A stretch of DNA of 64,000 nucleotides from a phage. The translations under genes were made by a program, and so were the position numbers. The notes beneath the pieces are model-generated. The model was not told the origin of the DNA. It worked only from the letters and a program-made list of their open reading frames with translations, and searched no databases. Each line of letters begins with the position of its first letter. Position 1 is the stretch's first letter. The stretch is from the sequence record PX667085.1; one strand, 5' to 3'. Shown one piece after another: positions 1-64,000 of this stretch.

Positions 1-29
1 GGGCTGGAAGTGAAACACATAAGCAAGAT

Positions 30-509
30 TTGGCTATCTTGCCCGATTTTGGTAAAGATCTTACAATATGTGGTTTTCGTAGGGATTCTGAAGTTTTAAG
101 TAGTCGTGAATGGTCTGTAATCAGAGAAAATGTAGCACCAACTTGTGTTTATGAAGGTGTAAGACCATATGCCAACTACATGGAATCTTACGATGGTCAT
201 CAAATCAGTCTTGCGCCACTGATTGATAACGTGTTTAATAATGCAAAAAGCAATCTTAAAATTCTTGAGGCAGGTGCTAAGGGTTTACCTTTGATCTGTT
301 CTCCTCGTGAGAATTATCATACACAAGAGTTTAAAGATCTGTTGTTCTTTGCTGAAACACCTTCCGAGTGGAAAGATATTACGGAATACTTATTAAGTGC
401 TCCCGATGTTTGCATGGAGAAAGGATTAGCATTAGCTAAGTATGTCAGGACTCATTATCACATTGATGTGTTGAATGAGCGTCGTAGACTTTTATTTGAG
501 GAGCTATAA
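30..509 (+). CDS. hypothetical protein
   Basis: ORF track, 159 aa, no motif recognised; first gene of plus-strand block, start may lie upstream of window. Confidence 0.4.
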   Translation: MAILPDFGKDLTICGFRRDSEVLSSREWSVIRENVAPTCVYEGVRPYANYMESYDGHQISLAPLIDNVFNNAKSNLKILEAGAKGLPLICSPRENYHTQEFKDLLFFAETPSEWKDITEYLLSAPDVCMEKGLALAKYVRTHYHIDVLNERRRLLFEEL

Positions 510-787
510 TGATTAACACTTTTGATTTTGAATACACCACTCGTAACGGGAAAGCCTTAGTTGTGGAGGTGGATTACTATTATGAAGAGCCTAACCCGCT
601 TTCTCGTGAAAGTGATTGGGATTACCACGGAGGGCTTTTAATTGACGGTATTCGTTTTTATGAAGGCTCTACAGAAGTTTTTGAAAAAGATTTAAATGTA
701 ACTGTAGCAGAAATTGCTTTCCAATTTAGAAAGCATATGGAAGAACTAGAAGCAGAATATATGATGGAGACTAACGAACCATTTTAA
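509..787 (+). CDS. hypothetical protein
   Basis: 92 aa ORF; start overlaps stop of previous ORF (coupled). Confidence 0.4.
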   Translation: MINTFDFEYTTRNGKALVVEVDYYYEEPNPLSRESDWDYHGGLLIDGIRFYEGSTEVFEKDLNVTVAEIAFQFRKHMEELEAEYMMETNEPF

Positions 788-799
788 CAGGAGAACAAA

Positions 800-2578
800 G
801 TGTCGCACATTATAACTAAATATGGATTTGATGTTGATCTTAGCAAGGAAGGGCATACAGGTTGTCCGCGCTGCATGAAAAATGGCAAGGATCGCTCTCG
901 TAATAACCTGATGGTTTATGGATTAGATTCTAATGGAGAGCATAAAGGTGCTAAGTGCTTTGCGTGTGAATACACTATTCCTAGCGTAGAATGGTTACGA
1001 GAAAATGGTGAAGTTTTAGAAGAAGAGGAGGAGATTGTGGGTTCGGAATTTAATAAACAGATTCATCGTAAAATTGTTCAAGAAACATCAACCAACCCAC
1101 GTGGTTATCGAGGAATTAAAGAAAAAGTTTCATCTTTCTATGGTGTTCGTTATGAATACCGTCAGGAAGGGGATCAGATGGTAGTAGAAAGTTGTTTATA
1201 TCCGACTACTATCGGTAAAGAATTGGTTGGTTTTAAGCGTCGTATTCATCCTAAAGATTTCAGTAAACCTATTGGTCAAGTAGGTAAAGATGTAGATCTT
1301 TTTGGACAAATTCGTTTTGCAGACCGTTCTCATACTGTGGTAATTACAGGTGGTGAACACGATGCTCTGGCAGCTTATCAAATGCTATCTGAAAACTTGG
1401 ACAACAAGTATGAACTTCCAGCAGTAGTTAGTGGCACAACTGGTGAAACCAGTATGTATAAACAAGTTCAGGCACAATATCCTTTCTTTGAAAAATTTAA
1501 GAAGATTATTGTTTGCATGGATAATGACAAAGCAGGTAATGAAGCATTTGAAAATATTGTTAAGGTGCTGCCTCGTAACAAAGTCTACCGTATGCAGATG
1601 GATCTTAAGGATGCCAATCAGTATCTGGAAGAAGGTCGTGCAAAAGATTTCGTAAAAGCTTTTTGGAGTGCTCGTCTATACACCCCAGCAGGTGTTTATG
1701 CTTCTAATGTCTTGTATGAAGCTGCATTAGAATGCTTGGAATCCAAGATGATTACCTTGCCTCCTTTTATGCGTGTAGCTGCAAACATGCTGGGTGGTGG
1801 TTTAGTAGAGGAAGAGATTACAGTCATCCTGGCAAAGACCAGTATCGGTAAAACTTTAATGGTGAACGAGATCACCAAACATATTATTGTTGCGCACCCA
1901 GAACATACCCTAGGTATCCTGTCCTTGGAAGCAACTTATAAGAAATATTCTCGTAACCTGTTGTCCTCGTTCCTGCATATTCCTCTACACAGGAAAACAC
2001 CGGAAGAGAAATTTCAAATCTTGGAAGAGAATAAAGAAAAAATCCTAGATTTTTACGAAAGAGAAGATGGATCACCACGTTTTTATGTGTGTGATGATCG
2101 TGGAGCAGATGTGGAGTCTATCAAAGAAAAAGTTTTGGAGATGATCATCTATTTTGGAGTAACAATTCTTGTTATCGACCCTTATTCTGATTTGCTTTCT
2201 GGTATGGATGTTCAAGCCCAGGAAGAGTTAGCAACATGGTTGAAGCGCATCATGAAAGAGTATGCTATAACTATTATCGTCATCTCACACGTTAAGAAAT
2301 CGGCTAATGGTGGCAATGAACACTTAACAGAGGACGATGCAATGGGTAGTAGTTTCTTGGCTAAAGGTGCTGGTATTACCTTGGCTTTGGAACGAGATAA
2401 AGCCGCTGAAGACCCTGTAGAACGCAATACGACTCATTGCTTTATCCTAAAAAACCGTGAGTTCTCGGAAACTGGTCCGGCAGGGCAGTTTTACTATGAC
2501 ATTAGAACTGCAACTCTGCATGACAAAGAGCAGTATTTCAACAATCCTGCTAATTTGCCTACGGATAGCAACTATTAA
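800..2578 (+). CDS. bifunctional DNA primase-helicase (T7 gp4-like architecture)
   Basis: GTG start after AGGAGAA; N-terminal zinc ribbon CPRCMKNGKD...CFACEY; TOPRIM-like ITGGEHDALAAYQ and CMDNDKAGNEA; DnaB-type Walker A LAKTSIGKT and Walker B ILVIDPYSDL. Confidence 0.8.
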   Translation: MSHIITKYGFDVDLSKEGHTGCPRCMKNGKDRSRNNLMVYGLDSNGEHKGAKCFACEYTIPSVEWLRENGEVLEEEEEIVGSEFNKQIHRKIVQETSTNPRGYRGIKEKVSSFYGVRYEYRQEGDQMVVESCLYPTTIGKELVGFKRRIHPKDFSKPIGQVGKDVDLFGQIRFADRSHTVVITGGEHDALAAYQMLSENLDNKYELPAVVSGTTGETSMYKQVQAQYPFFEKFKKIIVCMDNDKAGNEAFENIVKVLPRNKVYRMQMDLKDANQYLEEGRAKDFVKAFWSARLYTPAGVYASNVLYEAALECLESKMITLPPFMRVAANMLGGGLVEEEITVILAKTSIGKTLMVNEITKHIIVAHPEHTLGILSLEATYKKYSRNLLSSFLHIPLHRKTPEEKFQILEENKEKILDFYEREDGSPRFYVCDDRGADVESIKEKVLEMIIYFGVTILVIDPYSDLLSGMDVQAQEELATWLKRIMKEYAITIIVISHVKKSANGGNEHLTEDDAMGSSFLAKGAGITLALERDKAAEDPVERNTTHCFILKNREFSETGPAGQFYYDIRTATLHDKEQYFNNPANLPTDSNY

Positions 2579-2597
2579 GGGCTTCGGCCCTTTTATT
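2579..2597 (+). terminator. rho-independent terminator after primase-helicase
   Basis: GGGCTTCGGCCC hairpin followed by TTTTATT directly after stop codon. Confidence 0.55.
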
Positions 2598-2608
2598 AAA
2601 AATACCTG

Positions 2609-2638
2609 TTGACAACTTTGCGGAAGGGACTTATACTT
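2609..2638 (+). promoter_or_regulatory. sigma70-like promoter TTGACA-N18-TATACT
   Basis: TTGACA at 2609-2614, TATACT at 2633-2638, about 30 nt upstream of the 2671 ORF. Confidence 0.55.
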
Positions 2639-2670
2639 GTCTCATCAACCAAACAAGAGGAGAAGTAAAA

Positions 2671-3102
2671 ATGCGTATGACAATCGATCTGAATGCAAAA
2701 GTTAAAGCTGCTGGTGCTCTGGGTGCTGGTGTTATTAAACACAAACAAGCGTTGGCATTTGCCATCCCACATATGATTGTTGAGGATCATCCTGAAGAGT
2801 TTGCTGTAAAAGTTGTTGAGAACAATGTCTCTGTTATTGAACATCTTCCAACTGGACGTTCTTACCGTGTTGTTTCTTCTAAAGGTTTCCGTTTCGATGT
2901 AAGCCCTTCTTTCACAAAAGGTGCTGGTCGTAGTAAAGTGGGTATTCTTTCTTACAAATATTATATCGATAAAGTTGCAGATGGTGTTGCATTCTGTCGT
3001 GTAAGTGAAGGTAAAGTAGATATCATCTTTAAAAATACTAAAAACATGGTTATTTCTGATGATGGTAAAGTTGACCTCACTATTGAGTTCGCTAACAACT
3101 AA
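2671..3102 (+). CDS. hypothetical protein
   Basis: 143 aa ORF with SD GAGGAGAAG upstream; no motif recognised. Confidence 0.45.
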   Translation: MRMTIDLNAKVKAAGALGAGVIKHKQALAFAIPHMIVEDHPEEFAVKVVENNVSVIEHLPTGRSYRVVSSKGFRFDVSPSFTKGAGRSKVGILSYKYYIDKVADGVAFCRVSEGKVDIIFKNTKNMVISDDGKVDLTIEFANN

Positions 3103-3111
3103 GGAGGACTA

Positions 3112-3906
3112 TTGAGCAAGTTGAACACACTTGATCAATATTACACTAACCCCGCTTATGCGGGGTTCTTATGTGATAAGATCAAAGAAATTTTTGGAGA
3201 GGAAGCTAACTACGTAGAACCATCTGCGGGAGAAGGAGCTTTCTCTTCTTGTTTTAAAAACATAACTTCTTTTGATATTGACCCTAAGTTTGAAGATTGT
3301 ATTGAGGCAGATTTTTTAGCTCAATCTGTTGAGTCTGTTGGTAGTGTAACTGCTTTTGTCGGTAATCCTCCATTTGGAAAAAATGCTAGTCTTGCCATTA
3401 AATTCTTTAACCATTGTGCTGAAATGCTGGATAACGAAGGTGGTATTTGTTTTATCTTGCCTCGCACATTTCAAAAAATCTTTTTTGCACACAAGCTAAA
3501 TCCCCATATGCATCTTCTTTACGAAGAAGAATGTCCAAAAGGATCTTTTATTCTTCATGGAGAACCTTGGGATGTTCCTTGTGTATTCCAGGTATGGATT
3601 AAACGCAACGAGAAGCGTTCTCCCGTTGTTTTAGGAGAGAATCGACTATTCGTATTAGGTAACAGTAAAGACTACGATATAGCCGTTAGGAGAGCGGGAG
3701 CAAGTGCAGGTAAAGTGTTATCAGAAGAAGATTCTTTATCTGAAGCATCTACCTATTTTTTAAAAGCCTTGACTTCTGATCTTAAAACGCGTATCATTGA
3801 GGCTTACCCGTTACTTAAAGCTGAAGCTAGTAAAACTGCGGGAGTAAGAAGTTTAAGTTTAAAAGAACTTCAGTGGGTTCTGGAGAACATTAGAAAGGAG
3901 GAATAG
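3112..3906 (+). CDS. putative N6-adenine DNA methyltransferase
   Basis: TTG start after AAGGAGG; AdoMet motif I-like VEPSAGEGAF then catalytic motif IV GNPPFGK about 45 residues later. Confidence 0.55.
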   Translation: MSKLNTLDQYYTNPAYAGFLCDKIKEIFGEEANYVEPSAGEGAFSSCFKNITSFDIDPKFEDCIEADFLAQSVESVGSVTAFVGNPPFGKNASLAIKFFNHCAEMLDNEGGICFILPRTFQKIFFAHKLNPHMHLLYEEECPKGSFILHGEPWDVPCVFQVWIKRNEKRSPVVLGENRLFVLGNSKDYDIAVRRAGASAGKVLSEEDSLSEASTYFLKALTSDLKTRIIEAYPLLKAEASKTAGVRSLSLKELQWVLENIRKEE

Positions 3907-6503
3907 TGAGTAAGTTTACATGGGATATTGAAGCAAACGGATTGTTGAATAATGACACTATTGATTATTTAGCTAGTCCTTATCGTCTCAAAGACACATT
4001 TCAAATGCACTGTATTGTCTTAGAGAACCATGAAACAGGAGAAATAGTAGCTTTCCACGATGGCCCTAAATACATCTTTGATGGGCGTCCTTACGAAGAG
4101 TCAGATGGTAAATACACATATGTTCTTAAAGAGTATGTGGCGCAAGATTACACACATTTTCAACTAAAAGATTTCCCAGATTTTATTAATCATGAAGGTT
4201 ATTTTAAAGACAAGCCTGAATATCTAGTTGAAATGGCTGTGGCTCACAACGGTATCAACTACGACTGGTTGGCTACAAAACTGTTTTATGGATTAGATTA
4301 CAGTGTTAAATATAATACGTGGGGCAAAAATAAGGTAAAACTTATTGACTCCTTGATTTTGAGTAAAGTGTTAAACCCAGATCGAAAGATTGAGGGCAAA
4401 TCAGGACATAGCTTGGCAGCACTTTCTCGAAAAGCAGGTGGTGATGTAAAAATAGATTTCCGTAAAGAGATTCCAGAAGAAGATCGATTTAAGACTTTTG
4501 CTGCGGATATGCTTTATTACTGTATCTATGACAACAAAGCCAATACGAGCGTATATAATTACCTTATGGAAGAATGGGGTGATTATGATAAATGGGAAGG
4601 TCCATTTGAACTTGAACAACGTGTAGCAGACATTATTACACGCCAGGAACACCGTGGGTTTGCTTTTAACATGAAACAAGCAGAAGAGAACCTTGCTTTT
4701 TTGGATGCAGAAATGGAGCGTCTTCGTTTACTCGTTGAGCCTATTTTGCCACCTAAACCAGCAACAAAAGGTTATCTTAAGGCTTTTATTCCACCTAAGT
4801 TGCAAATTAAAAAGAACTTAGAGCCAACTAACCATATGATCAATTTTGCTAAGAAACATGATGGTCATTTGGAAGAGAGGGATGGCGATTGGTGGTTAGT
4901 TATGTTGGGGAAAGAGTGGAAACTGCCAGTTGCAGCAGATGAGCCTCTATGTGATCCTAACATTCCTGCAACATTGAACGATACAACCCATATTAAAAAC
5001 TGGCTTGTAGGATTAGGTTGGGTACCGTCTGAATATAAAGATAAAGACTTGACGCTTAAATCTGGCACCAAAATTAAAAAGAGCGAGGAAGAACTTCAGA
5101 AAGGTATTAGAGCTTACGTTGAGCAAACTCTATCTTCTAATTTTTGTCAGGATCGTTGTGATCATCTGGAGTGCACACCGGAAACTTTGGAAAGGAAGAT
5201 TCAAGAGCGTATAGCAAAAGGTAAAGGTCGCGGTCTTAAAGTATTGACTAACCCGTGTTTTACCAAAGGTCAGGAAAAAGAAATTTGTCCTAACCTGCAA
5301 GCTTTGGGTGAGAAGTTTCCTTATGCTACACAGATTGTAGAATACTTAACGTATAAGCATCGTAGGAACTCTATTTTAGGTGGCGGTGCTGATTGGGAAG
5401 AAGATGAAGAAGATCAAGAATACGATAAAGGTTTCTTAGCCGCAGTAAGGGCAGATGGTCGTATTCCTACCCCAGCCGCTACATGTGATGCTGCAACTTC
5501 TCGTATGAAGCACAGATCTGTAGCTAATATTCCTCGTGTCACATCTTTGTTTGGATGGGAGATGCGTAACTTGTTTGGTGTAGAGGTTCCTAAATACTTC
5601 CAGATTGGCTACGACTTCGACTCTTTAGAAGCAAAAATTGAATCGCATTACTGTTGGCGGTACGAGCCGGAGCCACACGAATATTGTAACGCTCTGTTGT
5701 TAGAGAAACCTAATGATGTTCACACAATGATGGCAAAACGTATCACTGAAACTATTGGACGCAAATTTGAACGTAGTCCTGCTAAATCTGTTAAGTATGG
5801 TATTACCTATGGTGCACAAGCCGACAAGGTTGCTAAAACAATTGGTAGTGATAAGTTTACAGGTCAGTTGGTGTTCGATGCTTTCTGGGAAGCTGCGTTC
5901 CCATTGGCGCGTCTTAAAGAACGTTTAAACGATTTCTGGGTTAAGACTGGTAAACAATATGTTTTAGGTATTGACGGTCGTAAGGTTCCTACTCGTTCTG
6001 CTCACGCGATTCTTAACTCTCTGTTCCAAAGCGGTGGGGTTATCTGTGCTAAACGTGCAATGGTTATTTATGACGATATGATCGAAGAAGAAGGACTAAG
6101 TGTTGACTTCTTTAAAGATGACTGGAAGAATAAAGACTTCGTGCAACAAATGATTGCATATCACGATGAAGCCCAGCTTGAAGTTTCTCGTAACCTTGTA
6201 GAATTCAAATGGTTTTCACCGGAATCATTAGGTTGGAAGAAAGTAGACGATCCTGAAGAACAAAAGAAAATTGATAAAGAATGCCTTGCTAAAGTTGAAG
6301 AATGGAAGCATAATAAGGAAAAAGAGACAGGGCAAATTTGGGCTAACATTCATGAATCTCCCAAAGGTGGATGGTTTACAGCTTATAGTCGGGCAGGTGA
6401 ACTTGCTGCTTTAGCTGTTACTAAGGCTGGAGAATTTTACAATCTTAACGTTCAGCTTACTGCCGGATATGATGTGGGTAATTCCTGGGCGTCTTGTCAC
6501 TAG
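3906..6503 (+). CDS. DNA polymerase, family A, with 3'-5' exonuclease domain
   Basis: Exo motifs DIEANGL, HNGINYDW, YCIYDNKA; polymerase motif A DFDSLEAKI, motif B RSPAKSVKYGITYG, motif C YHDEAQLEV. Confidence 0.85.
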   Translation: MSKFTWDIEANGLLNNDTIDYLASPYRLKDTFQMHCIVLENHETGEIVAFHDGPKYIFDGRPYEESDGKYTYVLKEYVAQDYTHFQLKDFPDFINHEGYFKDKPEYLVEMAVAHNGINYDWLATKLFYGLDYSVKYNTWGKNKVKLIDSLILSKVLNPDRKIEGKSGHSLAALSRKAGGDVKIDFRKEIPEEDRFKTFAADMLYYCIYDNKANTSVYNYLMEEWGDYDKWEGPFELEQRVADIITRQEHRGFAFNMKQAEENLAFLDAEMERLRLLVEPILPPKPATKGYLKAFIPPKLQIKKNLEPTNHMINFAKKHDGHLEERDGDWWLVMLGKEWKLPVAADEPLCDPNIPATLNDTTHIKNWLVGLGWVPSEYKDKDLTLKSGTKIKKSEEELQKGIRAYVEQTLSSNFCQDRCDHLECTPETLERKIQERIAKGKGRGLKVLTNPCFTKGQEKEICPNLQALGEKFPYATQIVEYLTYKHRRNSILGGGADWEEDEEDQEYDKGFLAAVRADGRIPTPAATCDAATSRMKHRSVANIPRVTSLFGWEMRNLFGVEVPKYFQIGYDFDSLEAKIESHYCWRYEPEPHEYCNALLLEKPNDVHTMMAKRITETIGRKFERSPAKSVKYGITYGAQADKVAKTIGSDKFTGQLVFDAFWEAAFPLARLKERLNDFWVKTGKQYVLGIDGRKVPTRSAHAILNSLFQSGGVICAKRAMVIYDDMIEEEGLSVDFFKDDWKNKDFVQQMIAYHDEAQLEVSRNLVEFKWFSPESLGWKKVDDPEEQKKIDKECLAKVEEWKHNKEKETGQIWANIHESPKGGWFTAYSRAGELAALAVTKAGEFYNLNVQLTAGYDVGNSWASCH

Positions 6504-6520
6504 TTAACTCATTGTTTTAT

Positions 6521-6542
6521 AAGGGGCTTCTGCCCCTTTATA
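6521..6542 (+). terminator. possible weak terminator after DNA polymerase
   Basis: AGGGGCTTCTGCCCCT hairpin followed by TTATAGG (short T tract). Confidence 0.35.
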
Positions 6543-6551
6543 GGAGGAGAT

Positions 6552-6743
6552 ATGCATTACGATTTAGATTGTCTTGGTATGCCTTACCTACCAGATGAAT
6601 TTGAAGGTGAAGAAGAACGTGAATGGGACGATGGGGATATCCGTTGTTGGTCTTGTGGTAAAGATATGTCTTATGAACAACATATGCACAATGATGGTTT
6701 CTGCATACATTGTTATAATGAAATTGATCTGGAGGAAGATTAA
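6552..6743 (+). CDS. small acidic zinc-ribbon protein
   Basis: 63 aa; CWSCG...CIHC cysteine pairs; very acidic; SD AGGAGGAGA upstream. Confidence 0.4.
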   Translation: MHYDLDCLGMPYLPDEFEGEEEREWDDGDIRCWSCGKDMSYEQHMHNDGFCIHCYNEIDLEED

Positions 6744-6910
6744 TGGGAAATGGTATCATGATTTGCTATAAAATTGTGCGTATTGTCGGAGACGAAATTA
6801 CCACTCGGTATTTTATGATAGAGTCTCAAGCCGATGAGGTTTACAATGACTGGCTTGAAAAAGGTGGATACGATTTTGTATCTAAAGAAACTTTCCGTTT
6901 AGAAGTATAA
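6743..6910 (+). CDS. small hypothetical protein (55 aa, below track cutoff)
   Basis: ATG at 6743 overlaps upstream stop as TAATG; translated by eye MGNGIMICYKIV...FRLEV. Confidence 0.3.
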   Translation: MGNGIMICYKIVRIVGDEITTRYFMIESQADEVYNDWLEKGGYDFVSKETFRLEV

Positions 6911-6920
6911 GGAGAAAACA

Positions 6921-7139
6921 ATGCGTAAATTAGTGAGCTTTAATGTTTCAATTCTTGTTGATGAACAAAATGAAGATGTTATTAAAGGTCTTGCAAATAA
7001 GATTGCAGGTGGAATGACGGAAGCTGAAGTGTGGGAAGAATGTGCTCGACTTTATGAGGAAGGTGTTATTGAGGTCTTGGGGGATGAGATTAATATGGAC
7101 GATGTTGTAAAAGTAACTGTGGAGCGTATCAATGACTAA
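6921..7139 (+). CDS. hypothetical protein
   Basis: 72 aa ORF with SD AAGGAGAAAA upstream. Confidence 0.35.
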   Translation: MRKLVSFNVSILVDEQNEDVIKGLANKIAGGMTEAEVWEECARLYEEGVIEVLGDEINMDDVVKVTVERIND

Positions 7140-7725
7140 ATCAAAACAAATCAATATTGCCAAAGAAATTCTTACCGTATTAAAGATCGCTGATCCTAAT
7201 TCTGTCTTGGCTGGCGGTGCTGTTCGTGATTGGCGTATTCTTGATATTGCTGGACGTGATCTGGATTTCTATACATCCCTTCCTGCACATCGGACTGAAG
7301 AACAAATACAAGGATTAATTGCATCTGCTTTAATGGGAACCAATATTCGTAAACTAGGAAACAAAGAGGCTTCTGACAATTATGAAGGTGTTACTGGTCT
7401 TAAACACGTTTTTGAGTTTGAACGTGATGGTCAGCTTTGCAACCTTATGATTATGGAACCAAGCGTAATGACAACCTTTCTAAATGAGTTCGATCTGTCC
7501 ATCTGCCAGGCTGCATTTGATGGGAAGGATTGTTATTATTCTAAAGATTTTGAAACAACCTTGGAAACAGGGATCTGCTTCTTGCACAAAGACGTTAGAG
7601 AAGATGCCAAACACGTTATTAAAATTGCTACACGTTTCCCATATCTTCGTTTTGTGAAAGAGGTTAAGGTTCCACGTCCACCTCAAGTAGATACCAGATT
7701 GGAAGAAGATGATATTCCTTGGTAA
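7132..7725 (+). CDS. Pol-beta-superfamily nucleotidyltransferase, CCA-adding/poly(A)-polymerase head-like
   Basis: LAGGAVRDWRILDIAGRDLDFY = GGxVRD plus DxD signature; only 197 aa (head domain size); C-terminus EEDDIPW. Confidence 0.55.
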   Translation: MTKSKQINIAKEILTVLKIADPNSVLAGGAVRDWRILDIAGRDLDFYTSLPAHRTEEQIQGLIASALMGTNIRKLGNKEASDNYEGVTGLKHVFEFERDGQLCNLMIMEPSVMTTFLNEFDLSICQAAFDGKDCYYSKDFETTLETGICFLHKDVREDAKHVIKIATRFPYLRFVKEVKVPRPPQVDTRLEEDDIPW

Positions 7726-7732
7726 TTAAAGC

Positions 7733-7762
7733 TTGACAATATTAAACATTTTATGATAGGAT
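7733..7762 (+). promoter_or_regulatory. putative promoter TTGACA-N18-TAGGAT
   Basis: TTGACA at 7733-7738; weak -10 candidates TATGAT/TAGGAT; precedes 7771 ORF. Confidence 0.35.
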
Positions 7763-7770
7763 AGCATTCA

Positions 7771-8163
7771 ATGACTGAACGTTCTAAGATAGCTGTTGAA
7801 ACTGTTTATGGAAACTATACCAGTTTGACACTAGTTGAGAAAAATGTTGTAGGTCTTGACAACTCTTTTTATTTTCAAATTTTGGTTATTCAAGGTGGAA
7901 ACAAGAAGCTAACTGCTCGTGTTGAAACATCTGAAATAATTGAAACCACTGTTACAAACAAAGAATTCATTTCACTGCAAGATACAATCCGAAACGTTAT
8001 AGACGAAGAAGGCAAAGCTGCCACAATTAAACTCGGAGGTTTCCCAGTGCAAATAGTTCATTTTCCTAATGGTGAAATTGGAGTTGGAATAGGTAAAGGT
8101 AAATACCTGTTAGAGCAAGATGATATGGAAAGACTCCGTTCTTTCTGTGCAAAATTAATGTAA
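7771..8163 (+). CDS. hypothetical protein
   Basis: 130 aa ORF, no motif recognised. Confidence 0.4.
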   Translation: MTERSKIAVETVYGNYTSLTLVEKNVVGLDNSFYFQILVIQGGNKKLTARVETSEIIETTVTNKEFISLQDTIRNVIDEEGKAATIKLGGFPVQIVHFPNGEIGVGIGKGKYLLEQDDMERLRSFCAKLM

Positions 8164-8179
8164 TGTAGAGGAGATAATA

Positions 8180-9067
8180 ATGTCCGTAATTAATACTGAA
8201 ACTGATCGTAAAGGCAAAACCGTAACTTATGCAACTGGTATCGTAGACTACGTTAAACTGGATAAATTCGCTGAACCTAAAACTTTTCATTGGGAAGGAA
8301 AAACGATTGTTTCAACTCACCGAGCTTCTCTTGTTCTGAAAGAGAAAGGTGCTAAACCAGATGAGAAAGGTGTTTGGATTTCTCTTGGTGACATTGAACT
8401 GAAAGAAGGTTATGAAAACCTGCAAGTCAAAGAAGGTGATAATTGGATCACTATTGAAAAAGGTGTAGAAGTAAGTATTGATATTGATCGCGTTGATAAT
8501 AAAGGCGGTAAAACTTACTACAATACTAAAAAATCTCGTATTACAGTATTGTCTACCGATGGTGTTCAGAAGTCTAACAAATCTTCTGGCAATAAAGGTT
8601 CCAACGATGCTGCTCCTAAGCAATCCTATAAAAAACGTGATACTGTAGGTCTGGAAACTGGTCACGCAGTAAATGGTGCACTGGAACTGATTCGTAATGG
8701 TGTTAAAGGCGATGCTTTCGATATCGCTGGGGTTGTTCAATCTGCAACTGTCACGCTGAAATCGGAAATTGCTGAATCTCGTGGCGTTGATATTAATGAT
8801 TATGATCTTGGGGCATCTGTTGGTCACGCTATTCTTAATGCTTGTAAAGACCATACCATTAAGACTGTATCTGTAGAAGATCTGATTGACTCTGCTCGTA
8901 AAGTTCTAGCTCTGTCTGATAAAGTTGCTGCTGCCATTCGTGGTTCCGCAGAACAACCTAAGAAAGAAGAGAAGAAAGAAGTTAAAAAGCCTGAACCACA
9001 ACCAGAACCAACTCCAAGCAATCAAGAAGAACCTCCAATGGACTTCGATGATGATATTCCATTCTGA
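8180..9067 (+). CDS. single-stranded DNA-binding protein (SSB-like)
   Basis: C-terminus PMDFDDDIPF matches the canonical acidic SSB tail; low-complexity linker PKKEEKKEVKKPEPQPEP before the tail; sits in replication block. Confidence 0.6.
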   Translation: MSVINTETDRKGKTVTYATGIVDYVKLDKFAEPKTFHWEGKTIVSTHRASLVLKEKGAKPDEKGVWISLGDIELKEGYENLQVKEGDNWITIEKGVEVSIDIDRVDNKGGKTYYNTKKSRITVLSTDGVQKSNKSSGNKGSNDAAPKQSYKKRDTVGLETGHAVNGALELIRNGVKGDAFDIAGVVQSATVTLKSEIAESRGVDINDYDLGASVGHAILNACKDHTIKTVSVEDLIDSARKVLALSDKVAAAIRGSAEQPKKEEKKEVKKPEPQPEPTPSNQEEPPMDFDDDIPF

Positions 9068-9101
9068 TCTTATTGATTTATAAAGAGTTTTTATAAAAGA
9101 A

Positions 9102-9130
9102 AAGGGAACCTTTGCGGGTTCCCTTTTTTA
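9102..9130. terminator. bidirectional terminator between convergent blocks
   Basis: GGGAACC-TTTGCG-GGTTCCC hairpin flanked by A/T tracts on both sides (AAAAGAAAA upstream, TTTTTTATT downstream). Confidence 0.6.
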
Positions 9131-11806
9131 TTAGTCGTAATATTTCAAACCTGTAATGAACTTCGATCCCCAATCCGCACTTGCGGCGGTGAACGTCAAC
9201 ATCCAAGTTGTAGCTGTACCAGTGAAGACCTCTCGTTGCACAGTACCATCAGTGTGGTAAATGTCCACGCCAGTATGTCCATTCTTAGGAATAGTGAAGG
9301 TAACAGCACTGGTAGTGTCTCGTGCATAAGAACAAACAAATGGTGTCCCCGCCCAAACTGGATTTGTCATATCACCCATCTCAAGCTGTGGAACCCAAGC
9401 AATAAGACCTGCCGTACCATCTCCTGCGAAAGTGTCTGATCCACTTGCATTCAAAGCTATAATCTCATAGGTTATAGATGCTTGTTTGGCAACTGTCACT
9501 TTGTGTAGAATTACACGATACCAACCGTTCCCCATATCGATTATGTTTGCATCTGCACCTGTAAATGTTCCAGCTACAAGATCATAAGTCCCTTCGTTAA
9601 TCTCATCTCCTGAAGTCAATTTGAGTTTCACTTTAGTGATCCCGTCTGGCTTCAAGAATACGGATGCCGCCCAGTGCTTACCTGCTGTAATATCAGAAGC
9701 TGTATTCACTGCTGATAAAATATGTTGTCCTGAAGTTGTAGAAGGTGTTAACTTGTAAGTGTTAGCCGTAGTTCCAACCGGAGAGTTGATTGTTGATGCT
9801 GTGACTGTCAAGTTCGTCTTCAACCACGGGGAAGCTGTTGTCAAGTTATTGTTGATAAAGATATGTGTACGGTTGGCTGCTACAACACGTCTACCTTGTG
9901 GAGTTGTACCAACATATTCTAAAGGTGCTACGGGAGCAGAACTCTCTGTAGGTACAAGGATATCTCCAGAAGCCCTGGCATAACGGTTACTCCTGTTGAC
10001 CTTTACATCCGCCGGAATAGTTTCTTGCGTCAAATCATAGTCCATCACAATGACCACAGCATTCACTGTGAGATAAGAACTATCTTCGGCAGTTACCACA
10101 CCTTGATAAGTTGCTCTACAACCGATACGACAACCTCCATCAGCAACCGCTGTAATAACGCCTGTAACGGGGTCAACTGTTGCTACCGTAGGGTCATTAG
10201 AGAAATACTCAACAACCATACCAGGTAAGCTTGCTGCTCCTGTTGGCGTTATTTCTGCTACCATTGTTTGTGTTGTTCCTACATCCATCGCAGATAAGCT
10301 AGGAGTGTAAACGCTCAATGTTGAAGCATATCCTCCAGAGGTATCTGATAAAGTTGTTCCTTCAGCGTTTAAGGCTGTCATACCTGCATCAAAACCACCT
10401 TCTGCATGGAAAGTCATTAAACCAGTAGATGATATTGTCATGTTTGCAGGGGCAGAAGAAGTGTATTTAATATTGAAAAGTTTACCTCCTTCTGGGCTAA
10501 CAGAATGTGTCAACTGTTTAGTTCCACCTACAATACAAATTCCTAAAGAATCTGTAGTTAAGCCAGTTGCCAGAATATCACCCGTAATCACGGAGCTTGC
10601 TATTGGTGTGAATTTATTATAGTTTAGACCACTATTGAACAGATACGAGGCTTTCCCATCTTTCCAAATACCGGAATAATACATATCCCCGTTATAAACG
10701 AAAAAGGTTCCTTGATAACCTAATTGGTTAGTAATATCCATATTCAGCGTATGAACGCTTGTGAGCTTGTTTATATCCCAGGAACCCACTCCTTCAGGTT
10801 TAACTGGTTTTCCCACTTGGAGTGGATCTCCGCTCGCAGAATCATACCCCAAACCTAAGTTTGCAGTGTAGTTCTTACCAATAGCCCACAAGGAATTGTT
10901 GATCCCAACGAAAAAAGAGTGGCGGTTTGGTGGAAATTTCCATGTTGAGAAACCTGCTGCAAAGGTATCCAGTTTAGTGTAGGTTGTTTCTGTATTAGAC
11001 CTGACATATAAGTAGTTTACCGTGCCCGTACCACCGGAGGTATCTCCTACAACTATTGTCTGGGAAACTGTATTGATGTAATCTTTGACATACACTGTTT
11101 CAGTAGCGGATATCGTGGCATTGACAAAAGCGGTTGTTGTGTTATTATTACCTGCTAAACCTTTACTAGCTCCACAAACACGCAAGGTTCCCACATTGTT
11201 GACATAAGAGCATTGGTTGTAACCTGCATCAAAAGCAACTGCTGAACTTGTTATCTGACGAGGAGTAGAAACTTCGTTAGTAGTGCTTGCACCTAAACTA
11301 CCTACTGTGTTTTGACCCGATCCATAAAGAACACCACTATTCATTAACCAGAGAGTATTGTTATACCCTCCTTTAACCTCTTTAAGATTGGCTAAAGAAA
11401 TAGTCCCTGTTATTACAGATGGAAAGCTGGTCCAAGTAGTTACACATGCATCCGTACCACCTGCTGCTATAGATCCTACCAACCCTGCTGTCAATCCTGA
11501 ATATTGCCATCCCCCACTGTTAGTTTTAATAACAAAACAACGATCTGCGGTAAACACATCCGCTACTACAGTAGAAGCTAAGTGGAAATTATTGAATCGT
11601 GCACTACGAGTTCCATCTGCAATCTCACCAAAGAGGTTTGCGCCTTGAGTAAACAATCTACCATCATTAAGCAAAATTGCCAAACTGCTGTTAGAATTAC
11701 CAGCGTTATCTGGGTAATCTAAAGTAATTACTTTTTTAACAATACCTGCTGGCAGAGGAACGACACCAGTGCTGGTCATAATAGTAAATATTGGAATTGG
11801 AAACAT
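9131..11806 (-). CDS. tail fibre / receptor-binding protein
   Basis: 891 aa, Gly/Thr/Ser/Asn-rich, last gene of minus-strand structural block; SD GGAGGG upstream. Confidence 0.5.
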   Translation of the reverse strand: MFPIPIFTIMTSTGVVPLPAGIVKKVITLDYPDNAGNSNSSLAILLNDGRLFTQGANLFGEIADGTRSARFNNFHLASTVVADVFTADRCFVIKTNSGGWQYSGLTAGLVGSIAAGGTDACVTTWTSFPSVITGTISLANLKEVKGGYNNTLWLMNSGVLYGSGQNTVGSLGASTTNEVSTPRQITSSAVAFDAGYNQCSYVNNVGTLRVCGASKGLAGNNNTTTAFVNATISATETVYVKDYINTVSQTIVVGDTSGGTGTVNYLYVRSNTETTYTKLDTFAAGFSTWKFPPNRHSFFVGINNSLWAIGKNYTANLGLGYDSASGDPLQVGKPVKPEGVGSWDINKLTSVHTLNMDITNQLGYQGTFFVYNGDMYYSGIWKDGKASYLFNSGLNYNKFTPIASSVITGDILATGLTTDSLGICIVGGTKQLTHSVSPEGGKLFNIKYTSSAPANMTISSTGLMTFHAEGGFDAGMTALNAEGTTLSDTSGGYASTLSVYTPSLSAMDVGTTQTMVAEITPTGAASLPGMVVEYFSNDPTVATVDPVTGVITAVADGGCRIGCRATYQGVVTAEDSSYLTVNAVVIVMDYDLTQETIPADVKVNRSNRYARASGDILVPTESSAPVAPLEYVGTTPQGRRVVAANRTHIFINNNLTTASPWLKTNLTVTASTINSPVGTTANTYKLTPSTTSGQHILSAVNTASDITAGKHWAASVFLKPDGITKVKLKLTSGDEINEGTYDLVAGTFTGADANIIDMGNGWYRVILHKVTVAKQASITYEIIALNASGSDTFAGDGTAGLIAWVPQLEMGDMTNPVWAGTPFVCSYARDTTSAVTFTIPKNGHTGVDIYHTDGTVQREVFTGTATTWMLTFTAASADWGSKFITGLKYYD

Positions 11807-11818
11807 TTAAACCCTCCA

Positions 11819-11846
11819 TAAAAAGAAAGCCCCTTTCGGGGCTTCT
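11819..11846 (-). terminator. terminator after collagen-like fibre gene
   Basis: minus-strand AAGCCCC-GAAA-GGGGCTT hairpin followed by TTCTTTTT. Confidence 0.5.
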
Positions 11847-11847
11847 G

Positions 11848-13872
11848 TTATCGTGTTACAACAACCATGTCCACGATATTACCCACACCAGGATACGTTA
11901 ATTGCAAAATTGTTACTGCGTTAGCAGTAGTTGCTATTTCTGTATCATTCAGTGCTCCATAAGACGCATCTAGTGTAACCGTGTGTCCCGTTGTATCTTG
12001 AATCAAATAAATCATTGCTGAAAATGCTTTAGGTTTTGTAGATCCAGTGACACCAGGCCATGCTCCAACTGTCAGAGCGTCAGTTACTGTAACAACATAC
12101 ATATTGGAAGTTCCAGAAGGAGTCCAAGATGCTCCAGAGTTGGCAGTAGTTGTTTCAAGTTCCATGAAACCTGCTGTAACTTTAGTTGGTGTTATAGCTT
12201 CTGTAGGATCTGATCCTGATATTTCGATCCAGTTCCCATCAGAACGACCATACGTCAAGCCGTCTTGAGGTGCTTCTGGTATACTAGGAAGAGTTCCTAT
12301 AAGTGTCCACGTAGAAGAATCTGTTTTCTTGAACACTGCTCCAGTGGTAGTATTGAAGGCGTAATCATTGATAACACCATCTCCTGCGACTGGATTAGTT
12401 GTTGCTACAAACCACTGTGCGCCGTCCTTACCGTTGGTCCCATCTGTACCGTTGGTTCCGTTTGTTCCAGGATCACCCTTATCTCCTTTATCCCCTTTTT
12501 CACCTTTGTCGCCTTTAATACTTCCCATGTCAACAAAAGATGCGGAATTGGTGTCTTGATCGTAGGTATAGATATAAAGATTACTAGTATCTTCAGTTAA
12601 GTAGGCATCACCATAGTTATTATAAACAGGGAGAGCTTCACTGTTCGGAACATGACCTTTAGCTGTAATTGATGTTCCTCCAAGACTGCCAACATTCATC
12701 CATTCTGTAGCATCTTGAACCCAAACATACAAATCATTATTAATTTTATATGCATCACCTACTTCTCCAGTAGGAGGAAGTTCAGCTTCACTGTTCAGAA
12801 CCCCGATAATCTCTAAGCCTGATCCTGTTGCACCCACTGGTCCTTGTGGACCTAGTTCACCTTGTGGACCTCGCTCTCCTTGATCACCCTTGTCTCCTTT
12901 TGGACCTTTAAGTGAGGCAATAAAATCTACTTCTGTCCCTTCATTACCAGCATCCAGCCAACTTTGATATGCAGATTTCCCTTCATCTCCATCTGTTCCA
13001 TCAAGACCGTCTTTACCTGCCTCACCTTGTGGACCTTGAGGACCAACAATATTACCCATGTTGACCCAAGCTGTCCCATTAGAGACATAAAGATTACCAT
13101 TGATAGAATAAGCTTGGCTTACGTTTTCAGAGTTAGGTTGTGGTAAGTTACTTGTAGAAGGTAAATCCCCACGATAATCAAAACCGTTGGCGTTAACACC
13201 AGGTGCTCCCTGTGGCCCTGTAGGACCAACATCACCTTTATCACCTTTTATAGAGGTAAGAAAGTCATAAACAGATCCTGTATTACCATCTGCCAACCAT
13301 ACCTCATAAGCTGATTTCCCTTCTGGTCCAAGAGAAGAAATAAGTTTCCAAACAGAACCATCCCAAGCATAGATTACATCGCCTACGATATAACCGTCCC
13401 CTGCAACGTTACCTGTAGATGGTAGCTCACTAGTGCTTGCTAATGATCCTTTAATATTAAGTTGAGCACCAGTATCTCCTTTCAAAGAAGCAAGCCATTG
13501 TGCTTCTGTTCCAACAAAACCATTATCAAGTGCGATCTGATAAGCTGATTTACCAGCTTCAGGTATTGTTTCCGACAGATCATCGATCTGTTGCTGCACT
13601 GCCGTAAACTTGGCATTGATAATTGCTATATCATCAGCGGTCCCAACATTTTGCCATGCAAGGGAAGAAATACCACCTGTGGTGGCTGGTGTAGAGTTTG
13701 CTGGAACTACTTTAGGAAAAGTTCCTTTCCATTGGTAATAATTCCCTTCTGCTGCTAACAGCAAAACTTCACGGGAATTACGTAATGTAAAACCTGCCTC
13801 AAAACTGCGACGTTTTCGATAAGTAGCTTCTACCAGATCGGCTATCGCACTATTAGGTCTTGTTAAATTCAT
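11848..13872 (-). CDS. tail fibre with collagen-like Gly-X-Y tracts and internal repeats
   Basis: GDKGDVGPTGPQGAPG, GPQGPQGEAGKDGLDGTDGDEGKSAY, GPKGDKGDQGERGPQGELGPQGPVGATG; repeated block GKSAY..W..G..G...DF..S.KG. Confidence 0.65.
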   Translation of the reverse strand: MNLTRPNSAIADLVEATYRKRRSFEAGFTLRNSREVLLLAAEGNYYQWKGTFPKVVPANSTPATTGGISSLAWQNVGTADDIAIINAKFTAVQQQIDDLSETIPEAGKSAYQIALDNGFVGTEAQWLASLKGDTGAQLNIKGSLASTSELPSTGNVAGDGYIVGDVIYAWDGSVWKLISSLGPEGKSAYEVWLADGNTGSVYDFLTSIKGDKGDVGPTGPQGAPGVNANGFDYRGDLPSTSNLPQPNSENVSQAYSINGNLYVSNGTAWVNMGNIVGPQGPQGEAGKDGLDGTDGDEGKSAYQSWLDAGNEGTEVDFIASLKGPKGDKGDQGERGPQGELGPQGPVGATGSGLEIIGVLNSEAELPPTGEVGDAYKINNDLYVWVQDATEWMNVGSLGGTSITAKGHVPNSEALPVYNNYGDAYLTEDTSNLYIYTYDQDTNSASFVDMGSIKGDKGEKGDKGDKGDPGTNGTNGTDGTNGKDGAQWFVATTNPVAGDGVINDYAFNTTTGAVFKKTDSSTWTLIGTLPSIPEAPQDGLTYGRSDGNWIEISGSDPTEAITPTKVTAGFMELETTTANSGASWTPSGTSNMYVVTVTDALTVGAWPGVTGSTKPKAFSAMIYLIQDTTGHTVTLDASYGALNDTEIATTANAVTILQLTYPGVGNIVDMVVVTR

Positions 13873-13899
13873 TTATCTCTCCTATCATTAGACCATTCT

Positions 13900-13927
13900 A
13901 TTGGAAGAAGAGGGGGAATCCCCCCTC
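13900..13927 (-). terminator. possible terminator
   Basis: AGAGGGGG-AAT-CCCCCTCT hairpin; trailing U tract weak. Confidence 0.35.
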
Positions 13928-13934
13928 TATTCCA

Positions 13935-16900
13935 TTAGGTTGTTGGCACATCTACTACTGGCGTTGGGCGAATAACCGCAGTATTACCTACAGAAACATT
14001 ACTGGAATCATTAGGTATGGTTTTAATTCTAACTCCAGCACTTGTAGGCGTTACAATTGGATCTGCAATGTCTATTTTAACTGGGTTAGTCCACGTATCA
14101 TTATCTTGATAAGGTGCACGAGTAATAACTGTGTCCAAATCTGCTCCACCTACGCCAGCACCAGGAATACGGATACGTGTCCCTGCTGACAGAGGGTAAT
14201 GATACAACCAAGAAGCATTTGTTGCTGTCCCGTTAGGAGTCAAGTTCTGTGTCAGGAAGGTATCTCCTGCCTGTGTAGCTCGAATACCGAAAGCTGGGAT
14301 ATCTGGAATATATGCCCCACTTGTTGTTACAAGGAAGAACGTATTATCCGCCTTGACTATCATATCACCTTTGTCAAACTCTTTCCCTGTTGGGAAATGC
14401 ATTCCATCAATGTTTCGACTAGGATTAGGCTCTAAGTAATAAACTTTGCCCGTTGTCCCTACAATAGCTCCAATACCACCTGCGATATTGGTATACATAT
14501 TAGCTTCAACATTACAGTTGACACGATGAATATCCGAGTAACGGCAACGGCTCCACTGTGGACGACCAGTAACCATCGTCTTGCCATCTGGGTAACAGTT
14601 TACGTTAACCATTTCAAGAACAGATTTTTCTCTACGGAAGAATCCATCATAAAATGTCCCTGGACCAGATTCAGGTTGACCAACACAATCGAAGATATTA
14701 CAGGTGATGTTAGACATTGAAAGCCAAGAAGCTATACCGAACAACTGCAATGCAGCGCAACGAATATTTTCAAAGCTAACTCTGTTTTCATAACCTGGCC
14801 CAGCGGAAACTCCCGCAAAAACACGCCCAGTTTTGGTGTGAATGTTACGAACAGAATAGTTAAAACATGGATTTGAAGGTCTGCCCTGTGCCGGAACTAC
14901 CGGATTACCCTCTTCGTCCAGAACTGCGTTAGTTCCCCACTCCAAATAAATCATACGGATATTACTTGCAAGTGTGCTACCGTCTGTTTTAGGCTCTCCA
15001 TAAACACCGTCAATCGTAAAATCTTTACTTCCGTACATTACAACTGCGCCAGTTGCCAAACCTGTCCCAACAGATACAGTCTGATCTGGATCGCCATGAA
15101 TGTTTTCGATAGAGATATTACGACCAACTTCTACGTGGACAATCTGACGACAACGTTTTGCAAAAACGTTACGAATTGTAATATTCTTGCAATATTGATC
15201 ATCAGGGATTCCGTAACCATATGGTCCTTTACCAGCTACACCGATACCGATACCCCAGTTGGACAGAGGAATAGGAGCGTTAGTCCCATCGATATTAGAC
15301 AGGTAAATATTCTCAATCACACAACCATCGTCATAATGTTTATTGATGACGTTCAGTTCTATTGCATCACCTTGCATGTCCATGAAGGTAAGGTTACGGA
15401 AGACACCACGTGTTACTGGTTCCCCTGTTCCTTGTTGAAGGATGCCATACAACCCGTTTTTAAAAGTACAGTTATCAATTTCAAAAGTACCTGATATTGG
15501 GTTGCCTTGGAATACCAAGCTACCAACTTGACCTGCGCGAGGAGCACCGTCCCACAAACAATCGAACATGCGCACAGCACCACCCCAATACATAACACGA
15601 GAGTTACGGAAAGTTGTGCCTTCTACTGTAGCATTTTGCACACGATAGTCGCGTTGACCACGGAACACACCCCCACGCAAAGTGATACCTTGAATATCAA
15701 AAGAGCTTGTCGTGAAAGTCATATCGCAACCGTAAGCATCGAGAATCTTGCTTTTCGAAGATTTTGCTGCTAACAGTGCCGCTTGGAAAGCTGCTTCTGG
15801 TGTGGTATAGGTAGTTGTATTGTTAGCAAATTCGGACAAGTAGACAACATCGAATAAATCGTTGTATGTTCCACCACGAGGGGTTAACAGTCCTTCTGTA
15901 TTAGTCAGAACCCATGCATTTGGACCTAATCCTCCGCTCGTCTCCAAGGTATCGGAAGCCAAAATACTTTTTGGTAAACTTCCAGCCCAACGATAACGAC
16001 CAGCGCCACGTCCAATCGTCTGATTTTTAGCTGTCAGAGTTACATTATTACCAAAGCTTGTAGGCAAATGAACAAACTGTCCACGCTCAACAGCCAGTGC
16101 AGAAAGGTCTACAGATCCTCCAGAATAAGTCATTACTCCAGAAACAGACAAGGATGTTAAAGTGCCTGTAATGTTAGGAGGTAATGTGTAGGAAGACTGC
16201 GCTACCGGATCATACAGAGCTTTAATCCCTGTTAACGATTGACCTGCTGTTGCGTAAGCCACCTCATCATCTAACAAACCATACTTACGAGCAATAGTTT
16301 GCAGAGGGACTTTATCCATGCTTTCTGTTAGTTCTTCCGTTTTTGTTTCTAAACTAACAAGACGGTTCTCTAGATTAGGATCTGTATCTGCTGAAGCTAC
16401 GATTTTGCCAATATAAGCAAAAAGTTTGTTTGGCAGTCCTGTTGCAGGATCGTGTCCCAAAGGTTCAGATAAGATGATCTTACTATCTTCTATACGGAAA
16501 GCTTCCCCCAGAACCTGAATAACACCATTGATCGTAACAATAGCACTATCAAAGATGTAAGGAGGACTAATTACTGTTTCATAACCAGTTGCACCAGAAT
16601 ATACCCAAGGGGTGACTTCTGTTGCCAATTGTTCTGTCTTCAGTCCCCACAATACCCAGTTGTTATCTCCTACTGGAGTCCCTTGCATAGGGATTGGGTT
16701 AACCAATGTAGCGTTAGGGGCATAGTAATAACCGCTCAATACTCCATTCTGGAAATAACGAAGTTGGTTAAAAACTGTTTCGTTTGTGCCTTGCGCCCAA
16801 TCCAATGGGCTTTTAAAGAAAAAGTTGTCAACAAGGGCTTTTCTCAGGGTTGGTATCAACCCTGATTCTGTTTCAATACTCTCTGTAGCACTTCCATTAA

Positions 16901-16988
16901 TAACATCATGGAGTTGGTTAGATGAGAAAATAACCAGGTCTACGCCCTGTTCGAGAGACGTTGCTGGATATGTTGGGAATGTTGCCAT
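13935..16988 (-). CDS. tailspike-like protein, probable parallel beta-helix
   Basis: 1017 aa; recurring short N/G/I/V-rich turns (e.g. NITIRNVFAKRCRQIVHVEVGRNISIENIHGD) typical of beta-helix depolymerase spikes. Confidence 0.5.
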   Translation of the reverse strand: MATFPTYPATSLEQGVDLVIFSSNQLHDVINGSATESIETESGLIPTLRKALVDNFFFKSPLDWAQGTNETVFNQLRYFQNGVLSGYYYAPNATLVNPIPMQGTPVGDNNWVLWGLKTEQLATEVTPWVYSGATGYETVISPPYIFDSAIVTINGVIQVLGEAFRIEDSKIILSEPLGHDPATGLPNKLFAYIGKIVASADTDPNLENRLVSLETKTEELTESMDKVPLQTIARKYGLLDDEVAYATAGQSLTGIKALYDPVAQSSYTLPPNITGTLTSLSVSGVMTYSGGSVDLSALAVERGQFVHLPTSFGNNVTLTAKNQTIGRGAGRYRWAGSLPKSILASDTLETSGGLGPNAWVLTNTEGLLTPRGGTYNDLFDVVYLSEFANNTTTYTTPEAAFQAALLAAKSSKSKILDAYGCDMTFTTSSFDIQGITLRGGVFRGQRDYRVQNATVEGTTFRNSRVMYWGGAVRMFDCLWDGAPRAGQVGSLVFQGNPISGTFEIDNCTFKNGLYGILQQGTGEPVTRGVFRNLTFMDMQGDAIELNVINKHYDDGCVIENIYLSNIDGTNAPIPLSNWGIGIGVAGKGPYGYGIPDDQYCKNITIRNVFAKRCRQIVHVEVGRNISIENIHGDPDQTVSVGTGLATGAVVMYGSKDFTIDGVYGEPKTDGSTLASNIRMIYLEWGTNAVLDEEGNPVVPAQGRPSNPCFNYSVRNIHTKTGRVFAGVSAGPGYENRVSFENIRCAALQLFGIASWLSMSNITCNIFDCVGQPESGPGTFYDGFFRREKSVLEMVNVNCYPDGKTMVTGRPQWSRCRYSDIHRVNCNVEANMYTNIAGGIGAIVGTTGKVYYLEPNPSRNIDGMHFPTGKEFDKGDMIVKADNTFFLVTTSGAYIPDIPAFGIRATQAGDTFLTQNLTPNGTATNASWLYHYPLSAGTRIRIPGAGVGGADLDTVITRAPYQDNDTWTNPVKIDIADPIVTPTSAGVRIKTIPNDSSNVSVGNTAVIRPTPVVDVPTT

Positions 16989-16991
16989 TAA

Positions 16992-17327
16992 TTACCCCTT
17001 ATTCTGTGTACGTTTAACTATGTCATCTAGCATCATTTGGATAGTCGCATTCTTGAGGTCCATAATCTTTTCAATTTTTTGCTCAAGGGTGTTATTATTT
17101 GCCATTAATGTAGAGTTAATTTGATTTAGCATCTGGGTAAGTTCGGCTTTAGTTGCATAAGTTGATTCAACAAAGACCAACTTCTTCTCTAGCTCTCGAC
17201 TTTTCTCCTCCATTTCCTCAAGATCAGAGCCGAATTTATCCATTTTTTGTTTGAAAAAGAACCAGATGACTCCGATTAAAGGGATTATTGCATCCTTTGC
17301 AAGTCCCCATGCTTCTTGAAATTCCAT
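16992..17327 (-). CDS. hypothetical membrane-anchored coiled-coil protein
   Basis: 111 aa; hydrophobic segment AIIPLIGVIWFFF then charged helical region. Confidence 0.35.
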   Translation of the reverse strand: MEFQEAWGLAKDAIIPLIGVIWFFFKQKMDKFGSDLEEMEEKSRELEKKLVFVESTYATKAELTQMLNQINSTLMANNNTLEQKIEKIMDLKNATIQMMLDDIVKRTQNKG

Positions 17328-17336
17328 AGTGATCCC

Positions 17337-17882
17337 TTATTCTGTCGGTAATGTAGGCCAATCTATAGCGTAAGGATAGTCTTTTTGAAGCGGAACACGA
17401 TTTAGTTTAACTACATAAACTTGAAGATTTTTAAGATAAGCTAATTCGTCTTCAGTAGCCATTTCTAAATCTTTAGCATACTGTAAAGGTGTTATAAGTG
17501 CTACCGCTGTTTCTTGTAAAGAGCGAATTTTTGCACTAGCTTGTGTCATCAACTCTTCACGGGAATACTCTTTATCCTTAAGAGTTAAGGTTTCTAAATC
17601 CAGAACCTTGTTCCTAATATCCTCAAAAGTATCTATATTAAAGTCTACTTGTGCTATAGAAAGATCTTCAGGGCAAAGTAGTGTAGGATCAGTATTCCAA
17701 AACACAATACGATTTTGATCATCAAAAACGACTTTCATTTTATCGTTATTGAATTCTGTGCTACGTAAATCATACCAATCGTAACCTTGATCGCAACGAA
17801 GAAAAAGAATGTTCTCTGCTTCTACCAATTCTTTTAGTTCAGGGTCTTCAGGAATATATTTTTTAAAGTTTGTAAATATCAT
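17337..17882 (-). CDS. hypothetical protein (possible fibre assembly factor)
   Basis: 181 aa ORF immediately downstream of fibre gene; no motif. Confidence 0.3.
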   Translation of the reverse strand: MIFTNFKKYIPEDPELKELVEAENILFLRCDQGYDWYDLRSTEFNNDKMKVVFDDQNRIVFWNTDPTLLCPEDLSIAQVDFNIDTFEDIRNKVLDLETLTLKDKEYSREELMTQASAKIRSLQETAVALITPLQYAKDLEMATEDELAYLKNLQVYVVKLNRVPLQKDYPYAIDWPTLPTE

Positions 17883-18944
17883 TTAGCCTCCAATATCGTA
17901 CCAGTTTCCGTTAACGTTGCGCTGGAGGCGTTTGAAGTAAACCCCACCGATGTTATCCGCAGAGCTACGTCCTGTTTCCTGTACGATAATACCAGAAAGA
18001 ACATAACCAGAAGAACAGATATAAGTCCAAGAAACCTCGTTCCCTGGTGGATAATACACACCTTGGCTAGTATAACGAATATCTCTTACAAAGGTTCCGT
18101 TAGCATAATTGTAGTTATTTGTAATCTGACTTTGATGATTACTTTCTACATTGTTTATACGGGAAGAAAGGTTGCTGTTAACATTATTCAAGTTATTTTG
18201 AACAGTGTTAATATTCGTCTGCAATGTGTTCTGAAGGGAAGTCAAACGAGAGTTCAGATAATCTAAACGAACTAAAGCATTTCCGTTAGAAGTATCTTGT
18301 CCACTGTTTGATCTTGGATTATCTATTAGAACATAACCTGCATCATATAAACGAACACCTGCCGATACACTACCTGTGCTAGGATTTCTACGATAAATAT
18401 AAAGCTGACCTCCGCTTTGATACTCGGCAGAAATCTCACCATTTGTTTGTCCTGCAAAGTTTTTGAAGAACAGTGTTGCAGGATCTGTTGTGGAAGTACC
18501 GTTAACATAAACATCGCCACCATAAATAGCACCACCCGCATCACGTTTTACCAGCACGTTTGGTGTTACTGTTGAACTAGTGGCATCTGTAATGTTTGCC
18601 GACAAGTGATTATGACTGTTATCTTGAACCTGGATAGATAAAGTAACTTCTTTGTTACCGTTCCAAGTGGCCTCACCAGTAGCATCACCTGCCATTGTAA
18701 TCTTAGTTCCCACTAAAGGCAAGTAGGTATTAGGTAAAGTTGGAAGAAAATCATCCACCAAATAGCGAATCCATAAACCGATATTATTAAGAATCCAGTT
18801 CATTTCTTCGCAAGTCATGATTTGACCATAATCCATACCAACTGTGCGGATGGTTTCTTTAGGTCTAATTTTGTTTGTGTTTAAAGTTCCTGGGAGCGTT
18901 ACAGTTTGTGTAGCCCAGTCAGGATAATATATTGGCTTCGCCAT
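17883..18944 (-). CDS. tail fibre protein
   Basis: 353 aa, Asn/Ser/Thr/Gly-rich with helical N-S-rich stretch NTLQTNINTVQNNLNNVNSNLSSRINNVESN. Confidence 0.45.
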   Translation of the reverse strand: MAKPIYYPDWATQTVTLPGTLNTNKIRPKETIRTVGMDYGQIMTCEEMNWILNNIGLWIRYLVDDFLPTLPNTYLPLVGTKITMAGDATGEATWNGNKEVTLSIQVQDNSHNHLSANITDATSSTVTPNVLVKRDAGGAIYGGDVYVNGTSTTDPATLFFKNFAGQTNGEISAEYQSGGQLYIYRRNPSTGSVSAGVRLYDAGYVLIDNPRSNSGQDTSNGNALVRLDYLNSRLTSLQNTLQTNINTVQNNLNNVNSNLSSRINNVESNHQSQITNNYNYANGTFVRDIRYTSQGVYYPPGNEVSWTYICSSGYVLSGIIVQETGRSSADNIGGVYFKRLQRNVNGNWYDIGG

Positions 18945-18953
18945 TTAAACTCC

Positions 18954-19583
18954 TTAATCTATTTGCTTGAGAAGCGTACACATGCGTCCTGTTTCATCCC
19001 CAGTAGATTCCATGTACAGGGAACCTAAACCACCAATACCATGAGGCGGTTTGGTAGCATAATAAGAACTAAAACCAAAAGCTGATCCTGCTTTTGCTCC
19101 AAGACGGTAGCTACTAATAATAGGGAAAACACTTAGCAACTGCTCTAAAGCTTGATCAGATTGAAGACACAGGTTGTAGAAAAACACATCAAAGGTTTTA
19201 TTCAAACCTACGTAAGTATTAAGCGTTTCACGCTCTGTTCCTGTGAAACGGGCGAAGATATCAATTATGTCGCCACGAGTCCCCGATGAGGCTACGCGGT
19301 AAGCCCTGATTTTTAATATTGTTCTATACTCTTCATCATCAGAGCCATTACGTTCGATCCCCATTTCTTCCCCTAGAATATCTAGGTATTTGCCTGTGGC
19401 TGTAGAGATCAAGCGGTGTTTAGCAAGATAGATCATTGCCTGATCTATCTTTTGCTTTTCACTGGATACGATGTAGAGGAGCTTGACAATGTTAGGAGAA
19501 GATTTAAAATCTTCAATCAGAAGGTTTTTAACATCTTCATTGATACTGGCCCAAGTTGTTACATGGTCAACACTCACTGCCAT
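18954..19583 (-). CDS. baseplate-region structural protein
   Basis: 209 aa ORF by position in tail module. Confidence 0.3.
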   Translation of the reverse strand: MAVSVDHVTTWASINEDVKNLLIEDFKSSPNIVKLLYIVSSEKQKIDQAMIYLAKHRLISTATGKYLDILGEEMGIERNGSDDEEYRTILKIRAYRVASSGTRGDIIDIFARFTGTERETLNTYVGLNKTFDVFFYNLCLQSDQALEQLLSVFPIISSYRLGAKAGSAFGFSSYYATKPPHGIGGLGSLYMESTGDETGRMCTLLKQID

Positions 19584-19585
19584 TT

Positions 19586-21073
19586 TTACACTCCATACTC
19601 GTAAGAAATGTTATCAAGGTCAAAAGAAGGGACAACATTATAAGCAGGAACTATATTATTCTCTGTATATTTACTGTCATCCTCAGTATTAAGTTTAACA
19701 TAAACACGAAGAGAAGTCAAGCGTCCAAAAGCAAGTGCTGCATAAATAACACCTTTGATTTGATCGTTCGTTACTGAAGAACCTAACTCAAAGTAAGCTT
19801 GCAGGTTTTGCAAAGCTTCTACGATGTTTTGTTTTTCTGTTCCACTTAAAGTTGTTCCGTTGACAGTTTGATAAACAAGTTTTACGGAATACATAGCAGA
19901 AGCACCAGGAGAGAAGCGAATAATTTCTTGTCCTCCATCTTCTGTTGTAACTGTTATGTTAGTTGTTCCGTGTGTCAAAGTGTTGATTGGTTTGGTTTTA
20001 TAGATAACATTTGCAATTTCTTCTGCACTGCCACCATAAACTATAGTCTGGAAAGTCATAGCTGGAGCATGTTCTTGATCGTGTAATGTGGGGTTATCGT
20101 AGATTTTCACTTTGGTAACACCATCTGTAAGCAGCAGTGCTTTCACAATAGCTGCTCGTGTCCCCGCATTAGCTTCATCCACATTATCATTGAAACGAGA
20201 GCGGAATTCTGCATCTGTCTCAACATCTCGACCAGGAGAAAACGAATAGAAGTTACCACTATCAAGATAACCTGTAAAGGTAGAAGATATCCCTGTAATA
20301 GACTCCACACCCACCGGATTGTATCCTTTCTCTGCTGCAACTACCGGAATTTCACTCCATTTGGTTCCAACTGGAACACTAGCATAAAATTTGATAGGAG
20401 TTACTAGTCCCACTGGAGTATCGCTGGTTAAAGAAGTAAAACCAATTGACAAGTTACCAGAATCAGAAAATACAAGACTACGATCAGCTTCTGTTAAATT
20501 CGCCTTGATAAAAGTTTCAAGATCGGTTATAAATGTAGAAGAACCAGGTGCAAGTGTTTTACTGTTTAGTCCTCCATCCACCGCACTTTGTGCATAAAAA
20601 GTAATATTTGGAACACCTGTAGCAGTTGCATTAGCACGGGAGATTTGATAAGCTGCAATCTTAGCATTCAACATAGTTGGTGTGCTAACATAGTAGTTCA
20701 TATCACTATCAGAGTTGAAATAAATATCTGTGCCTAGCTCATAAGTCCAAGCTGCTTTGTTATTACTCTTAACATATGCATAACCTGTACTTGCTGCTGC
20801 ACCTGCTCGATAGAAACCGCGTTTAGAAAAGATTTCATCAAGATAAATACCTTCTGCACCATCCAGTGTTTGAGTATTATAAACACCTTGCATACCTTCC
20901 CACAATGTGTAATCTGTGTATGCAATTATTCTAAACAGTTGTCCGATCACAGTATCTTCCGAAGTGGCTGCATCTGCACCAAATGTGTTTTTTACTGCTG
21001 TCATGTAGTTGTTTAAAACATCGTCAAAAGTCGGGATTACAAATCCCGCATCTGTCAAACCATATTCGTCCAT
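19586..21073 (-). CDS. baseplate structural protein
   Basis: 495 aa ORF by position and composition. Confidence 0.35.
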   Translation of the reverse strand: MDEYGLTDAGFVIPTFDDVLNNYMTAVKNTFGADAATSEDTVIGQLFRIIAYTDYTLWEGMQGVYNTQTLDGAEGIYLDEIFSKRGFYRAGAAASTGYAYVKSNNKAAWTYELGTDIYFNSDSDMNYYVSTPTMLNAKIAAYQISRANATATGVPNITFYAQSAVDGGLNSKTLAPGSSTFITDLETFIKANLTEADRSLVFSDSGNLSIGFTSLTSDTPVGLVTPIKFYASVPVGTKWSEIPVVAAEKGYNPVGVESITGISSTFTGYLDSGNFYSFSPGRDVETDAEFRSRFNDNVDEANAGTRAAIVKALLLTDGVTKVKIYDNPTLHDQEHAPAMTFQTIVYGGSAEEIANVIYKTKPINTLTHGTTNITVTTEDGGQEIIRFSPGASAMYSVKLVYQTVNGTTLSGTEKQNIVEALQNLQAYFELGSSVTNDQIKGVIYAALAFGRLTSLRVYVKLNTEDDSKYTENNIVPAYNVVPSFDLDNISYEYGV

Positions 21074-21336
21074 TAGTCATCCTCTTTGGTAGATTGTGAT
21101 CTGCCCCAACGTAAATCAATAAGATTTTTCATGAGGCGAGAAGGGGTTATCATGAAAACAAAAGCCCAACCCATCCATTCAGGAATTTCTTTTTCTATTC
21201 CTAAAAAGATAAACATGCCTGTCATAACCGACATGCCTACAGCGTTCCAGACTTTCGTAGAGCTTACCCCGTTGCCGGGGTAAGTGCAGAACATTCCACG
21301 AATAAATTTTTTAAAACCGTTTTTCTCTTTAGCCAT
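21073..21336 (-). CDS. small two-helix membrane protein (holin-like topology)
   Basis: 87 aa; two hydrophobic segments VGMSVMTGMFIFLGI and WMGWAFVFMITP; charged C-terminus RWGRSQSTKEDD. Confidence 0.35.
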   Translation of the reverse strand: MAKEKNGFKKFIRGMFCTYPGNGVSSTKVWNAVGMSVMTGMFIFLGIEKEIPEWMGWAFVFMITPSRLMKNLIDLRWGRSQSTKEDD

Positions 21337-21672
21337 GAGTACCTCTAAGTGAGATATAAAGATTGAAATACCGCCTAAGCGGTATTATTTACTTTCTAGG
21401 GTTGCAAGCCTTTCTTCAAGAGCTTTTAACTTTTTACGTTGATAAGCCATCTCAATAAAAAACATTTGGTCAGCGCGGATACCCCATCGCGATCCTGCTG
21501 GAGTTATTTCGATAGTTTCTACAACATCTTCTACGATTGTTACTGGATTACCTTACAACCTTCCCCTTCATCAAATAAAGGGATTTCTTTTTGTCCCGTA
21601 ACAACACTATCGTACATAACAGGGTATTCATCATAACACAGAAAAGCATACTTACAATCTTAGTTATTTTAT

Positions 21673-23283
21673 TTATACTATATTGATGGTCCCCGATATA
21701 CTTATGGCTCTTGCTGAACCGTCAGATACATCTGTCCAGTGTGCGTACCGAGTAGTTCCATCTATGAATGTTAATAAGAACTTAGCTGTATTATCTGACA
21801 CCACCTCTAAGGAAACATCGTATAATTGTTTAGCTGAGTTTGCTGTAGCATAGTAAAATGCGTACAGGCCGCCCCTAACTGTACCTCCAAATCCAGATTT
21901 AATGCCATAAACAGGAGCTATATTTACAATTACATCACCTGTTGCTGACGGTATAGCTGCTACTGTTGTAGCTATGGAAAAACTTAATGTGTTATACCAT
22001 ATTCCAGAGGTCAGAGTTTGGCTCGACATCGTTACACCATCAGCACTTGCAAGAACAGCCCCTGAATTGGGTCCAAAGGTCATTCCTGTACGCATTTTTT
22101 CAGCATATCCATAACCTGAAATGTGATTTCTGGCTATCCCTGAATTGTTTTCAAATGAAATCCATATGTCTGTTACATATTGCTCACCCGAAACCTGAAA
22201 ATCTTTTATTGTCGATCTTTGAGTCGTGGTGATCATTGGTAAGGTACTTTTTGCTACTGTGTCATGTCTGGACGGTAATACAAGAATCCCATCAAGAACG
22301 CAGTCCCATGCATCACAAATTACACCAACCCCACCATTACTTCTAGATGGTGCATTATTGGTGTTTTTCCTTACCGGAGTATCAAGAATAATATTTGAAT
22401 ATGTAGAAAAACCTGCGTTCTCTGTGATTACGATACCAACATTCATCTTCCCCATCACGCCTACGCGATTATCAACAGTGTTTCCCCAGGGGTGTGCTTT
22501 ATCAACCACATTTGCGCTCTTATTAAACTTTAGCCCAATTGAATAACCAACTGGCGAAAGTTCACTAAACCAACTGTCAGTTGAATTACTTTCAAATCCT
22601 ACAGAGTTATCAAGCCTTGTATTTGCTACAACCATCGTGAATTTGCTGGCTTTTCCTTCGTAGTTGTTCGTCTCATAGAACCCGCCATTATTAAAACCGA
22701 TGATTGCCCCTCCTTCGTAAGTCCATCCGTAGCAATGGCGAACACAAACACCTTTAGCAGAAATACCTGTTGTGTAATCCTCTGCTACTAAGAAGAGGTT
22801 ATAGCAATTTGTTTTGTTAGCTTTAGTAAAGTGATGGGAACTGCTGTATGTAGGAGTATCTGCTCCACCATCCATTATATAAGCATATTCAGCAGTTAAT
22901 CCTGACTTAACTTTAGCTACAGCGTTCCATCGCACAGTTACATTCTCTTTGTGCATAATAGGAAGGGATGTAAAGAGTATGTCCTCATTGACGAATAGTG
23001 TGCCACCACCATTAGCTGACAACTCAGACATCGCGGCGTTAAAACCTTCTTCTCCGGCCCCCCATCCCCGTACATCACCTTCATCTCTCCAGCGTGACAT
23101 TTGAAGTTCTGGGTACTTGGTAGCTCCAGAAATATCTTTTAACTGGGTGGCTAAAACCACCCCAGTGTCAGTAAGAAAGTTGGAAACTGTGCTTTTAACA
23201 GTCTTATCAGGTTGGTCTAAAACCAGGTAATCAGAACCATTAACTTTTGATGTTTCGGGTAAATTAGTAATTGTAGTTGACAT
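21673..23283 (-). CDS. tailspike-like protein
   Basis: 536 aa; Gly/Asn/Thr-rich repeat character. Confidence 0.4.
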   Translation of the reverse strand: MSTTITNLPETSKVNGSDYLVLDQPDKTVKSTVSNFLTDTGVVLATQLKDISGATKYPELQMSRWRDEGDVRGWGAGEEGFNAAMSELSANGGGTLFVNEDILFTSLPIMHKENVTVRWNAVAKVKSGLTAEYAYIMDGGADTPTYSSSHHFTKANKTNCYNLFLVAEDYTTGISAKGVCVRHCYGWTYEGGAIIGFNNGGFYETNNYEGKASKFTMVVANTRLDNSVGFESNSTDSWFSELSPVGYSIGLKFNKSANVVDKAHPWGNTVDNRVGVMGKMNVGIVITENAGFSTYSNIILDTPVRKNTNNAPSRSNGGVGVICDAWDCVLDGILVLPSRHDTVAKSTLPMITTTQRSTIKDFQVSGEQYVTDIWISFENNSGIARNHISGYGYAEKMRTGMTFGPNSGAVLASADGVTMSSQTLTSGIWYNTLSFSIATTVAAIPSATGDVIVNIAPVYGIKSGFGGTVRGGLYAFYYATANSAKQLYDVSLEVVSDNTAKFLLTFIDGTTRYAHWTDVSDGSARAISISGTINIV

Positions 23284-23291
23284 TTTTACTC

Positions 23292-25445
23292 CTATATATA
23301 AAATTTTTGTGTTGTTACTAAATCTTCTCCAGATTTAGTGGCTAATGTAATTCCACTTATGGTGGCAATCTCAACATTTACCTGTTTAAGAGTGATATCC
23401 TGTAAATAAACGTTCAAAGGCACGTTACCCATATAGAAAACTTGGGATTGAGAATTAACTACCGTGATAGAATCGTGCATTATTTGAGGATAGGCCCATA
23501 TATATTGTGTAAGTCCATTGAACTTATTGGCGTTCAACACTATGTTACCTATAATCATCTTCCAAAGATATGTGCGGTAGTTTGATTCAGGATCAAAGCC
23601 ATACAAAGGTGCAAGAGTAGCATCTGGAACAAAACCTGCAAGATAGTGAATATCAGAATATTCAAAACCTAATTTTTCATGTGGTATGGTAATTGCATCA
23701 AATGCTTTCATCATTTTACCTTCCAGAAGCCAGTCGTAACACTCCGAACAGTAAAAATCAAAAGCTTCAGGAATGTAGTAATCAGACGGAAAGTTAACTT
23801 TCTCCATCAACCCGTTGCCAATAATTGATGGTAAGAATGGAAGCAATGTTACTTTAGCTCCTGGATAAGTTGCTCTAGTATCTGTTGCAAACTTTGTAAC
23901 TCTTAACCCTAGTTTACGAGACAAAAATGCATAGTATTCGTCAAATGGCGTTCCTGTTTTATAATTATCTATTGTTCCTGCATCTTGTGCAAATAAGCCT
24001 GTTTCTGTATTGAATGCCAGTTTGGTAGTGTAATCATATATACAAGGCATTTTACTTGCTGTATTATACCACCACCAAGGTTCACCAATTTGAATGACGA
24101 CTGGAATATTGTTAGCTTGAGAAATAGATGCTATTTTGTTAATAACATTTTGCAAATATTCCATACCTTCATCAATTGTTGGAGATAACACATAACTAGG
24201 CGGCTCATAACCTGTTGCTGCAAGAGCATCGTTCCAATCATGTTGAACCCATTCTACAGGACAAACTGTGCTCATCAACTCAAAACTCAAAGAGTTCATT
24301 ATTGTGTAGCCATTTTCATTAGCTATAGAATGGAAACTGTTAAGCCAAGCTTCTGTAGCCGGATTCAGGAAAACAGATCTATTCAAAGCCCAAGATGTTC
24401 CGTTCCATGAGAACTCATAATAGTGAGACATTCCGTTGTAATGGTTAATCATTCCACGATAACCTAGTGCATATGTATTATAAATAACTCTCTCTGGAGT
24501 CAGGTTATACATATCATCATAAGATGTGCACATGCGAATATCATGTTCAGGCTGGACAAGGTTGCTGACTTTCATCATACTGTAACCAGAAGTAGGTTCA
24601 AGAAGAGTGAAAGTAAACCAAGCCTCTTGACTGGCAATAGGCACAATCTCTTCTATTTCTTCATACCTTGCTGTAATCAAAGAGAAGAAAATATTATCTA
24701 CAGCACTCATATCCAAAGGAATATCATTATTAGGGCCAGAAAAGATATTACCAAAATCTAACTTGATTGTGGCTGTTTTACCATCTTCTGAAATATCTGA
24801 AGCGTAGAATCCTAAACTGACATAATGAACACTTTTATCCAAGAGAGTTACAGTCAAAGTCGGCACCAAAGGTTCTTCTTTAAAACCTGGCATGTTTTGA
24901 CTAATTTCCATTTTAAACCAAAGTTTCTCTGAACTTAAATCTGTGTGGGGTAAATACCCAACACCTTTGTGATCATATTTGTCAACTGTGCTCCAGATAA
25001 CCCCTGCCAAACCTGCTGTTGTTCTGTTTACAAATCTTGCAGTAAAAGAGTCTCCATGAGATACAATAGAACAACTTTCCGTTGCTTGAGAATCTATTGT
25101 CCAATACATAGGAGAGAACATTTTAACGTCTTTTGTAGTCCAAGTTATTGGAGTAGTATTTTCTTGGATAGTAGTTATAATACAATTGATGGTTGTTTCA
25201 ACCATCATGTTATTTTGACTAATCCCTGAAACTTGGAGGGAGAAGTTAAGATCTATTGAGTTCTTTGGTCGTTCAAATACTTCAACCACAATAGTAGCAG
25301 AATCAGCATCATCAGGGAACACAAGTGTTCCCGATTTTGCAATATAATCTCTACCAGCGACTGCTGTTCCATCAACAGTCGTGTAGTTAAATGAACTCGC
25401 ATTTACTCTCTTGTCTCGCGTGACAGTAAATATAGCTTGTTTCAT
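23292..25445 (-). CDS. large tail-associated protein (possible host-specificity protein)
   Basis: 717 aa ORF; N-terminal VDGTAVAGRDYIAKSGTLVF resembles a Calx-beta-like adhesion fold. Confidence 0.35.
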   Translation of the reverse strand: MKQAIFTVTRDKRVNASSFNYTTVDGTAVAGRDYIAKSGTLVFPDDADSATIVVEVFERPKNSIDLNFSLQVSGISQNNMMVETTINCIITTIQENTTPITWTTKDVKMFSPMYWTIDSQATESCSIVSHGDSFTARFVNRTTAGLAGVIWSTVDKYDHKGVGYLPHTDLSSEKLWFKMEISQNMPGFKEEPLVPTLTVTLLDKSVHYVSLGFYASDISEDGKTATIKLDFGNIFSGPNNDIPLDMSAVDNIFFSLITARYEEIEEIVPIASQEAWFTFTLLEPTSGYSMMKVSNLVQPEHDIRMCTSYDDMYNLTPERVIYNTYALGYRGMINHYNGMSHYYEFSWNGTSWALNRSVFLNPATEAWLNSFHSIANENGYTIMNSLSFELMSTVCPVEWVQHDWNDALAATGYEPPSYVLSPTIDEGMEYLQNVINKIASISQANNIPVVIQIGEPWWWYNTASKMPCIYDYTTKLAFNTETGLFAQDAGTIDNYKTGTPFDEYYAFLSRKLGLRVTKFATDTRATYPGAKVTLLPFLPSIIGNGLMEKVNFPSDYYIPEAFDFYCSECYDWLLEGKMMKAFDAITIPHEKLGFEYSDIHYLAGFVPDATLAPLYGFDPESNYRTYLWKMIIGNIVLNANKFNGLTQYIWAYPQIMHDSITVVNSQSQVFYMGNVPLNVYLQDITLKQVNVEIATISGITLATKSGEDLVTTQKFYI

Positions 25446-25453
25446 TTTACCCC

Positions 25454-28330
25454 TTACTCAGTAACGTCCACACTAATGTTTGCCATTGTCAAAACAGTAA
25501 GTGCAGGAATATTGCTCGAATCCAAAACAGGTAATGCATTTTGGGGATTAAGTTTTTTGTATAAAGCATACAACCCAAAACCACGTAACAACTCTCCAGC
25601 GTGGAAGCCAAAGAAGACTCCGTTATCACTGTCTGGTCTAGGAGCGGCACTCCAACAACCATTCATAACGTGATTAGGACCAAGAACAATATAATTTTCC
25701 TGAATAAGTTCAAAACAGCGGTCTGCTACTATTTTAATGTTAGGAATTTCTGAATCATATCCAGCCATCCCCATTATAGCACATCCCGCCATAAAGAGCG
25801 CAGACATGTGACTTGTAAAGTCATCTACAGGCGCAGCCACTTCTCCGTTAGGATAAAATATTGTTGGTGTTCTTCCTTCGTTGTTATCTTGGAACCACTT
25901 CAGATAGTTGATCCAGTTTTTACAAACTGTTAAAAGTTTTTCAGGAACTTCTGCTCCTCGTTGTTTCAGTTCGTATACTGTATGACACGCACAGAAGAAT
26001 GCTCGTGCTTCATAACCATCCCAAGCTTTATCGTTCCAATGATACATTGTGAACTCATTCTTGTTTCCGTATTTATGAGCATCCCAACGATCCCAAACAT
26101 AAGCTTGTGCCATTGGCCCAGGCATTACAGGGGCAAACTTATTATAAAACCACATTTGTGAATCATATAAAAAGTCTATACTGTTGTTCATACGAACCCA
26201 GTCAATATCTCTCCCTTTAAAACAATATAAGGATGGGTATTGATAACCTGGGTAAGGAATACCACGCCAACCGTCATATAATGCTGTATTAGGATCACTA
26301 ATATTGGAAAATGGAATGATTCCTGGAGTATAATTCAAACTGTCAAGTTTGTAGTCCAGTATTGTACAATCTCCAAGTTTTGCTGTATAAGGATTTTCAG
26401 ATGAAACTGTAACCCTGAAATACATTGTGTAATCATCACCAGCGGCTGAAGAATACAAAGATGGGATATCGTTAACGCAATAAAAGTCGATTGCCCCTGT
26501 CAAGCCATTTGCAGGTTCAGAATCCAATGCAATGTTGATCTGATCAACAGCAGTCAGGTTTATTGACGAAGGTTTTGTCTCTGTGTCATCGTGATTAGGT
26601 TGCCAAGTACTTAATTTGAAATCAGCAGGACTTAAAGCTTTAGTAACCCATGCAGAATTTGTTTTTTCTAACATAGCCCACCATCTCCAACCTGCGGAAT
26701 CCGTAATAGTGATGTTAAAATCATCTGCGTATGAACGATACGTAATAGATTTTAAATTGGCTGTTTTAGTTGGTGTTAACCAAAACCCAATAGTAAAACC
26801 ACCATCTGAATCCATATTAGCAGAAACTATCTGATCACTATTTGTCCCAGCAATACCAGTTGCATATTTATATTGTATCACAGTATTGCTTCCCCAGTCA
26901 ACAATGATTCTAGGTTCAGCAATAATATATACACCACCTCCAGGAGGTTCAGTGCGCATAAAACTGGATAAAGGTATATCCATCTTAGTCATATTAGCTG
27001 CACCAAGAGGTAAGCCACAACGATATGTCACTGTGTCTGTTTCACTCTTAGTCTTGCTTAATTCTAACTCTGGACGGAAAAGAACACCTTCCCCTGCATC
27101 ATCTACGCCTTGAAACTCAATACGTAGTTTTGAATTCTGATCCACTCTGAACCAAACTGCCTGTTGTTCTAGAGTTGTTTGTGCTGCAACATCTTGGCGA
27201 ATTACTGTGTATCCTAATTCGTCACGAGAATATTTAGGTATTGCTGTAGATGGGTATGAGTAATCATAAGAAATACCATCTGTAAAAGGAATTATTGCTG
27301 TCGTAGATCTACGGAAGAATTTATCAAACATATCGATGTTTGAGTAGTCTTGACACAGCAATAAAGAAGATTGCCAGCAAAGCCAGTATTTTCTCTCTCC
27401 TGTGATCTGATACATCAAGTAGTTTGCATCACACCACCACGTTTCAGCATCGGAAGCATTATCTTGATAACCTAACTCTACCGGAACGTTTACAGGACGG
27501 TTATGCCACATCTCATTACGTTTAAGTAGATACCCACCGTGTTCTACAGGGTTGCATGTAGCATAGTTGAATTTATAGTCACCGTTCACAGAAGCGTTTT
27601 TAAGTTGCACTGTTCCATATTCTGCAAAGCTATGACCAGTAGATAAAATGTTACCATCCCAATCAACTTTACGTCCTAGACGGTCTATAATCCATTCAAC
27701 GTCCCACTGATCTCCATATTCTTTCCAGTTGGTTGAACCATCTGGGTTAGTTGCATACACTGTTGCGTTAACAGAGTTCCAACCAAGATTACCATTGAAA
27801 GCAAACCAAGCTTTATCTAAGTATTCTCCCCAGTGTGGCGCACCTTTAGGAATAATAGTCCTTCCGTTAATCCAAGTCATCATGCTACCTTTGAACCCAC
27901 CGTGCGTAGGATACCCATCATCTGTGAGAGGGTAATGTGCTAAACGTGGTTCTTTACCATTGATGATCCAGTTGGGACGATATTTAGCCGGAGGATCAGG
28001 AATAGGTTGGCCCCCGAAGAAGTGATCTATATAAGCTTGCCAATACTTCTCGGCAGATTCAAGATATTTTTTATCCCCTGTAGCCAAATATGCATAAGCA
28101 AAACCAGTGATAAGCACAGATTGACCTTCGGTAGTAGCGTCACCGTTTGGTTGCCCTTCCTGCGCTGTCCAGTTAATAAAGTGTCTGTTGTTCGCCAATA
28201 CGTTTTGTGGGTTGATAATGTAATGCTGAACCGTAGGATCTATGGTAAGCCCAGTATTTCTTTCCAAAAACTGAACCAACCCTTCAATCAACTGAAACGT
28301 GTTGTCAATATTGTGCTTAACTCTTGACAT
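25454..28330 (-). CDS. large tail-associated protein, possible polysaccharide-degrading domain
   Basis: 958 aa; aromatic-rich; no catalytic motif confidently recognised. Confidence 0.35.
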   Translation of the reverse strand: MSRVKHNIDNTFQLIEGLVQFLERNTGLTIDPTVQHYIINPQNVLANNRHFINWTAQEGQPNGDATTEGQSVLITGFAYAYLATGDKKYLESAEKYWQAYIDHFFGGQPIPDPPAKYRPNWIINGKEPRLAHYPLTDDGYPTHGGFKGSMMTWINGRTIIPKGAPHWGEYLDKAWFAFNGNLGWNSVNATVYATNPDGSTNWKEYGDQWDVEWIIDRLGRKVDWDGNILSTGHSFAEYGTVQLKNASVNGDYKFNYATCNPVEHGGYLLKRNEMWHNRPVNVPVELGYQDNASDAETWWCDANYLMYQITGERKYWLCWQSSLLLCQDYSNIDMFDKFFRRSTTAIIPFTDGISYDYSYPSTAIPKYSRDELGYTVIRQDVAAQTTLEQQAVWFRVDQNSKLRIEFQGVDDAGEGVLFRPELELSKTKSETDTVTYRCGLPLGAANMTKMDIPLSSFMRTEPPGGGVYIIAEPRIIVDWGSNTVIQYKYATGIAGTNSDQIVSANMDSDGGFTIGFWLTPTKTANLKSITYRSYADDFNITITDSAGWRWWAMLEKTNSAWVTKALSPADFKLSTWQPNHDDTETKPSSINLTAVDQINIALDSEPANGLTGAIDFYCVNDIPSLYSSAAGDDYTMYFRVTVSSENPYTAKLGDCTILDYKLDSLNYTPGIIPFSNISDPNTALYDGWRGIPYPGYQYPSLYCFKGRDIDWVRMNNSIDFLYDSQMWFYNKFAPVMPGPMAQAYVWDRWDAHKYGNKNEFTMYHWNDKAWDGYEARAFFCACHTVYELKQRGAEVPEKLLTVCKNWINYLKWFQDNNEGRTPTIFYPNGEVAAPVDDFTSHMSALFMAGCAIMGMAGYDSEIPNIKIVADRCFELIQENYIVLGPNHVMNGCWSAAPRPDSDNGVFFGFHAGELLRGFGLYALYKKLNPQNALPVLDSSNIPALTVLTMANISVDVTE

Positions 28331-28803
28331 TAAATAACTCCTGCTAAAACTAAGCTACCTGTCCAAGTTGCACCATTATCATAACTGATAAACTCAAAAG
28401 TGTCTGTTGCACCTTGACGATAACTCAAAACTGGGGGACGACCAAAACTCCATTTTACAGAAGAAGGCCATACGACTTTATTTGCACCACTTCCTTGACG
28501 CAAAGCTAAAGTAAAGTTTAAAACTGCATTTGTTGCTACTGGAATATTAGTAAAACTAATTGTGCACGTTGCAGAAGATAAAGTTGCTGAAAAATATTCT
28601 GCTGAACTAATATCTAATGCCAAGGTGCTAGTTACTGTTCCCCGTGCATTCAGACGGTTTCTAGTTACCCCTGCACCACTCAACAGCACTTTCAAAGAAG
28701 TTTTCTTTGTTATTCCAGCCTGATCTGTTACAAAGAAATCTGTATCAGATACAGAGGTTGTTTGTGTAAGATCAGAAATTTTGATCGTAGTTAAATCTGC
28801 CAT
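28330..28803 (-). CDS. tail/baseplate structural protein
   Basis: 157 aa ORF, coupled to neighbours. Confidence 0.3.
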   Translation of the reverse strand: MADLTTIKISDLTQTTSVSDTDFFVTDQAGITKKTSLKVLLSGAGVTRNRLNARGTVTSTLALDISSAEYFSATLSSATCTISFTNIPVATNAVLNFTLALRQGSGANKVVWPSSVKWSFGRPPVLSYRQGATDTFEFISYDNGATWTGSLVLAGVI

Positions 28804-29429
28804 TACTCTTCTACTCCTGTCATAGCTGTTATACCGAAATCATTGTTTGTAGCTAATGCATCACCTTTTTCGTTAACCATGATTCTTTCCACTGCTGACT
28901 CTGTGGACCATTCATTCCACCAAGTAGAGTAGGTATCACGTGGCAAACCAACAAAGTTGATAAAGCGATAAAGTCTATTCGAATTCTCAACAATACTGTA
29001 AGCTTCACAAATGATCGCTGCATTGTCTTCGCCAGCTTCAGGGTAAATAAACTCTTCAGAAGGTTGAGTATTGAATATAGATGTTACTGTATCTGCTCCA
29101 ACTGTGACCATAACTGTCATTGAGTAATAACGTTGGTCCATATCATAAGCAGATTTATAACTGTTTATTGTATCGATGTAAACGTTTTTGGCAATCTCTG
29201 CTAAAAATATTCTGTCTACAATATCTTTCTTTCTGGCAACACCAATAATCTCTTGTAAGTAAGGAACACCAAAGTTAGTATTTAAAAACCACTCCCCACG
29301 ATACGTGTTCAGAGTTATCCCAAGAGTTTGTGCTGCAATTTCTGTTCTGGTTGTGGTAAGGACCAAATCCCCATCGTCCATGATGAGGTCGTTGTTTGGT
29401 CCAAGTTTTAAGTCAAAAGGGATTCCCAT
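28803..29429 (-). CDS. baseplate protein
   Basis: 208 aa ORF by position. Confidence 0.3.
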   Translation of the reverse strand: MGIPFDLKLGPNNDLIMDDGDLVLTTTRTEIAAQTLGITLNTYRGEWFLNTNFGVPYLQEIIGVARKKDIVDRIFLAEIAKNVYIDTINSYKSAYDMDQRYYSMTVMVTVGADTVTSIFNTQPSEEFIYPEAGEDNAAIICEAYSIVENSNRLYRFINFVGLPRDTYSTWWNEWSTESAVERIMVNEKGDALATNNDFGITAMTGVEE

Positions 29430-29430
29430 G

Positions 29431-30165
29431 TTAGGCTCCTGTTGGTTTTAAGGACTCGGCACTTGAGCTACCGCTCTGAATGTTACGAACCGTGTGCGTG
29501 TGAGTATGGAATCCGATGCCATTACCATCTGTCATCAAACCGTTCTGATCTATTTTAAGACCATTGATATCTGCTACGCCGCCTTTGAAAGTTAAATTAC
29601 CACCTTTTAGATCCAAAGTCCCTGTGCCATCTGTAATAGTAATACCGGAGGTAGTAATGTCTATTTTCATCCCTTGACTATTCCATATTGAAATATTACC
29701 TGTAGGGTCGAAAGAAGCGTACGTGTTTTTGTTATTAGAAATAACTACCTTTTCAGAATCTACAGCTTCTGTTGAATCTGTTCCTGTAGCTATTTTGGGA
29801 ATAAAACAAATAGGGTATAATCCACAAGGCTGCATAAAAGTGGATGATGAAGAAGTTTCCCCACTAGTTTGCAGTGCATTAGAAGGATCTCGTTCAGAAA
29901 ATATAACGGTCCCTAAATCTCCTGATTTAATAGGGAATGAGATTCTTCCTGTCCCACCACCATTAACCATGAAAGGAACATCTTCAAAAGTAGGATAATC
30001 TATTTCATCTTCACTAGATCGTGTGTTTTTAACAATAGATTCTAAGGTGACAGTCTTAGCACCATAATTAACGCCAGTCACACGGACTGGCAAGGCTGTA
30101 TGGACTTCTGCTAATTGTTCTGTCATTAAGCCACGCATTGCTGTGACAAAATTCAATGCATCCAT
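29431..30165 (-). CDS. baseplate spike-like protein
   Basis: 244 aa; C-terminal GIGFHTHTHTV His-Thr repeat reminiscent of metal-binding spike apex. Confidence 0.4.
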   Translation of the reverse strand: MDALNFVTAMRGLMTEQLAEVHTALPVRVTGVNYGAKTVTLESIVKNTRSSEDEIDYPTFEDVPFMVNGGGTGRISFPIKSGDLGTVIFSERDPSNALQTSGETSSSSTFMQPCGLYPICFIPKIATGTDSTEAVDSEKVVISNNKNTYASFDPTGNISIWNSQGMKIDITTSGITITDGTGTLDLKGGNLTFKGGVADINGLKIDQNGLMTDGNGIGFHTHTHTVRNIQSGSSSAESLKPTGA

Positions 30166-31175
30166 TATTTCTCCTTAGTCATTATTTCAGACACGGATAC
30201 ACACTCCACTTCAGTAACCCACTCTTTACCTTCTTTATCTCCGTTGTGAGAAACAGAAACTACTTTAAATGGACCATCATAATCTCGGCTTTTTAACCAG
30301 ATTGTTTTTTCTGGTAATATTGCACCATTCATTTGGCATTTGAATTTAACACCATCTGTAGGTTTCTTTGCCTTCTTAGATGACTTGGTAACTTTTTTAG
30401 TAGGTTTTATATCGTTGTGGAATGGTTCTGGACTTCCTATCAGACCAGTTTCAGGGCTAATGTAGGCGCTACGTGCACTAGACATTTGTGAACGAGGAGT
30501 GACATAAACAGATCCATCTTGTATTGACACATTGTGATCAATACTTTTACAAATATGTTCTAGGTAATGTGAAGTGTTTCCACACATAGCTGTTGCTGAG
30601 GATAAGGTTTGATCATTATCTACGTGTATATTACCTTCTGTAGTTCCTAAATCCTTTACCAAATCTGTCACAACACGTTTGATTTTAGTTCCTTTTGGAT
30701 AACTGCGGCTTGTTCTTGCTTCTGCAATGTTAATACCGCCATCCAAACAGTGTAAAGTGGTTTTCCTGTCTACCGAGTCAAAAGTATCACTAACCCACTG
30801 GATAGTTCCTTTGAAGACCATAACCAACTCTTCACCTTCGTATCCTACCGCTAAAGCAACAGCCAAGTTATTTCGGATACCACGGTTTATATAGTTAACA
30901 GTATCATCCGAAAGGTTATAAACTACAATCTCTGCTTGGTTAGGATCTTTGTTATTATCTTTCTTAATACTGAAGGTTATTTGATGGTCTTGCAACAAAT
31001 ACAAATTAGAAGAGGATTTTTCTGTTGTTCCTAACTTGGTATCCAAATCTACTGTAGATTTAAATGCCGAGTTCTTAGTTCTCTTCTGTATTGTGTTTGT
31101 GGCAGAACCAATTAATAATTTGTATGCCCTGTTTAAATTAGGGGCAGGAGCTTTTGTATACTCTCTTTCTGCCAT
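30165..31175 (-). CDS. baseplate hub-region protein
   Basis: 336 aa ORF by position next to spike. Confidence 0.35.
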   Translation of the reverse strand: MAEREYTKAPAPNLNRAYKLLIGSATNTIQKRTKNSAFKSTVDLDTKLGTTEKSSSNLYLLQDHQITFSIKKDNNKDPNQAEIVVYNLSDDTVNYINRGIRNNLAVALAVGYEGEELVMVFKGTIQWVSDTFDSVDRKTTLHCLDGGINIAEARTSRSYPKGTKIKRVVTDLVKDLGTTEGNIHVDNDQTLSSATAMCGNTSHYLEHICKSIDHNVSIQDGSVYVTPRSQMSSARSAYISPETGLIGSPEPFHNDIKPTKKVTKSSKKAKKPTDGVKFKCQMNGAILPEKTIWLKSRDYDGPFKVVSVSHNGDKEGKEWVTEVECVSVSEIMTKEK

Positions 31176-31184
31176 ATTATCTCC

Positions 31185-31598
31185 TTACGCCTGATTAGGT
31201 TTGTTATCAATATAAACCAATACAAAACGTTTATCTCGACCTGTAGTTGTATACCCAGGACGACCATTAATCTTAACTGTATCTACTATATACAATTGAC
31301 CATCTGGCACACTTTCAAGATATTTATAAGGTTTAAGAAGATCTAAACCATTTGTAACTTTGAAACTTATACTTGGATCATCTCCAGATAATCCAATCTG
31401 ACATTGCCAAGACTCGTCCCTAGTGTTCCACCTTAAACGAATGTCATAATCAACTCCATCCAATGTAACTGTATATGTTTGATCAGGATACTCTTCAGTT
31501 TTCAGATACCATGCAAAATAAGTAGAATGGTCCTCTAGATAAACTGCACTGTAGCCTGTATTACTTGTAGACCTTGTTGTTTTAGAATAAGTTGTCAC
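31185..31598 (-). CDS. tail structural protein
   Basis: 137 aa ORF. Confidence 0.3.
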   Translation of the reverse strand: MTTYSKTTRSTSNTGYSAVYLEDHSTYFAWYLKTEEYPDQTYTVTLDGVDYDIRLRWNTRDESWQCQIGLSGDDPSISFKVTNGLDLLKPYKYLESVPDGQLYIVDTVKINGRPGYTTTGRDKRFVLVYIDNKPNQA

Positions 31599-31600
31599 TA

Positions 31601-32302
31601 TTAACCTCCGTTGTTTGTTGGGGTATTAGTAGCTTCAGCAGTTCTTACTGTAATATCTGACTTAGGACCATTCGAAGCAACTTGACCTTTCACATCACCA
31701 CCAGTCGATTTATTTGGTGCTGTTTTTACAGCAATAGCATTAGTAGTGGCCTTAGAAACGAGACGGATTTGTTCAAACTCTAAATCAAATTGCATAGCAA
31801 ATTCAGATTTATAATCATAAGAGTAGCCTTTGAGAATAACATTTTCAAAAGTCCTGTGTTCTGTCAAAAGAACTATTGGTTGTCTTGACTCAAATATTTG
31901 ATCTAGATATTCTATTGCTTGAGAAATCCTTGCCCCATTTACACCTGCACTGTATAATTGATCTCGCATAAGCCGAATTGGTGTTTCGGTAATTATACCT
32001 GAAAGTTTAAATCTGTTGTTTTTTATTTGAACGTGGTCACTTACATCCGATCCTGATTCTACTGGAAAACTTGTAACATCTGCCTCACGAGTTACACCTA
32101 CTTCAGGGACCGAATCGAAAGTAATTGCTTTAAAGTTTTGAATGTATTGATCACTTGAACTATTATAAACACTTGCTAAAATGCAGAAACCATTATCACC
32201 CTTTACAGTAGATGCCGAGGTATTTTTATTCTCGGTAGAGTTGATTTCCTGTTCTGCCTTATAGACGGCTCTCACCGACTGTTGTGGAGTCATTGCTGCC
32301 AT
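31601..32302 (-). CDS. tail structural protein
   Basis: 233 aa ORF directly downstream of tape measure gene. Confidence 0.3.
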   Translation of the reverse strand: MAAMTPQQSVRAVYKAEQEINSTENKNTSASTVKGDNGFCILASVYNSSSDQYIQNFKAITFDSVPEVGVTREADVTSFPVESGSDVSDHVQIKNNRFKLSGIITETPIRLMRDQLYSAGVNGARISQAIEYLDQIFESRQPIVLLTEHRTFENVILKGYSYDYKSEFAMQFDLEFEQIRLVSKATTNAIAVKTAPNKSTGGDVKGQVASNGPKSDITVRTAEATNTPTNNGG

Positions 32303-32395
32303 GATAACCTCGTAGTAATGATAATGCCAAAAGGAAGATGCAAGATCTTCCCATATTGATTATTGTAACACATATAGAAACTTCGTGTCAAGGGA

Positions 32396-32421
32396 AACGA
32401 AAAAACCCCGCCGAAGCGAGG
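32396..32421 (-). terminator. rho-independent terminator after tape measure gene
   Basis: minus-strand CCTCGC-TTCG-GCGGGG hairpin followed by TTTTTTCG. Confidence 0.55.
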
Positions 32422-32428
32422 TATTTTA

Positions 32429-34417
32429 TTAACCACCAGTGTTAGATTGTCCACTTAGAGTTGAAAGAGATAAACGTTGGAAAATGCTATTTCCGCTATT
32501 TTGAATTCTTGCATCAAGAATATTTCCAAACTCGGAAGAAGGACTGATCGTAACTTTGATAAGATCACTTGGTATTGCTACCGTATTCTCAACAACAGGT
32601 TGATTACGAGCCAAACTTACGTTAGGTGTATAGGCTGATTCACGTAAATCTTCAAGAGGATTACCAAATCCAAAAGCACGTGTCCTTGTTTGTTCTCCTC
32701 TCCACATACGACCAATATCTTGTGTATCAATACCTGTTAAATTGTACAACCAATCTGCTACAGGATTGCTGTCTCCACTTTGCGTTGCCTCGTATGCTTT
32801 TTGTGCCATAGATTTATTAGGATCTGTGTTGTCTCCGAATGTATCTGGGAATGTTTCTTTAAGCCAATTGGTAAAAGATCCGAAACCATCTCCCAATTCT
32901 TTAGCAAAACCTCCTAATTGAACTGTTGTCTTACCGAGTTCTTCACCTAAATCTTTGGCAAACTGATCTAGCACTTTAACGTTATCCAACCAAGAATCAT
33001 CTTTAGGTAACGCTTTCACAAAACCCTCTAAGAAGTGGTTCTGCATACCTTGACCTACAAGCTGAACTGTTGCAGCAAAACGAGTAAACTCCTTAGAAGC
33101 ATCTATTTGTTCTTGAGTTAATGTTGCACCTGTTCTTTGAAGCATTTTCAATACTTCATTGTATCCTTCGCCGTTTTTACTAAACATTCGTTGGTAGTGC
33201 ATAAGGTCGTCACCAAGGTTTTCAAGAAGTCGCCCGATTTGAGCAGAGTTCATACCTCGACGTTCACCTTCATTAACAGTAGCCTGAATAAAAGCTAAAG
33301 GATCGTTCTGTAAAGGTTTAAGCTGTTCTGGATTCCATCCAAACAAGTTCATAATGTCATTTATGCCATTATCACCGCCTTTCCACTTCCCTTCTTTCTC
33401 ATTCCATTTTGAGGCTAAAACTGTATTACCAAGACGTTCACGAACGTCTTTAATATTATCTATTGACTTAATAATATTTGCAGAGTCTACACCGTTCTGT
33501 TCACCCCAAGCTGTCATTGCCAAAATAGCGTTGGCGTTTGTCTGAACGTTTTCAGCACCACGACTTACAAGTTTAATTCTTTCGTTAGTATTCATCAACG
33601 TGTTACCAACTACAGAACCACCTGCAAACAGCCCAGCACCTATTAAAGAGGATGCAATCATGCGTGGATTAAGACCTGCTGCACCTTCTTTTAATTGTCC
33701 ATATCGACGATCACGATCACGTTTTTGTTGAGCTAATTCACGCTTACGGTTGCGTTCTATATCTCTAAGTTCACGATTTCGCATACGTATACGCATTTTA
33801 GCTTCTGCTTCTAGCTCTCTACGAATACGGCGACGACCGCGAACCTCGTCTTCTATTTCAGCATTCTTTTCACGATGAGATCTGCGTAAGGCATCTAACT
33901 GGTGAGCAAGAGCTTGGTTCATACGTTGAAGAGTTATTTCACCCTTTTTGTATTGCTCTACAGCTTTACCCATAACGTCTCTAGCTTCTTGCATAGCGCC
34001 AGGACTAGCTTTACTAAATGCTCTTGCTCGATAGTTAAAGTTCTGCAAACGAAGATTACCTAAATCTTCCCTACGTGCTGCTGCTTTAGCTTCGCGTTCA
34101 GCAGCTTTACGAGCTTTTTCTTCTTCTCTTCCTTGCGGGGTTTTAGGAGTTCTAGGTCTACCAGATCCGCCTACAGGAGCACCCGCTCCAGCGGGAGTAG
34201 GTGCTCGCATAGGTTTTTGACTTTGAGTTTGAGCTTTCTTAAGTTCACGCTCAATCTCTTTCATTTGTTGTCTAAACTTGGTCATGTTCATAGTGGGTTG
34301 CATTTTATTTGCAAACTTCTGAACACTCAACACGGCATCTTTTGCTTCCTTGAGACTGTTCTTGTCCACCTTAAACGTAACCACGTTACTAATTTTGGAG
34401 GCGTTAATTTCTAACAA
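32429..34417 (-). CDS. tail tape measure protein
   Basis: 662 aa; long charged coiled-coil (REEEKARKAAEREAKAAARRE...) and Gly-rich segments; follows chaperone pair with frameshift site. Confidence 0.6.
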   Translation of the reverse strand: MLEINASKISNVVTFKVDKNSLKEAKDAVLSVQKFANKMQPTMNMTKFRQQMKEIERELKKAQTQSQKPMRAPTPAGAGAPVGGSGRPRTPKTPQGREEEKARKAAEREAKAAARREDLGNLRLQNFNYRARAFSKASPGAMQEARDVMGKAVEQYKKGEITLQRMNQALAHQLDALRRSHREKNAEIEDEVRGRRRIRRELEAEAKMRIRMRNRELRDIERNRKRELAQQKRDRDRRYGQLKEGAAGLNPRMIASSLIGAGLFAGGSVVGNTLMNTNERIKLVSRGAENVQTNANAILAMTAWGEQNGVDSANIIKSIDNIKDVRERLGNTVLASKWNEKEGKWKGGDNGINDIMNLFGWNPEQLKPLQNDPLAFIQATVNEGERRGMNSAQIGRLLENLGDDLMHYQRMFSKNGEGYNEVLKMLQRTGATLTQEQIDASKEFTRFAATVQLVGQGMQNHFLEGFVKALPKDDSWLDNVKVLDQFAKDLGEELGKTTVQLGGFAKELGDGFGSFTNWLKETFPDTFGDNTDPNKSMAQKAYEATQSGDSNPVADWLYNLTGIDTQDIGRMWRGEQTRTRAFGFGNPLEDLRESAYTPNVSLARNQPVVENTVAIPSDLIKVTISPSSEFGNILDARIQNSGNSIFQRLSLSTLSGQSNTGG

Positions 34418-34437
34418 AGTATGTTCCTCGTGTTGGA

Positions 34438-35186
34438 TTAAACAAGTTTCTTAAACAAATCTGACATTTTATTTGTCTGGTTTTGATGTTTTCTCTTTAT
34501 TGAAGTGTCTTTAACATACATGGCTTCAACATACTCTTCGTATGTTAAATACTCATATAGTTTTAAAAGATAATCTACACCGTAGTTATCCAATGTTTTC
34601 AGTGTTTCCGAGGTATCTTTAACGACTTTGCAAAGAATAACCTCATACCACTTCAAAGTAAGGGTTTTCGTTGCTATGTCGATAGCATGTTCAATCGCAG
34701 GTGTTAATTTGCTGCTAAACTCGTCATCGCCTGAAGCTGTGTGAACAGTTTTCCGAAACCTCGTTTGAAAAAAGGGCCGTAGTTTACCTCCAGAACTTTA
34801 GCAGTAAGATCTAACACTAGTTCTGGGTGAGCCATAAATAATTCATCAAAATTTTCTGCAACGTTATAACCGTCTTGAGTATAAACCTCATCTAAAATTT
34901 TACGCAAAAAGACAGTTAAATTCTTTTCTTCCAAACCTGCAAAAAGTTGGATCAATGCCATAGCAATACGTGACTCAAGGTCTTCGTCTGCGGACATTGT
35001 TGCTGTGCTATACATAGTCATAGGAACAACCAGAACACTACCTAATTCTGGAATCCTGTCAAACACTTTAGATGGACTCCACTTCATAATACGGAAAGTA
35101 ACAGATCTGTTTCCATCTAACGGAATCTCAACTACTTCTTCTGGTCGAGCATATTTTTGAATTGTGTTATCTTGTTCTTGTGACAT
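34438..35186 (-). CDS. tail assembly chaperone G-T fusion by programmed -1 frameshift
   Basis: minus-strand C-CCT-TTT-TTC (plus 34767-34776); the -1 frame is open from the slip site to the stop at 34438 and matches the track ORF 34438..34656. Confidence 0.55.
34704..35186 (-). CDS. tail assembly chaperone (G-like, zero-frame product)
   Basis: 160 aa ORF between tube and tape measure genes; strong SD GAGAGGAAAAT; contains slippery site near its 3' end. Confidence 0.5.
   Translation of the reverse strand: MSQEQDNTIQKYARPEEVVEIPLDGNRSVTFRIMKWSPSKVFDRIPELGSVLVVPMTMYSTATMSADEDLESRIAMALIQLFAGLEEKNLTVFLRKILDEVYTQDGYNVAENFDELFMAHPELVLDLTAKVLEVNYGPFFKRGFGKLFTQLQAMTSLAAN
34767..34773 (-). other. slippery heptamer T_TTT_TTC for -1 ribosomal frameshift
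   Basis: zero-frame codons CCT TTT TTC read as G-P-F-F; heptamer X_XXY_YYZ. Confidence 0.5.
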
Positions 35187-35199
35187 ATTTTCCTCTCTA

Positions 35200-35225
35200 A
35201 TGATAAAAAGGGCATTTCTGCCCTT
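35200..35225 (-). terminator. terminator after tail tube gene
   Basis: AAGGGCA-TTTC-TGCCCTT hairpin with T tracts on both strands. Confidence 0.5.
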
Positions 35226-35231
35226 TATTTA

Positions 35232-35711
35232 TTATTGAATTGTCAGAGCAGAGATTGAGTTAAGGGTGCTCAAACCTACACCAACTTCATTACGCAGAAG
35301 GCTTGCATCTTTAAGACCAATAACCCATTGGTTCTCTGTAATCATTTCGCCAATAGTATCTTCAGGCTGACTTTGAATCCATCCAATCGTGCTAATGTAA
35401 TAGCCACGTGGGTCTTCTAAATAAACACTGAACGCTACTTGACGAGTAGAATACATTGTTTGTGCATATGTTGCAAGTACTTCGTTAGCTGGAGATGTGC
35501 GTTGCAAAGACATTGTGAGTGTTCCCAAACGGTTACGACTCAAAGCTAGTGAAACGTCGCCATCAGTCCCTGCATAAGGGTTGATAATATCGTTAGATTT
35601 AGCAATAACGATTTTAGTATCAGCCGCAAAACCCCACGGTTCCCAACCACCTAATGAAAGGATAACTTGAGATGGGTCGTAGGCCATTACGCCAGTAAGC
35701 ATTTTATCCAT
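35232..35711 (-). CDS. tail tube protein
   Basis: 159 aa ORF immediately downstream of sheath gene. Confidence 0.45.
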   Translation of the reverse strand: MDKMLTGVMAYDPSQVILSLGGWEPWGFAADTKIVIAKSNDIINPYAGTDGDVSLALSRNRLGTLTMSLQRTSPANEVLATYAQTMYSTRQVAFSVYLEDPRGYYISTIGWIQSQPEDTIGEMITENQWVIGLKDASLLRNEVGVGLSTLNSISALTIQ

Positions 35712-35757
35712 TATAGATCCTCTTTATTTTGATAACGGGGGCTTAACCCCCGCCGTA

Positions 35758-37131
35758 TTAGTTTGCAGTACGGTTAGTCAGGACGTTGACCTGAACTTTA
35801 ACGTAATGGAAGAAGCCAGCGTAAACATATTCAATCTTCATCCCATCGACCAGACGAGCATTGATTTGCGCATCAGTCATATCGGCACGAGAAGGAATAT
35901 AAACAATAGGTTTCAGATCGACACGCAAACCAGTCTCTTCAGAAGTAACAACTTCATTAGCGATGGAACCGTTGAGGATACCTACTTGGATCGGGTTAGC
36001 CAGAACAGCTTGTCGAATCAAAGCCAGACCGTTTGAAGTAGCACGAACACCACCACCCAGCATAGACTGTTGTTTAAACAGTGTAAACAGTGATTCTTCT
36101 GTGCGAGCTTTAAACCACAAAGCATGAACAACATAGTCAACAAAGAAACCGCTAACCATCAATCCATCACGATAGAACAGAGTTCCATGCTCTTTACGAT
36201 AGATGTTACCGTTCTGTTGAACAATATTGTTTTCCGAAGTCTGATCCAGTTTCTCGATCTCTACACCTACCAGTGTTTTACCGTGAAGAGTAGTTAAACC
36301 AGGTTGACGAGAACAGATTGCACCAACAACTGCCGCTTCTGGGAATACAGAATCTGCATCGGTCATCCACAAAGCAAAGCAAGTGTTATTATAACCGAGG
36401 TCATTCAGTCGTTCCAGAACGTTATCTTCTGCTTTCGTTTTAATTCCAGGTTCAGAGCTAGAGAAGAAGTAAACTTTATCATTCTCTTCTACCCATGCAG
36501 CCAAAGCTAGAACATCTTCTGTTTCATGGGAATCTGAAAGGGTCCAGAACCAGCTACTATCGATATCATGCAGAGCAGCAATATCTTCCGTAATAGCATT
36601 AGCATAGACAGTTTCTTGAGTGAAACCTGTGCTGTCAATAGAACCAAACTTACCTTCTACTGGAGTGAAAGTCATTGCAGCGCCGTTGTTAGCTACTGTA
36701 AACAGTGGGCCATAAACAAGATCTGCATTGATCATTTCAGTCAGACCAACTACAATCTCTTGTGCAGTTGCAGTGTCATCAGCAATGAATTTAAATTCTT
36801 TTTTCTTGGTACCATTTTTGATGGTAATTGTGTAAGTTGCACTATCTTCTACGATTGGAGTTAGAGTAAAGTTTGTAACTTCACGCTTACCAACCATGAC
36901 TTGATCTGGTGGGAACAAACCGTTAAACAGTTTGACTGCCATAATATACGCTGGATCATTTAATCCATAACCTGCTTCCAAAAGTGCATCGGAAGAAGAG
37001 TAATATTGAATCGCTTCGCCAGTTACGTTCTGACCTGTAAGGATCAGGGGAATATCGAACTGGGTTTCACGAATTGATGTAGCACCATACAGTAAAGTTA
37101 CGGTTGCTACCTTTTCACGAAAAGTTGCCAT
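35758..37131 (-). CDS. tail sheath protein
   Basis: 457 aa ORF upstream of tube and chaperones, sheath-typical size and position. Confidence 0.5.
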   Translation of the reverse strand: MATFREKVATVTLLYGATSIRETQFDIPLILTGQNVTGEAIQYYSSSDALLEAGYGLNDPAYIMAVKLFNGLFPPDQVMVGKREVTNFTLTPIVEDSATYTITIKNGTKKKEFKFIADDTATAQEIVVGLTEMINADLVYGPLFTVANNGAAMTFTPVEGKFGSIDSTGFTQETVYANAITEDIAALHDIDSSWFWTLSDSHETEDVLALAAWVEENDKVYFFSSSEPGIKTKAEDNVLERLNDLGYNNTCFALWMTDADSVFPEAAVVGAICSRQPGLTTLHGKTLVGVEIEKLDQTSENNIVQQNGNIYRKEHGTLFYRDGLMVSGFFVDYVVHALWFKARTEESLFTLFKQQSMLGGGVRATSNGLALIRQAVLANPIQVGILNGSIANEVVTSEETGLRVDLKPIVYIPSRADMTDAQINARLVDGMKIEYVYAGFFHYVKVQVNVLTNRTAN

Positions 37132-37165
37132 TTATGCTCCTGTTAGAAACTTAATTCCAATGAGT

Positions 37166-37825
37166 TTATTCGGTAGGGTTGTTAAATAATGATCCATTTT
37201 GATTGACTGACGAGTATTCGCCTGGAACCAAAGTAATTGCATAAACCCTGTTTAGAATTAAATCTAAAGGGATAGGATCATTGTAACTATCTCTGAATGA
37301 ACGGATGTGCATGTTGATTGCTTCTATTGGTGTAGTAGCAATATCTTCAATACTCATACGAGTGTTGAACGTCATAACCATACGCGCTCTTAATTCAGTC
37401 TTATCTCCGTCTACAATTGTATTGGCTTGAGCTATATTGGAGGCTCCTAAAAAACCAAGACCTTTAGAATAGAGATGTTTGTATTTTAATTCCTCTGCAC
37501 CACGGAGAGCAGCCAGAACATAGCTCATCAAAGTGGTAGGTCTTCCACGATAGGCTACAAGTTCAATCTCGTAGGTATTATCCATCTCGTAGGAATACAT
37601 ATCATTTTGAATAGAGCTTCGGTAAGACCAACCTCCAGAATCGCTGGAAGTGATAATACGTAGTGCTAGGTAAGGAGTATCCGGTTTAATGAATGGCTTA
37701 TCCATAACATAGACTGGCAACCCCACTAATTCTTGAAGGAAGCCACCTATATTTAAGTAGATGGCATTTTCGTATGCTTCTATTTGTTGGTAAATATTAG
37801 CCAAAGTTTCCTCCTTCTGTTCCAT
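37166..37825 (-). CDS. virion morphogenesis protein
   Basis: 219 aa ORF between head and tail modules. Confidence 0.3.
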   Translation of the reverse strand: MEQKEETLANIYQQIEAYENAIYLNIGGFLQELVGLPVYVMDKPFIKPDTPYLALRIITSSDSGGWSYRSSIQNDMYSYEMDNTYEIELVAYRGRPTTLMSYVLAALRGAEELKYKHLYSKGLGFLGASNIAQANTIVDGDKTELRARMVMTFNTRMSIEDIATTPIEAINMHIRSFRDSYNDPIPLDLILNRVYAITLVPGEYSSVNQNGSLFNNPTE

Positions 37826-38246
37826 AAGACCAGGAGTTGTTTTGATCGTCTAATATTGCAACACAGTGATGATGGACTAAGAAAGATGTTCTGGTCCAAT
37901 CTTTAAGGGAATAAACAGAATACCATTTACCATCTATCAATATCTGATCTGATAACTGTTCTGTTCCTTGTTGTAACCCCTTCATTTCTGTTTTAGTCCA
38001 GAAACTATATTGAGCCTTAGATCTGTAACCTTCGGGTAGTGCATTCAGTGTTTTACCAGATATCGGTTGTAAGCTTGCCGCTTCAATAGTAAATGGTTCA
38101 TATTCTACACTACTTTCTAAGTTAGCAATAACTGAACCAACGGCCTCTTTGTAGACTCGTCTACGACCTTGGTATTCAGTTAGATCAAGGAGAGTAAATT
38201 GATCTAGTAACACTTGTATCTCCTTTTTAGTATACATCAAAAACAA
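37797..38246 (-). CDS. virion morphogenesis protein
   Basis: 149 aa ORF overlapping neighbour. Confidence 0.3.
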   Translation of the reverse strand: MFLMYTKKEIQVLLDQFTLLDLTEYQGRRRVYKEAVGSVIANLESSVEYEPFTIEAASLQPISGKTLNALPEGYRSKAQYSFWTKTEMKGLQQGTEQLSDQILIDGKWYSVYSLKDWTRTSFLVHHHCVAILDDQNNSWSYGTEGGNFG

Positions 38247-38258
38247 AGTTTATGCAAG

Positions 38259-38747
38259 TTATTTTTTAGACTTGCTTTTTGTGATTTTTGTTTCGATTGC
38301 ATTTATCATGTGTGCCGTATCTATTAAGATATGATTAGAATAGTTGCCTTTATCTTGTCGTATCTTAATTGTCACAGGAGATAAAGGACGATAACGTTGC
38401 ATTGCAATCGCTTGAGCTATTCCTTCTCTAGAGGCTCTCGCTATAGGCTCAAAAACAGCTAACCCGACATTATTCAGTAAGTAATTTGCAAACACCTGCT
38501 TCATCTTTTTAGCGATATTGTTCTGTGAGATAACAGCACCATCTGTTATAAAAGGGCGAGCAGGTATGTTGTTTGTTTCATTACCATATTGTTGAATAGC
38601 TGCTATTGCAGGAATAGTGAGATCTGATTCAGGATGCCTTTTGTTTGTTAAAAAACCAGCTTCGATTTGAACTTGTTCAAGATCCATCATCTTTTTGATA
38701 ATGGTTTCCCAATCTGTATCGTCACCTGGTAAGATCTCACTTTCCAT
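38259..38747 (-). CDS. virion morphogenesis protein
   Basis: 162 aa ORF. Confidence 0.3.
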   Translation of the reverse strand: MESEILPGDDTDWETIIKKMMDLEQVQIEAGFLTNKRHPESDLTIPAIAAIQQYGNETNNIPARPFITDGAVISQNNIAKKMKQVFANYLLNNVGLAVFEPIARASREGIAQAIAMQRYRPLSPVTIKIRQDKGNYSNHILIDTAHMINAIETKITKSKSKK

Positions 38748-39295
38748 TATTTGTCCCTACGATAAAAAGAAACAGGTCCGTAATTTCGCAAATAATTAAC
38801 GTTGCGGGTATTACGATCAACACTTGCAACATTACCAAGACCATTCACAGAGTTAGGATCGCTGTTTACTCGATCAATCTCACGAGCATCAACACCGCCA
38901 ATAAGAACTTTACTGGTTGCTCCTCGTCCTGCCGTGCACCCAGGAATGACCATAAGACCATTTAAATAGTTATGATAGATATCTTCCCACGGAGACTTAT
39001 AAGTTACTTGACCGTTGTTAAATTTAACTTCAACTTCGACTTCACCCATCTTTTCTCTGCGGGACATAGCTCCTCCTGTTTGAGTACTATTGTTAAGAAC
39101 ATCGTTGTTCCATAAATACTCTAAAACAGAAATCAAGCTGTTCCACAATACTGCACACTTATCCTTATCTTCATTCCCTATAATATCAATCCAAGTTTGG
39201 ATAATCTGAATCAGCATTGCATCTGGCAATACTTCTTGAGAAGGGTTATAAACAAGAATTCGGATCAGTGGTGCCAACTCTACCGCATTCAGCAT
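38747..39295 (-). CDS. virion morphogenesis protein
   Basis: 182 aa ORF. Confidence 0.3.
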   Translation of the reverse strand: MLNAVELAPLIRILVYNPSQEVLPDAMLIQIIQTWIDIIGNEDKDKCAVLWNSLISVLEYLWNNDVLNNSTQTGGAMSRREKMGEVEVEVKFNNGQVTYKSPWEDIYHNYLNGLMVIPGCTAGRGATSKVLIGGVDAREIDRVNSDPNSVNGLGNVASVDRNTRNVNYLRNYGPVSFYRRDK

Positions 39296-39304
39296 AAGCC
39301 CACC

Positions 39305-39648
39305 TTATTTTTTACGAAGGGAACGTTTTTTAGCTGGAGTGTCTACCGCTTCTACTTTTAAAACTTCTTCTTTGATTTTTACAGGTGCATAGTCTTCGTA
39401 ACTTACAAGATAGTAACCCATGTGTTCTTCACTTGCAAAAGGATGCACAAGAATACCTGTTTCTTCTCTCAAACGCGTGAGGAAGTGAATGAAGTTTCCA
39501 CCTAATGCAATACGACCATCTTTCAGATAGAAAGACATTGGTGGCGCAGATACTAATGTTTTATCAGCATCGATCAGTGGTGAAAGCGATTCGAAATCAC
39601 GAATCATTTCGTGATAACTAAAGTAACGTTTCAATTCTGGGTTTGACA
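39305..39648 (-). CDS. head-tail joining region protein (start revised)
   Basis: track ORF starts at 39703 inside the terminator hairpin; internal ATG at 39646-39648 has SD GAGGAGA, giving MSNPELKRYF... Confidence 0.35.
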
Positions 39649-39678
39649 TATCAATCTCCTCGTTGTAAACTCTTATTG

Positions 39679-39713
39679 TAAACAGAAAAGGCTCGCCCAT
39701 CACGGACGAGCCT
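39679..39713 (-). terminator. rho-independent terminator after major capsid gene
   Basis: minus-strand AGGCTCG...CGAGCCT hairpin followed by TTTTCTGTTT. Confidence 0.6.
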
Positions 39714-39733
39714 CTAATCTTAACAGAGTTCTA

Positions 39734-40735
39734 TTAAGCCGTAGTCAGTTTAACTACCAGTTCTGGACGGGTGTTAACTGCGAGCAGCGAGAATTCAGAC
39801 TGAAGCTGAATAGTGCGGTGCTGGCTGATCATGAAGGTATACAGTTCACGAGCCTGGGTGTTAGCCAGTTCTGGAGTATCCGCAGGAGCGTAGTGCGCCT
39901 GGAACATACCTTCGATACCCATAGGCAGAACATATGCTTCACCAGCAGGGATGTTACCGTGGATATCTTCAATGTAAGTTACACCGTTCCATTCGAACAC
40001 CTGAACATCCATGTTACCGCTAAGGCGATCACGCAGAAGGTTAGGAGTTCCCTGGAAATACTGATATGCCTGGCGAACAAATGGAGAGTTAACCAGAGAT
40101 GCGAAAAATTCACGAGAACACAGAGCTACGATACGAGTAGCGGTAGAGCCATCTTGTTTAGTATCGATGATGTAAGCACGAGCTTCTTTCTCGATAGTGG
40201 CTGCTGGAGAAACAGTGGTAGAAGCAAAGTCTACAGCAACAGATTTCTGGGTAGCACCCCATTCGGTATACCAGTTGTATGCAGAGTTAGCTGCACCACC
40301 TACGCCGTTATAGGCACGACCCATAACTGCTTCTGCAAAGATTTTCTCTTTGGTTTTTGCTACGTCACGCAGAATCTGGGACATATAGCGGTTAACAACT
40401 TCAGCGTCTGTGCGCAGAGAGTCATTGATTCCTGCCATTGCAAAGCTACGGAAAGATTGAATATCTTGAGCTTTGATGTTTTTATCCAGAGGGAAGAACG
40501 GAATGCGGAACGCTTTCAGTTCTGGATTTTTCATGCTCAGGAAGTTACGCTCACCACCACGCTCACGAGCGGAGATCAGAGCATCTTCAGCTTTTTCTTT
40601 ACCGATTTCAATAGCGGTAGTTGAATGATAGTCAACACTGAACAGATTCAGGCTGGCAATCAGTGTATCAGGGGAATCCTGAAGTTCGATCATAGGGCTG
40701 AAATCTACAACCTGATCTAAAATTACTGCTGGCAT
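39734..40735 (-). CDS. major capsid protein (lambda gpE-like)
   Basis: 333 aa; position after decoration and scaffold genes; C-terminal LANTQARELYTF resembles lambda E LGNTQARGLRTY. Confidence 0.7.
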   Translation of the reverse strand: MPAVILDQVVDFSPMIELQDSPDTLIASLNLFSVDYHSTTAIEIGKEKAEDALISARERGGERNFLSMKNPELKAFRIPFFPLDKNIKAQDIQSFRSFAMAGINDSLRTDAEVVNRYMSQILRDVAKTKEKIFAEAVMGRAYNGVGGAANSAYNWYTEWGATQKSVAVDFASTTVSPAATIEKEARAYIIDTKQDGSTATRIVALCSREFFASLVNSPFVRQAYQYFQGTPNLLRDRLSGNMDVQVFEWNGVTYIEDIHGNIPAGEAYVLPMGIEGMFQAHYAPADTPELANTQARELYTFMISQHRTIQLQSEFSLLAVNTRPELVVKLTTA

Positions 40736-40756
40736 TATATTAATCTCCTATTAAAA

Positions 40757-41155
40757 TTAAGAAGTGAAAACGACTTTTTCGGTCAGTTTCAGATCATGTG
40801 TTTCCAGTGCTGCTACGCCAGCGTCATCTACCAGGGAGCCATCTTTGTAGTATACTGCAAAGCGGTTCAGAGTAAGATCACGTACGCCAACAACTGCGGT
40901 GAAAGTGTCACCTACTGCTACATCGTCAATACCGAACAGAGCATCAGTCCAAATCAGAACTTTAGCAGCATCGGCAGCTTCAGCTTTAGCAGCTTCAGTG
41001 TTGTCAGCTTTCAGGATAGAACCAATTTTCATGGTTGCTGTTTTAACCAGGTTAACTTCACGTACACAGTGTCCAAGGTCAGAGCTAAACACTCCACCCA
41101 GAACCAGGTGTCCGAATTCCTGGCGAGAGTTAGATAAAGTAATTCCTTTAGCCAT
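40757..41155 (-). CDS. head decoration protein (gpD-like)
   Basis: 132 aa; Ala/Gly/Val-rich, immediately upstream of capsid gene. Confidence 0.5.
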   Translation of the reverse strand: MAKGITLSNSRQEFGHLVLGGVFSSDLGHCVREVNLVKTATMKIGSILKADNTEAAKAEAADAAKVLIWTDALFGIDDVAVGDTFTAVVGVRDLTLNRFAVYYKDGSLVDDAGVAALETHDLKLTEKVVFTS

Positions 41156-41174
41156 TTAATTTAATCTCCTAAGA

Positions 41175-42290
41175 TTATTGTTTCTGGGCTTTTTTAAGTT
41201 CAGCAGCTTTCTGACTAATCAGTTCAGAAGAAGATTTAGCTACAGGTTGAGTATTGATCACGTCAACACCACGTTCTGTTCCAAATTCTTTCTTAACTGC
41301 GTCCACTTCTGCACGTGCTTTTTCGAATGCTTTGACGATAGTTTCAGCGATATCTTTATTGTCTACCAGATATTTAACGAGAGCTTCAACTTTGTCTTCT
41401 TCTACGAAAGAATAGGATTTAACAACAGTTGTATATTCTTCTTCGATACGAGCTTGTTCAGCTTTACGAAGTTCTTCTGCTTCCTGTTCTGCCTTAGCGA
41501 TTTTTTCCTGTGCTTCAAGTTCTGCGGCTGCACGTGCATCTGCTGCTGCTTTTTCTACAGCTTCAGCGATCTGTGCTTTCATCAGTTCTTGGAATTCAGC
41601 AGATTTCAGGAATTCTTCTTTGTTGATATTTTCCAAAGGGGTTTCTCCTTTATTGATTCCAGTTGTGTTTGCAGATTTATCACCTGCGGGGTTAGCCTCT
41701 GCATCCACAGAGTTTGTATTAGCTTTAGCGTGAGCTTTCACTAAATAATCTTTAACTTGACTTTGTTTCAAGGAACTCTTAACGAGATTACTCAAAGCAT
41801 CGTCTAAAACGTCCTCAAAGAAATCAATGGAGATCATTACATCACCATCAACAACTTGATAATCAGTAACACGAACAACAGGTTTAGCAACCTCTTCAAC
41901 TTCAACATTCAGTCCGTCAACTTTAAAGCCAACAGAGAACATACCGTTATCTGAACAGAAAATTGCAACGTTCGCATCGAAGTCAGCATCAATAACGTAA
42001 ACCCAATCCCAACCAGCTTCAAATTTTTCACGCACTTTTTCAGAAATGCGATCCATCACTTGTTGAATATAGCTTTTACGTAACTCTGTAACATCTTCTC
42101 CCATTTTAGTGAGAGCTTCTAACTTTTCAAAAGTTATGTCTGGAGATCCGTCTGACTTAAATAAAAGGGGGGTATTATAACCAGATGCCGCTCCACCTTG
42201 AAAATCAAAAGTGTAAGCAATATGAGCACCTAGTGACTCTTCCGTAGCTTTTCCTGAAAAGTCTACGTTAGTTAAATATGTATTTGCCAC
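41175..42290 (-). CDS. scaffolding protein
   Basis: 371 aa; C-terminal half highly helical and charged (AEAVEKAAADARAAAELEAQEKIAKAEQEAEELRKAEQ). Confidence 0.5.
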   Translation of the reverse strand: MANTYLTNVDFSGKATEESLGAHIAYTFDFQGGAASGYNTPLLFKSDGSPDITFEKLEALTKMGEDVTELRKSYIQQVMDRISEKVREKFEAGWDWVYVIDADFDANVAIFCSDNGMFSVGFKVDGLNVEVEEVAKPVVRVTDYQVVDGDVMISIDFFEDVLDDALSNLVKSSLKQSQVKDYLVKAHAKANTNSVDAEANPAGDKSANTTGINKGETPLENINKEEFLKSAEFQELMKAQIAEAVEKAAADARAAAELEAQEKIAKAEQEAEELRKAEQARIEEEYTTVVKSYSFVEEDKVEALVKYLVDNKDIAETIVKAFEKARAEVDAVKKEFGTERGVDVINTQPVAKSSSELISQKAAELKKAQKQ

Positions 42291-42292
42291 GA

Positions 42293-42772
42293 TTAGTCCT
42301 TCTTGACTTTAACGCCCATTGCGCCTATACTCAAACCTTTAAGAACGCCGTCTTTACGAGCTTGATATAATTCAGGGTCGTTGAATTGGATTTTAACGAG
42401 GGGAGTTCCTTCCACAACGAGTTCGTCACCAATGTAACAATCGACTTCATTTACCCAAGCTTTAATTGGAGAAAACTTATCGGTGTTCTTCATGTGACCA
42501 AGATTACCACTAATGTTGGTAATATTCTCATTGAAGTTGTCAACCATCTTCCTGATTTCCAAATCAGACATGCGCTCTCCGTGGAGATCGTCTTCTTCAG
42601 GTGGACAATACAAGACCTCAATAACCTGCATCTTTTCTTCATCAAATTTATTTTGTTTGACTAGAGTTTCAGGTTTTTGAGATGGTATAGAATCTTGTTG
42701 GGATTCAGAAGTCTCTTTAAAACCAGCGAAGGTTTTGAAGAGTTCCCACAGTGTATCTTTATTGAGTTCCAT
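42293..42772 (-). CDS. possible prohead protease
   Basis: 159 aa ORF between portal and scaffold; no catalytic motif confirmed. Confidence 0.3.
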   Translation of the reverse strand: MELNKDTLWELFKTFAGFKETSESQQDSIPSQKPETLVKQNKFDEEKMQVIEVLYCPPEEDDLHGERMSDLEIRKMVDNFNENITNISGNLGHMKNTDKFSPIKAWVNEVDCYIGDELVVEGTPLVKIQFNDPELYQARKDGVLKGLSIGAMGVKVKKD

Positions 42773-42865
42773 TTGAAACCTCTTAAAAACAGATATCCCA
42801 TAAATCTTAGTCTACAGGATATTTGTTGTTTTGTCAATAGAAAAATTAAAAAATATTAAATATTT

Positions 42866-44431
42866 TTAATTCGACAGGTTTTGTGCTGAAGGATCTAGAG
42901 CAGAAACAGTATCAGACGTTCCAGTTCCCGCTGTAGCTAAACCATCTCCTGATCGTGAAGTTTTGTCAGGCATATAGTTATCCATGAATTCAAAGAATTT
43001 CTCTTTATTGGCAACAATATCATCAGGGATGCGATATTCAAAACCAATTTTTTCAAGAAACTCGTTAATAACTTCTGGGGTTAAAGGTATCGCACCAGAG
43101 GCTACCAACTGCTGAATAGCTTTAGCATTTACTTCAATATCAGGATCACCCATTTCACCACTGACAAACTTAGGCATATCTTCATCAGAAAGGAAGATAT
43201 TGTTTAGTCGTAGTGTTTGAGGGATCAGTTGAGAGTTTATAGCTTCTACAACAATATCTACATCTCGCTCAATAAAATGAGACAATAGTGTTTGTTTGTT
43301 GTCAGAAAGCGCAAAACTTCCTGCATCACCATCACCCATAATCAACACACCCGCACCAAAGCGGTTATAAATATCCAGTTTACGTTGTTTGATTAGTGCT
43401 TGAGTGTCAAACTGTTTACCCGTGCCATCAACACCTTGGAATACAAGATCGTATTGACGCATCACTGTGCCTTCATAAACGTCTGAAGGCAACACCATGT
43501 AGGCTTGCTCACCAGAGTGCAGGTTAGCGATGTTGGCTTGGAGAACTCGAAGAGATTGTGCTTCATCCCCCGCAGGATCTAAAGATGCCCTGTTTAGAAT
43601 GTCACTTGGAACCTTAAGAACTGGCATACCGCCTAAATCTTTAGATACCCCAATAACCTCAAATTCCTGAATAAGAGATTTTTCACGCCAGCTACGATAT
43701 ACAGCTAACAGCGGACTAACTCCTAATGGGTTATTCTCTGTAATGTTGCTACCAACAAATAAAACTTTACTGAAAGGAATTTCTTTAATACCCGTTTCTA
43801 AAGTTGTATTACCTGGAGCTAACATCGTATTGGTGATATTCTGGTTAACAGATAGAATAGAACGTCCGTCTGCCGAATATGTAAAAGGTTGAGCCATGTG
43901 AAGAGTGTCTTGTGGTCTAAAAGCCAATTTGGTCAACCGCCAATACCCAAAGTAAGGACTTTTAGGATCTTCATCCAACTCATAAACTTTCTCTGCGAAT
44001 GCAAAACCATATTGCTTATATGTCAAAAGTGATCTAACATATTGACGTAGAGGGGCTTGCATATTGCGTAACATGTAATCAATAAACTTAGCAGCTTTTC
44101 TTGACTTTGCCGAGTTTACATTGTATTTTATCTTGAAATCAAAGAATGCTCTATCTACAAAGATATATGTAGCGTCAAGAGCAGTAGCTACATCAGGGTC
44201 TTCACCCATCTCTTTAAAAGTGCGAATACATTCTGGGAAACGAGTCTCATAGGGTTGCATGAAATTCGTAAATGCTTTGATTGAGTTTAATCCGATCGTT
44301 CCTATTTCAGGTGACAGGAGTAACGTTTTCTCTTTCTCTGCTTCTTTTGTTGGAGAGAGAGCAGCTTTATTTGCAGCACCTTTGTCCCAGTATTCTGACT
44401 TTTTAGTGTACGTTCTTTTTCCTGTTGACAC
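42866..44431 (-). CDS. portal protein
   Basis: 521 aa ORF immediately downstream of terminase large subunit. Confidence 0.6.
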   Translation of the reverse strand: MSTGKRTYTKKSEYWDKGAANKAALSPTKEAEKEKTLLLSPEIGTIGLNSIKAFTNFMQPYETRFPECIRTFKEMGEDPDVATALDATYIFVDRAFFDFKIKYNVNSAKSRKAAKFIDYMLRNMQAPLRQYVRSLLTYKQYGFAFAEKVYELDEDPKSPYFGYWRLTKLAFRPQDTLHMAQPFTYSADGRSILSVNQNITNTMLAPGNTTLETGIKEIPFSKVLFVGSNITENNPLGVSPLLAVYRSWREKSLIQEFEVIGVSKDLGGMPVLKVPSDILNRASLDPAGDEAQSLRVLQANIANLHSGEQAYMVLPSDVYEGTVMRQYDLVFQGVDGTGKQFDTQALIKQRKLDIYNRFGAGVLIMGDGDAGSFALSDNKQTLLSHFIERDVDIVVEAINSQLIPQTLRLNNIFLSDEDMPKFVSGEMGDPDIEVNAKAIQQLVASGAIPLTPEVINEFLEKIGFEYRIPDDIVANKEKFFEFMDNYMPDKTSRSGDGLATAGTGTSDTVSALDPSAQNLSN

Positions 44432-44500
44432 TTGTTCCTCCAGTCAGGTATAAAATCGTTAAGGCAAGGCTGTATTATATACAACCTCACCTATCTAGTT

Positions 44501-44529
44501 ATAATACACTTTAAAGTGACTTTTGTCAA
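44501..44529 (-). promoter_or_regulatory. sigma70-like promoter TTGACA-N17-TATTAT upstream of portal gene
   Basis: minus-strand TTGACA (plus 44524-44529) and TATTAT (plus 44501-44506). Confidence 0.5.
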
Positions 44530-44532
44530 CAA

Positions 44533-46608
44533 TTATCTTTTACGGACACTATACGGTTGGTGAAATCCGCTGTTCATTCTACTGTATCCTGTAGGAGCAT
44601 TTGTTGTTGTAGGGATAGCTACTGCCTTGAAAGTATTCTCTTTTGACAGAGTATTAAAACAAGAGGCAGCAGCATCGGGAATGTCATCTTTAATAGTGGC
44701 TGTAGATCTTTCACCATTGAAAGATTCCAATTCTTTATAAAAGTGGGTTAAAGTTTCCACATTAGGGAAAGAATCTTCAACAATATAAACAAAACCGTTT
44801 TGACACGCACTACTAAAAGGCATAAAACGCTGAAGCTTTTTCTTGTTGCCTGGCATAGCATCTGGTTTAACAACAAAACCTTCTAGAATAAGTTTCTTTG
44901 CAGACTCTGTGTATTCTATTGTCCCAGCACCAGATGGGTCTTTAGGAAGCACTACTGTAACTTCTGGTCCATCAATCTTACATTGATTTAGAATCAGGTT
45001 ATCCCTTTCCCCAGGTAGTCTTCGAAACCTTCCGAAAATTTTACTTTTCTCATCCACAGCATCATAATCATAGTCGCCAAAGATGTAGATATTACCATCT
45101 TGATCTTTACCCATTTTGACAGATGTTGTATAGTCTGGATAACGGTAAGTTTCTGTAGGAACTGAAACAGCTTTATCCCATGCTCGCATTAGTTTAAGAT
45201 TGTTAGGAACATCTTTATAAGATATTTTATGTAACCATTCACGTTGAAAGAAAGATTCTTTCTGGATACGTGCAAACCAACAACCGTCCAGAAGCTGTGC
45301 TCTTTTGATAGCTGTTTGTGATTTAAGTTGTGCTAAGTAATTAGGGTTAAGCCTAATGAGTTCTGGGTTATCAAATATTGTCCCACCAATAAATACGAAA
45401 GTTTGTGGTTCAATAACAACTGTCTCCCCTGTATTAGGGTTTTCCATGAAACAGTTTTCTGGATATTTTTCTTTCAGTTCTTCAGGTGTGTCAGCAAAAA
45501 CAGGTTCATCGTTAACAATGATGAAATATTTTTGTTTACCACACATATCTTCTCTAGGATAACCACCCTCATCAAGATAAGGTAACACCCAATTCAAAAC
45601 CCAACTATCTGCGTCAGGGTTACATGTGCACAACATGAAACTTGTTTCTGACTCTGAACGCATACGTCCCAGAAGATAGAGCATTTCATATTGTGTGAAG
45701 TGGGTTAACTCGTCAAAACCTACCATTGAATACTGTGTACCCTGATGGTTTGTTTCTGCTGTTACGTTATCATTTTCCAAATGGTCAAATTTGAGGGTTC
45801 CACCACCAGTGGCTTCAAAAATGATATCCATTGTACTTTCTTTTACGTGCGGTTGTAAAGGAAGATACAAACGTTTTGCTTCTGTAAACAGACCACCTGG
45901 TTTACGGTGAGCAGTGGTGTTCTTACGGAAAAGTATTCCACCAAACAAAGGGTCTTTGTAGGCGTATTTTAAAGCTTTCAGCAATAGCAGACGAGACTTG
46001 CCGCTATTCCCAGTAACGAAGCAGTGATCGCCACGTCTAAAGACAATATAGCTGCTTGGAGTCTCAAAACAATATTTCTTATCATCTGTTGAAATAACCT
46101 CGTGTATTTTTAAGTAAGTGCTCTTTTTACCAGGTATGTTAAAAGGAACACGTTTACCGAATGGATTTTCTACATAACCTTGCAGGGGTTTTCCTATTTG
46201 CTGTAATGCAATAAGATCTCCTACAAGAATCTCGAAATGTTTCTTTGATTTCTTTTTCTTATAGAATACAAAACGGTGTTCCATACTAAGTTCTTGGAAC
46301 AATCCTACACCATTTGTTATTCTGTATAGGTTATCTCCATTTAAATCATATTCTACAAAATAAGGTGTTACCAATTCTAAACGCTTATTCTTAGGATTGT
46401 ATTGGTAAATATCCTCTCCCGAATATTCACTAATCTGCCTCCAACCATCTTTTGTAAGATATTCCGTTTCAGCAGAAACACATCCAGCGGCACCACCATA
46501 AATCATAACTTCTGGCATTAAATCCATTGCAAGAGTCTGTTTACCTGGTTGAGCCTTTACCTCAATATCTACTCCAGCTAAACTACCTGCTGCCTTTTTC
46601 TTTGCCAC
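44533..46608 (-). CDS. terminase large subunit, interrupted by a mini-intein
   Basis: P-loop YGGAAG / SGKS split by 159 residues; Walker B MVGFDELTHF; 691 aa. Confidence 0.85.
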   Translation of the reverse strand: MAKKKAAGSLAGVDIEVKAQPGKQTLAMDLMPEVMIYGGAAGCVSAETEYLTKDGWRQISEYSGEDIYQYNPKNKRLELVTPYFVEYDLNGDNLYRITNGVGLFQELSMEHRFVFYKKKKSKKHFEILVGDLIALQQIGKPLQGYVENPFGKRVPFNIPGKKSTYLKIHEVISTDDKKYCFETPSSYIVFRRGDHCFVTGNSGKSRLLLLKALKYAYKDPLFGGILFRKNTTAHRKPGGLFTEAKRLYLPLQPHVKESTMDIIFEATGGGTLKFDHLENDNVTAETNHQGTQYSMVGFDELTHFTQYEMLYLLGRMRSESETSFMLCTCNPDADSWVLNWVLPYLDEGGYPREDMCGKQKYFIIVNDEPVFADTPEELKEKYPENCFMENPNTGETVVIEPQTFVFIGGTIFDNPELIRLNPNYLAQLKSQTAIKRAQLLDGCWFARIQKESFFQREWLHKISYKDVPNNLKLMRAWDKAVSVPTETYRYPDYTTSVKMGKDQDGNIYIFGDYDYDAVDEKSKIFGRFRRLPGERDNLILNQCKIDGPEVTVVLPKDPSGAGTIEYTESAKKLILEGFVVKPDAMPGNKKKLQRFMPFSSACQNGFVYIVEDSFPNVETLTHFYKELESFNGERSTATIKDDIPDAAASCFNTLSKENTFKAVAIPTTTNAPTGYSRMNSGFHQPYSVRKR
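46006..46482 (-). other. mini-intein (Hint domain, no homing endonuclease) in terminase Walker A
   Basis: insert begins CVSAETEYLTKDGW and ends FVTGN followed by S; removal restores GGAAGSGKS. Confidence 0.6.
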
Positions 46609-46617
46609 ATTCCCTCC

Positions 46618-46962
46618 TTATTCAGCAATAATACCTTTTTCTTGCAGTGTTTTAATATATGTTTGTAAACCTAAAACCTTTCGTCTATCTTGCTCCCAAA
46701 GAGCATTGTTTTGAGTTTGGTTGTTAACAACTTCAGATCTACTAACCCCTTTTGCAATTTGATTTTTAGTGTATGGCACAGGTGTCGATACTTTATCCAT
46801 CAAGTCCGAATCTGGACCTTTAACCTTTTCTATGGCTACAGCCTTACACTCATCAATAAGAACTGGGGAAACTTTTGTTGATGATGAACAACCCGTCATC
46901 ATTAGGGGCAAAGCAAGACATACTGCCAGAATTAGTTTTTGCATAATTCGTTGTATCCTCAT
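46618..46962 (-). CDS. outer-membrane lipoprotein, o-spanin-like
   Basis: signal peptide with lipobox-like LMMTGC; overlaps 3' end of upstream membrane protein gene. Confidence 0.45.
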   Translation of the reverse strand: MRIQRIMQKLILAVCLALPLMMTGCSSSTKVSPVLIDECKAVAIEKVKGPDSDLMDKVSTPVPYTKNQIAKGVSRSEVVNNQTQNNALWEQDRRKVLGLQTYIKTLQEKGIIAE

Positions 46963-47245
46963 TGATCGTTTGTTTCTTCTTCTCTAAATCTGCTTTTAAT
47001 TGTGCATTGTTTTTAGACAAGTTGTTTATTTGAGTATTTAATAATGCTCTTTCTTCGTCTGCTCTTTTTTGAAGAACATCAAAATCTTGTTTTGCTTTTG
47101 CTTGGGCTGCTTGATATACTTGCGTTTGATAGGCAACACCATCTTTGTAGCCAGACTCACGTATCTTGTTATAAGCAAACATTCCGGCAAGAATAAGAAC
47201 AACAATTAAAACAAAACTTAATACAGTTTTAGTCTTTAGATTCAT
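46853..47245 (-). CDS. i-spanin-like protein
   Basis: N-terminal TM TVLSFVLIVVLILAGMFAY then coiled coil; SD GAGGAAG; 3' end overlaps lipoprotein gene. Confidence 0.45.
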   Translation of the reverse strand: MNLKTKTVLSFVLIVVLILAGMFAYNKIRESGYKDGVAYQTQVYQAAQAKAKQDFDVLQKRADEERALLNTQINNLSKNNAQLKADLEKKKQTINEDTTNYAKTNSGSMSCFAPNDDGLFIINKSFPSSY

Positions 47246-47294
47246 TATCTTCTACTTCCTCATAAAATTTTATTTTAGGAAGAGAAGGGGCGTT

Positions 47295-47465
47295 GTTAAC
47301 TATCTTCTTCACTTCCATCGGTTGAGCCTCCGCTAGGATCTCTTCCCACGTCTTCTCTGTCATCATAAAGTTCTTCCTCCAAGTTCCAAGCCCGTGTGTA
47401 ATCATTCTTTTTATCTTTATGATAAGAAGAACGGTTAAAATCATTTTTAACTACAAAATTGCGCA
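47295..47465 (-). CDS. small acidic protein (56 aa, below track cutoff)
   Basis: ATG preceded by GAGGAGGATAAAAT and TTGCAA-N17-TAAGAT; product ends DPSGGSTDGSEEDS. Confidence 0.3.
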
Positions 47466-47520
47466 TATTTTATCCTCCTCATATCTGATCTTATCACAAA
47501 ATGATATACAATTGCAAGCA

Positions 47521-47558
47521 TTAAAAATAAAAAAGCCCCTAACCTTTCGGAGAGGGGT
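47521..47558 (-). terminator. rho-independent terminator
   Basis: minus-strand CCCCTCTCCGAAAGGTTAGGGG hairpin followed by CTTTTTTATTTTT. Confidence 0.6.
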
Positions 47559-47606
47559 GTTAAAAATAACAAGGAGGAGGGGCAAAGCCCCAAGAGAGGA
47601 GAGGGA

Positions 47607-47903
47607 TTAGATTACGATCTTTTTAGGAACGTCATCTGTATTCTGCACGGCAGGGGTTTCTTCTTCCATAGCTTCATAATGTTCTTCTAACCATTCTTCT
47701 ACTTGCTCTTTAATAGCTTTAGCTGCTTGGAAGCGGAGAGGTTTTGCTGCATCCTTATCATTAACAAGTTCAACAATATACCGCATAGCTTCTAAATAAT
47801 GCTCTGCAAATAATTCTTTTACACTTGCTTGCGCCGCATCCATTGCGTAAATCTGTTGCATTTCGGCTGTTGGTCTTCCACGACCACGTTTTAGTTTAGG
47901 CAT
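47607..47903 (-). CDS. hypothetical protein
   Basis: 98 aa; N-terminal basic MPKLKRGRGRP; first minus-strand gene after tRNA array. Confidence 0.4.
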   Translation of the reverse strand: MPKLKRGRGRPTAEMQQIYAMDAAQASVKELFAEHYLEAMRYIVELVNDKDAAKPLRFQAAKAIKEQVEEWLEEHYEAMEEETPAVQNTDDVPKKIVI

Positions 47904-47967
47904 AATAAAATCCTCCTAAACTTTATCTTAACATATAAAAAATAATAAGTCAAGTTTTATTCAATAG

Positions 47968-47995
47968 ATAGCAAAAAGCCTCCAATAAGGAGGCT
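47968..47995 (-). terminator. terminator at downstream end of tRNA array
   Basis: AGCCTCC-AATAA-GGAGGCT hairpin followed on minus strand by TTTTTGCTAT. Confidence 0.5.
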
Positions 47996-48110
47996 AATAA
48001 ATACTGTTAATTTGAAATGCTTTATTATAATTGTGCGTTAAGGAGTCGCACCCCTCCATCTTAGAAGGAACCAGGCAAGGTCTTCAAAGATACCGCTGGC
48101 AAGCGATATT

Positions 48111-48189
48111 TGGAGGCGGGAATTGGATTTGAACCAATGATCTCCAGCATATGAAACTGGCGAGGACGACCAGACTCCTCTATCCCGCT
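48111..48189 (-). tRNA. tRNA-Met (anticodon CAT)
   Basis: CCA encoded; T-arm ATTGG-ATTTGAA-CCAAT; anticodon loop TTCATAT; 11-nt D-loop; A1-C72 mismatch. Confidence 0.55.
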
Positions 48190-48195
48190 ATTAGG

Positions 48196-48265
48196 TATCC
48201 CGTGCTGGATTCGAACCAGCATCACAATAAGTTGTGGAACTCTTATCCTGTAAGTCTAACGGGAA
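48196..48265 (-). tRNA. tRNA-like element, possibly degenerate
   Basis: clean T-arm GCTGG-ATTCGAA-CCAGC and 6-bp acceptor, but only 70 nt, no CCA, anticodon arm would need a 10-nt loop. Confidence 0.3.
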
Positions 48266-48267
48266 AT

Positions 48268-48341
48268 TGGTTGTTTCGACAAGAATCGAACTTGTGTCTC
48301 ACGATTATCAGTCGTGGGTTCTACCATTGAACTACGAAACA
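48268..48341 (-). tRNA. tRNA-Ile (anticodon GAT)
   Basis: CCA encoded; 7-bp acceptor; T-arm; anticodon stem CACGA/TCGTG with loop CTGATAA. Confidence 0.7.
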
Positions 48342-48347
48342 TTAAAT

Positions 48348-48424
48348 TGGTCGGAATTGCAGGATTCGAACCTGCGACCCTACGCTCCCAAAGCGTATGC
48401 TCTACCAAACTGAGCTAAATTCCG
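48348..48424 (-). tRNA. tRNA-Pro (anticodon TGG)
   Basis: CCA encoded; 7-bp acceptor; T-arm GCAGG-ATTCGAA-CCTGC; anticodon loop TTTGGGA. Confidence 0.7.
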
Positions 48425-48429
48425 TTATA

Positions 48430-48505
48430 TGGCTGGTCTGTCTGGATTTGAACCAAACCTACGACAGTCAAAGTGTCGTGTGCTACCTGACTACACTACA
48501 AACCA
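48430..48505 (-). tRNA. tRNA-Gln (anticodon TTG)
   Basis: CCA encoded; acceptor with one G-U pair; anticodon stem CGACA/TGTCG with loop CTTTGAC. Confidence 0.6.
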
Positions 48506-48603
48506 ATAAATCATTTAATGAAGGGCAACCAGAAGAGGTGTGAGAGAAGGAGAAAACCATGAGTAAAAGAGAAAGTTTTCTGGCAACCCTTTATTAAATA
48601 ATT

Positions 48604-48677
48604 TGGAGCGTTCTACGAGGATCGAACTCGTGCCGCCGACTTGGAAGGACGGAATGCTACCGCTACACCAAGAACGC
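48604..48677 (-). tRNA. tRNA-Gly (anticodon TCC)
   Basis: CCA encoded; perfect acceptor and T-arm ACGAG-GATCGAA-CTCGT; anticodon loop CTTCCAA; one U-U mismatch in anticodon stem. Confidence 0.55.
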
Positions 48678-48688
48678 CCTACCTCTTT

Positions 48689-48718
48689 ACTATACTACAT
48701 TTTACTATTGGTTGTCAA
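48689..48718 (-). promoter_or_regulatory. tRNA-unit promoter 1 (AACTATTGACAA motif, -10 TATAGT)
   Basis: minus-strand TTGACA at plus 48713-48718, TATAGT 18 nt downstream; directly precedes tRNA-Gly. Confidence 0.45.
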
Positions 48719-48993
48719 TAGTTTTATTGAGTGGGACAGTGACGAGTATCCCATTGGGTGACTAGCCCTACGTTCGGTAAGCTAACTTAAAATAATACAA
48801 AACCAAAGTCAAATATTATTCTTCGTTGCTGTCGATGGGAGAGCCGCTTCTTCTTTTGCCCCATCCAACCCTACTCCGGTCAAGTTTCAGGTAACTCTTT
48901 TTGTGTGATCAACACAATACTAAGAACACTGTCTTTCGAACAGACCTTGTGCACAGGATACGACGATCAATCACAGTGCTCTTAATGTTGTGT

Positions 48994-49068
48994 TGGTGCT
49001 CCCACTCTGAATCGAACAGAGATCCACGGATTACAAAACCGTTGTAATAGCCATTATACTATAGGAGC
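48994..49068 (-). tRNA. tRNA-Thr (anticodon TGT)
   Basis: CCA encoded; T-arm CTCTG-AATCGAA-CAGAG; anticodon loop TTTGTAA. Confidence 0.6.
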
Positions 49069-49074
49069 AAAGCT

Positions 49075-49151
49075 GGGACTCGGCAGGATTCGATACCTGC
49101 AATTCCAGAAGCCTCTTGGCGACTGGGGGTTTACCTTAACTCTACAAGTCC
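49075..49151 (-). tRNA. tRNA-like element with atypical 8-nt T-loop, anticodon unresolved
   Basis: acceptor pairs (6 bp plus one G-U) and T-stem GCAGG/CCTGC present, but T-loop is TATCGAAT and no 5-7-5 anticodon arm found; no CCA. Confidence 0.3.
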
Positions 49152-49158
49152 ATAATTC

Positions 49159-49244
49159 TGGCGATGAGTATAGGATTTGAACCTATATCGTTCTTTCGAA
49201 CACGGATTAACAGTCCGCCGCTTAAACCATTCAGCCAACTCATC
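49159..49244 (-). tRNA. tRNA-Asn (anticodon GTT) with extended 15-nt variable arm
   Basis: CCA and G73; perfect acceptor; anticodon arm GCGGA-CTGTTAA-TCCGT; extra hairpin GTTC-GAAA-GAAC before T-arm; 86 nt. Confidence 0.5.
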
Positions 49245-49250
49245 TTAATT

Positions 49251-49338
49251 TGGTGGTGAGTGATGGAGTCGAACCACCCGAATCGCAATGATAACAGATT
49301 TACAGTCTGCCCCGCTACCCCTACGGAATTAACTCACC
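49251..49338 (-). tRNA. tRNA-Tyr (anticodon GTA), class II
   Basis: CCA, A73, perfect acceptor; anticodon arm CAGACTGTAAATCTG; long variable arm; 88 nt. Confidence 0.7.
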
Positions 49339-49468
49339 TAAATACTAATATTTAAATTCTTTTTAAAATAGCCAGTGTTCACACCACTAACTATGAGTTA
49401 TCGGTAAGATGGTGGAGGCCATCTGCCGAAAGTTTACTCTATTAAAGTAAGCTATATTAAAAAGAACT

Positions 49469-49554
49469 TGGCGGTAGATGTAGGACTCGAACCTACACGC
49501 CGTTTCCGACTACAGTTTAGCAAACTGTCGTGGCTACCATTTCACCAATCTACC
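49469..49554 (-). tRNA. tRNA-Ser (anticodon GCT), class II
   Basis: CCA, G73, perfect acceptor; anticodon stem ACAGT/ACTGT with loop TTGCTAA; long variable arm. Confidence 0.7.
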
Positions 49555-49558
49555 AATC

Positions 49559-49649
49559 TGGCGGAAGGAGGGAGAGTCGAACTCCCAAGGCTCTTTCAAG
49601 CTCGGCGGTTTTCAAGACCGTTTTCGTCGCCACGTCGATTTGCCCTTCC
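49559..49649 (-). tRNA. tRNA-Ser (anticodon TGA), class II
   Basis: CCA, G73; anticodon region CGGTCTTGAAAACCG; long variable arm; exact 5' boundary uncertain. Confidence 0.55.
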
Positions 49650-49657
49650 ATACTTAT

Positions 49658-49687
49658 AATCTAACATAAAATAATGTTAGTTGTCAA
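49658..49687 (-). promoter_or_regulatory. tRNA-unit promoter 2 (AACTATTGACAA motif)
   Basis: minus-strand TTGACA at plus 49682-49687, -10 candidate TAGATT; directly precedes tRNA-Ser(TGA). Confidence 0.4.
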
Positions 49688-49883
49688 TAGTTTTTTAAAA
49701 CATTTTACCATGAATGGTGACTCCACCAACCCCCGTTCTCAACGAACGGTGCTCTTCGAGCATTTATGTCTTCTAATATAACCGTGGCCTTTGTTTATAA
49801 TGTCTGACATACTTGCCTCATTCTCTGCCACCATGATCAGTAGTGGGTTCAAATCACTTGAGCTAATTCATGTTAAAATGTTC

Positions 49884-49958
49884 TGGTGTCTTTACAAGGA
49901 ATCGAACCTTGACTAAGAGTTTAGAAGACTCCTGTGCTATCCATTACACCATAAAGAC
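49884..49958 (-). tRNA. tRNA-Arg (anticodon TCT)
   Basis: CCA, perfect acceptor, T-arm CAAGG-AATCGAA-CCTTG; anticodon loop CTTCTAA. Confidence 0.7.
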
Positions 49959-49960
49959 GT

Positions 49961-50035
49961 TGGTGGCCCTGGCTGGTTTCGATCCAGCTACCTATCGGTT
50001 ATGAGCCGACAGCTCTCCCATTGAGCTACAGGGCC
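49961..50035 (-). tRNA. tRNA with anticodon CAT (Met or lysidine-type Ile)
   Basis: CCA, perfect acceptor; anticodon loop CTCATAA; T-loop reads ATCGAAA (A at position 54). Confidence 0.6.
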
Positions 50036-50244
50036 ATAAATGTGGTAACAGAGACGCTGACTATTGTAGAGAACCGCTACATTCTCTAAGACCAAGCCCA
50101 ACTTTCAGCGTAAAAGTTCTTGAGCCGAGATTATTCCTTTTCCTCTTTGGTAGCTAACCTCTGAAGAAGTAGTCTCTAACACTACCGCAGTGCAAGCCCA
50201 TCTTAACAAAAGTCAACGACCCTCTTACCACACTTGATGAACGT

Positions 50245-50274
50245 ATCCTAACATATGAAGGATACGTTTGTCAA
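50245..50274 (-). promoter_or_regulatory. tRNA-unit promoter 3 (AACTATTGACAA motif)
   Basis: minus-strand TTGACA at plus 50269-50274, -10 candidate TAGGAT; adjacent inverted repeat ACGTATCCT...AGGATACGT. Confidence 0.4.
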
Positions 50275-50281
50275 TAGTTAT

Positions 50282-50530
50282 TTAAGCATATTCTGCTACT
50301 TCTTCACTATCTTTCTTTTCCAGAAGAGCAACAACCAAAGCTTCTGCGTTAAAAGTATTAATTTCAAGATCCATCTCTCGCATCAGAGCCAAGAAATCAA
50401 TAACTTTAACATCTTTAGTGATTACAATAGAAGTTGTACCATTGTTTTCAGATGTGTATTTTTCTGGATGGAAAAGAAAAACTGCATTGCCGTTACCATC
50501 TTCAAACACGTGTTTTTCTAATAGAGACAT
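50282..50530 (-). CDS. hypothetical protein (start revised)
   Basis: internal ATG at 50528-50530 with SD AGGAGGAACA gives 82 aa MSLLEKHVFEDG...; track start at 50596 overlaps upstream gene. Confidence 0.4.
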   Translation of the reverse strand: MSLLEKHVFEDGNGNAVFLFHPEKYTSENNGTTSIVITKDVKVIDFLALMREMDLEINTFNAEALVVALLEKKDSEEVAEYA

Positions 50531-50538
50531 TGTTCCTC

Positions 50539-50790
50539 CTAATCTGTTAGTTGTTCGTCCTCTACCAAGTTTGACACGAGAACGTCTGTTATACATTGAT
50601 GCTGATAAACCCTTTCGGGACTATCATCAAAAGCCAAACCTGTGCAAATAGAACAGAGGTCTGATTCCTTGATGACTCCATTTTTATCACGTCTGGAGTG
50701 GTTTGTCAAATGCCTATTACAAGCACGGCACCTAAAATAAAAGCTATTTTGCATATATCCTTCGAACCCCAAATGGGGAGTGATCGGCAT
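50539..50790 (-). CDS. small zinc-finger protein
   Basis: 83 aa; CRAC...CSIC cysteine pairs. Confidence 0.4.
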   Translation of the reverse strand: MPITPHLGFEGYMQNSFYFRCRACNRHLTNHSRRDKNGVIKESDLCSICTGLAFDDSPERVYQHQCITDVLVSNLVEDEQLTD

Positions 50791-50827
50791 CTCCTCACTT
50801 CTAGTTTAGCACGAAGGATATCTTAAG

Positions 50828-51013
50828 TCAACTAGGAATAATTTTATCCTTTTTGGTTTCATAACCAGTCCAATCTAAATCCTCCCAGCCTTCATCATCG
50901 TCTAACACATTGTCATCATCATAAGATGCAATGTTATAAATAGAACGTGGATTACAAGACATACAATCTTTAATAGGCACATGATGCCATTTGCACGGAT
51001 TCTCGCTAATCAT
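50828..51013 (-). CDS. small Cys-containing acidic protein
   Basis: 61 aa; CKWHHVPIKDCMSC; acidic tail; first gene leftward of divergence region. Confidence 0.35.
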   Translation of the reverse strand: MISENPCKWHHVPIKDCMSCNPRSIYNIASYDDDNVLDDDEGWEDLDWTGYETKKDKIIPS

Positions 51014-51039
51014 TGCACACCTCCATTCTTGTTAAGATG

Positions 51040-51243
51040 TTCCGTACTGTACTTCATACTGATCTATAGATCAAGTATTATTTATAATAATTTATTATTT
51101 TATTTTTAATTGATAGAAGTTGATCTGTACGTACCAGTTCTGATACACTGTACCTGTTTGTTAGATCTAATAATTATTTATTATTAATATTTAATAATTA
51201 TTAATCTAGTACGGAGTACAGTACTTGAGTACAGAGTACTACA
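51040..51243. promoter_or_regulatory. palindrome- and GTAC-rich AT-rich divergence region (candidate operator array or origin)
   Basis: perfect palindromes TGATCTATAGATCA (51060-51073), GTACGTAC (51127-51134), TTAGATCTAA (51161-51170); five AGTAC in 51208-51243; A/T runs between. Confidence 0.4.
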
Positions 51244-51494
51244 TCAACAACCTAAAACCTTAACTCGCTGCGCTCGTTAATAGATTTCTAGGGTAGCATA
51301 CTTCGAACACAAAAGTCAAGAGTTTTATTAAAAATTATTTTCTGTGTGCAAAAACCTTGCTTAAACAGGTAGCAATAGTATAGCCTATAACATAAGCTTC
51401 ATAAGAGGCTCGTAGAGCAAGTTCACTTACTAGGTAAGGTGATTTATCATCTTATATATAAAAAGTGCGTCAGAGACGCGTTTAGGAGGTTAGA

Positions 51495-51818
51495 ATGAGA
51501 TTTACAAGACAAGAGGTAGTTGTGCTGGACGAAGCAATGACAATGATCGTCTTTTACTATGAGGATATCTTCTGTGCAGCATATCATTTAAATGACATTC
51601 AGATTGAATGGCAGCAGATAGCATTCCTGTTGGACAAGAGTAATCATTTGGATGGCTTTGAGTATTTGGAGTGGGATGGTGCAAAGGAAGTTAAAATTGT
51701 AGGGTTAAATCACGATCAGATTGTTGACATGCAATGTAAGTTGTGTCATTATCAGTTCTCAAACAAAGTCAAACTCGAAAGGCAATTGGAGGTGGTTAAA
51801 GATGATAGCACTAATTAG
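51495..51818 (+). CDS. hypothetical early protein
   Basis: 107 aa; SD TAGGAGG; first gene of plus-strand block. Confidence 0.45.
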   Translation: MRFTRQEVVVLDEAMTMIVFYYEDIFCAAYHLNDIQIEWQQIAFLLDKSNHLDGFEYLEWDGAKEVKIVGLNHDQIVDMQCKLCHYQFSNKVKLERQLEVVKDDSTN

Positions 51819-51914
51819 TGAGAATCCAGTCCTGACAACAATTGTTCTGATTTTTGCCATGTGTGTGGTTCACGATATTCTGGTAAGTTATTTTGACAAC
51901 AAAGGAGGTAAGAA

Positions 51915-52109
51915 ATGAAAGACGTTATTCAAATGGTATTCCGTGTAACTCTAGATGGTATACACGTTGTTAAAGGCACACAGAACTACACAGAAGCGAA
52001 AGAATACTTCTTAGAGTGGATTGATACACTGAAGACACAAGATGTGTCCTACAGCCGTGTTACGCTTACTGGCGACCATACCCCAATCATGGAGTACGTA
52101 AAGAAATGA
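51915..52109 (+). CDS. hypothetical protein
   Basis: 64 aa ORF, SD AAGGAGG. Confidence 0.4.
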   Translation: MKDVIQMVFRVTLDGIHVVKGTQNYTEAKEYFLEWIDTLKTQDVSYSRVTLTGDHTPIMEYVKK

Positions 52110-52345
52110 GCAACTATCCAATTACAGGCGTAACCTATTCTTGTGTAGCAAAAGGTGGTTTATATACAGTAGTGGAATTTCCAAAACCTGCCGGAATATC
52201 TAAAGTGTTTGATCCTGTGGTTATCTATGAAGATCTTAGAACAGGTCAACGTTACTGGAGATTTGTGAATGACTTTTTAGATCGTATGGAGGTAGTAAGT
52301 GGCGAAAACACCGAAGAAGTTATCAAAGCCAAAGAACGTTACTAA
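52106..52345 (+). CDS. hypothetical protein
   Basis: 79 aa ORF, start overlaps previous stop (ATGA). Confidence 0.4.
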   Translation: MSNYPITGVTYSCVAKGGLYTVVEFPKPAGISKVFDPVVIYEDLRTGQRYWRFVNDFLDRMEVVSGENTEEVIKAKERY

Positions 52346-52652
52346 GAAACCGAAAAACGAGGTTCTCAAAGTAGCTAAATCAGTTCCTAAGAAAGATAAA
52401 TTTGATACGGAGGCATTCGTCTTTGACACACCAATCGAGAAGATTGAAGAAGCGTTGCAACGTCTTGAGGAGCAGGAGGCAGATCCGATGGCTGAACCAC
52501 TCACGGCAGACCAAATTTATTGGTGGGGAATATGGACTTTGCAACTGCCAGAAGCAAAAAGAAGAGGAATGACTTCAGTTCCTACTTGTGCAAAAGAAGC
52601 GGCTGTGTTAGGTTTGTATGAGAAATCTAAAAAGAGGAGCAAAAAGAAATGA
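52299..52652 (+). CDS. lysine-rich basic protein (possible nucleic-acid binding)
   Basis: GTG start with SD GGAGG inside the 3' end of upstream gene; Lys-rich N- and C-termini. Confidence 0.4.
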   Translation: MAKTPKKLSKPKNVTKKPKNEVLKVAKSVPKKDKFDTEAFVFDTPIEKIEEALQRLEEQEADPMAEPLTADQIYWWGIWTLQLPEAKRRGMTSVPTCAKEAAVLGLYEKSKKRSKKK

Positions 52653-52930
52653 TCAAGACTTTTCTGAAGTGTGTAAAAGCAACAGATAATGAGTGGTACT
52701 CTGGATTATTCACTGCTGGCAAGAAATACGAGATCCTCAACGGGACAGGCAAGAAGTTTTCTCTCGTTGTAAACGATGAAGGCACGAAGCAAATGGTTTT
52801 TGCTGAAAGTTCTGTTTATGGTATTTTTGAAGTAGTGCAAGAAGGCTCTCCAATGATTCTGGAGTATCATGGCACTAATAAACCATATACTGCTATAGAT
52901 GTTATCAACAACAAGAGGAATGCAAAATGA
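52649..52930 (+). CDS. hypothetical protein
   Basis: 93 aa, coupled. Confidence 0.4.
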   Translation: MIKTFLKCVKATDNEWYSGLFTAGKKYEILNGTGKKFSLVVNDEGTKQMVFAESSVYGIFEVVQEGSPMILEYHGTNKPYTAIDVINNKRNAK

Positions 52931-53109
52931 TTTTACTCTATTCCGGTAAGGCAAAATACATGCAAGGTGTTAAACGTGTAGAGGTTACTAAGACAGTAAC
53001 AATCGGGAAATCTTTTATCGTTTATTATTTCCTTGTTAATGGGAAGGAGTATGCTGTAGCAAAGACCTTGGTTGATAAGGGTAAAACGTGGAAAGTGGAG
53101 GCACTATGA
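52927..53109 (+). CDS. hypothetical protein
   Basis: 60 aa, coupled. Confidence 0.3.
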   Translation: MILLYSGKAKYMQGVKRVEVTKTVTIGKSFIVYYFLVNGKEYAVAKTLVDKGKTWKVEAL

Positions 53110-53312
53110 TCCCTGTAGCTGGGTGGGTGGTATTGGCAACACTTAATGGGAATGTTACTGTGGAGACTAAAACCATCTTCAAAGCACCAGAAGATTGCTA
53201 TAACTCCTTGGTAACTTGGCCTCGTGATGAGGATGATAAGGCAGAGTATCAGTGTTTTTACATTGAGGGTAAGCCTGTAGAATTTGAGGTTAAAGTGAAG
53301 GAGGAAAAATGA
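53088..53312 (+). CDS. hypothetical protein
   Basis: 74 aa with predicted N-terminal hydrophobic segment. Confidence 0.35.
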   Translation: MESGGTMIPVAGWVVLATLNGNVTVETKTIFKAPEDCYNSLVTWPRDEDDKAEYQCFYIEGKPVEFEVKVKEEK

Positions 53313-53779
53313 AAATTAAAGTAACTAAAGCTTACGATGATAACCCGAAGTTTATCTCTTTGAATAAGAGCTATGGTATCGAAAACGGTGATGAGTTCGA
53401 GGTTATCGATCTTTTTGAGGACCACGGGTATATTGTCAAAGCCCCAATCACAGAGCAGGCTATTATCATCTTACGCACAGAGGCTGTTGAGGTAGGTTCT
53501 GATGAGCCTCAATATGACAGCCCATACATGACAGAGTGGATCGTAGCTGTGGATGTTGGAGGTATGGTTTCTGTACTGAAAGCTCCTAATCTCCATCCTG
53601 GTTTTACAGAGAACGGTAAGACAGCTTTGGATTATGGGTTGCCAGAAGATGTTGAGAATACACCGCCAGGTATGTACCGTTGGATTTGCTCTTTCCATGA
53701 AGAGAAGGATTGGGAATCAGGACTTGTTGATGATTGGCATTTTGAAGTGGAAAGTTCTTTTTTGATCATGCCAGCTTAA
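53309..53779 (+). CDS. hypothetical protein
   Basis: 156 aa, SD GGAGGAAAA. Confidence 0.4.
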   Translation: MKIKVTKAYDDNPKFISLNKSYGIENGDEFEVIDLFEDHGYIVKAPITEQAIIILRTEAVEVGSDEPQYDSPYMTEWIVAVDVGGMVSVLKAPNLHPGFTENGKTALDYGLPEDVENTPPGMYRWICSFHEEKDWESGLVDDWHFEVESSFLIMPA

Positions 53780-53789
53780 AGGAGGTTAT

Positions 53790-54134
53790 ATGAAAGTTTG
53801 GATAGATGATATGCGGAACCCAGCCGACTATGGACAGGAAGATGCAATTTGGTTTAAAACGTCACAAGAAGCTATGGCCTTTCTCAATGATCCTGCTAAA
53901 CTGTATCGAAGAGTAACCGAGTGGTCTTTTGACAATGATTTAGGTATGGAGTCAGACCAAGATGGGTATGATGTTTTCCTGCACCTGGAAGAACTTCTGG
54001 CGTTTGGTAAACCTTGCTTTGGTTCACCTACCATTTTCGTGCATACTTCTAATCCCGCCGCTGGGGATAAATTCATGCTTGCAAAAGAATCCATGCAGCG
54101 TTATGGTATTAAAATGATTCGTGTGCACTACTAA
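53790..54134 (+). CDS. hypothetical protein
   Basis: 114 aa, SD AAGGAGG. Confidence 0.4.
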   Translation: MKVWIDDMRNPADYGQEDAIWFKTSQEAMAFLNDPAKLYRRVTEWSFDNDLGMESDQDGYDVFLHLEELLAFGKPCFGSPTIFVHTSNPAAGDKFMLAKESMQRYGIKMIRVHY

Positions 54135-54293
54135 GGAGAGAACATGCATCATTCGGTTTGGTCGGAACAAGAAGAGGACGAAGGTTACTTTATCTACAGA
54201 GAAGAAGAGGATTGGCCCGACACAAGCAATGATCTTTTACTTCCAGATACTAGTTTTTTCGAGGATAATTTAAGAGAGGAGGATTAGGAAACA

Positions 54294-54650
54294 ATGAGTG
54301 GTATTGAAAACAACATTTGTTACCAACCTCTTACCTGGATGGGTGAGGGTCATTATGCGCAACGTGTTATCGTCTGTGCTGCAAATAAGTATATTTTGAA
54401 TAATGGTGAAGAATTAATTATTCCTTGTGTTCGACATGCAAATCCTGTACTATATGCACAGTTAAACGTGTTGAAAGAAGCAGGTGTAATCAACAAAACT
54501 TTGTGCACACCAGATAATCAAGGCTTTATCGATCAGTATTACAATTGGTGGAGTCGTGCGGATGCTTACATCATCGCGGAAAATGCTGACCAAATCGACC
54601 ATGAGCGTAATGGTCACGACCATGAATTATTTAGCGAGGGATTATACTAA
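54294..54650 (+). CDS. hypothetical protein, coupled to RNA-repair-like operon
   Basis: 118 aa; stop overlaps next start (TAATG); no motif resolved. Confidence 0.4.
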   Translation: MSGIENNICYQPLTWMGEGHYAQRVIVCAANKYILNNGEELIIPCVRHANPVLYAQLNVLKEAGVINKTLCTPDNQGFIDQYYNWWSRADAYIIAENADQIDHERNGHDHELFSEGLY

Positions 54651-55201
54651 TGTTTATTACAAGCGATTTGCATTTTATGCATAAACGTATTCGAGAGTTT
54701 GCTCCTGAATATCGTCCGTGGGAAGATATGGACCACATGACAGAAGCCTTGATCGAAGCATGGAACAAATGTGCTACTACTTCTGGTGTTAAGATGTGGC
54801 ATTTGGGCGACTTCTGTTTCGGAACTGAAGAAGATACCCGTAAAATTGCTTCCCGTCTCCAAGGAGATATCACCTACTGTGTTGGGAACCATGACTACAG
54901 CAAACACCGAGAAGTGCTTGCAGAGTATGGAGAAGTGGTGTATTATGACGAAGTGAAATATCAGAAGCTGTTCTTCGTCTTAAGCCATTACCCTATGGCC
55001 TCCTGGAATAAACAAGGTCGTGGATCAATCATGCTACACGGGCATTCCCACGGATCTTTCCCTGATGAAGCTTATGGTAAAATGTTAGATGTGGGTTGGG
55101 ATGCACACGGAAAAATCTTGCATTTTGATGAGATAATTTCTATGATGAGTAAACGAGATATCGTGACTGTAGACCATCACAAAATAATCAAAGGAGAGTA
55201 A
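54650..55201 (+). CDS. calcineurin-like metallophosphoesterase (candidate RNA 3'-phosphatase / 2',3'-cyclic phosphodiesterase)
   Basis: motifs SDLHFMH (DxH), HLGDFCFG (GD), VGNHD (GNHD), later HGHSHG. Confidence 0.6.
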   Translation: MFITSDLHFMHKRIREFAPEYRPWEDMDHMTEALIEAWNKCATTSGVKMWHLGDFCFGTEEDTRKIASRLQGDITYCVGNHDYSKHREVLAEYGEVVYYDEVKYQKLFFVLSHYPMASWNKQGRGSIMLHGHSHGSFPDEAYGKMLDVGWDAHGKILHFDEIISMMSKRDIVTVDHHKIIKGE

Positions 55202-55202
55202 T

Positions 55203-56135
55203 GTGGCTAAATTTAATTGCGACGATTTGGTTGAAAAAGGTTTAGTTCATAAGAAAACATATAAAGAAGGAGAGTATTCTGGTCTATCTGTTCTTAAGTA
55301 TAAGAACAAAGTTTTCTGGGATAACTTATGGAGCATTGATTCTCGTCTTCTAGAATGTCGCGGAATCGTTGTTGATGCTGATGACAATGTTGTTATTTGG
55401 CCTTTCACTAAGATTTTTAATCGTTTTGAGAATGGCACAGATCTACCAGCGGATGAATTTGTAGATGTGGTTCGTAAAGTAAATGGTTTTATGGCCTCTG
55501 TAGGTGTATATAAAGGTCAACTTATTGTATCTACAACAGGAAGCCTTGAATCAGATTTTGCAAGTATTGCAAAGAATCATATTGTTTCAGAGTGTGATGA
55601 CATAGAACACTTCATCAAATGGACAGAGAGTGCAAAAGCAACTTTCCTTTTTGAAATCTGTGATCCTTCTGATCCGCATATTGTCGAAGAAGAACCAGGT
55701 GCATACTTAATTGGTGCCAGAATTCAAAATCCTGATGGGACAAGTTTTATGTTACCTGAAGGTGCTCTTGATGGAATTGCTTCTGTCACCAAATTTAAGC
55801 GTCCTGAAGTTCATCCAATGGTTAAGTTTTCAGATGTTGTTGAAATGTCTAAACATTGTAAACACGAAGGGTTTGTAGTTCGTGAAACAAACTATCCGTT
55901 CAACTTACTTTTAAAAATTAAATCACCACACTATCTTACTAAGAAGTTTCTTATGCGCGGTGGAGATAAAAAGTGGGATCTGATTTGGGATAATCCAAAA
56001 AATGCCAAACAAATGGTTGACGAAGAATATTACGCTTTGTTAGAATGGATTCGAAATAATTTTACGAAGATTCAATGGGCTGCTTTAAATCAGCAAGAGC
56101 GACGTGAAAAAATCGAAAACTTTTTTGGAGGATAA
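55203..56135 (+). CDS. RNA-ligase-like covalent nucleotidyltransferase
   Basis: GTG start after AGGAGAG; motif I RKVNGF (KxNG), motif IV EGFVVRE, motif V LLLKIKS; a separate DNA-ligase-like gene exists at 57283. Confidence 0.55.
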   Translation: MAKFNCDDLVEKGLVHKKTYKEGEYSGLSVLKYKNKVFWDNLWSIDSRLLECRGIVVDADDNVVIWPFTKIFNRFENGTDLPADEFVDVVRKVNGFMASVGVYKGQLIVSTTGSLESDFASIAKNHIVSECDDIEHFIKWTESAKATFLFEICDPSDPHIVEEEPGAYLIGARIQNPDGTSFMLPEGALDGIASVTKFKRPEVHPMVKFSDVVEMSKHCKHEGFVVRETNYPFNLLLKIKSPHYLTKKFLMRGGDKKWDLIWDNPKNAKQMVDEEYYALLEWIRNNFTKIQWAALNQQERREKIENFFGG

Positions 56136-56540
56136 ATGAAACAACTTATCATTTTACGTGGCGTTTCAGGTGCTGGTAAATCTACAGTAGCAGAAATTAT
56201 TTCTGAAGGTTATTGGCCTATCTGTGAGGCAGATCAATATCATTACACAGAGAGTGGTGTTTACGATTGGAAGCCAGAAAATGTAGGTAAAGCACACGCA
56301 TGGTGTCAGGGTATTGTTCGTGATGCTATGGCATCTAATCTTAACAAGATTATTGTTTCTAATACTTCAACCACAGAGAAAGAACTTAAACCTTACCTAG
56401 CTCTTGCTGAAAAGTTTGGTTATCAAGTTATCTCTTTAGTTGTTGAAAATAGGCACGGTAATGATTCAATTCACGAGGTTCCACAATATATCCGTGATCA
56501 GCAAGAGAAACGTCTTCGTGGTTCACTTAAACTTCAATAA
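56136..56540 (+). CDS. P-loop polynucleotide 5'-kinase-like protein
   Basis: Walker A GVSGAGKST; 134 aa kinase-domain size; start abuts upstream stop. Confidence 0.55.
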   Translation: MKQLIILRGVSGAGKSTVAEIISEGYWPICEADQYHYTESGVYDWKPENVGKAHAWCQGIVRDAMASNLNKIIVSNTSTTEKELKPYLALAEKFGYQVISLVVENRHGNDSIHEVPQYIRDQQEKRLRGSLKLQ

Positions 56541-56549
56541 GGAGAAATA

Positions 56550-56876
56550 ATGCAGATTTATACAGATGATCGTAAATATGAGACAATTTTAGATGAAGAT
56601 ACTGGACGAATTACCGTTCTCCGTCACGGTGAAGAGTGGCGTGATGAAACGGGAGACAATTATATCTTGTCTCTGATTCATCTTATTGAACAAATGCGTG
56701 ATGATTACGCTGAACTGCATTATGAAAATGAGGCTAATAAAGTAAAATTTGAAAATGAATTAGAAGAGAAAGAATCCGAAATGGTATATCTAAAAGAAGA
56801 GATCTCCCGTTTGGAGGAAGAGATTGATGCTCTTCAAGAAGAGATTTACGAACTCAACAACGAACTTAACGCTTAA
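56550..56876 (+). CDS. coiled-coil protein
   Basis: 108 aa; C-terminal heptad-like EEISRLEEEIDALQEEIYELNNELN. Confidence 0.4.
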   Translation: MQIYTDDRKYETILDEDTGRITVLRHGEEWRDETGDNYILSLIHLIEQMRDDYAELHYENEANKVKFENELEEKESEMVYLKEEISRLEEEIDALQEEIYELNNELNA

Positions 56877-56885
56877 GGAGGGATT

Positions 56886-57077
56886 ATGAAAAAAGATATC
56901 GTTGTTGTTGGTTGGCTGACTTGCCCTTGTGGTAGTAATGACATAACTGTAAACACAGAGGGTGATAAAAATTATTTATTCTACGGGGATAAAATCACTT
57001 GCAATACCTGCGGACGTGTTGGTATTATAGAAACCGATGATTGTTGTGCTTTTGAATCTTGGGATGAAGAAGAATGA
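56886..57077 (+). CDS. small zinc-ribbon protein
   Basis: 63 aa; CPCG...CNTCG...CC. Confidence 0.4.
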   Translation: MKKDIVVVGWLTCPCGSNDITVNTEGDKNYLFYGDKITCNTCGRVGIIETDDCCAFESWDEEE

Positions 57078-57295
57078 GTACTGCATTTTATGTTCGTAGC
57101 GGAGACGAGGATTTTCTAGCTACTTTTGATGACGGTGATCTTGAAGATATGTATGAAGATATGCTTGACTATGCCAAAAGGCAAGGTTTCACAAGCATTG
57201 ATTACATGTTGGCAACATCTACAACGTTACTCGACGCAGATTTGGATGAAGTGTGTAACAGATTGAAAATTTCAGTTTTTAAATGGGAGGACTAA
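57074..57295 (+). CDS. small acidic protein
   Basis: 73 aa, Asp/Glu-rich. Confidence 0.35.
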   Translation: MSTAFYVRSGDEDFLATFDDGDLEDMYEDMLDYAKRQGFTSIDYMLATSTTLLDADLDEVCNRLKISVFKWED

Positions 57296-58410
57296 TGCAA
57301 CAAACAAATCAAACGCTGTATGGTAAAGATTCAAAAGGAAAACTTAAACAGTGGACAGTGTATACAGATGGTGCAGTTGTTACTGTAGCTCATGGAAGAG
57401 TAGGTGGAAAAATCACAGAAAAATCTTATACAGCAGAAGCAAAAAACATTGGTCGTTCCAATGAAACAACACCGGAAGAACAAGCTGAACTTGAAGCTTT
57501 TGCCAAATGGACAAAACAGTTAAAGAATGGCTATTATAAAACAAAAGAAGAAGCTGAAAACCATGTTCCTTCCACACCAATGAAATGCCAGGATTATAAA
57601 GATTATCCTGAAAGGGTTGTGTTCCCTGGTTATGCACAATACAAACTGAACGGGTTACGTTCTATGATTAACATGAAAGGAGAGTGTTTATCAAAAGCTG
57701 GGGAAGTGTATAACCTGCCACCTCATTGGAAAGGTATTCCAAACTTTATTAGTGAAGTTGTTGGTCATCCTCTTGATGGTGAAGTGTTTGCTGGGTTAGG
57801 TGTCCTTAGTCTGCAACAAATTAACAGCGCCTGGAAGAAGCATAATGCAAATACACCTTTGCTGAATTATTACGTATACGATATTCCAGTTCCAGATCTA
57901 CCGTTTGAAAAACGTGTTGATGTTCTTGCTGCTCTTAAGGCAGTAGTTGAAGATTATGGTCTTGATGAGCTTATTTGTGTAGTTCATACAGAGTATATTG
58001 AAAACCAAGAACAGTTTGATGCTTTCTATGAAAAAGCTTTACTTGAGAAAGCTGAAGGTGTAGTATATCGTAATGCTCACGGAGTTTACGAATTTGATAA
58101 ACGTTCTTATGACGTTATTAAACGTAAGCCTCGCCATACCCTTGAAGTTAAAGTAACAAATTCAAAAAGTGATAAAAATGGCGATGGAGTGTTGACAGGT
58201 GAGATGGAAAATGGTAAAGTAGTCGAATTCTTAATGCGTAAAGATGCTCATGAGACTATCAATTATCGTAAAGCAGAGAATGCTTCTACCTTGATTAATC
58301 AGTTTGTTGAAATAGAGTATGAAGAATTTTCAGATGAAGGTATTCCAACAAAACCTGTTGGTGTTCGTATTCGAGAAATGATCCCAGGCACTTGGGAACC
58401 AGCAGAATAA
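57283..58410 (+). CDS. ATP-dependent DNA ligase
   Basis: motif I KLNGLR, motif III DGEVF, motif IV EGVVYR, motif V VIKRK; 375 aa. Confidence 0.65.
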   Translation: MGGLMQQTNQTLYGKDSKGKLKQWTVYTDGAVVTVAHGRVGGKITEKSYTAEAKNIGRSNETTPEEQAELEAFAKWTKQLKNGYYKTKEEAENHVPSTPMKCQDYKDYPERVVFPGYAQYKLNGLRSMINMKGECLSKAGEVYNLPPHWKGIPNFISEVVGHPLDGEVFAGLGVLSLQQINSAWKKHNANTPLLNYYVYDIPVPDLPFEKRVDVLAALKAVVEDYGLDELICVVHTEYIENQEQFDAFYEKALLEKAEGVVYRNAHGVYEFDKRSYDVIKRKPRHTLEVKVTNSKSDKNGDGVLTGEMENGKVVEFLMRKDAHETINYRKAENASTLINQFVEIEYEEFSDEGIPTKPVGVRIREMIPGTWEPAE

Positions 58411-58419
58411 GGAGGAAAA

Positions 58420-58614
58420 ATGTTCTTAGCCATTTTAATCGTTTTCAGTGTGCTTTCTTTTTATTGTATGAATGCTTCGGAAAGCTTTCCTAAGAATTCA
58501 AAGAAAAGAACCGTATGTATTGCGATTGATTCATGTATGTCTGGAGTTGGGTATGCGGTAGTTTCTTGTTTCTTAGCTTATCATTGTGCAAAATACCTAG
58601 AGGCATTTTTATGA
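58420..58614 (+). CDS. small membrane protein
   Basis: 64 aa with hydrophobic helices. Confidence 0.35.
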   Translation: MFLAILIVFSVLSFYCMNASESFPKNSKKRTVCIAIDSCMSGVGYAVVSCFLAYHCAKYLEAFL

Positions 58615-58793
58615 TAATTTTAGCAACAATTCTTATGATGTTGATAGCCATTGCTATTGTAATTCTGGCATCTTTTCCGGCGGATAAATGGTATTTCAAT
58701 ATTCCGCGTATGCTTGTTTTCGGTTTCGCAGGAATTTACATGGGTGAGACTGTAGTAAATATTAGCAACTTTCTAGAAAGCTATTTTAAATAA
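58611..58793 (+). CDS. small membrane protein (start revised)
   Basis: ATG at 58611 overlaps upstream stop (ATGA); MIILATILMMLIAIAIVILA...; track ORF 58533 is in same frame upstream. Confidence 0.35.
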   Translation: MIILATILMMLIAIAIVILASFPADKWYFNIPRMLVFGFAGIYMGETVVNISNFLESYFK

Positions 58794-58802
58794 GGAGTTA
58801 TA

Positions 58803-59528
58803 ATGATCGAGAATTTTTTTAAAGATATTAAATTCGATACTGAATTTTTCAAAAATGCAGCAAAGCACGTGATTGATTGGAATGCCAAAGCACGAGGTGG
58901 TGAACAACCTGAATTCACTCAAGAGCTATTTATGTCCCAAATCGGGTTCGTTCGTGAAGAGCTTAAAGAGTATGAAACAGCCGCGAAAGTAAACGATCAT
59001 GTAGAACTCTTGGATGCAGCAGCGGATATTTTTGTAGTATCCAGTTATCTTACTTACATGTTCTTTGGTGAAGAACATACGATGAATTTCTTGGACTATG
59101 CTGTAGGCGATGTTTTTACTCCAACTGTGTATACTGATTTTGATGCTTTGGAACAAACATTTACAGAGCCAGTTCAAATGGCACTAATGGCTGCTGGTAT
59201 TATGCGTATGTCTCGTGACACTCTAATCCGTTCAAAATATCCAGAAAAGAAAGTTATTAAAGAGGTATTGAAAAGTAATGATTCCAAGTATCCAACTAAA
59301 CAACAATTGCTGAAAACTTGGAAAACTTCAGATATCGATTCAGCCATTGCACAAGAATGCGCTGCAATTGAAGAACGAAATGCCAATCGTCCAGAAGGGG
59401 CATACACTGGTGTTCATGCTGTTTATAATGAAAAACAGAAAGTGTATGTGTTCTTTGATGATAAAGGTAAGATCATGAAACCATCGACCTTTGTCAAACC
59501 TAATATTGCAGGTATTATTAACAAGTAA
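58803..59528 (+). CDS. MazG-like nucleoside triphosphate pyrophosphohydrolase (tentative)
   Basis: acidic helix REELKEYETAAKVNDHVELLDAAADIFVV resembling the EExxE...D metal-binding motif. Confidence 0.35.
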   Translation: MIENFFKDIKFDTEFFKNAAKHVIDWNAKARGGEQPEFTQELFMSQIGFVREELKEYETAAKVNDHVELLDAAADIFVVSSYLTYMFFGEEHTMNFLDYAVGDVFTPTVYTDFDALEQTFTEPVQMALMAAGIMRMSRDTLIRSKYPEKKVIKEVLKSNDSKYPTKQQLLKTWKTSDIDSAIAQECAAIEERNANRPEGAYTGVHAVYNEKQKVYVFFDDKGKIMKPSTFVKPNIAGIINK

Positions 59529-59584
59529 TGTTGTAAGCCGCCCTTTACGGGCGGTAATGTGAGATGTATTAAATAGGAGGAAAC

Positions 59585-60463
59585 ATGTTTGTAAAATCTT
59601 TTAAATCCGCTCTGCCTATGGTTGTTGGTGACGATGCTTCTGTAGCATCCCTTAACAGCATTACAGATATTCCTCTGGAATTTGTAACAGCAGAAGGCTC
59701 CCAGTCACACACTATCGGTCTTGTTCGTTTCGAAGATGACTCTAAATTTGTAAAAGAGTTTTCAGATCTTGAACTGCTTAATGTAGGTCAATCTGTGAAG
59801 AAGGTAGATAAAAAGAAAGTTAAACGTATTCTGAATGAACGTCTAGAAGAAATGCGTCAGGACATGGAGAGCGAAGGTAAAGAGTTTTATGTCGATAAAG
59901 AAGTAGTCAAAGCAATGAAGGAAGATATTGAATTTGCACTATTGCCTGAAACAGAACCTGAAGATTTCTTTAACTATGTTGTCTTGGATAAAACTACGAA
60001 TCTTCTTTATGTTCTTAATGGAAGTAAAAAGGTTGCAGAAGAGATTACTTCTTTCCTCCGTTCCGTTCTGGGGACTTTCCCTTCGGTAGGTTTTAGTGTG
60101 CACGAAGAAGCTATTGTAAAAGGTTTTGGTGAATTGCTGGAGAATCATGAAGCAGATCGTATTACTCTCGGAAATTATATCAAAATGGAGGATAGCGAGG
60201 GCGTTGTTGTTTGGAGTAAAGAATCCCTATACGAGTCTAAAGCTGTCGAACTAAAAGAAGATGGTAAAGATGTGGTTGCAATCGGTCTTGAATATGACGG
60301 TGTTGTAGATTTTGTAGTGGATAAAGAGTTTAAACTTTCTAAACTACGTTTTCCGAAATATTTTGCAGACGAAGAAGGTAGTATTGAAGCTTCAGTCCTT
60401 CTGTGCTTCAATGAGATTCGAGGTCTGATGGAAGATTTAACCAAAGCAACAATCCTTAAATAA
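59585..60463 (+). CDS. hypothetical protein
   Basis: 292 aa, acidic, SD AGGAGGAAA. Confidence 0.4.
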   Translation: MFVKSFKSALPMVVGDDASVASLNSITDIPLEFVTAEGSQSHTIGLVRFEDDSKFVKEFSDLELLNVGQSVKKVDKKKVKRILNERLEEMRQDMESEGKEFYVDKEVVKAMKEDIEFALLPETEPEDFFNYVVLDKTTNLLYVLNGSKKVAEEITSFLRSVLGTFPSVGFSVHEEAIVKGFGELLENHEADRITLGNYIKMEDSEGVVVWSKESLYESKAVELKEDGKDVVAIGLEYDGVVDFVVDKEFKLSKLRFPKYFADEEGSIEASVLLCFNEIRGLMEDLTKATILK

Positions 60464-60496
60464 GTTCTTGACTTGCGGGATTAGTTATGATATTAT

Positions 60497-60526
60497 GCCT
60501 ACCTACTTAATGAGGTAGGCTTTTTA
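60497..60526 (+). terminator. hairpin plus T tract (terminator or 5' leader structure)
   Basis: GCCTACCT...AGGTAGGC hairpin followed by TTTTT, just before SD of 60536 ORF; overlaps a TTGACT-N17-TATTAT promoter-like pair at 60468-60496. Confidence 0.45.
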
Positions 60527-60535
60527 GGAGGCGTT

Positions 60536-60745
60536 ATGAAAAAGATTCTGACAGTCGTTCTTTTAGCTTTTAGTTTCACAGTAGCAGCAGGTCAAATTAC
60601 TTTAATCTTGTCTGATTCTGAAGTTAATGGCAACACAAAATATTGCTACTATTCTAACGCTAACCAAGATGAAGTTATAGCAATCCCGAAAAGTCGTCAA
60701 TGTCCGTATACTAAAACATTCTCAACAGAGGATGACGATGAATAA
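60536..60745 (+). CDS. small secreted protein
   Basis: 69 aa; signal peptide MKKILTVVLLAFSFTVAAGQ; two Cys; acidic tail. Confidence 0.45.
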   Translation: MKKILTVVLLAFSFTVAAGQITLILSDSEVNGNTKYCYYSNANQDEVIAIPKSRQCPYTKTFSTEDDDE

Positions 60746-60757
60746 TTAGGGGGAAAT

Positions 60758-61876
60758 ATTAGCGGTTATATTTTAATTAAACCTGAAGATCTTCATTTAT
60801 ATGTCAACGAAGAAACAATAGCTGCAATTGATTATGATCAGATCGCTTTCCAAGCAGCATCTGCATTAGAGAAAAGAACAATCATTGCGAAGCACATCCC
60901 TTCAGGTGCTCAAAAGGAATTTAAAAATAAGACAGAGTTTTGGGGTAAAAGCAAGACTAAAATTGGAGGTTGGCTAGGAGATACAAATGCAGAAAGAGCC
61001 TCCAAAAACAAACGTCCCTTCACAAAGGAAGAGTTCGAAATCATTGATAAGCAATACCCGCCAGAAGATATCGGACACACCTTCCAAGCAGCTAAAACAA
61101 AAGTCTTAGGTATTCTAAAACATCTACGTTTAGAAAAATATTGCGGAGTTATTGGCGTAGGAAAAACTTTCAGACACGCCTTCAAAATGCCTGTAGAATA
61201 TAAGTCTGAACGATTAGATATTAAACCACTTCAGCTTTCAGAAACCAAAGATTATCTTGTGGAGTTCCACAATGGTGATGTTGTTACTGTAATAGAGGCT
61301 GACGATGAGTTAGAGAAGTATGGTTTCCAAGGTTATAAAGATTATAAAAGGACGGGTAAATTTTCTTATATCGTAGTGTCTATAGATAAAGATAGTTTAC
61401 ATACTCCTAGTATCCTTTTTAATTTCTACAAAGAGGATGGAGTATTTAAAAATCCAGATATAATTCTTATTGACGAGTCTATTGGCGACATATGGATCGT
61501 AGATAAAGGTAAAAAGAAAGAAGTTAAAGGTTGGGGAAGTTATTGGTTAGCCTATCAGATGCTAATGGGAGATAAAACAGATAGTATCCGACCTTATCAA
61601 GATTTTGATATTAAGTTTGGAGATATTACTTGTTTTAATCTTCTTTCAGCTTGTAAAACTCAAGCAGAGCTTTTCCAAACAGTTAAAGATACTTACTACT
61701 CGTGGTTCCCAGATGGTGTTAATTTTACTTCTTGGGATGGAGAAGAAGTCCATATGACAACAGACGAATGGATAGAAACAATTTTCCAGTTGGTATACAT
61801 GAAACGCTGGGACAATGACGATACAACATTTGAGAGTATGCTTCAGTCATACATCTCACAACAGGAGGCAGAGTGA
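60758..61876 (+). CDS. 5'-3' exonuclease / flap endonuclease (RNase H-like); start codon non-canonical and uncertain
   Basis: motifs IAAIDYDQIAF, VIEADDE, MLMGDKTDSIRP; the first is encoded upstream of first ATG (61187) in an open frame with no ATG/GTG/TTG; ATT at 60758 follows GGGGGAA. Confidence 0.55.
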   Translation: MSGYILIKPEDLHLYVNEETIAAIDYDQIAFQAASALEKRTIIAKHIPSGAQKEFKNKTEFWGKSKTKIGGWLGDTNAERASKNKRPFTKEEFEIIDKQYPPEDIGHTFQAAKTKVLGILKHLRLEKYCGVIGVGKTFRHAFKMPVEYKSERLDIKPLQLSETKDYLVEFHNGDVVTVIEADDELEKYGFQGYKDYKRTGKFSYIVVSIDKDSLHTPSILFNFYKEDGVFKNPDIILIDESIGDIWIVDKGKKKEVKGWGSYWLAYQMLMGDKTDSIRPYQDFDIKFGDITCFNLLSACKTQAELFQTVKDTYYSWFPDGVNFTSWDGEEVHMTTDEWIETIFQLVYMKRWDNDDTTFESMLQSYISQQEAE

Positions 61877-62832
61877 GCAGATTAACAGAAGAGCAGAAAG
61901 CAGATATCCTTAGTATGAGTGCAGAGGGTATGTCTTCTCGCAATATTGCAGCAATTGTTTTAGGTAGTCCAACAAGAAAAAGCACAGTAAATGATTTCCT
62001 TGCACGTTTCGGTGCAAGTAAACAAGAGCCAGTTAAAAAGAAACAACCAGTTATTAAAATTATTGATGTTGAAACTGCACCAGAGATTGCATATACTTTC
62101 CGTCGATTCAAAGCCTTCATTTCTCCAGACCAGGTAATTCGTAGGGGTTATTTGTTATCTTACTCTTCTGCTGATTTGTATACAGGTGAAGTAGAAGGTA
62201 AGAACTTATCTTCTTATCCTCTTTTCGATATCGATCATACAGATGATTGGGAACTTTGCCAAGATCTTTGGAATCTTCTGAATGAAGCTGATGTTGTTGT
62301 GGCTCACAACGGATATAAGTTTGACCGTGCATACATTAACCAACGATTTGCATATCACGATATGGCTCCTCCTTCTAATTATGTAGTTGTTGATACATTG
62401 AAGGCAGCTAAGAAACAATTTGCACTTCCTTCCAACTCCCTTAAAGAAATGGGAGCATATTTCGAAACAGAAAGTGAAAAACTGGATAACGAGGGGTTCC
62501 CTTTATGGAAAGCATGTTGTGAAGGTGATCGTGATGCTTTTGAACGTATGCAGATTTACAATGATGGTGATGTTGTTTCACTCCGTGATTTGTATATGAA
62601 AATCCTTCCGTGGATTCCACAGCATCCTAACTTATCCGCTTATTACCCAGATGAGAAGGTCCGTTGTTCTCGTTGTGGAAGTGATCACGTTCACGTTGTT
62701 ACTGGTAAACAATACCACACTGCGGTAAGTTCTTTCGATATCATTCGTTGTGAATCTTGCGGAGGTTTGTCACGTAGTAGAGCAAACACCAGATCCAAGG
62801 ATAAACGAGCAGCAACTATTATTGGAATCTAA
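61873..62832 (+). CDS. DEDD-family 3'-5' exonuclease with N-terminal HTH and C-terminal zinc ribbon
   Basis: Exo I IIDVETAPE, Exo II VVAHNGYKFDRAY, Exo III YNDGDVVSLRDLY; CSRCGSDH...CESCGG. Confidence 0.6.
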   Translation: MSRLTEEQKADILSMSAEGMSSRNIAAIVLGSPTRKSTVNDFLARFGASKQEPVKKKQPVIKIIDVETAPEIAYTFRRFKAFISPDQVIRRGYLLSYSSADLYTGEVEGKNLSSYPLFDIDHTDDWELCQDLWNLLNEADVVVAHNGYKFDRAYINQRFAYHDMAPPSNYVVVDTLKAAKKQFALPSNSLKEMGAYFETESEKLDNEGFPLWKACCEGDRDAFERMQIYNDGDVVSLRDLYMKILPWIPQHPNLSAYYPDEKVRCSRCGSDHVHVVTGKQYHTAVSSFDIIRCESCGGLSRSRANTRSKDKRAATIIGI

Positions 62833-62838
62833 TAATCA

Positions 62839-62861
62839 GGGAGCTTATTGCTCCCTTTTTT
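62839..62861 (+). terminator. rho-independent terminator
   Basis: GGGAGC-TTATT-GCTCCC followed by TTTTTT. Confidence 0.65.
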
Positions 62862-62862
62862 A

Positions 62863-62891
62863 TTGACAAAAATTTAATATTAGTGTATACT
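62863..62891 (+). promoter_or_regulatory. sigma70-like promoter TTGACA-N17-TATACT
   Basis: TTGACA 62863-62868, TATACT 62886-62891; same arrangement as promoter at 2609. Confidence 0.6.
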
Positions 62892-62918
62892 CTGCTAACC
62901 ACAATAAAAGGAGGAAAT

Positions 62919-63146
62919 ATGAGCATTACATTAACAGGTAACGAAATTTTCGAACTGTTTGAAATGTTAGGTTTAAACTATACCATCGAGAAAGACCCAG
63001 ATTTACTTGACGTTGAAATAACAATTCAAGAAGATACAGCAATCTACAATGATGATGGTGATGTTATCTATCAAGGTAGGGTAGCTTATTATACAGATTA
63101 CCCAGAAGAAGGCGCAGTAGGAATTCAGGAGGAAAATTATGTCTAA
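62919..63146 (+). CDS. hypothetical protein (start revised to ATG with SD)
   Basis: AAAGGAGGAAATATG; product MSITLTGNEIFELF...; track start 62883 lies within the promoter. Confidence 0.4.
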   Translation: MSITLTGNEIFELFEMLGLNYTIEKDPDLLDVEITIQEDTAIYNDDGDVIYQGRVAYYTDYPEEGAVGIQEENYV

Positions 63147-63540
63147 TGCTTTTGATAATCAGGTTGACGGTGATCACTACACAAAAATGGCAATGCAACC
63201 TATTGAACTAGCTTATTTGGTTGGTGGCACACCTTGTTTTTGCAAATTGGCAAAATACGCAACACGTATTAAAGGTGAACGTCAGATTAACCTAGATAAA
63301 GCTATTCATTGTATTGAACTAGAAAGAACCCTTATGCAAAATAACACGTATATGGTTCGTGAAAATTATCCATCTATGACAAATGCAGCTAAACATGATC
63401 AAGCTATGCTTCTTATTGATTTCTTCACAAAAGATCCTTTAATCCGAGTGGCACTGAAACACATGTATAACTCTTCTTATGTAGATGCAATTGAAGCTAT
63501 TAAACAACTTAAGGAACGTATTAGTGGCGAGCAATACTAA
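63139..63540 (+). CDS. hypothetical protein
   Basis: 133 aa, coupled (ATGTCTAATG overlap). Confidence 0.4.
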   Translation: MSNAFDNQVDGDHYTKMAMQPIELAYLVGGTPCFCKLAKYATRIKGERQINLDKAIHCIELERTLMQNNTYMVRENYPSMTNAAKHDQAMLLIDFFTKDPLIRVALKHMYNSSYVDAIEAIKQLKERISGEQY

Positions 63541-63728
63541 ACAATATGGAGCAGGAGAAGTTTATAAAATATTCAACCGAAAAGGTGATAAACTTTTACT
63601 AACTTTGACTATTCCAGAAACAATGTGCAAGGCGGGGTTAGACCGCCTTTTGTTTTTTAAACACAATATCCCACCAGGGGAATATACAGCTAAAAAGGTG
63701 AGCAATATTGGCAGGTGAACCAAAAATA

Positions 63729-64000
63729 ATGTGGGGTGAAGGAACACCCTGGAAAACACAAGCTGAATTTTATACTTATCTTAGGGGATGTTTTAGAAAA
63801 GCATGGATGAGACACCCTAATAAAATTAAGGTTATCAATGCAAGGCGTTTTAAAGTTGATCGAGTAGATAAAGACGGCAATGTGATGATAGACAAGAAAA
63901 CTGGAAAACCAAAACAAGTTTGGAATTGTGAGTGCGAAATATGTGGACATAGAGGAGGAATGAAAGACTTCCAAGTGGATCATATTCACGCAGCAAAACA
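63729..64000 (+). CDS. putative HNH endonuclease, 3'-truncated by window end
   Basis: translated by eye: ...NCECEICGHRGGMKDFQVDHIHAAK, Cys pair plus DH..H; runs off window. Confidence 0.35.
   Translation, partial: MWGEGTPWKTQAEFYTYLRGCFRKAWMRHPNKIKVINARRFKVDRVDKDGNVMIDKKTGKPKQVWNCECEICGHRGGMKDFQVDHIHAAK

Follow-up and report, generated by a model that had tools for sequence, protein, structure and literature searches.

A predicted divergent promoter hub with a lineage-specific GTAC-rich insert in phAPEC8-like Phapecoctavirus genomes

Results

The window analyzed here is a stretch of 64,000 nucleotides from sequence record PX667085.1. It belongs to Phapecoctavirus, has 71 related records and matches Escherichia phage Mt1B1_P17 at 99.7%. 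Within the window, a gene-free gap of 481 bp (51014-51494) separates two opposed open reading frames, one of 61 aa on the minus strand and one of 107 aa on the plus strand (Table 1). ESCO13 is among the records that annotate each of them as a CDS. An earlier note on this DNA claimed that a non-coding hub lies where the direction of transcription switches, and this is borne out. Downstream of the 61-aa frame, the same strand encodes two further small frames and then 10 tRNA genes (48111-50035). The rightward early genes lead on to genes for a ligase, an exonuclease and a DNA polymerase. Outside the genus, the 107-aa protein shows 33-58% identity within Stephanstirmvirinae, and 93.5% in the phiWec188 copy. 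No initiator-like gene was found beside the hub, and the PHROGs of the flanking genes have no assigned function. Genome-wide statistics were computed on a composite genome of ~151.5 kb, and the window's own lineage (the phAPEC8 lineage) was compared with phiWec (phiWec188), phi92, FKP3 and Tr1, five lineages in all.

Table 1. Coordinates of the hub features and flanking genes in the window
Feature	Position	Strand	Description
First leftward gene	50828..51013	-	61 aa, PHROG 26411
P_L, predicted sigma-70-type promoter	51046..51074	-	-35 TTGATC (51074..51069), 17-nt spacer, -10 TACAGT (51051..51046)
14-bp perfect palindrome TGATCTATAGATCA	51060..51073	.	two GATC sites; covers the P_L -35 and the first half of the spacer
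AT block 1	51076..51111	.	36-nt A/T-only run between the two -35 elements; second longest in the genome
P_R1, predicted promoter	51120..51149	+	-35 TTGATC (51120-51125), 18-nt spacer, -10 TACACT (51144-51149)
10-bp palindrome TTAGATCTAA	51161..51170	.	part of the box CTGTTTGTTAGATCTAA, just 3' of the expected P_R1 start
AT block 2	51168..51205	.	38-nt A/T-only run, longest in the genome
AGTAC tract	51208..51239	+	five AGTAC copies, that is five GTAC sites; lineage-specific insert
Conserved hairpin	51260..51280	-	TTAAC-GA-GC-GCA-GC-GA-GTTAA; core CGAGCGCAGCGAG, a GCGNAGC-type DNA mini-hairpin flanked by tandem G/A
P_X, conserved predicted promoter	51290..51319	-	-35 TTGACT (51319..51314), 18-nt spacer ending TGC, -10 TACCCT (51295..51290)
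P_R2, promoter-like site	51422..51450	+	TTCACT-17-TATCAT; proximal to the first rightward gene
First rightward gene	51495..51818	+	107 aa, PHROG 14390, conserved across Stephanstirmvirinae

Three promoter-like sites in the gap score above the 99.95th percentile of a sigma-70 position weight matrix (PWM) scanned genome-wide on both strands. Two of them are arranged back to back, P_L facing left (score 10.8) and P_R1 facing right (score 11.1, with a spacer that ends in TGA, an extended -10), and the third is P_X (score 11.4). Counterparts of each are found in phiWec, phi92, FKP3 and Tr1, with scores of 12.1-13.3 for P_L at the same place, 9.3-10.8 for P_R1 and 11.4-13.9 for P_X. The P_L and P_R1 -35 elements are 45 bp apart (43-57 bp in the relatives), and the relatives also carry an A/T-only run of 23-35 nt at the place of AT block 1. 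The order P_L (minus strand), A/T-only run, P_R1 (plus strand), hairpin and P_X (minus strand, reading toward the hairpin) recurs in phiWec188, phi92, FKP3 and Tr1. The earlier note had argued that this was not a plain pair of promoters; what is conserved across the five lineages is, on the contrary, a core of predicted back-to-back promoters flanking an A/T-only run. Downstream of P_R2 and before the ribosome-binding site lie a conserved GGTAAGGTGATT box and then a hairpin, GCGTCAGAGACGC.

The -10 hexamers of the hub promoters are weak (TACAGT, TACACT and TACCCT), and these promoters score 11-11.4 versus 12-13 for the early promoters of the phage. The excess of sites is also modest, three sites scoring at least 10 per 1000 positions against ~0.6 expected at the genome rate. 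The phage clearly uses the host polymerase, since its early region contains ~25 near-consensus TTGACA-N17-TAAACT cassettes. A literature search at the level of titles and abstracts returned no transcript-start mapping for phages of the Stephanstirmvirinae.

The palindromes and 5 of the 10 GTAC sites of the hub sit on the -35, spacer, -10 or start region of P_L or P_R1. GTAC sites at 51044 and 51049 overlap the P_L -10 and start region, the palindrome GTACGTAC (51127-51134) lies inside the P_R1 spacer, and a further GTAC (51150) falls in the P_R1 start region. GATC or AGATCT is present in the P_L spacer of phiWec, phi92 and Tr1 as well. Boxes related to CTGTTTGTTAGATCTAA occur as CTGTTAGATC(T) in phi92 and Tr1 and as AGATCTGTTA in phiWec and Tr1.

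All of the motifs listed in the earlier note, including its three perfect palindromes (TGATCTATAGATCA, GTACGTAC and TTAGATCTAA), are present where it placed them, and the pattern is stronger than was first claimed: GTAC sites, palindromes and A/T runs all exceed chance expectation. The five AGTAC copies (plus strand, starting at 51208, 51215, 51220, 51228 and 51235) span 32 bp, where the earlier note gave 36 bp. GTAC is rare in this phage. The window contains 60 sites versus 202 expected from trinucleotide frequencies, a ratio of 0.30 that is the lowest of all sixteen 4-bp palindromes in the window, and the composite genome contains 154 versus 467 expected. AGTAC is similarly scarce in the window (31 versus 116 expected from shuffles). 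Ten of the 60 GTAC sites in the window fall between 51044 and 51239, where 0.19 would be expected (Poisson P of at least ten in 196 bp = 1.2e-14, or ~2e-9 once multiplied by the genome length), and the hub is the sole 200-bp stretch of the composite genome with more than three. GATC, which is not depleted genome-wide, is modestly enriched (4 sites within 107 bp, P=0.0017). Perfect palindromes are likewise in excess over dinucleotide-preserving shuffles of the same segment: 232 bp of the hub hold four of at least 10 bp (P=0.006) and two of at least 14 bp (P=0.002), a length reached by just 11 palindromes in the whole genome. The unwinding element that the earlier note had suspected here has its best candidate in the whole genome at the hub, as the two longest A/T-only runs of the composite genome are AT blocks 2 and 1, and its least stable 200-bp duplex starts at 51045 (z=4.6).

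Part of this segment is specific to the phAPEC8 lineage. The AGTAC tract is gapped in the alignment of phiWec, phi92, FKP3 and Tr1, and AT block 2 has no counterpart there either, the other lineages having one A/T-only run of at least 15 nt between P_L and the hairpin. AT block 2, together with a GATCTA prefix, is a diverged direct copy of 51061-51099. The AGTAC tract resembles the P_L -10 region in inverted orientation (G[A/G]AGTACAGTAC) with a 19-nt expansion, and the 10-mer AGTACAGTAC forms an inverted pair (51044-51053 and 51215-51224) ~160 bp apart. This P_L-like copy cannot work as a promoter because its -35-like TTAATC and its TACAGT are only 10 nt apart, and a rightward promoter inside the AGTAC tract was rejected on this spacing. 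Within the genus, dw-ec lacks two AGTAC units, and phAPEC8 itself has one GTAC changed to GTGC.

An iteron-bearing origin, also suggested previously, does not fit the AGTAC tract. Its units are 5-mers at intervals of 7, 5, 8 and 7 bp rather than units of 17-22 bp in helical phase, the tract is absent from phiWec, phi92, FKP3 and Tr1, and its copy number varies within the genus; iterons were rejected on these grounds. Tandem Repeats Finder reported the AT run and no array for the AGTAC tract, and a repeat search at the hub returned only a 12-nt family of two copies. The search for DnaA boxes and IHF sites in 51000-51500 gave one weak DnaA box (TTTTGCACA, 51353..51345) and no IHF consensus. Look-alikes of LexA, TrpR-operator and IHF sites, sought by eye or by pattern, did not fit.

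P_X is oriented leftward, and transcripts from it would run across the hairpin, then the AGTAC tract and the two AT blocks; it points into AT-rich DNA in all five lineages. AT fractions of up to 0.95 follow it, and likewise in L045, L031 and L007. Each genome has three P_X copies, at syntenic sites. One of them is conserved antisense inside a leftward operon, with no gene to express, and one P_X/hairpin copy lies ~110 nt upstream of a co-oriented gene; the two copies other than that of the hub, near 22.98 kb and 135.1 kb in Mt1B1_P17, are without extreme AT runs.

The hairpin always follows a promoter, at a distance of 8-35 nt. It is invariant across 12 Phapecoctavirus genomes and conserved in phiWec, phi92, FKP3 and Tr1, with loop variants limited to GCA, GAA and GATA. 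The cores are GCGCAGC (window, phiWec and phi92), GCGAAGC (FKP3 and Tr1) and GCGATAGC (the two other copies in the genome). They follow the GCGNAGC/GCGNNAGC rule, in which two G-C pairs close a G(N1-2)A loop and variation occurs only at N. The flanks can pair in the Stephanstirmvirinae copies (TTAAC/GTTAA, CC/GG, UGCC/GGUA and UAC/GUA), and among 51 diverse instances the first flank position pairs in 57%, with 63 double changes versus 43 +/- 6 in shuffles. Nearest-neighbor DNA folding with standard parameters gave z ~0, a result that is uninformative rather than negative because standard folding models miss the GCGNAGC mini-hairpin motif (PMC13037366). Mini-hairpins of the GCGNAGC/GCGNNAGC type are frequent at phage replication-initiation sites (G4, St-1, alpha3 and RSF1010 ssiA) and are poorly bound by SSB (PMC13037366).

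A literal search of the literature for the hairpin motif returned vector sequences only, which led to pMB1. Over 14 nt, the phi92 copy, CCGAGCGCAGCGAG, matches a segment of pMB1/pBR322 exactly, as does the window copy over 13 nt. This segment is ~160 nt from GTTGCTGGCGTTTTTCC, which we take to be the RNA/DNA switch of the pMB1 ori, and the 14-mer CCGAGCGCAGCGAG presumably falls inside the mapped ssiA/n'-pas site. The hairpin also shares AGCGAAGCG with the phiX174 F-G intergenic region, which presumably holds the n' site. An Rfam scan of 50000-52000 (E<=5) gave chance-level matches only. In IMG/VR, an exact 22-mer of the conserved element was found in one contig only, and a structured pattern of TACCCT plus hairpin in 74 stretches, mostly on contigs of unshown relatedness. 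The cassette of promoter plus mini-hairpin is absent from Rfam, and we found no description of it in the literature.

Discussion

We consider it probable that the main region of divergent transcription control in the phAPEC8-like Phapecoctavirus has its core in this segment. Host sigma-70 RNA polymerase would transcribe leftward from P_L into the three small genes and the tRNA cluster, and rightward from P_R1 to the small early genes and, beyond them, to those for ligase, exonuclease and DNA polymerase. The A/T run between the two promoters most likely serves as an UP element for both and eases opening of the DNA. The GATC palindromes, over the P_L -35 and spacer and just past the P_R1 start, are candidate sites for a regulator or for modulation by Dam/SeqA. 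In the phAPEC8 lineage only, a partial duplication of this module would have produced the second A/T run and an inverted copy of the P_L -10 with a shortened spacer; subsequent expansion of the AGTAC unit would have given five copies within the P_X leader. A promoter pair leaves the ten tolerated GTAC copies unaccounted for, given the threefold purge elsewhere. Nor does it explain why the genome's other divergence point is just a plain promoter gap of 118 bp that shows none of the hub features.

A transcription-primed replication origin at the hub would be compatible with these promoters, and we hold it possible, if on balance doubtful. Transcription from P_X, or melting driven by supercoiling, would open both A/T-only runs and expose the non-template (minus) strand. 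The GC-GNA-GC hairpin would resist SSB and provide PriA, DnaG or the phage primase-helicase with a single-strand initiation signal, and RNA or an R-loop would prime leftward leading-strand synthesis by analogy with ColE1, T7 and T4. The proposal is plausible because a conserved P_X points into AT-rich DNA, in all five lineages, through an ssi-like mini-hairpin with a match to pMB1. It is also in line with the extreme instability of the hub and the genome's two longest A/T-only runs within it, with a hairpin core that obeys the mini-hairpin rule, a motif frequent at phage replication-initiation sites (PMC13037366), with the AGCGAAGCG match to phiX174, with the antisense P_X copy that has no gene to express, and with the position of the hairpin motif on the strand that P_X transcription would displace. 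In ColE1, ssiA/n'-pas is exposed downstream of ori (PMC3167613), and the rV5-like phages are without an established origin (PMC3606486). However, a hairpin 8-35 nt after a promoter would equally suit a 5' RNA leader or a small RNA, one P_X copy lies upstream of a co-oriented gene, and the other two copies lack extreme AT runs. Standard folding gives z ~0, stem covariation among the 51 diverse instances is only moderate, and a single weak DnaA box is present. GC skew, confounded by gene orientation, is uninformative on this point because its turning points coincide with all four gene-orientation switches of the genome, as in rV5 (PMC3606486). It is very improbable that the hub is a genome terminus or a packaging site, whether pac or a direct terminal repeat. 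The nieznany record begins inside it, and phage ends often carry short repeats and AT-rich DNA, but the nieznany copy has a 103-bp collapse between two direct repeats, which is typical of an assembly break, and other records start at many differing places. The phi92-like BME3 has direct terminal repeats of 342 bp by PhageTerm (PMC12210895), and its record starts in a different non-coding region of 1.5 kb; the Mt1B1_P17 record similarly opens with 1,244 bp free of annotated CDS. We rejected a genome end or pac site at the hub on these two grounds, the position of the BME3 repeat and the apparent assembly break in nieznany.

The GTAC-rich insert admits two other explanations, which differ in whether the sites are read. 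It may be a neutral by-product, an inverted partial duplication of the module from AT block 1 to P_L followed by slippage in a permissive spacer, with the abundance of GTAC an accident of copying a -10 region that contained it. We think this somewhat unlikely. The tract is 74% identical to the inverted P_L module, keeps G[A/G]AGTACAGTAC around the 19-nt internal expansion and carries promoter elements too close together to function; isolates differ by indels of entire units and of parts of the AT runs, and every other lineage compared lacks the tract. Against this, the tract is kept with few substitutions in ~65 genomes, five more GTAC sites lie outside it, and ten copies without function would be expected to have eroded under any genome-wide selection against GTAC. 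Alternatively, the sites could form an operator or methylation switch of the phAPEC8 lineage, in which a phage or host factor reading GTAC-containing sites such as AGTACAGTAC, or their modification, would bind at the P_L -10, at the spacer and start of P_R1 and in the P_X leader, perhaps looping the AT-rich DNA, to shut or time the three promoters. GTAC would then be purged elsewhere as a recognized signal. We judge this reading unlikely. The GTAC or GATC sites may still act as operators. The switch reading is consistent with ten sites on core elements of all three promoters, with the inverted AGTACAGTAC pair, and with the strong depletion of GTAC (0.3) in the lineage that has the cluster, compared with ~0.8 in phi92, FKP3 and Tr1 and ~0.5-0.6 in phiWec (small samples). 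In the nanopore-only assembly of BI-EHEC, 15 of 23 GTAC sites read GTAT, ATAC or an indel, versus at most 23% for other 4-mers, the pattern expected of base-modified GTAC in that DNA, and the phage encodes two PHROG-level DNA methyltransferases. However, GTAC is missing from the phiWec hub, phi92 lacks it from P_L to the P_X hairpin and reads AGTAT at the matching place, natural isolates lose single GTAC sites and whole units, and the sites are irregularly spaced. No candidate binding protein emerged. Pfam gave no match for the two annotated DNA methyltransferases and no clue to GTAC specificity for these, the CapR-domain endonuclease and the 'anti-restriction nuclease', and PHROGs repeated 'DNA methyltransferase' for the two and nothing more. 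Moreover, BI-EHEC and dw-ec come from one laboratory, yet dw-ec retains its GTAC sites, which suggests that any GTAC modification may be host-derived.

A bolder proposal would join these elements, and we regard it as speculative and distinctly improbable. The hub would be an origin of the phAPEC8/phi92-like phages, perhaps the principal one. P_X, as a host-polymerase promoter dedicated to this role and with TGnTACCCT as its fixed -10, would read through CGA-GC-GNA-GC-GAG, which would signal priming or primosome loading on the displaced strand beside the most easily melted DNA of the genome; the two together would form a widespread module. In the phAPEC8 lineage the GTAC insert would supply a further level of control, read by a GTAC-specific modification or binding activity that also purges GTAC genome-wide.

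Several known systems share parts of this arrangement. Like the ColE1/pMB1 origin, with its RNA II promoter, R-loop and n'-pas/ssiA, the hub has a promoter directed toward the site, a motif on the strand that would be displaced, and the 14-nt identity of the phi92 copy CCGAGCGCAGCGAG (13 nt in the window). Unlike it, the hub places the hairpin 8-35 nt rather than hundreds of nucleotides past the start, lacks RNA I/RNA II control, and occurs with three copies of the cassette per genome in a lytic phage that has its own polymerase and primase-helicase. The primary origin of T7 and the T4 origins ori(uvsY) and ori(34) consist of a promoter followed by an AT-rich unwinding element. P_X is similarly followed by the least stable DNA of the genome, and several promoter-linked copies recall the multiple origins of T4; the hub differs in that it would depend on host sigma-70 RNA polymerase rather than on T7 RNAP or MotA, and in that the other two P_X copies are without a strong unwinding element.

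The mini-hairpins of ssi signals (G4, St-1, alpha3 and RSF1010 ssiA) and of the N4 virion-RNAP hairpin promoters (PMC13037366) obey the same exact sequence rule, vary only at N, and combine strand-specific structure with adjoining AT-rich DNA. In contrast to these, the hairpin of the hub is found in a double-stranded lytic myovirus, has invariant tandem G/A flanks (CGA...GAG) and follows a -10 that is fixed as TGnTACCCT. Origins of the iteron type (lambda ori, P1 oriR, F and R6K) likewise have short direct repeats beside an AT-rich stretch, and the clusters of methylation-type tetranucleotides at the hub are reminiscent of the GATC heptamers in P1 oriR and oriC. Unlike these, the hub has 5-nt units at 7, 5, 8 and 7 bp that are unconserved and variable in number, and no adjacent initiator gene or DnaA-box array.

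Phages of Phapecoctavirus and Justusliebigvirus are widely isolated as therapeutic agents against E. coli and Klebsiella, and the hub offers concrete positions at which to test three predicted promoters, a putative unwinding element and a putative priming hairpin. The threefold purge of GTAC set against ten copies in 196 bp constitutes a natural experiment on restriction avoidance versus functional constraint. If the cassette is indeed an initiation signal, it would link the priming signals of ssDNA phages and plasmids to large dsDNA phages, and under the origin reading it would be a widespread and unrecognized phage initiation module, of a new kind for large lytic phages.

A close described parallel for the divergent control region that we favor is in rV5, where bidirectional promoters are expected at the corresponding gene-orientation switches and changes in GC skew follow transcription (PMC3606486). 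The rV5 regions (predicted between genes 10/11, expected between 81/82; PMC3606486) resemble the hub in the switch of orientation, in -35/-10 pairs on both strands, in AT-rich DNA upstream of each -35, and in a skew that turns only since transcription turns. The hub departs from them in its extreme A/T-only spacer, its nested and conserved third promoter and its lineage-specific GTAC-rich insert, all of which were previously undescribed and, beyond a 55-bp 'repeat_region', unannotated. This annotation is found at the hub in three Danish records, as a bare feature without explanation.

Genomic setting of the hub

The gene-free region of about 480 bp described in the earlier note is confirmed as a gap of 481 bp (51014-51494, hereafter the hub) between a leftward and a rightward gene block. 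Megablast of 50500-52500 matched 71 phage records, nearly all of them Phapecoctavirus (Stephanstirmvirinae), myoviruses of ~150 kb, and the closest was Escherichia phage Mt1B1_P17 (99.7%). In the related records the gap carries no annotation beyond a 55-bp 'repeat_region', given without explanation, in three Danish genomes. Genome-wide values refer to a composite genome of ~151.5 kb made of Mt1B1_P17 1-47,681, the window and Mt1B1_P17 100,001-150,000 (the last 1.2 kb left out). Transcription diverges at one other point of this genome, a plain gap of 118 bp that holds an ordinary TTGACA promoter, and the hub is therefore special. Bidirectional promoters have been anticipated at such orientation switches in phage rV5, where skew changes track transcription (PMC3606486); as in rV5, all four skew turning points of the composite genome fall at orientation switches. 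Relative to Mt1B1_P17 (NC_052662.1), the coordinate offset at window position 50500 differs by ~1.6 kb from that at position 1, so the window has ~1.6 kb of additional sequence somewhere in this interval.

Conserved predicted promoters

With a sigma-70 position-weight matrix that had been calibrated on the composite genome, both strands included, we found three sites in the window above the 99.95th percentile, named P_L, P_R1 and P_X (see table). More diverged relatives were reached via the flanking 107-aa protein: phiWec188/179, phi92, Klebsiella phage FKP3 and Citrobacter phage Tr1. The same scan yields counterparts of all three promoters in these four lineages, in identical order and orientation, with the -35 elements of P_L and P_R1 43-57 bp apart and an A/T-only run of 23-35 nt between them. 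Given this recurrence, the conserved core is a back-to-back pair of predicted promoters sharing an A/T spacer, and a divergent promoter hub is the best-supported explanation of the region, one that we consider reasonably probable.

Features of the hub and copies of the P_X cassette
Feature	Position	Strand	Description
Leftward 61-aa ORF	50828-51013	-	Left border of gap; then two further small ORFs and ten tRNA genes
P_L	-10 at 51051..51046	-	TTGATC-17-TACAGT
P_R1	-10 at 51144-51149	+	TTGATC-18-TACACT, extended -10 TG
P_X	-10 at 51295..51290	-	TTGACT-18-TACCCT with TGC
P_X/hairpin cassette	51258-51319	-	TTGACT-N18(TGC)-TACCCT-N13-CGAGCGCAGCGAG
Cassette copy, Mt1B1_P17	L011 22960-23015	+	
Cassette copy, Mt1B1_P17	L012 35113-35170	+	
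Rightward 107-aa ORF	51495-51818	+	Right border of gap; first in long series of small genes

The palindromic motifs map onto elements of P_L and P_R1. A 14-bp palindrome spans the -35 element and spacer of P_L, whose -10 is overlapped by the left pair of GTAC sites, the P_R1 spacer contains GTACGTAC, and the GTAC at 51150 and TTAGATCTAA lie at the expected P_R1 start or just downstream. Most relatives carry GATC or AGATCT at equivalent positions, and these recurrent sites may be bound by a regulator or confer Dam/SeqA sensitivity.

There is nothing unusual in divergent promoters with AT-rich spacers, and the hub is predictable from rV5. The earlier view that this is "not a plain pair of promoters" is not supported for the conserved core. 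Three features are out of the ordinary: A/T runs of extreme length, a tenfold cluster of GTAC in a genome otherwise purged of it, and the P_X cassette, an unannotated and widespread combination of promoter and mini-hairpin. With these, the origin and the transcription programme of a phage group popular in therapy can be tested directly.

GTAC sites, palindromes and A/T runs

All motifs named from the sequence alone were found at their reported positions, and their frequency is above chance, with statistics for the GTAC cluster, palindromes and A/T runs that are stronger than could be known from that first reading. GTAC has the lowest observed/expected ratio of the sixteen 4-bp palindromes in the window (60 observed, 202 predicted by trinucleotide content; ratio 0.30) and is similarly rare in the composite genome (154 observed, 467 predicted); for AGTAC the window count is 31, vs 116 in shuffles. 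Ten of the 60 sites are located in 51044-51239 (Poisson P ~1e-14), while every other 200-bp stretch of the composite genome has at most three. Perfect palindromes are more frequent than in dinucleotide shuffles of this 232-bp segment (P=0.006 for at least 10 bp, P=0.002 for at least 14 bp), and two of the genome's 11 palindromes of at least 14 bp sit in the hub. Clustering of GATC is mild (four in 107 bp, P=0.0017) and this motif is not depleted genome-wide. The AT-rich runs are borne out as the two longest A/T-only runs of the genome (AT1, 51076-51111, 36 nt; AT2, 51168-51205, 38 nt), and the 200 bp from 51045 form its least stable duplex (z=4.6). The third longest run is a 31-nt A/T-only near-palindrome, AAAAATTAAAAAATATTAAATATTTTTAATT, at 42841-42871.

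The AGTAC tract and the second A/T run

No GTAC cluster like that of the window was found in phiWec188/179, phi92, FKP3 or Tr1; between P_L and the hairpin downstream of P_X there are no GTAC sites in phiWec and phi92, one in Tr1 and three in FKP3. The five AGTAC copies (51208-51239) align opposite a gap in all four lineages. The phi92 sequence reads AGTAT-AG-AGTAT at the matching place. AT2 is likewise without counterpart, as these lineages have a single A/T-only run of at least 15 nt in this interval. Among twelve Phapecoctavirus genomes, dw-ec is missing two AGTAC units, phAPEC8 has GTGC for GTAC in one unit, the GTAC at 51150 is gone from anhysbys, and the length of the AT runs differs. 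The term "iteron-bearing" is not sustained: the units are 5 nt long, spaced 7/5/8/7 bp, not conserved and variable in copy number, and TRF reports no array at the tract.

A repeat search showed that 51164-51202 repeats 51061-51099 in direct orientation and diverged form. In addition, the stretch from AT2 to the AGTAC tract aligns at 74% with the reverse complement of AT1 to P_L, keeping G[A/G]AGTACAGTAC and with a 19-nt internal expansion. A neutral duplication product is a doubtful reading, put forward for the AGTAC tract specifically. A promoter in the inverted P_L copy was rejected because its -35-like TTAATC and TACAGT are just 10 nt apart. A second small slippage-prone repeat, the 9-bp unit CCTTAAAAC (51250-51262), adjoins the hairpin, with one copy in the window and two to three in UP17 and anhysbys. 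The record of phage nieznany (MN850598.1, L003 1-441) begins inside the hub and is without the 103 bp between the two GATCTA+AT direct repeats; this start is probably not a genuine end but an artefact of assembly, either a break or a collapse at the repeats.

The GTAC ratio is 0.3-0.35 in the phAPEC8 lineage and, in small samples, ~0.5-0.6 in phiWec and ~0.8 in phi92, FKP3 and Tr1; the purging lineage is thus the one that concentrates GTAC at the hub. Phage BI-EHEC (OL505078.1, 42000-68000) was compared with window 38502-64000, and of the 23 GTAC sites that could be aligned, 15 appear as GTAT or ATAC or have indels (1-2-nt insertions), one of the altered sites being within a coding region (ORF at 52696). 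All other 4-mers are altered in at most 23% of cases, and nothing abnormal is seen at Dam or Dcm sites. This genome was assembled solely from nanopore reads (PMC8686590), and the pattern suggests that GTAC was modified in the DNA sequenced and systematically miscalled, or else that the changes are real and reflect strong selection. The sites are kept in dw-ec, from the same laboratory, and any modification may therefore be host-derived. The phage itself encodes two PHROG-level DNA methyltransferases, to which PHROG assigns no specificity. An operator read through GTAC, or a methylation switch, appears unlikely.

A promoter-plus-hairpin cassette

The best-conserved non-coding sequence of the region adjoins 51040-51243, the interval singled out in the earlier note, on its right. 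This P_X/hairpin element is invariant in twelve Phapecoctavirus genomes and ~75% identical across lineages (by eye in the multiple alignment) whose flanking proteins share 33-58% identity; phiWec188's own copy of the protein reaches 93.5%. Its general form is TTGACT-N17/18-TGnTACCCT-N13-CGAGCG(N1-2)AGCGAG. Each genome has three copies, syntenic in three genus-level lineages: one at the hub, one ~110 nt upstream of a co-oriented gene, and one antisense within a leftward operon with no gene to express. The hairpin core is C-GA-GC-G(N1-2)A-GC-GA-G and its loop is GCA, GAA or GATA; the pairing of the flanks changes from copy to copy, and covariation is moderate over 51 diverse instances. A structured search of IMG/VR for TACCCT plus hairpin returned 74 stretches vs ~0.02 estimated by chance, mostly from contigs without shown relation to Stephanstirmvirinae; some single contigs (L063, L067, L088) carry multiple hairpin copies. 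The cassette is absent from Rfam.

The core fits the GCGNAGC/GCGNNAGC rule for 'mini-hairpin DNA', a motif that is common where phage replication starts (G4, St-1, alpha3, RSF1010 ssiA), binds SSB poorly and lies outside standard energy models (PMC13037366), consistent with z ~0 on standard folding. A literal search of the literature for the motif matched vector sequences only. The phi92 hairpin CCGAGCGCAGCGAG is identical to pMB1/pBR322 DNA over 14 nt (13 nt for the window copy), ~160 nt from what we take to be the RNA/DNA switch and presumably inside the mapped n'-pas/ssiA site. The phiX174 F-G intergenic region, which we assume to be the location of its n' site, also contains AGCGAAGCG. The pMB1 sequence was confirmed in thousands of ColE1-type plasmids, and ColE1 replication exposes the n'-pas/ssiA primosome site downstream of ori (PMC3167613).

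In the hub, transcription from P_X would displace the strand that carries the motif, and beyond the hairpin lie the AGTAC tract and then the most meltable DNA of the genome. An origin primed by transcription, in the manner of ColE1, T7 or T4, would be compatible with the promoter hub and is a tentative addition to it. In favour of such an origin are the unwinding element, the direction in which P_X points, the mini-hairpin and the antisense cassette copy, which is an orphan; against it, the hairpin is invariably just downstream of a promoter, like a 5' leader or small RNA, and the other cassette copies are without extreme AT runs. A genome terminus at the hub is disfavoured because the 342-bp terminal repeat of the phi92-like phage BME3 lies in a different non-coding region. 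The records of phi92-like and phAPEC8-like genomes start with a large non-coding region (BME3, PP239276.1, L021 1-1480, the genome reported with the 342-bp repeat; Mt1B1_P17, L011 1-1244), which holds several copies of a Fur-box-like motif, AATGATTATCATT.

Other elements of the hub and early region

On the minus strand, TGTGCAAAA (51345-51353) fits the DnaA-box consensus TTWTNCACA and is conserved in Phapecoctavirus, nearly so in phiWec (TGTGCAAAG), and not in phi92. Two elements lie within 51432-51494. The box AGGTAAGGTGATTTATCATC is conserved from Phapecoctavirus to phi92. A hairpin, GCGTCAGAGACGC, lies immediately 5' of the RBS of the first rightward gene and, with ACTTTTTATA, scores as a minus-strand terminator (51479..51467). 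The phiWec lineage (L005, L006 2659-2871) has an extra 70-aa ORF inside its hub, to one side of which lies the P_X element and to the other the GGTAAGGTGATT box, which is conserved; the window is non-coding there. Finally, the early region of Mt1B1_P17 (L011 1665-12304, minus strand) contains ~25 intergenic cassettes, one before nearly every small early gene, each with a near-consensus TTGACA-N17-TAAACT/TAAGAT promoter followed by a 5' hairpin, GTATTACGTAGGGCGGC-loop-GCCGCC, which resemble the promoter-early-stem-loop cassettes of T4-type phages.

What the first reader, a model, noticed from the sequence alone, without database searches (positions are those of the whole stretch)
54650..56540. 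Three-gene operon with the parts list of an RNA healing-and-sealing pathway
Three translationally coupled genes encode a calcineurin-type metallophosphoesterase (DxH, GD, GNHD motifs), a ligase-superfamily nucleotidyltransferase (KxNG, EGFVVRE, LLLKIKS) and a 134-aa P-loop kinase (GVSGAGKST). Together these are the activities needed to repair RNA cut to 2',3'-cyclic phosphate and 5'-OH ends, as T4 Pnk plus Rnl1 do after anticodon-nuclease attack; the phosphatase here is calcineurin-type as in bacterial Pnkp, not HAD-type. A separate DNA-ligase-like gene at 57283-58410 argues the 310-aa ligase is not the replicative ligase. With 14 tRNA genes and a CCA-type nucleotidyltransferase (7132-7725) in the same window, the inference is a phage tRNA maintenance and counter-defence module in a split three-ORF layout.
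Basis: partly seen in the sequence, partly recalled or inferred. Interest (0 to 1): 0.8.

Follow-up and report, generated by a model that had tools for sequence, protein, structure and literature searches.

The report
Phage RNA end-healing and sealing genes
Three adjacent genes in this E. coli phage encode a phosphoesterase, a T4-type RNA ligase and a small polynucleotide kinase, which together most likely repair cut RNA such as tRNA; this kind of module is already known and predicted in phages, though this version has never been tested in the lab.

Summary
The window is a Phapecoctavirus, 100% identical to Escherichia phage ECO340P1.

The three genes stay linked, co-directional and in five different orders across distant phages. 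The kinase also occurs naturally fused to Rnl1 ligase, HD and CNPase domains.

The trio is a segment of a long gene array, not its own operon. There are 10-11 tRNAs, not 14, and the "CCA enzyme" is unproven.

An RNA healing-and-sealing function is well supported but not new. Relatives are already annotated this way, published surveys predict such modules, and homologues in phage Bas54 are dispensable on E. coli K-12. The phosphoesterase's substrate is inferred.

The parts
54650..55201 (+). 183-aa binuclear metallophosphoesterase of the aq_1665/COG4186 clade. It is the predicted 3'-end healing enzyme (2',3'-cyclic phosphodiesterase and/or 3'/2'-phosphomonoesterase).
55203..56135 (+). 310-aa ATP-dependent RNA ligase of the Rnl1 clade, with a GTG start. 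It has a nucleotidyltransferase domain plus a short C-terminal helical domain (about residues 242-307). It is the predicted sealing enzyme for 3'-OH/5'-PO4 RNA ends.
   Evidence: PF09511 4.3e-15; phrog_562 3.1e-70. K92, N94, G95, E151, E222, G223, K238 and K240 are invariant in 24 homologues. The family profile hits T4 Rnl1 (2c5u) at 1.8e-10. The AF2 model has pLDDT 92.5. Foldseek top hits are Trl1-LIG and T4 Rnl1 at E 2e-13 to 5e-12; DNA ligases score 1e-4 or worse. It falls below the NCBIfam T4 RnlA equivalog cutoff, 23 bits against 242.
56136..56540 (+). 134-aa stand-alone P-loop polynucleotide 5'-kinase. It is the predicted 5'-end healing enzyme (5'-OH to 5'-PO4).
   Evidence: PF13671 4.6e-10; phrog_2071 3.7e-56; phrog_505 'polynucleotide kinase' 9.6e-8. 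The family profile against the PDB gives Pnkp1 (4xrp) 1.9e-7, T4 Pnk (1ly1/1ltq) about 2e-5 over its full length, and CthPnk (4gp7) 5e-4; other kinases align only at the P-loop. K15 and D33 are invariant, and D33 aligns with T4 Asp35. Natural fusions exist to Rnl1 ligase, HD and CNPase domains.
53790..54134 (+). 114-aa cREC (cyclic-phosphate-processing receiver-fold) protein. It is a probable accessory member of the module and a predicted phosphoesterase acting on 2',3'-cyclic ends.
   Evidence: PF20274 6.5e-17. D6, D7, D48 and D50 are invariant in 5 homologues. The gene lies between the ligase and the kinase in L007-L010. In rV5-like JES2013 it overlaps the 3' end of the RNA ligase gene. It recurs in 10 of the 80 kinase loci. 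Iyer et al. 2021 predicted its function and its linkage to RNA ligases (PMC7824862).
54294..54650 (+). 118-aa protein of unknown function whose stop overlaps the phosphoesterase start by 1 nt. Whether it belongs to the module is uncertain.
   Evidence: phrog_839 (unknown function) 4.1e-47. It has no Pfam, PDB-sequence or PADLOC hit. A homologue was found in only 1 of the 80 kinase loci.
57283..58410 (+). 375-aa ATP-dependent DNA ligase. It is context only and shows that the 310-aa ligase is not the phage's DNA ligase.
   Evidence: PF01068 1.7e-9; phrog_114 1.9e-74; NCBIfam PRK09125 2.2e-15.

Best explanation
The three genes, probably together with the cREC gene three ORFs upstream, form a phage RNA end-healing and sealing module.

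Proposed pathway. [quoted passage not shown] The 134-aa kinase transfers a phosphate from an NTP to the 5'-OH. The metallophosphoesterase, possibly after cREC opens the cyclic phosphate, removes the 3'/2' phosphate to give a 3'-OH. The Rnl1-type ligase is adenylylated on Lys92, transfers AMP to the 5'-phosphate and joins the ends.

What is shown here: fold and family of each protein, intact catalytic motifs, conserved linkage, and natural fusions.

What is inferred: the substrates of the phosphoesterase and cREC, the identity of the RNA target, and the biological role as a counter-measure to host tRNA- or RNA-cleaving defences, by analogy with T4 Pnkp/Rnl1 against PrrC.
For: Ligase. It matches PF09511 and all nucleotidyltransferase motifs are invariant. 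The family profile hits T4 Rnl1. A confident model (pLDDT 92.5) is closest to Trl1-LIG and T4 Rnl1, and DNA ligases lie far behind. A separate DNA ligase is present.

Kinase. The best PDB profile hits are all RNA-repair polynucleotide kinases (Pnkp1, T4 Pnk, CthPnk). The P-loop Lys and the general-base Asp are conserved.

Phosphoesterase. All metal-binding motifs are invariant and the model is confident. Lambda phosphatase, a generic member of the superfamily, has 2',3'-cyclic phosphodiesterase activity (PMC2190708 abstract).

Linkage. The trio occurs in Vibrio phage VnaP (same order, isolated between the portal and terminase genes), in Pakpunavirus, in Otagovirus and in rV5-like phages with the ligase inverted. 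Of 80 viral kinase loci, 52 have the MPE, 27 the Rnl1 ligase and 23 all three. There are five gene orders, always co-directional. Fifteen further loci pair the kinase with a PF09414 RNA ligase instead.

Fusions. Kinase-Rnl1 ligase fusions occur in both orders, along with HD-kinase (the architecture of the characterised HD-Pnk; PMC6097658) and kinase-CNPase.

cREC. It is embedded in the module in relatives.

Dispensability. The Bas54 homologues tolerate transposon insertions on E. coli K-12, as expected for an accessory counter-defence function (10.1101/2025.11.20.689424).
Against: No member of this MPE clade has a known substrate. Its nearest structure, aq_1665, is uncharacterised, and it is no closer to the Pnkp phosphatase than to LpxH, YfcE, Mre11 or the P. 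putida MPE nuclease.

No MPE-kinase fusion was seen among the top 150 kinase relatives.

The T4 Arg38 equivalent in the kinase is His36 and varies across the family.

The ligase lacks a T4-length C-terminal tRNA-specificity domain and fails the T4 RnlA equivalog cutoff. tRNA specificity is therefore not established.

In the supplement rows I saw, the Bas54 ligase, kinase and phosphoesterase homologues showed no significant change in the comparison reported there. No conditional phenotype is yet known for them.

The loci used for the linkage statistics are not phylogenetically independent.
Confidence: 0.7

Rival explanations
1. The module heals and seals DNA rather than RNA. It would process nicks or breaks with 3'-phosphate/5'-OH ends in phage DNA, made for example by host nucleases.
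Against: The ligase fold is closest to the RNA-specific Rnl1/Trl1 enzymes, and DNA ligases score about 9 orders of magnitude worse. The PdeM hit is 17 bits against a cutoff of 150. Where the Rnl1 ligase is absent, the kinase is paired with another RNA ligase family, PF09414. The phage has its own DNA ligase for DNA sealing.
Confidence: 0.1
2. The phosphoesterase and cREC do not heal RNA ends. Instead they degrade small-molecule immune signals or NAD-derived metabolites (cyclic nucleotides, cADPR-like molecules), and the kinase and ligase act separately.
For: Iyer et al. propose cRec acts on cADPR or on 2',3'-cyclic nucleotides and find it linked to NAD-processing genes. In other phages the module neighbours Sir2, Nudix, macro, PRPP-synthetase-like and NAMPT genes. 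Close structural neighbours such as MJ0936 and YfcE are generic phosphodiesterases.
Against: The MPE is co-directional with the kinase in 52 of 52 loci where both occur and usually lies within 1 kb of it. In Vibrio phage VnaP the three genes form an isolated cassette with no NAD genes nearby. The kinase's fusion partners (HD, CNPase, RNA ligase) are all RNA-end enzymes.
Confidence: 0.1
3. The module matures the phage's own RNAs, for example by processing transcripts of the adjacent tRNA cluster or by splicing or ligating phage RNAs, rather than repairing defence-inflicted damage.
For: A cluster of 10-11 tRNA genes lies about 2 kb from the start of the array, transcribed divergently. The fungal relatives of the ligase (Trl1) are tRNA-splicing enzymes.
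Against: The Bas54 homologues are dispensable on E. coli K-12, which argues against an essential role in maturation. ARAGORN and Rfam report no intron-containing tRNAs. Vibrio phage VnaP carries the cassette between structural genes, away from any tRNA gene within the 7.4 kb shown.
Confidence: 0.07
4. The ligase mainly serves as a tail-fibre attachment catalyst like T4 gp63, and its position next to the kinase and phosphoesterase is incidental.
For: PHROG and RefSeq label the family 'RNA ligase and tail fiber protein attachment catalyst'. T4 and Bas37 rnlA are poorly tolerant of transposon insertions.
Against: The label is inherited from T4. The Bas54 ligase homologue tolerates insertions well, with a mean count of 192 against 36 for T4 rnlA and 6 for Bas37 rnlA. 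Linkage and fusion with the kinase are conserved. The C-terminal domain differs from T4's.
Confidence: 0.03

Closest known systems
T4 Pnkp (PseT) + Rnl1 (RnlA) tRNA repair pathway, which counters the PrrC anticodon nuclease
   Same: It uses a phage-encoded polynucleotide 5'-kinase of the same P-loop clade (profile E about 2e-5 over the whole T4 kinase domain). It uses an Rnl1-clade ligase with identical catalytic motifs. The enzymes are separate polypeptides and the function is accessory.
   Different: The 3'-phosphatase is a separate binuclear metallophosphoesterase, not a HAD (DxDxT) domain fused to the kinase. The ligase is 310 aa with a C-terminal helical domain of about 65 aa, where T4's is about 120 aa, and it scores far below the T4 RnlA equivalog cutoff. 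A cREC gene accompanies the module. Unlike T4 rnlA, the ligase appears dispensable, judging from the Bas54 homologue.
Bacterial Pnkp (Clostridium thermocellum Pnkp-Hen1; Capnocytophaga Pnkp1-Rnl-Hen1)
   Same: The same three chemistries are present: P-loop kinase, binuclear metallophosphoesterase and ATP-dependent RNA ligase. The kinase profile's best PDB hit is Pnkp1 (4xrp, 1.9e-7).
Runella slithyformis HD-Pnk repair cluster (Munir & Shuman 2017, as cited in PMC6097658)
   Same: It pairs a 5'-OH polynucleotide kinase with a metal-dependent 2',3'-phosphoesterase next to an ATP-dependent ligase. Members of this window's kinase family occur fused to HD domains in both orders.
   Different: Here the phosphoesterase is a calcineurin-like MPE and is not fused. 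I did not directly compare the Runella Pnk domain with this kinase.
Phage RNA-repair gene sets predicted by comparative genomics (Burroughs & Aravind 2016; Iyer et al. 2021, PMC7824862)
   Same: Those surveys describe ATP-grasp RNA ligases (Rnl1/Rnl2) co-occurring with polynucleotide kinases and phosphoesterases, 'calcineurin-like' in a minority of cases, and operonic linkage of cRec to RNA ligases. This locus fits that description.
   Different: The surveys are computational and focus on jumbo phages and cellular genomes. This 150-kb Phapecoctavirus module and the aq_1665-type MPE clade have not been tested biochemically in any paper I could find. The 2016 paper was not available to read.

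Membership tests
Rnl1-clade ATP-dependent RNA ligase (T4 RnlA / PF09511) | Covalent nucleotidyltransferase motifs I (KxxG), III, IV and V with the catalytic lysine | tested here: met
   K92-x-N94-G95, F150-E151, E222-G223 and K238-x-K240 are invariant in 24 homologues. They align with the T4 Rnl1 motifs.
Rnl1-clade ATP-dependent RNA ligase (T4 RnlA / PF09511) | Fold closest to Rnl1/Trl1-LIG rather than to other RNA or DNA ligase clades | tested here: met
   Foldseek gives Trl1-LIG and T4 Rnl1 at E 2e-13 to 5e-12 (TMq 0.60-0.64), Rnl3 about 1e-9, Rnl2 5e-7, Rnl5 1e-5 and DNA ligases 1e-4 or worse. PF09511 scores 56.6 bits against a cutoff of 28.3.
Rnl1-clade ATP-dependent RNA ligase (T4 RnlA / PF09511) | T4 RnlA orthology, including the T4-type C-terminal tRNA-specificity domain | tested here: not met
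   NCBIfam TIGR02308 (T4 RnlA equivalog) scores 23.2 bits against a cutoff of 242. The sequence alignment to T4 Rnl1 covers only residues 48-239. The C-terminal helical region is about 65 aa.
Rnl1-clade ATP-dependent RNA ligase (T4 RnlA / PF09511) | Sealing of 3'-OH/5'-PO4 RNA ends (tRNA anticodon-loop breaks) | not testable with these tools
   This needs a biochemical assay.
Polynucleotide 5'-kinase (T4 Pnk / Pnkp P-loop clade) | P-loop GxxGxGK[ST] and the general-base Asp (T4 Asp35 / Cth Asp38) | tested here: met
   G12, G14, K15 and D33 are invariant in 25 homologues. D33 aligns with T4 Asp35 in the profile alignment.
Polynucleotide 5'-kinase (T4 Pnk / Pnkp P-loop clade) | Full-length similarity to known polynucleotide kinases rather than to nucleotide or small-molecule kinases | tested here: met
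   Profile hits are Pnkp1 1.9e-7, T4 Pnk 1.7e-5 (query 2-133 against residues 1-147) and CthPnk 5e-4 (query 4-134). Gluconate, adenylate, thymidylate and NR kinases align only at positions of about 3-40.
Polynucleotide 5'-kinase (T4 Pnk / Pnkp P-loop clade) | Arg contacting the 5'-terminal nucleotide (T4 Arg38 / Cth Arg41) and the lid Arg (T4 Arg126). That these residues are essential is from my own memory of the T4 Pnk literature. | tested here: inconclusive
   The position aligned with T4 Arg38 is His36 and it varies across the family. Invariant R106 aligns with T4 Arg122, four residues from Arg126. Invariant R8 has no T4 counterpart. No kinase structure was predicted.
Bacterial Pnkp (C. thermocellum type) | Single trifunctional polypeptide (kinase, lambda-phosphatase-like MPE, ligase) partnered with Hen1 | tested here: not met
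Calcineurin-like binuclear metallophosphoesterase superfamily (PF00149) | Motifs DxH, GD, GNH[DE], H and GHxH that bind two metal ions, on the MPE fold | tested here: met
Calcineurin-like binuclear metallophosphoesterase superfamily (PF00149) | RNA 2',3'-cyclic phosphodiesterase / 3'-phosphatase activity (the end-healing role) | not testable with these tools
   This is inferred only from linkage with the kinase and ligase. The nearest structure, aq_1665, has no known function.
cREC (PF20274) cyclic-phosphate-processing receiver domain | Match to the family model, with the receiver-type acidic residues conserved | tested here: met
   PF20274 6.5e-17, 62 bits against a cutoff of 27. D6, D7, D48 and D50 are invariant in 5 homologues. 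The catalytic activity is itself only predicted in the literature.

The most novel reading that the evidence does not exclude
The small kinase and the aq_1665-type metallophosphoesterase, often with cREC, form a widespread phage-specific end-healing pair that replaces the fused T4 Pnkp. In this reading the 3'-end chemistry is split between two enzymes: cREC opens the 2',3'-cyclic phosphate and the MPE removes the resulting monoester. This would assign a first function to the uncharacterised aq_1665/COG4186 MPE clade and to cREC. A more speculative extension starts from the ligase's equal similarity to Trl1-LIG and from the recurring Sir2, Nudix, macro and NAD-salvage neighbours. These could mean a Trl1-like route through a 2'-phosphate intermediate that is cleared with NAD-linked chemistry.
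Probability: 0.2. Interest if true: 0.55.

Novelty: new variant of a known kind. Interest (0 to 1): 0.35.

Why it matters
tRNA- and RNA-cleaving defences such as PrrC, RloC, PARIS, Retron-Eco7/PtuAB and Cas13 are now recognised as common. However, the only experimentally established phage RNA-repair countermeasure is still T4 Pnkp/Rnl1.

The kinase family found here is very large, with 9,550 representative clusters at E<=1e-10. In phages it usually travels with this metallophosphoesterase and an RNA ligase. This split module, rather than the T4 arrangement, may therefore be the common phage solution.

Testing it would give a function to an uncharacterised metallophosphoesterase clade and to cREC. 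It would also help predict which therapeutic phages (Phapecoctavirus, Vequintavirinae, Pakpunavirus) can escape tRNA-targeting immunity.

This is an incremental advance within a known framework, not a new principle.

Tried and rejected
- Single-sequence PDB searches gave nothing for the ligase and only P-loop matches for the kinase. Family profiles were needed.
- I suspected that the 118-aa ORF (54294-54650) was a conserved fourth component, homologous to small ORFs next to the module in other phages. The alignment showed no relationship and BLASTP against a 101-aa look-alike found nothing. Pfam, PDB and PADLOC searches were empty. It stays unknown.
- Membership in PdeM (ligase-associated DNA-damage MPE) is rejected: 17 bits against a cutoff of 150.
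- I looked for MPE-kinase fusions as Rosetta-stone evidence and found none among the top 150 representatives. Only ligase, HD and CNPase fusions turned up.
- PADLOC gave no meaningful defence-system hit.
- Burroughs & Aravind 2016 could not be retrieved. Searches for phAPEC8 + RNA ligase, COG4186 and aq_1665 found no functional study.
- The promoter and terminator scan found no signals bounding the trio, and promoter-like matches were at shuffle level, 41 against 36 +/- 6.
Full report
**Identity of the window.** The region 53700-58500 is 100% identical to Escherichia phage ECO340P1 and 98-99% identical to many phAPEC8-like myoviruses (Stephanstirmvirinae, Phapecoctavirus). In ECO340P1 every gene here is labelled 'hypothetical'. 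In relatives the three genes are already named. Schickermooser calls them 'putative phosphoesterase or phosphohydrolase', 'putative RNA ligase' and 'putative polynucleotide kinase'. RefSeq ESCO13 calls them 'phosphoesterase', 'RNA ligase and tail fiber protein attachment catalyst' and 'ATPase'.

**Checking the observation.** The ORFs at 54650-55201 (183 aa), 55203-56135 (310 aa, GTG start) and 56136-56540 (134 aa) exist, and all the quoted motifs are present. The junction gaps are +1 and 0 nt, with GGAG-type Shine-Dalgarno-like runs upstream of the ligase and kinase starts. The 118-aa ORF upstream overlaps the phosphoesterase start by 1 nt. This tight packing is not special to the trio. Eighteen co-directional ORFs from 52299 to 59528 have gaps of -82 to +10 nt, and no promoter or terminator signal brackets the trio. 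The three genes are therefore a segment of a long array that begins beside a divergently transcribed tRNA cluster, not a separate operon.

**The ligase.** Pfam assigns it to RNA_lig_T4_1 (4.3e-15) and PHROGs to phrog_562 (3.1e-70). A search found 1,738 relatives, mostly on phage contigs of about 145 kb. In an alignment of 24 of them, K92, N94, G95, E151, E222, G223, K238 and K240 are invariant. These are nucleotidyltransferase motifs I, III, IV and V. The family profile finds T4 Rnl1 (2c5u) at 1.8e-10 over residues 48-239.

The AlphaFold model is confident (pLDDT 92.5, pTM 0.87). Foldseek ranks fungal Trl1 ligase domains and T4 Rnl1 first (E 2e-13 to 5e-12, TMq 0.60-0.64). Next come archaeal Rnl3 (about 1e-9), Rnl2 (5e-7) and Rnl5 (1e-5), and DNA ligases score 1e-4 or worse. 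So it is an Rnl1-clade RNA ligase. It is not a T4 RnlA orthologue: it scores 23 bits against an equivalog cutoff of 242. Its C-terminal helical region is only about 65 residues and does not align with T4's by sequence. tRNA specificity therefore cannot be assumed. A separate DNA ligase lies at 57283-58410.

**The kinase.** Pfam gives AAA_33 (4.6e-10). PHROGs gives phrog_2071 'ATPase' (3.7e-56) and, more weakly, phrog_505 'polynucleotide kinase' (9.6e-8). A profile of 25 homologues hits Capnocytophaga Pnkp1 (1.9e-7), T4 Pnk over its whole kinase domain (about 2e-5) and the C. thermocellum Pnk domain (5e-4). Gluconate, adenylate, thymidylate and nicotinamide-riboside kinases align only at the P-loop. 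The P-loop lysine (K15) and D33 are invariant, and D33 aligns with T4 Asp35. The position of T4 Arg38 is His36 here and is variable. R8 and R106 are invariant. I leave the arginine assignments open because no kinase structure was predicted.

The exhaustive search shows a very large family: 13,067 representative clusters at E<=1e-3 and 9,550 at E<=1e-10, nearly all stand-alone proteins of about 135 aa. The longer members are informative:
- kinase then Rnl1 ligase (P0447, and the viral ORF L073:574-1872);
- ligase then kinase (P0508, P0390);
- HD then kinase (P0391, P0449, P0479) and kinase then HD (P0502);
- kinase plus 2',3'-cyclic-nucleotide phosphodiesterase (P0476).

HD-Pnk is a biochemically characterised end-healing architecture (Munir & Shuman 2017, as cited in PMC6097658). 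Every fusion partner is an RNA-end enzyme.

**Conserved linkage.**
- Vibrio phage VnaP carries phosphoesterase, RNA ligase and kinase in the same order, as an isolated cassette between the portal and terminase genes.
- Pakpunavirus and Otagovirus keep all three with interspersed genes.
- rV5-like phages have the ligase inverted next to the kinase and phosphoesterase.

I scanned 80 IMG/VR loci holding a kinase homologue, most of them 40-50% identical to the window's kinase, with profile HMMs. Of these, 52 have the phosphoesterase, 27 the Rnl1-type ligase and 23 all three. Partners are always on the kinase's strand, with median gaps of 587 nt (MPE) and 44 nt (ligase), and five different gene orders occur. 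Closeness exceeds uniform placement within the flanks (binomial p of 7e-6 and 6e-8). These p-values are indicative only, because the loci are not independent. In 15 loci that lack the Rnl1 ligase, a PF09414 RNA ligase with an OB domain sits by the kinase instead. This argues that the kinase's constant partner is 'an RNA ligase' rather than one particular protein.

**A missed component.** The ORF at 53790-54134 matches Pfam cREC_REC, the 'cyclic-phosphate processing receiver domain' (6.5e-17), and D6, D7, D48 and D50 are invariant. Iyer et al. 2021 defined cRec as a predicted phosphoesterase for 2',3'-cyclic RNA ends or cADPR and reported operonic links to RNA ligases (PMC7824862). Here it lies three genes upstream. 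In L007-L010 it lies between the ligase and the kinase. In rV5-like JES2013 it overlaps the end of the ligase gene. It recurs in 10 of the 80 loci. I count it as a probable member of the module.

**Indirect experimental evidence.** In the HIDEN-SEQ transposon study, the rV5-like phage Bas54 has the same arrangement. Its genes are annotated 'RNA ligase', 'polynucleotide kinase' and 'putative phosphoesterase', with a hypothetical gene at the cREC position. All four tolerate insertions, with mean counts of 192, 171, 140 and 88. T4 rnlA scores 36 and Bas37 rnlA scores 6. In the comparison rows I saw for the Bas54 ligase, kinase and phosphoesterase, the changes were not significant (log2FC about +0.3 to +0.4). 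In the same study the T4-like PseT orthologue of Bas37 is conditionally required in one comparison (log2FC -1.9; q printed as 0.00000), and the legend to Extended Data Fig. 6 flags it among genes depleted in uropathogenic isolates. Dispensability on K-12 fits an accessory counter-defence role and argues against a T4-like tail-fibre function for the ligase. It does not show what the module does. The equivalence of the Bas54 genes with the window's genes is inferred from subfamily and identical synteny with JES2013, whose kinase is 43% identical.

[quoted passage not shown] The kinase heals the 5' end. The metallophosphoesterase heals the 3' end, possibly after cREC opens the cyclic phosphate. 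The Rnl1-type ligase then seals the break through Lys92 adenylylation.
- Shown here: folds, intact active sites, linkage and fusions.
- Inferred: the substrates of the phosphoesterase and cREC, the RNA target, and the counter-defence role.

I put this at about 0.7. The rivals are DNA end repair (0.1), degradation of small-molecule or NAD-derived signals by the phosphoesterases (0.1), maturation of phage RNAs (0.07) and tail-fibre attachment (0.03).

**Comparison with known systems and novelty.** The module works like T4 Pnkp/Rnl1 and like bacterial Pnkp, but it is a member of neither.
- It has no HAD domain.
- The three activities are not fused.
- The MPE belongs to a different clade.
- No Hen1 was found among the neighbouring ORFs I scanned.

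It fits the phage RNA-repair gene sets predicted by Aravind's group. A 2025 paper on Pakpunavirus Adele explicitly proposes tRNA repair by the homologous kinase and ligase. That paper notes the missing 3'-phosphatase domain without connecting it to the neighbouring phosphoesterase (PMC12846349). I rate the locus a new variant of a known kind. It is untested biochemically, but a specialist would not find it surprising.

**Ancillary claims.** The tRNA genes number 10 (ARAGORN) or 11 (Rfam, which adds a weak match at 49254-49338). All are on the minus strand at 48.1-50.0 kb. ORF 7132-7725 belongs to a PHROG 'nucleotidyltransferase' family (6.5e-63) and shows a GGAVRD...DLDF motif. It has no Pfam hit and no PDB sequence hit, so calling it a CCA-adding enzyme is unsupported.

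Noticed in passing
In related phages it sits inside the ligase-kinase module.
   Followed up: yes
window 54294-54650 (+): A 118-aa ORF has a stop codon that overlaps the phosphoesterase start by 1 nt. It matches phrog_839 (unknown function) and has no Pfam, PDB-sequence or PADLOC match. A homologue was found near the kinase in only 1 of 80 other viral loci.
   Followed up: partly
window 7132-7725 (+): A 197-aa ORF has a GGAVRD...DLDF (Pol-beta-like) motif and matches PHROG 'nucleotidyltransferase' families. It has no Pfam hit and no PDB sequence hit, so it may be a divergent tRNA or RNA nucleotidyltransferase, but its type is undetermined.
   Followed up: partly
window 49254-49338 (-): Rfam calls an eleventh, weak tRNA (39 bits against a gathering score of 29) that ARAGORN does not report and that ESCO13 does not annotate. 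It could be a degenerate or unusual tRNA within the cluster.
   Followed up: no
L073:574-1872; proteins P0447, P0508, P0390, P0391, P0449, P0479, P0502, P0476: Members of this kinase family occur naturally fused to Rnl1-type ligase (both orders), HD phosphohydrolase (both orders) and a CNPase-type 2',3'-cyclic phosphodiesterase. No fusion with the metallophosphoesterase was seen among the top 150 representatives.
   Followed up: yes
L003 (Pakpunavirus B8), L004 (JES2013), L005 (Otagovirus M5.1), L007-L010, several IMG/VR loci: In other phages the kinase/ligase/phosphoesterase genes are flanked by NAD-related genes: Sir2, Nudix, macro domain, and a PRPP-synthetase-like gene plus NAMPT/NAPRT. 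This hints at a link between RNA repair and NAD metabolism or counter-defence.
   Followed up: partly
window 58803-59528 (+): A MazG-like nucleotide pyrophosphohydrolase (PF01503; phrog_671) lies downstream of the DNA ligase. The DNA ligase-MazG pairing recurs downstream of the module in 7 of the 80 viral loci.
   Followed up: no
GenBank records MG065650, MG065689, MG065661 and others ('Campylobacter phage B15, A110a, C9'): B15 (MG065650) is about 99% identical at DNA level to this E. coli Phapecoctavirus. In the kinase tblastn, B15 and A110a are 98% and 94% identical, while C9 is 43% identical, the same as rV5-like coliphages. The Campylobacter host label looks doubtful.
   Followed up: no
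window about 50000-52300: The strand switches and GC skew changes sign here, between the minus-strand tRNA/late region and the plus-strand array that holds the module. The best promoter-like match (TTGACA-17-CATTAT with an upstream TG) is at 51724-51752.
   Followed up: no
window 56550-56876 (+): A 108-aa coiled-coil protein immediately follows the kinase. PHROGs labels it 'hol-like chemotaxis' (phrog_18076), which looks like an uninformative inherited label.
   Followed up: no

Follow-up and report, generated by a model that had tools for sequence, protein, structure and literature searches.

A near-cognate AUU codon as the probable, conserved start of a phage 5′-nuclease gene

In a phAPEC8-like coliphage (Phapecoctavirus, Stephanstirmvirinae), a predicted DNA-repair or replication nuclease of 372 aa from the 5′-3′ exonuclease/flap-endonuclease superfamily is likely to be initiated at a near-cognate AUU codon at position 60758, which would be placed by a Shine-Dalgarno (SD) sequence, probably aided by reinitiation, and kept by selection as a conserved weak start. 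The ATT start has already been called in one GenBank record, that of phage ESCO13; the novelty lies in the clade-wide pattern, in which second-tier codons appear, on comparison of start regions, to interchange behind a perfect SD across the clade, with canonical starts in the outgroups. Positions are those of the window, i.e. the whole 64-kb stretch that was analysed (64,000 nucleotides), and all features described lie on its plus strand.

The open nuclease frame extends from 60746, the position next to a TAA (60743–60745), to a TGA (61874–61876), and the first ATG, GTG or TTG in it is the ATG at 61187. A sequence-only reading of this DNA had described the same frame without a canonical start, and the ORF list, the translation and a stop-to-stop ORF scan confirmed it; the three motifs which it had named, IAAIDYDQIAF, VIEADDE and MLMGDKTDSIRP, are all present in the translation. 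The leader without a canonical start amounts to 147 codons and is the sole such case among the real genes of the window; a second candidate, 2569–3102, was rejected, since terminator, promoter, SD and ATG are all of the ordinary kind there. Because ATG, GTG and TTG make up 4.3% of the codons in the long ORFs of the window, 142 successive codons free of all three would occur with a probability of about 0.002.

A sigma-70-type promoter-like site (60468–60496; TTGACT, 17 nt, TG-TATTAT) lies upstream of the two-gene unit and matches the consensus at 10 of 12 positions, with an extended −10 TG; the record of Klebsiella phage FBKp34 annotates a promoter at the equivalent place. It is abutted by a GC-rich hairpin followed by TTTTT (60497–60520; 8-bp stem with five GC pairs), which probably terminates the RdgC-like gene before it (59585–60463) and resembles a hairpin at the matching place in the relative L024. 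Then comes the ORF of a 69-aa small secreted protein (60536–60745), which, as the sequence-only reading had it, directly precedes the nuclease frame and shares its phase. Its start reads AGGAGG-CGTT-ATG, with the SD at 60526–60531 and the same 4-nt spacing as at the nuclease ATT. The product has a hydrophobic N-terminus with a signal peptide, MKKILTVVLLAFSFTVAAGQ, and an acidic C-terminus, EDDDE; it matches PHROG 4641 (function unknown; E 7e-27), and a SignalP probability of 1.000 is stated in the record of its phi92 homologue, gp086. On the other side, the GTG start of a gene for a 319-aa DEDD-type 3′-5′ exonuclease (61873–62832; Pfam RNase_H_2, PF13482, E 9.5e-10), named 'DNA polymerase exonuclease subunit' in the records of relatives, overlaps the nuclease stop (GTGA).

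The proposed initiation codon, ATT at 60758–60760, would be decoded as Met and opens a full-length coding sequence of 372 aa plus TGA (60758–61876). It stands at a functional distance from an SD, AGGGGG (60748–60753; five of six positions match AGGAGG), with AAAT as the spacer. The choice of this ATT as the best candidate, made earlier from the letters alone, is supported by the start-region DNA of relatives, the SD and the ESCO13 annotation; its spacing of 4 nt holds when counted from the G-run AGGGGG, whereas from 'GGGGGAA', the string originally given, it is 2 nt. In the window, an SD match of at least five of six positions at 3–9 nt precedes 59% of the gene starts as against 2.9% of random positions, and a perfect six-of-six match is found at only 16% of the genes. 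A spacer of 4 nt is among the shortest usually seen for an SD. Neighboring genes also use a 4-nt spacer.

Comparison of start regions in related phages had been proposed as a check on the candidate, and it revealed ATT, ATC, ATA or CTG at this site in the clade and TTG, GTG or ATG in outgroups. The clade was defined by an identity of 50% or more to the window protein, and 18 distinct sequences or lineages were compared at the start region. One of the four non-canonical codons occupies the start position in 18 of 18 lineages and ATG, GTG or TTG in none, and these lineages form a single clade on a protein NJ tree. ATT is found in Phapecoctavirus, in Justusliebigvirus (including phi92 and PaulScherrer), in Klebsiella phages KP13-16 and FBKp34, in L054 and in a metagenomic group of 65% identity; ATC in eleven contigs and the cultured phages phiWec179, 181 and 186; ATA in three contigs; and CTG in one metagenomic contig (L018, the same as L056). 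The SD-to-start distance in the clade is 4–5 nt, with a perfect AGGAGG in 16 of the 18 lineages and AGGGGG in the other two. Conservation is at the nucleotide level 5′ of the start codon, where the SD lies, and at the peptide level 3′ of it, where I-(S)-G-Y-I-L-I-x-P-E-D-L is kept.

The outgroups carry canonical codons at the homologous position: GAGGAGTGAGTA-ATG-GGT-TAT (MGYPVV) in CR3, AAGGAGGAGTTA-GTG-GGA-TAC in phiTE and AGGAGG-GTCT-TTG, again with a 4-nt spacer, in the rV5-like CarlMeissner, the window counterpart being ATT-AGC-GGT-TAT. In two further outgroups, L037 (TTG) and L021 (ATG), the start follows directly on an in-frame TAA. Five clade lineages (L016, L028, L029, L031 and L047) have an in-frame TAA abutting their ATC, so that a start further upstream is impossible in them; the SD stands 5 nt from this ATC, the first codon of the frame, and the ATH codons that follow in frame are too distant from the SD. 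Megablast of L016 against cultured phages gave no match, and its TAA-ATC lineage is therefore known from metagenomes alone. The gene thus has what marks a near-cognate start, namely no canonical codon upstream, an SD at functional distance and conservation among homologues.

Within the clade the start codon has switched several times (ATT/ATC, as between the window and phiWec, ATC/ATA, ATT/ATA and ATA/CTG) and not once to a canonical start, despite saturated synonymous divergence and although one substitution turns ATH into ATG. By a rough count there were about five independent third-position changes, none of them to G, a number which is not significant alone as the lineages are related; that relatedness and the small number of countable changes would also leave a formal test of 'never G at the third position' underpowered, and it was abandoned. 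Since the codon never turned canonical and the SDs are unusually perfect, the pattern suggests that selection keeps the initiation rate low but above zero, the statistical case alone being weak with lineages so related. Low expression would then be a selected property, plausibly because an excess of 5′-nuclease is harmful, so that a low rate would be favored.

The assignment of the product to the nucleases is supported by its predicted fold, its motifs and its homologues. With the window protein as query, a Pfam search gave no match at E ≤ 0.1, including PF02739 (5_3_exonuc_N) and PF01367, a PDB sequence search gave no match, and a profile search of the PDB returned a weak match to Taq alone (E 0.085); the family was therefore assigned through structure prediction and fold search. 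An AlphaFold2 model, built with an alignment of homologues (pLDDT 96, pTM 0.89), has a PIN-like α/β nuclease fold, the type found in the superfamily of T5 D15, T4 RNase H, the Pol I 5′-nuclease and ExoIX. T5 D15, T4 RNase H, E. coli ExoIX and M. smegmatis FenA show 10–20% sequence identity to the window nuclease, which is longer (372 aa as against 240–317 aa), with about 150 residues outside the aligned core. Among homologues, PF02739 is matched by 14 of 47 (best 1.7e-6) and PF01367 by 1 of 47, and the window protein itself matches PHROG 107 'exonuclease' (1.4e-55). Judged by sequence, it would represent a divergent 5′-nuclease subfamily that is linked to the superfamily via its homologues.

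The motifs align with the FR/YK..R, EADD, DKD and GDESDN motifs of the Taq 5′-nuclease. The codons of Asp25-Tyr26-Asp27 in the IDYDQ motif (60830–60838) lie 119 codons upstream of the first ATG; those of the metal-binding EADD motif, Glu180-Ala-Asp182-Asp183 (61295–61306), of the DKD motif, Asp210-Lys211-Asp212 (61385–61393), and of Asp272 to Asp275 in the GDKTD motif (61571–61582) are invariant and align with Taq EADD, DKD and GDESDN, respectively. Invariant columns across 47 homologues are D25, R139, Y148, K149, E180, D182, D183, D210, K211, D212, G260, Q267, D272, D275, M348 and D354, which include all the carboxylates of the D..., EADD, DKD and GDxxD motifs that serve two metal ions in the superfamily (D25, E180, D182, D183, D210, D212, D272 and D275). 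D27 is kept in at least 90% of the 47, and D25, Y26 and D27 are all invariant within the clade.

The invariant D25 and a structured N-terminal region thus precede the first canonical start, which is codon 144. Residues 1–143 are modeled at pLDDT 86–98 with elements E5-7, H9-14 and E16-25, so that the chain begins with a strand and a helix and reaches D25 at the end of the next strand. By tblastn, homologues are found in 1,213 phage records, in 901 of them over 80% or more of the 376-codon frame; they include Justusliebigvirus (77% identity), Certrevirus (about 41%), Vequintavirus (37%), ICP1 and PAK_P1-like phages, and the cross-genus homologues align from residue 2–20 or so onward, up to about residue 368. 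For codons 2–143, pN between the window and eight clade relatives is 0.16–0.34 beside a saturated pS of 0.66–0.90, and this indicates purifying selection on the protein. The N-terminal 143 residues are thereby shown to be conserved as protein, and the model gives them a structural role.

Initiation from all 64 codons has been measured in E. coli by Hecht et al. (bioRxiv 10.1101/063800), and AUA, AUC, AUU and CUG form a second tier of start codons with 1–2% of the AUG level; the four codons of the clade are exactly this tier. Near-cognate initiation still gives an N-terminal Met (bioRxiv 10.1101/063800). In the reporter of Osterman et al., AUU was 6–8-fold weaker than AUG or GUG, and AUU starts restrict the expression of infC and pcnB (PMC3592434). 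Taken with these measurements, the sequence points to use of AUU 60758 in vivo and to its decoding as Met. In the preferred reading, the small promoter-proximal upstream ORF, with its perfect SD and ATG, would be heavily translated; the near-perfect SD of the nuclease gene would hold both terminating and newly bound ribosomes with the AUU in the P site, initiator tRNA would decode this codon as Met, and the nuclease would be started at a low rate, probably with help from ribosomes fresh from termination at the upstream UAA, 12 nt before the start. So weak a codon would keep nuclease synthesis at a small fraction of the AUG level, and the near-perfect SD would partly offset this. The idea that the phage supplies its own initiator-like tRNA to read AUU/AUC was rejected: neither of the initiator hallmarks, a GGG:CCC anticodon stem and a C1xA72 mismatch, is present in the tRNA-Ile(GAT) or the two tRNA-Met(CAT) of the window.

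By analogy, the nuclease start would work like the AUU starts of infC and pcnB, that is, it would be of the same known kind and involve no new mechanism. The E. coli gene for IF3, infC, likewise has a conserved, obligate AUU-class start with an SD a few nt past an upstream stop (PMC3592434). Near-cognate start codons of this kind are discriminated against by IF3 (PMC9723500). Unlike infC, the nuclease gene has no built-in autoregulatory loop, because its product is a nuclease and not IF3; it is moreover a phage gene, and its codon drifts among AUU, AUC, AUA and CUG whereas that of infC stays AUU. In the E. coli pcnB, which encodes poly(A) polymerase, an inefficient AUU also limits a nucleic-acid enzyme (Binns and Masters, 2002, as cited in PMC3592434). 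That protein is unrelated and its gene chromosomal, and the nuclease gene differs in pairing the weak codon with a near-perfect SD and a tight coupling to an upstream ORF. As infC and pcnB are the only confirmed non-canonical starts in E. coli (Hecht et al., bioRxiv 10.1101/063800), the nuclease gene is a candidate third, phage-borne case beside them.

How far AUU 60758 depends on the upstream ORF is the point on which an alternative survives best. The codon could be used almost solely through termination-reinitiation or 70S scanning, so that the nuclease would depend on translation of the upstream ORF and be made as a set, small share of it, a possibility which we take seriously without favoring it. 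The upstream stop lies 12 nt from the start in the window and 8–18 nt in all clade members, within the limit of about 20 nt taken for coupling; the upstream ORF has its perfect AGGAGG-4 nt-ATG, and in most relatives its TAG stop forms part of the nuclease SD (T-AGGAGG). In reporters with closely spaced cistrons, including the infC-type UAA-GGU-AUU, about half of the initiation was by reinitiation (PMC3592434); the same data speak against exclusiveness, de novo initiation and reinitiation being roughly equal, and we infer shares of both at AUU 60758. Tight gene spacing is, besides, general in the window phage and in the outgroups with canonical starts, and a near-perfect SD is what would be expected for de novo binding of 30S subunits. 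No RNA structure is predicted to mask the SD or start, nor one that upstream translation would have to unfold, the fold of 60700–60820 being no more stable than shuffles (z = −0.11).

A more far-reaching proposal, to which we give rather little credence, is that the near-cognate start is a regulatory device that holds the nuclease at a small fixed ratio to the upstream product, and possibly a timer or rheostat. An IF3-discriminated codon would stand behind a perfect SD, directly after a highly translated ORF; synthesis could rise in the course of infection if the host IF3/ribosome ratio falls after host shut-off, and depletion of ATG, GTG and TTG from the first 140 codons or so would be co-adapted and bar competing internal starts. 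If true, this would give the phage a translational timer or rheostat acting on a nuclease that might damage genomes, and the way in which AUU, AUC, AUA and CUG replace one another would confirm in nature the second tier defined in the laboratory.

The preferred start at AUU 60758 has also been weighed against other ways of expressing the frame. Initiation at another non-canonical codon just downstream is improbable: several in-frame ATT and ATA codons do lie within 20 nt, but ATT 60770 and ATT 60776, for example, are 16–22 nt from the SD and so outside functional spacing, the outgroup codon homologous to 60758 is the one annotated as ATG, TTG or GTG, and in the TAA-ATC lineages the SD points to the first codon of the frame. 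Still less can be said for a functional protein of 229 aa from the internal ATG at 61187–61189 (Met144), with the upstream frame as an untranslated remnant. This ATG is the first canonical start and is picked by gene callers in most records, but the product would lose the invariant Asp25, the conserved FRH/YK motifs and half of the PIN-like core, and such a start contradicts both the purifying selection on codons 2–143 and their alignment across many genera. The ATG also lacks a good SD upstream, and the 440-bp untranslated gap that it would leave would be unique in the tightly packed window.

A fusion of the nuclease to the upstream secreted protein, by readthrough or recoding of the TAA, is hardly credible. 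In the window both ORFs do share one frame, and two database proteins, P0005 (444 aa) and P0092 (379 aa), look fused or extended; against this, the upstream stop of Justusliebigvirus is in a different frame, two stops separate the ORFs in L016, L017, L018, L028, L029 and L031, and a signal peptide on a replication nuclease would make little biological sense. A conserved in-frame relation with a single leaky stop is thus not what the relatives display, and the readthrough that the sequence-only reading had allowed for is contradicted. Both database proteins proved to be artefacts: the 'Q' of P0005 corresponds to a TAG stop on its contig, whose locus does not yield this protein on translation and has another ATC start, and P0092 would owe its seemingly canonical upstream start to an out-of-frame ATG, an extra G and a TAG read as Q. 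Loss of a canonical start by sequencing or assembly error, the other option raised earlier, has nothing in its favor beyond the anomaly itself and deserves practically no weight: 60400–62000 matches 65 independently deposited Phapecoctavirus genomes at 95–99.4% identity, and the sequence at issue recurs in them at 95–100%, which excludes such an error since they share the start-region sequence, identical also in several metagenome contigs, and with the same architecture in 56 independently sequenced Justusliebigvirus records and other lineages the refutation extends to more than 120 genomes.

These genomes of coliphages and Klebsiella phages, together with metagenomic relatives, form a natural series with AUU, AUC, AUA or CUG starts, flanked by distant relatives with UUG, GUG or AUG; it makes selection on the initiation strength of a potentially harmful nuclease easily testable in a coliphage. 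A full-text literature search found no paper on the start codon of this nuclease, and it is mentioned neither in the ESCO13 genome announcement, as regards the ATT start (PMC5374246), nor in that of Justusliebigvirus. The ESCO13 record (KX552041.2) annotates a CDS from the same ATT, with an RBS and a 372-aa product (AQM50955.1/YP_009786567.1); it is a bare annotation and does not cover the clade-wide ATT/ATC/ATA/CTG pattern.

Of the 60 Phapecoctavirus records that were listed, ESCO13 alone has the nuclease annotated over 60762–60960; 47 of the 60, including those of the type phage, phAPEC8, and of its RefSeq counterpart, have no feature there, seven have a 'hypothetical protein' alone and five carry no annotation whatever. 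Most Phapecoctavirus records give the gene a length of 229 aa, and gene calling has produced this form on 385 contigs. Other records begin the gene at various canonical codons: in phi92 and the BASEL phage PaulScherrer the choice is a GTG that is codon 29 and follows IDYDQ, on which the phi92 record comments 'No RBS identified; weak Prodigal statistics'; in phiWec179 it is a TTG at codon 12; and in the Klebsiella phages it is a TTG three codons before IDYDQ. The GTG or TTG used in phi92, the BASEL phages and phiWec is fortuitous and lacks an RBS. In the PATM record the gene is split. Almost all public Stephanstirmvirinae records of the nuclease are in this way N-terminally truncated and lose all or part of the N-terminal strand with the first catalytic aspartate, and structure prediction, family models and functional inference from such entries inherit the error. 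Metagenomic gene callers, for their part, have produced false stop-codon-recoded 'fusions' at the nuclease locus.

In the near-cognate-start clade, that is, the relatives at least 50% identical to the window nuclease, whose proposed start codon is ATT, ATC, ATA or CTG, canonical start codons are scarce in the N-terminal part of the nuclease gene. Codons 1–142 contain 0–6 in-frame ATG, GTG or TTG codons per sequence (mean, about 2.4), where 6.1 are expected at a rate of 4.3% per codon; the count covers 60758–61186 of the window and the homologous regions of the relatives' loci L005, L012, L015–L018, L024, L027–L033, L035, L038 and L054. The C-terminal 229 codons of the same clade contain about 10, matching expectation, and the outgroups with canonical starts have 4–9 in the N-terminal part. 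This N-terminal depletion may reflect selection against internal starts that would rival a weak true start, the lineages counted being related and not independent.

The 444-aa "fusion" protein P0005 and the 379-aa extended nuclease P0092 in the databases were produced by metagenomic gene callers reading TAG as Gln (L024, 1501–2838). Evidently, a recoded genetic code outscored the standard code in these callers because the nuclease has no available canonical start. Such miscalls of this nuclease yield false signals of stop-codon recoding in phage catalogues.

The small ORF upstream of the nuclease (60536–60745) encodes a conserved predicted secreted protein (PHROG 4641) with a signal peptide, two Cys residues and an acidic tail, EDDDE, and in Stephanstirmvirinae it invariably has the RdgC-like gene on one side and the nuclease on the other. 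Its purine-rich 3′ end (GAGGATGACGATGAA) is SD-like in itself. Ahead of this ORF, a sigma-70 promoter-like site with a good consensus match (TTGACT-17-TG-TATTAT) directly adjoins a GC-rich hairpin with a T-run (60468–60525). Since the 5′ arm of the hairpin begins immediately past the −10 box, the hairpin is probably the terminator of the RdgC-like gene upstream, and transcripts from the predicted promoter, beginning within the hairpin, would probably escape termination. L024 shows the same arrangement, and the annotation of Klebsiella phage FBKp34 places a promoter at the equivalent position. On the downstream side, the nuclease stop codon shares bases with the GTG start codon of the following gene (GTGA, 61873–61876), which by sequence encodes a DEDD 3′–5′ exonuclease whose C-terminal part contains a CxxC...CxxC segment resembling a zinc ribbon. 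The RdgC-like protein, secreted peptide, 5′-nuclease and 3′–5′ exonuclease form a conserved recombination/replication block.

The window also carries a cluster of ten tRNA genes on the minus strand at 48111–50035 (two Met, Ile-GAT, Pro, Gln, Gly, Thr, Asn, Ser and Arg), none of them initiator-like. One tRNA-Met(CAT), at 48111–48189 with a called length of 79 nt, may instead be a gene of the tRNA-Ile2 type (CAT, lysidine); its acceptor stem is topped by an A1×C72 mismatch.

GenBank records with the labels "Campylobacter phage" (several), "Acinetobacter phage" (one) and "Pseudomonas phage" (one), MG065650.1 and MG065639.1 among them, match Phapecoctavirus or Justusliebigvirus genomes from E. coli phages at 97–100% identity over stretches of 200–1,600 nt, which suggests host mislabelling or contamination in these deposits.
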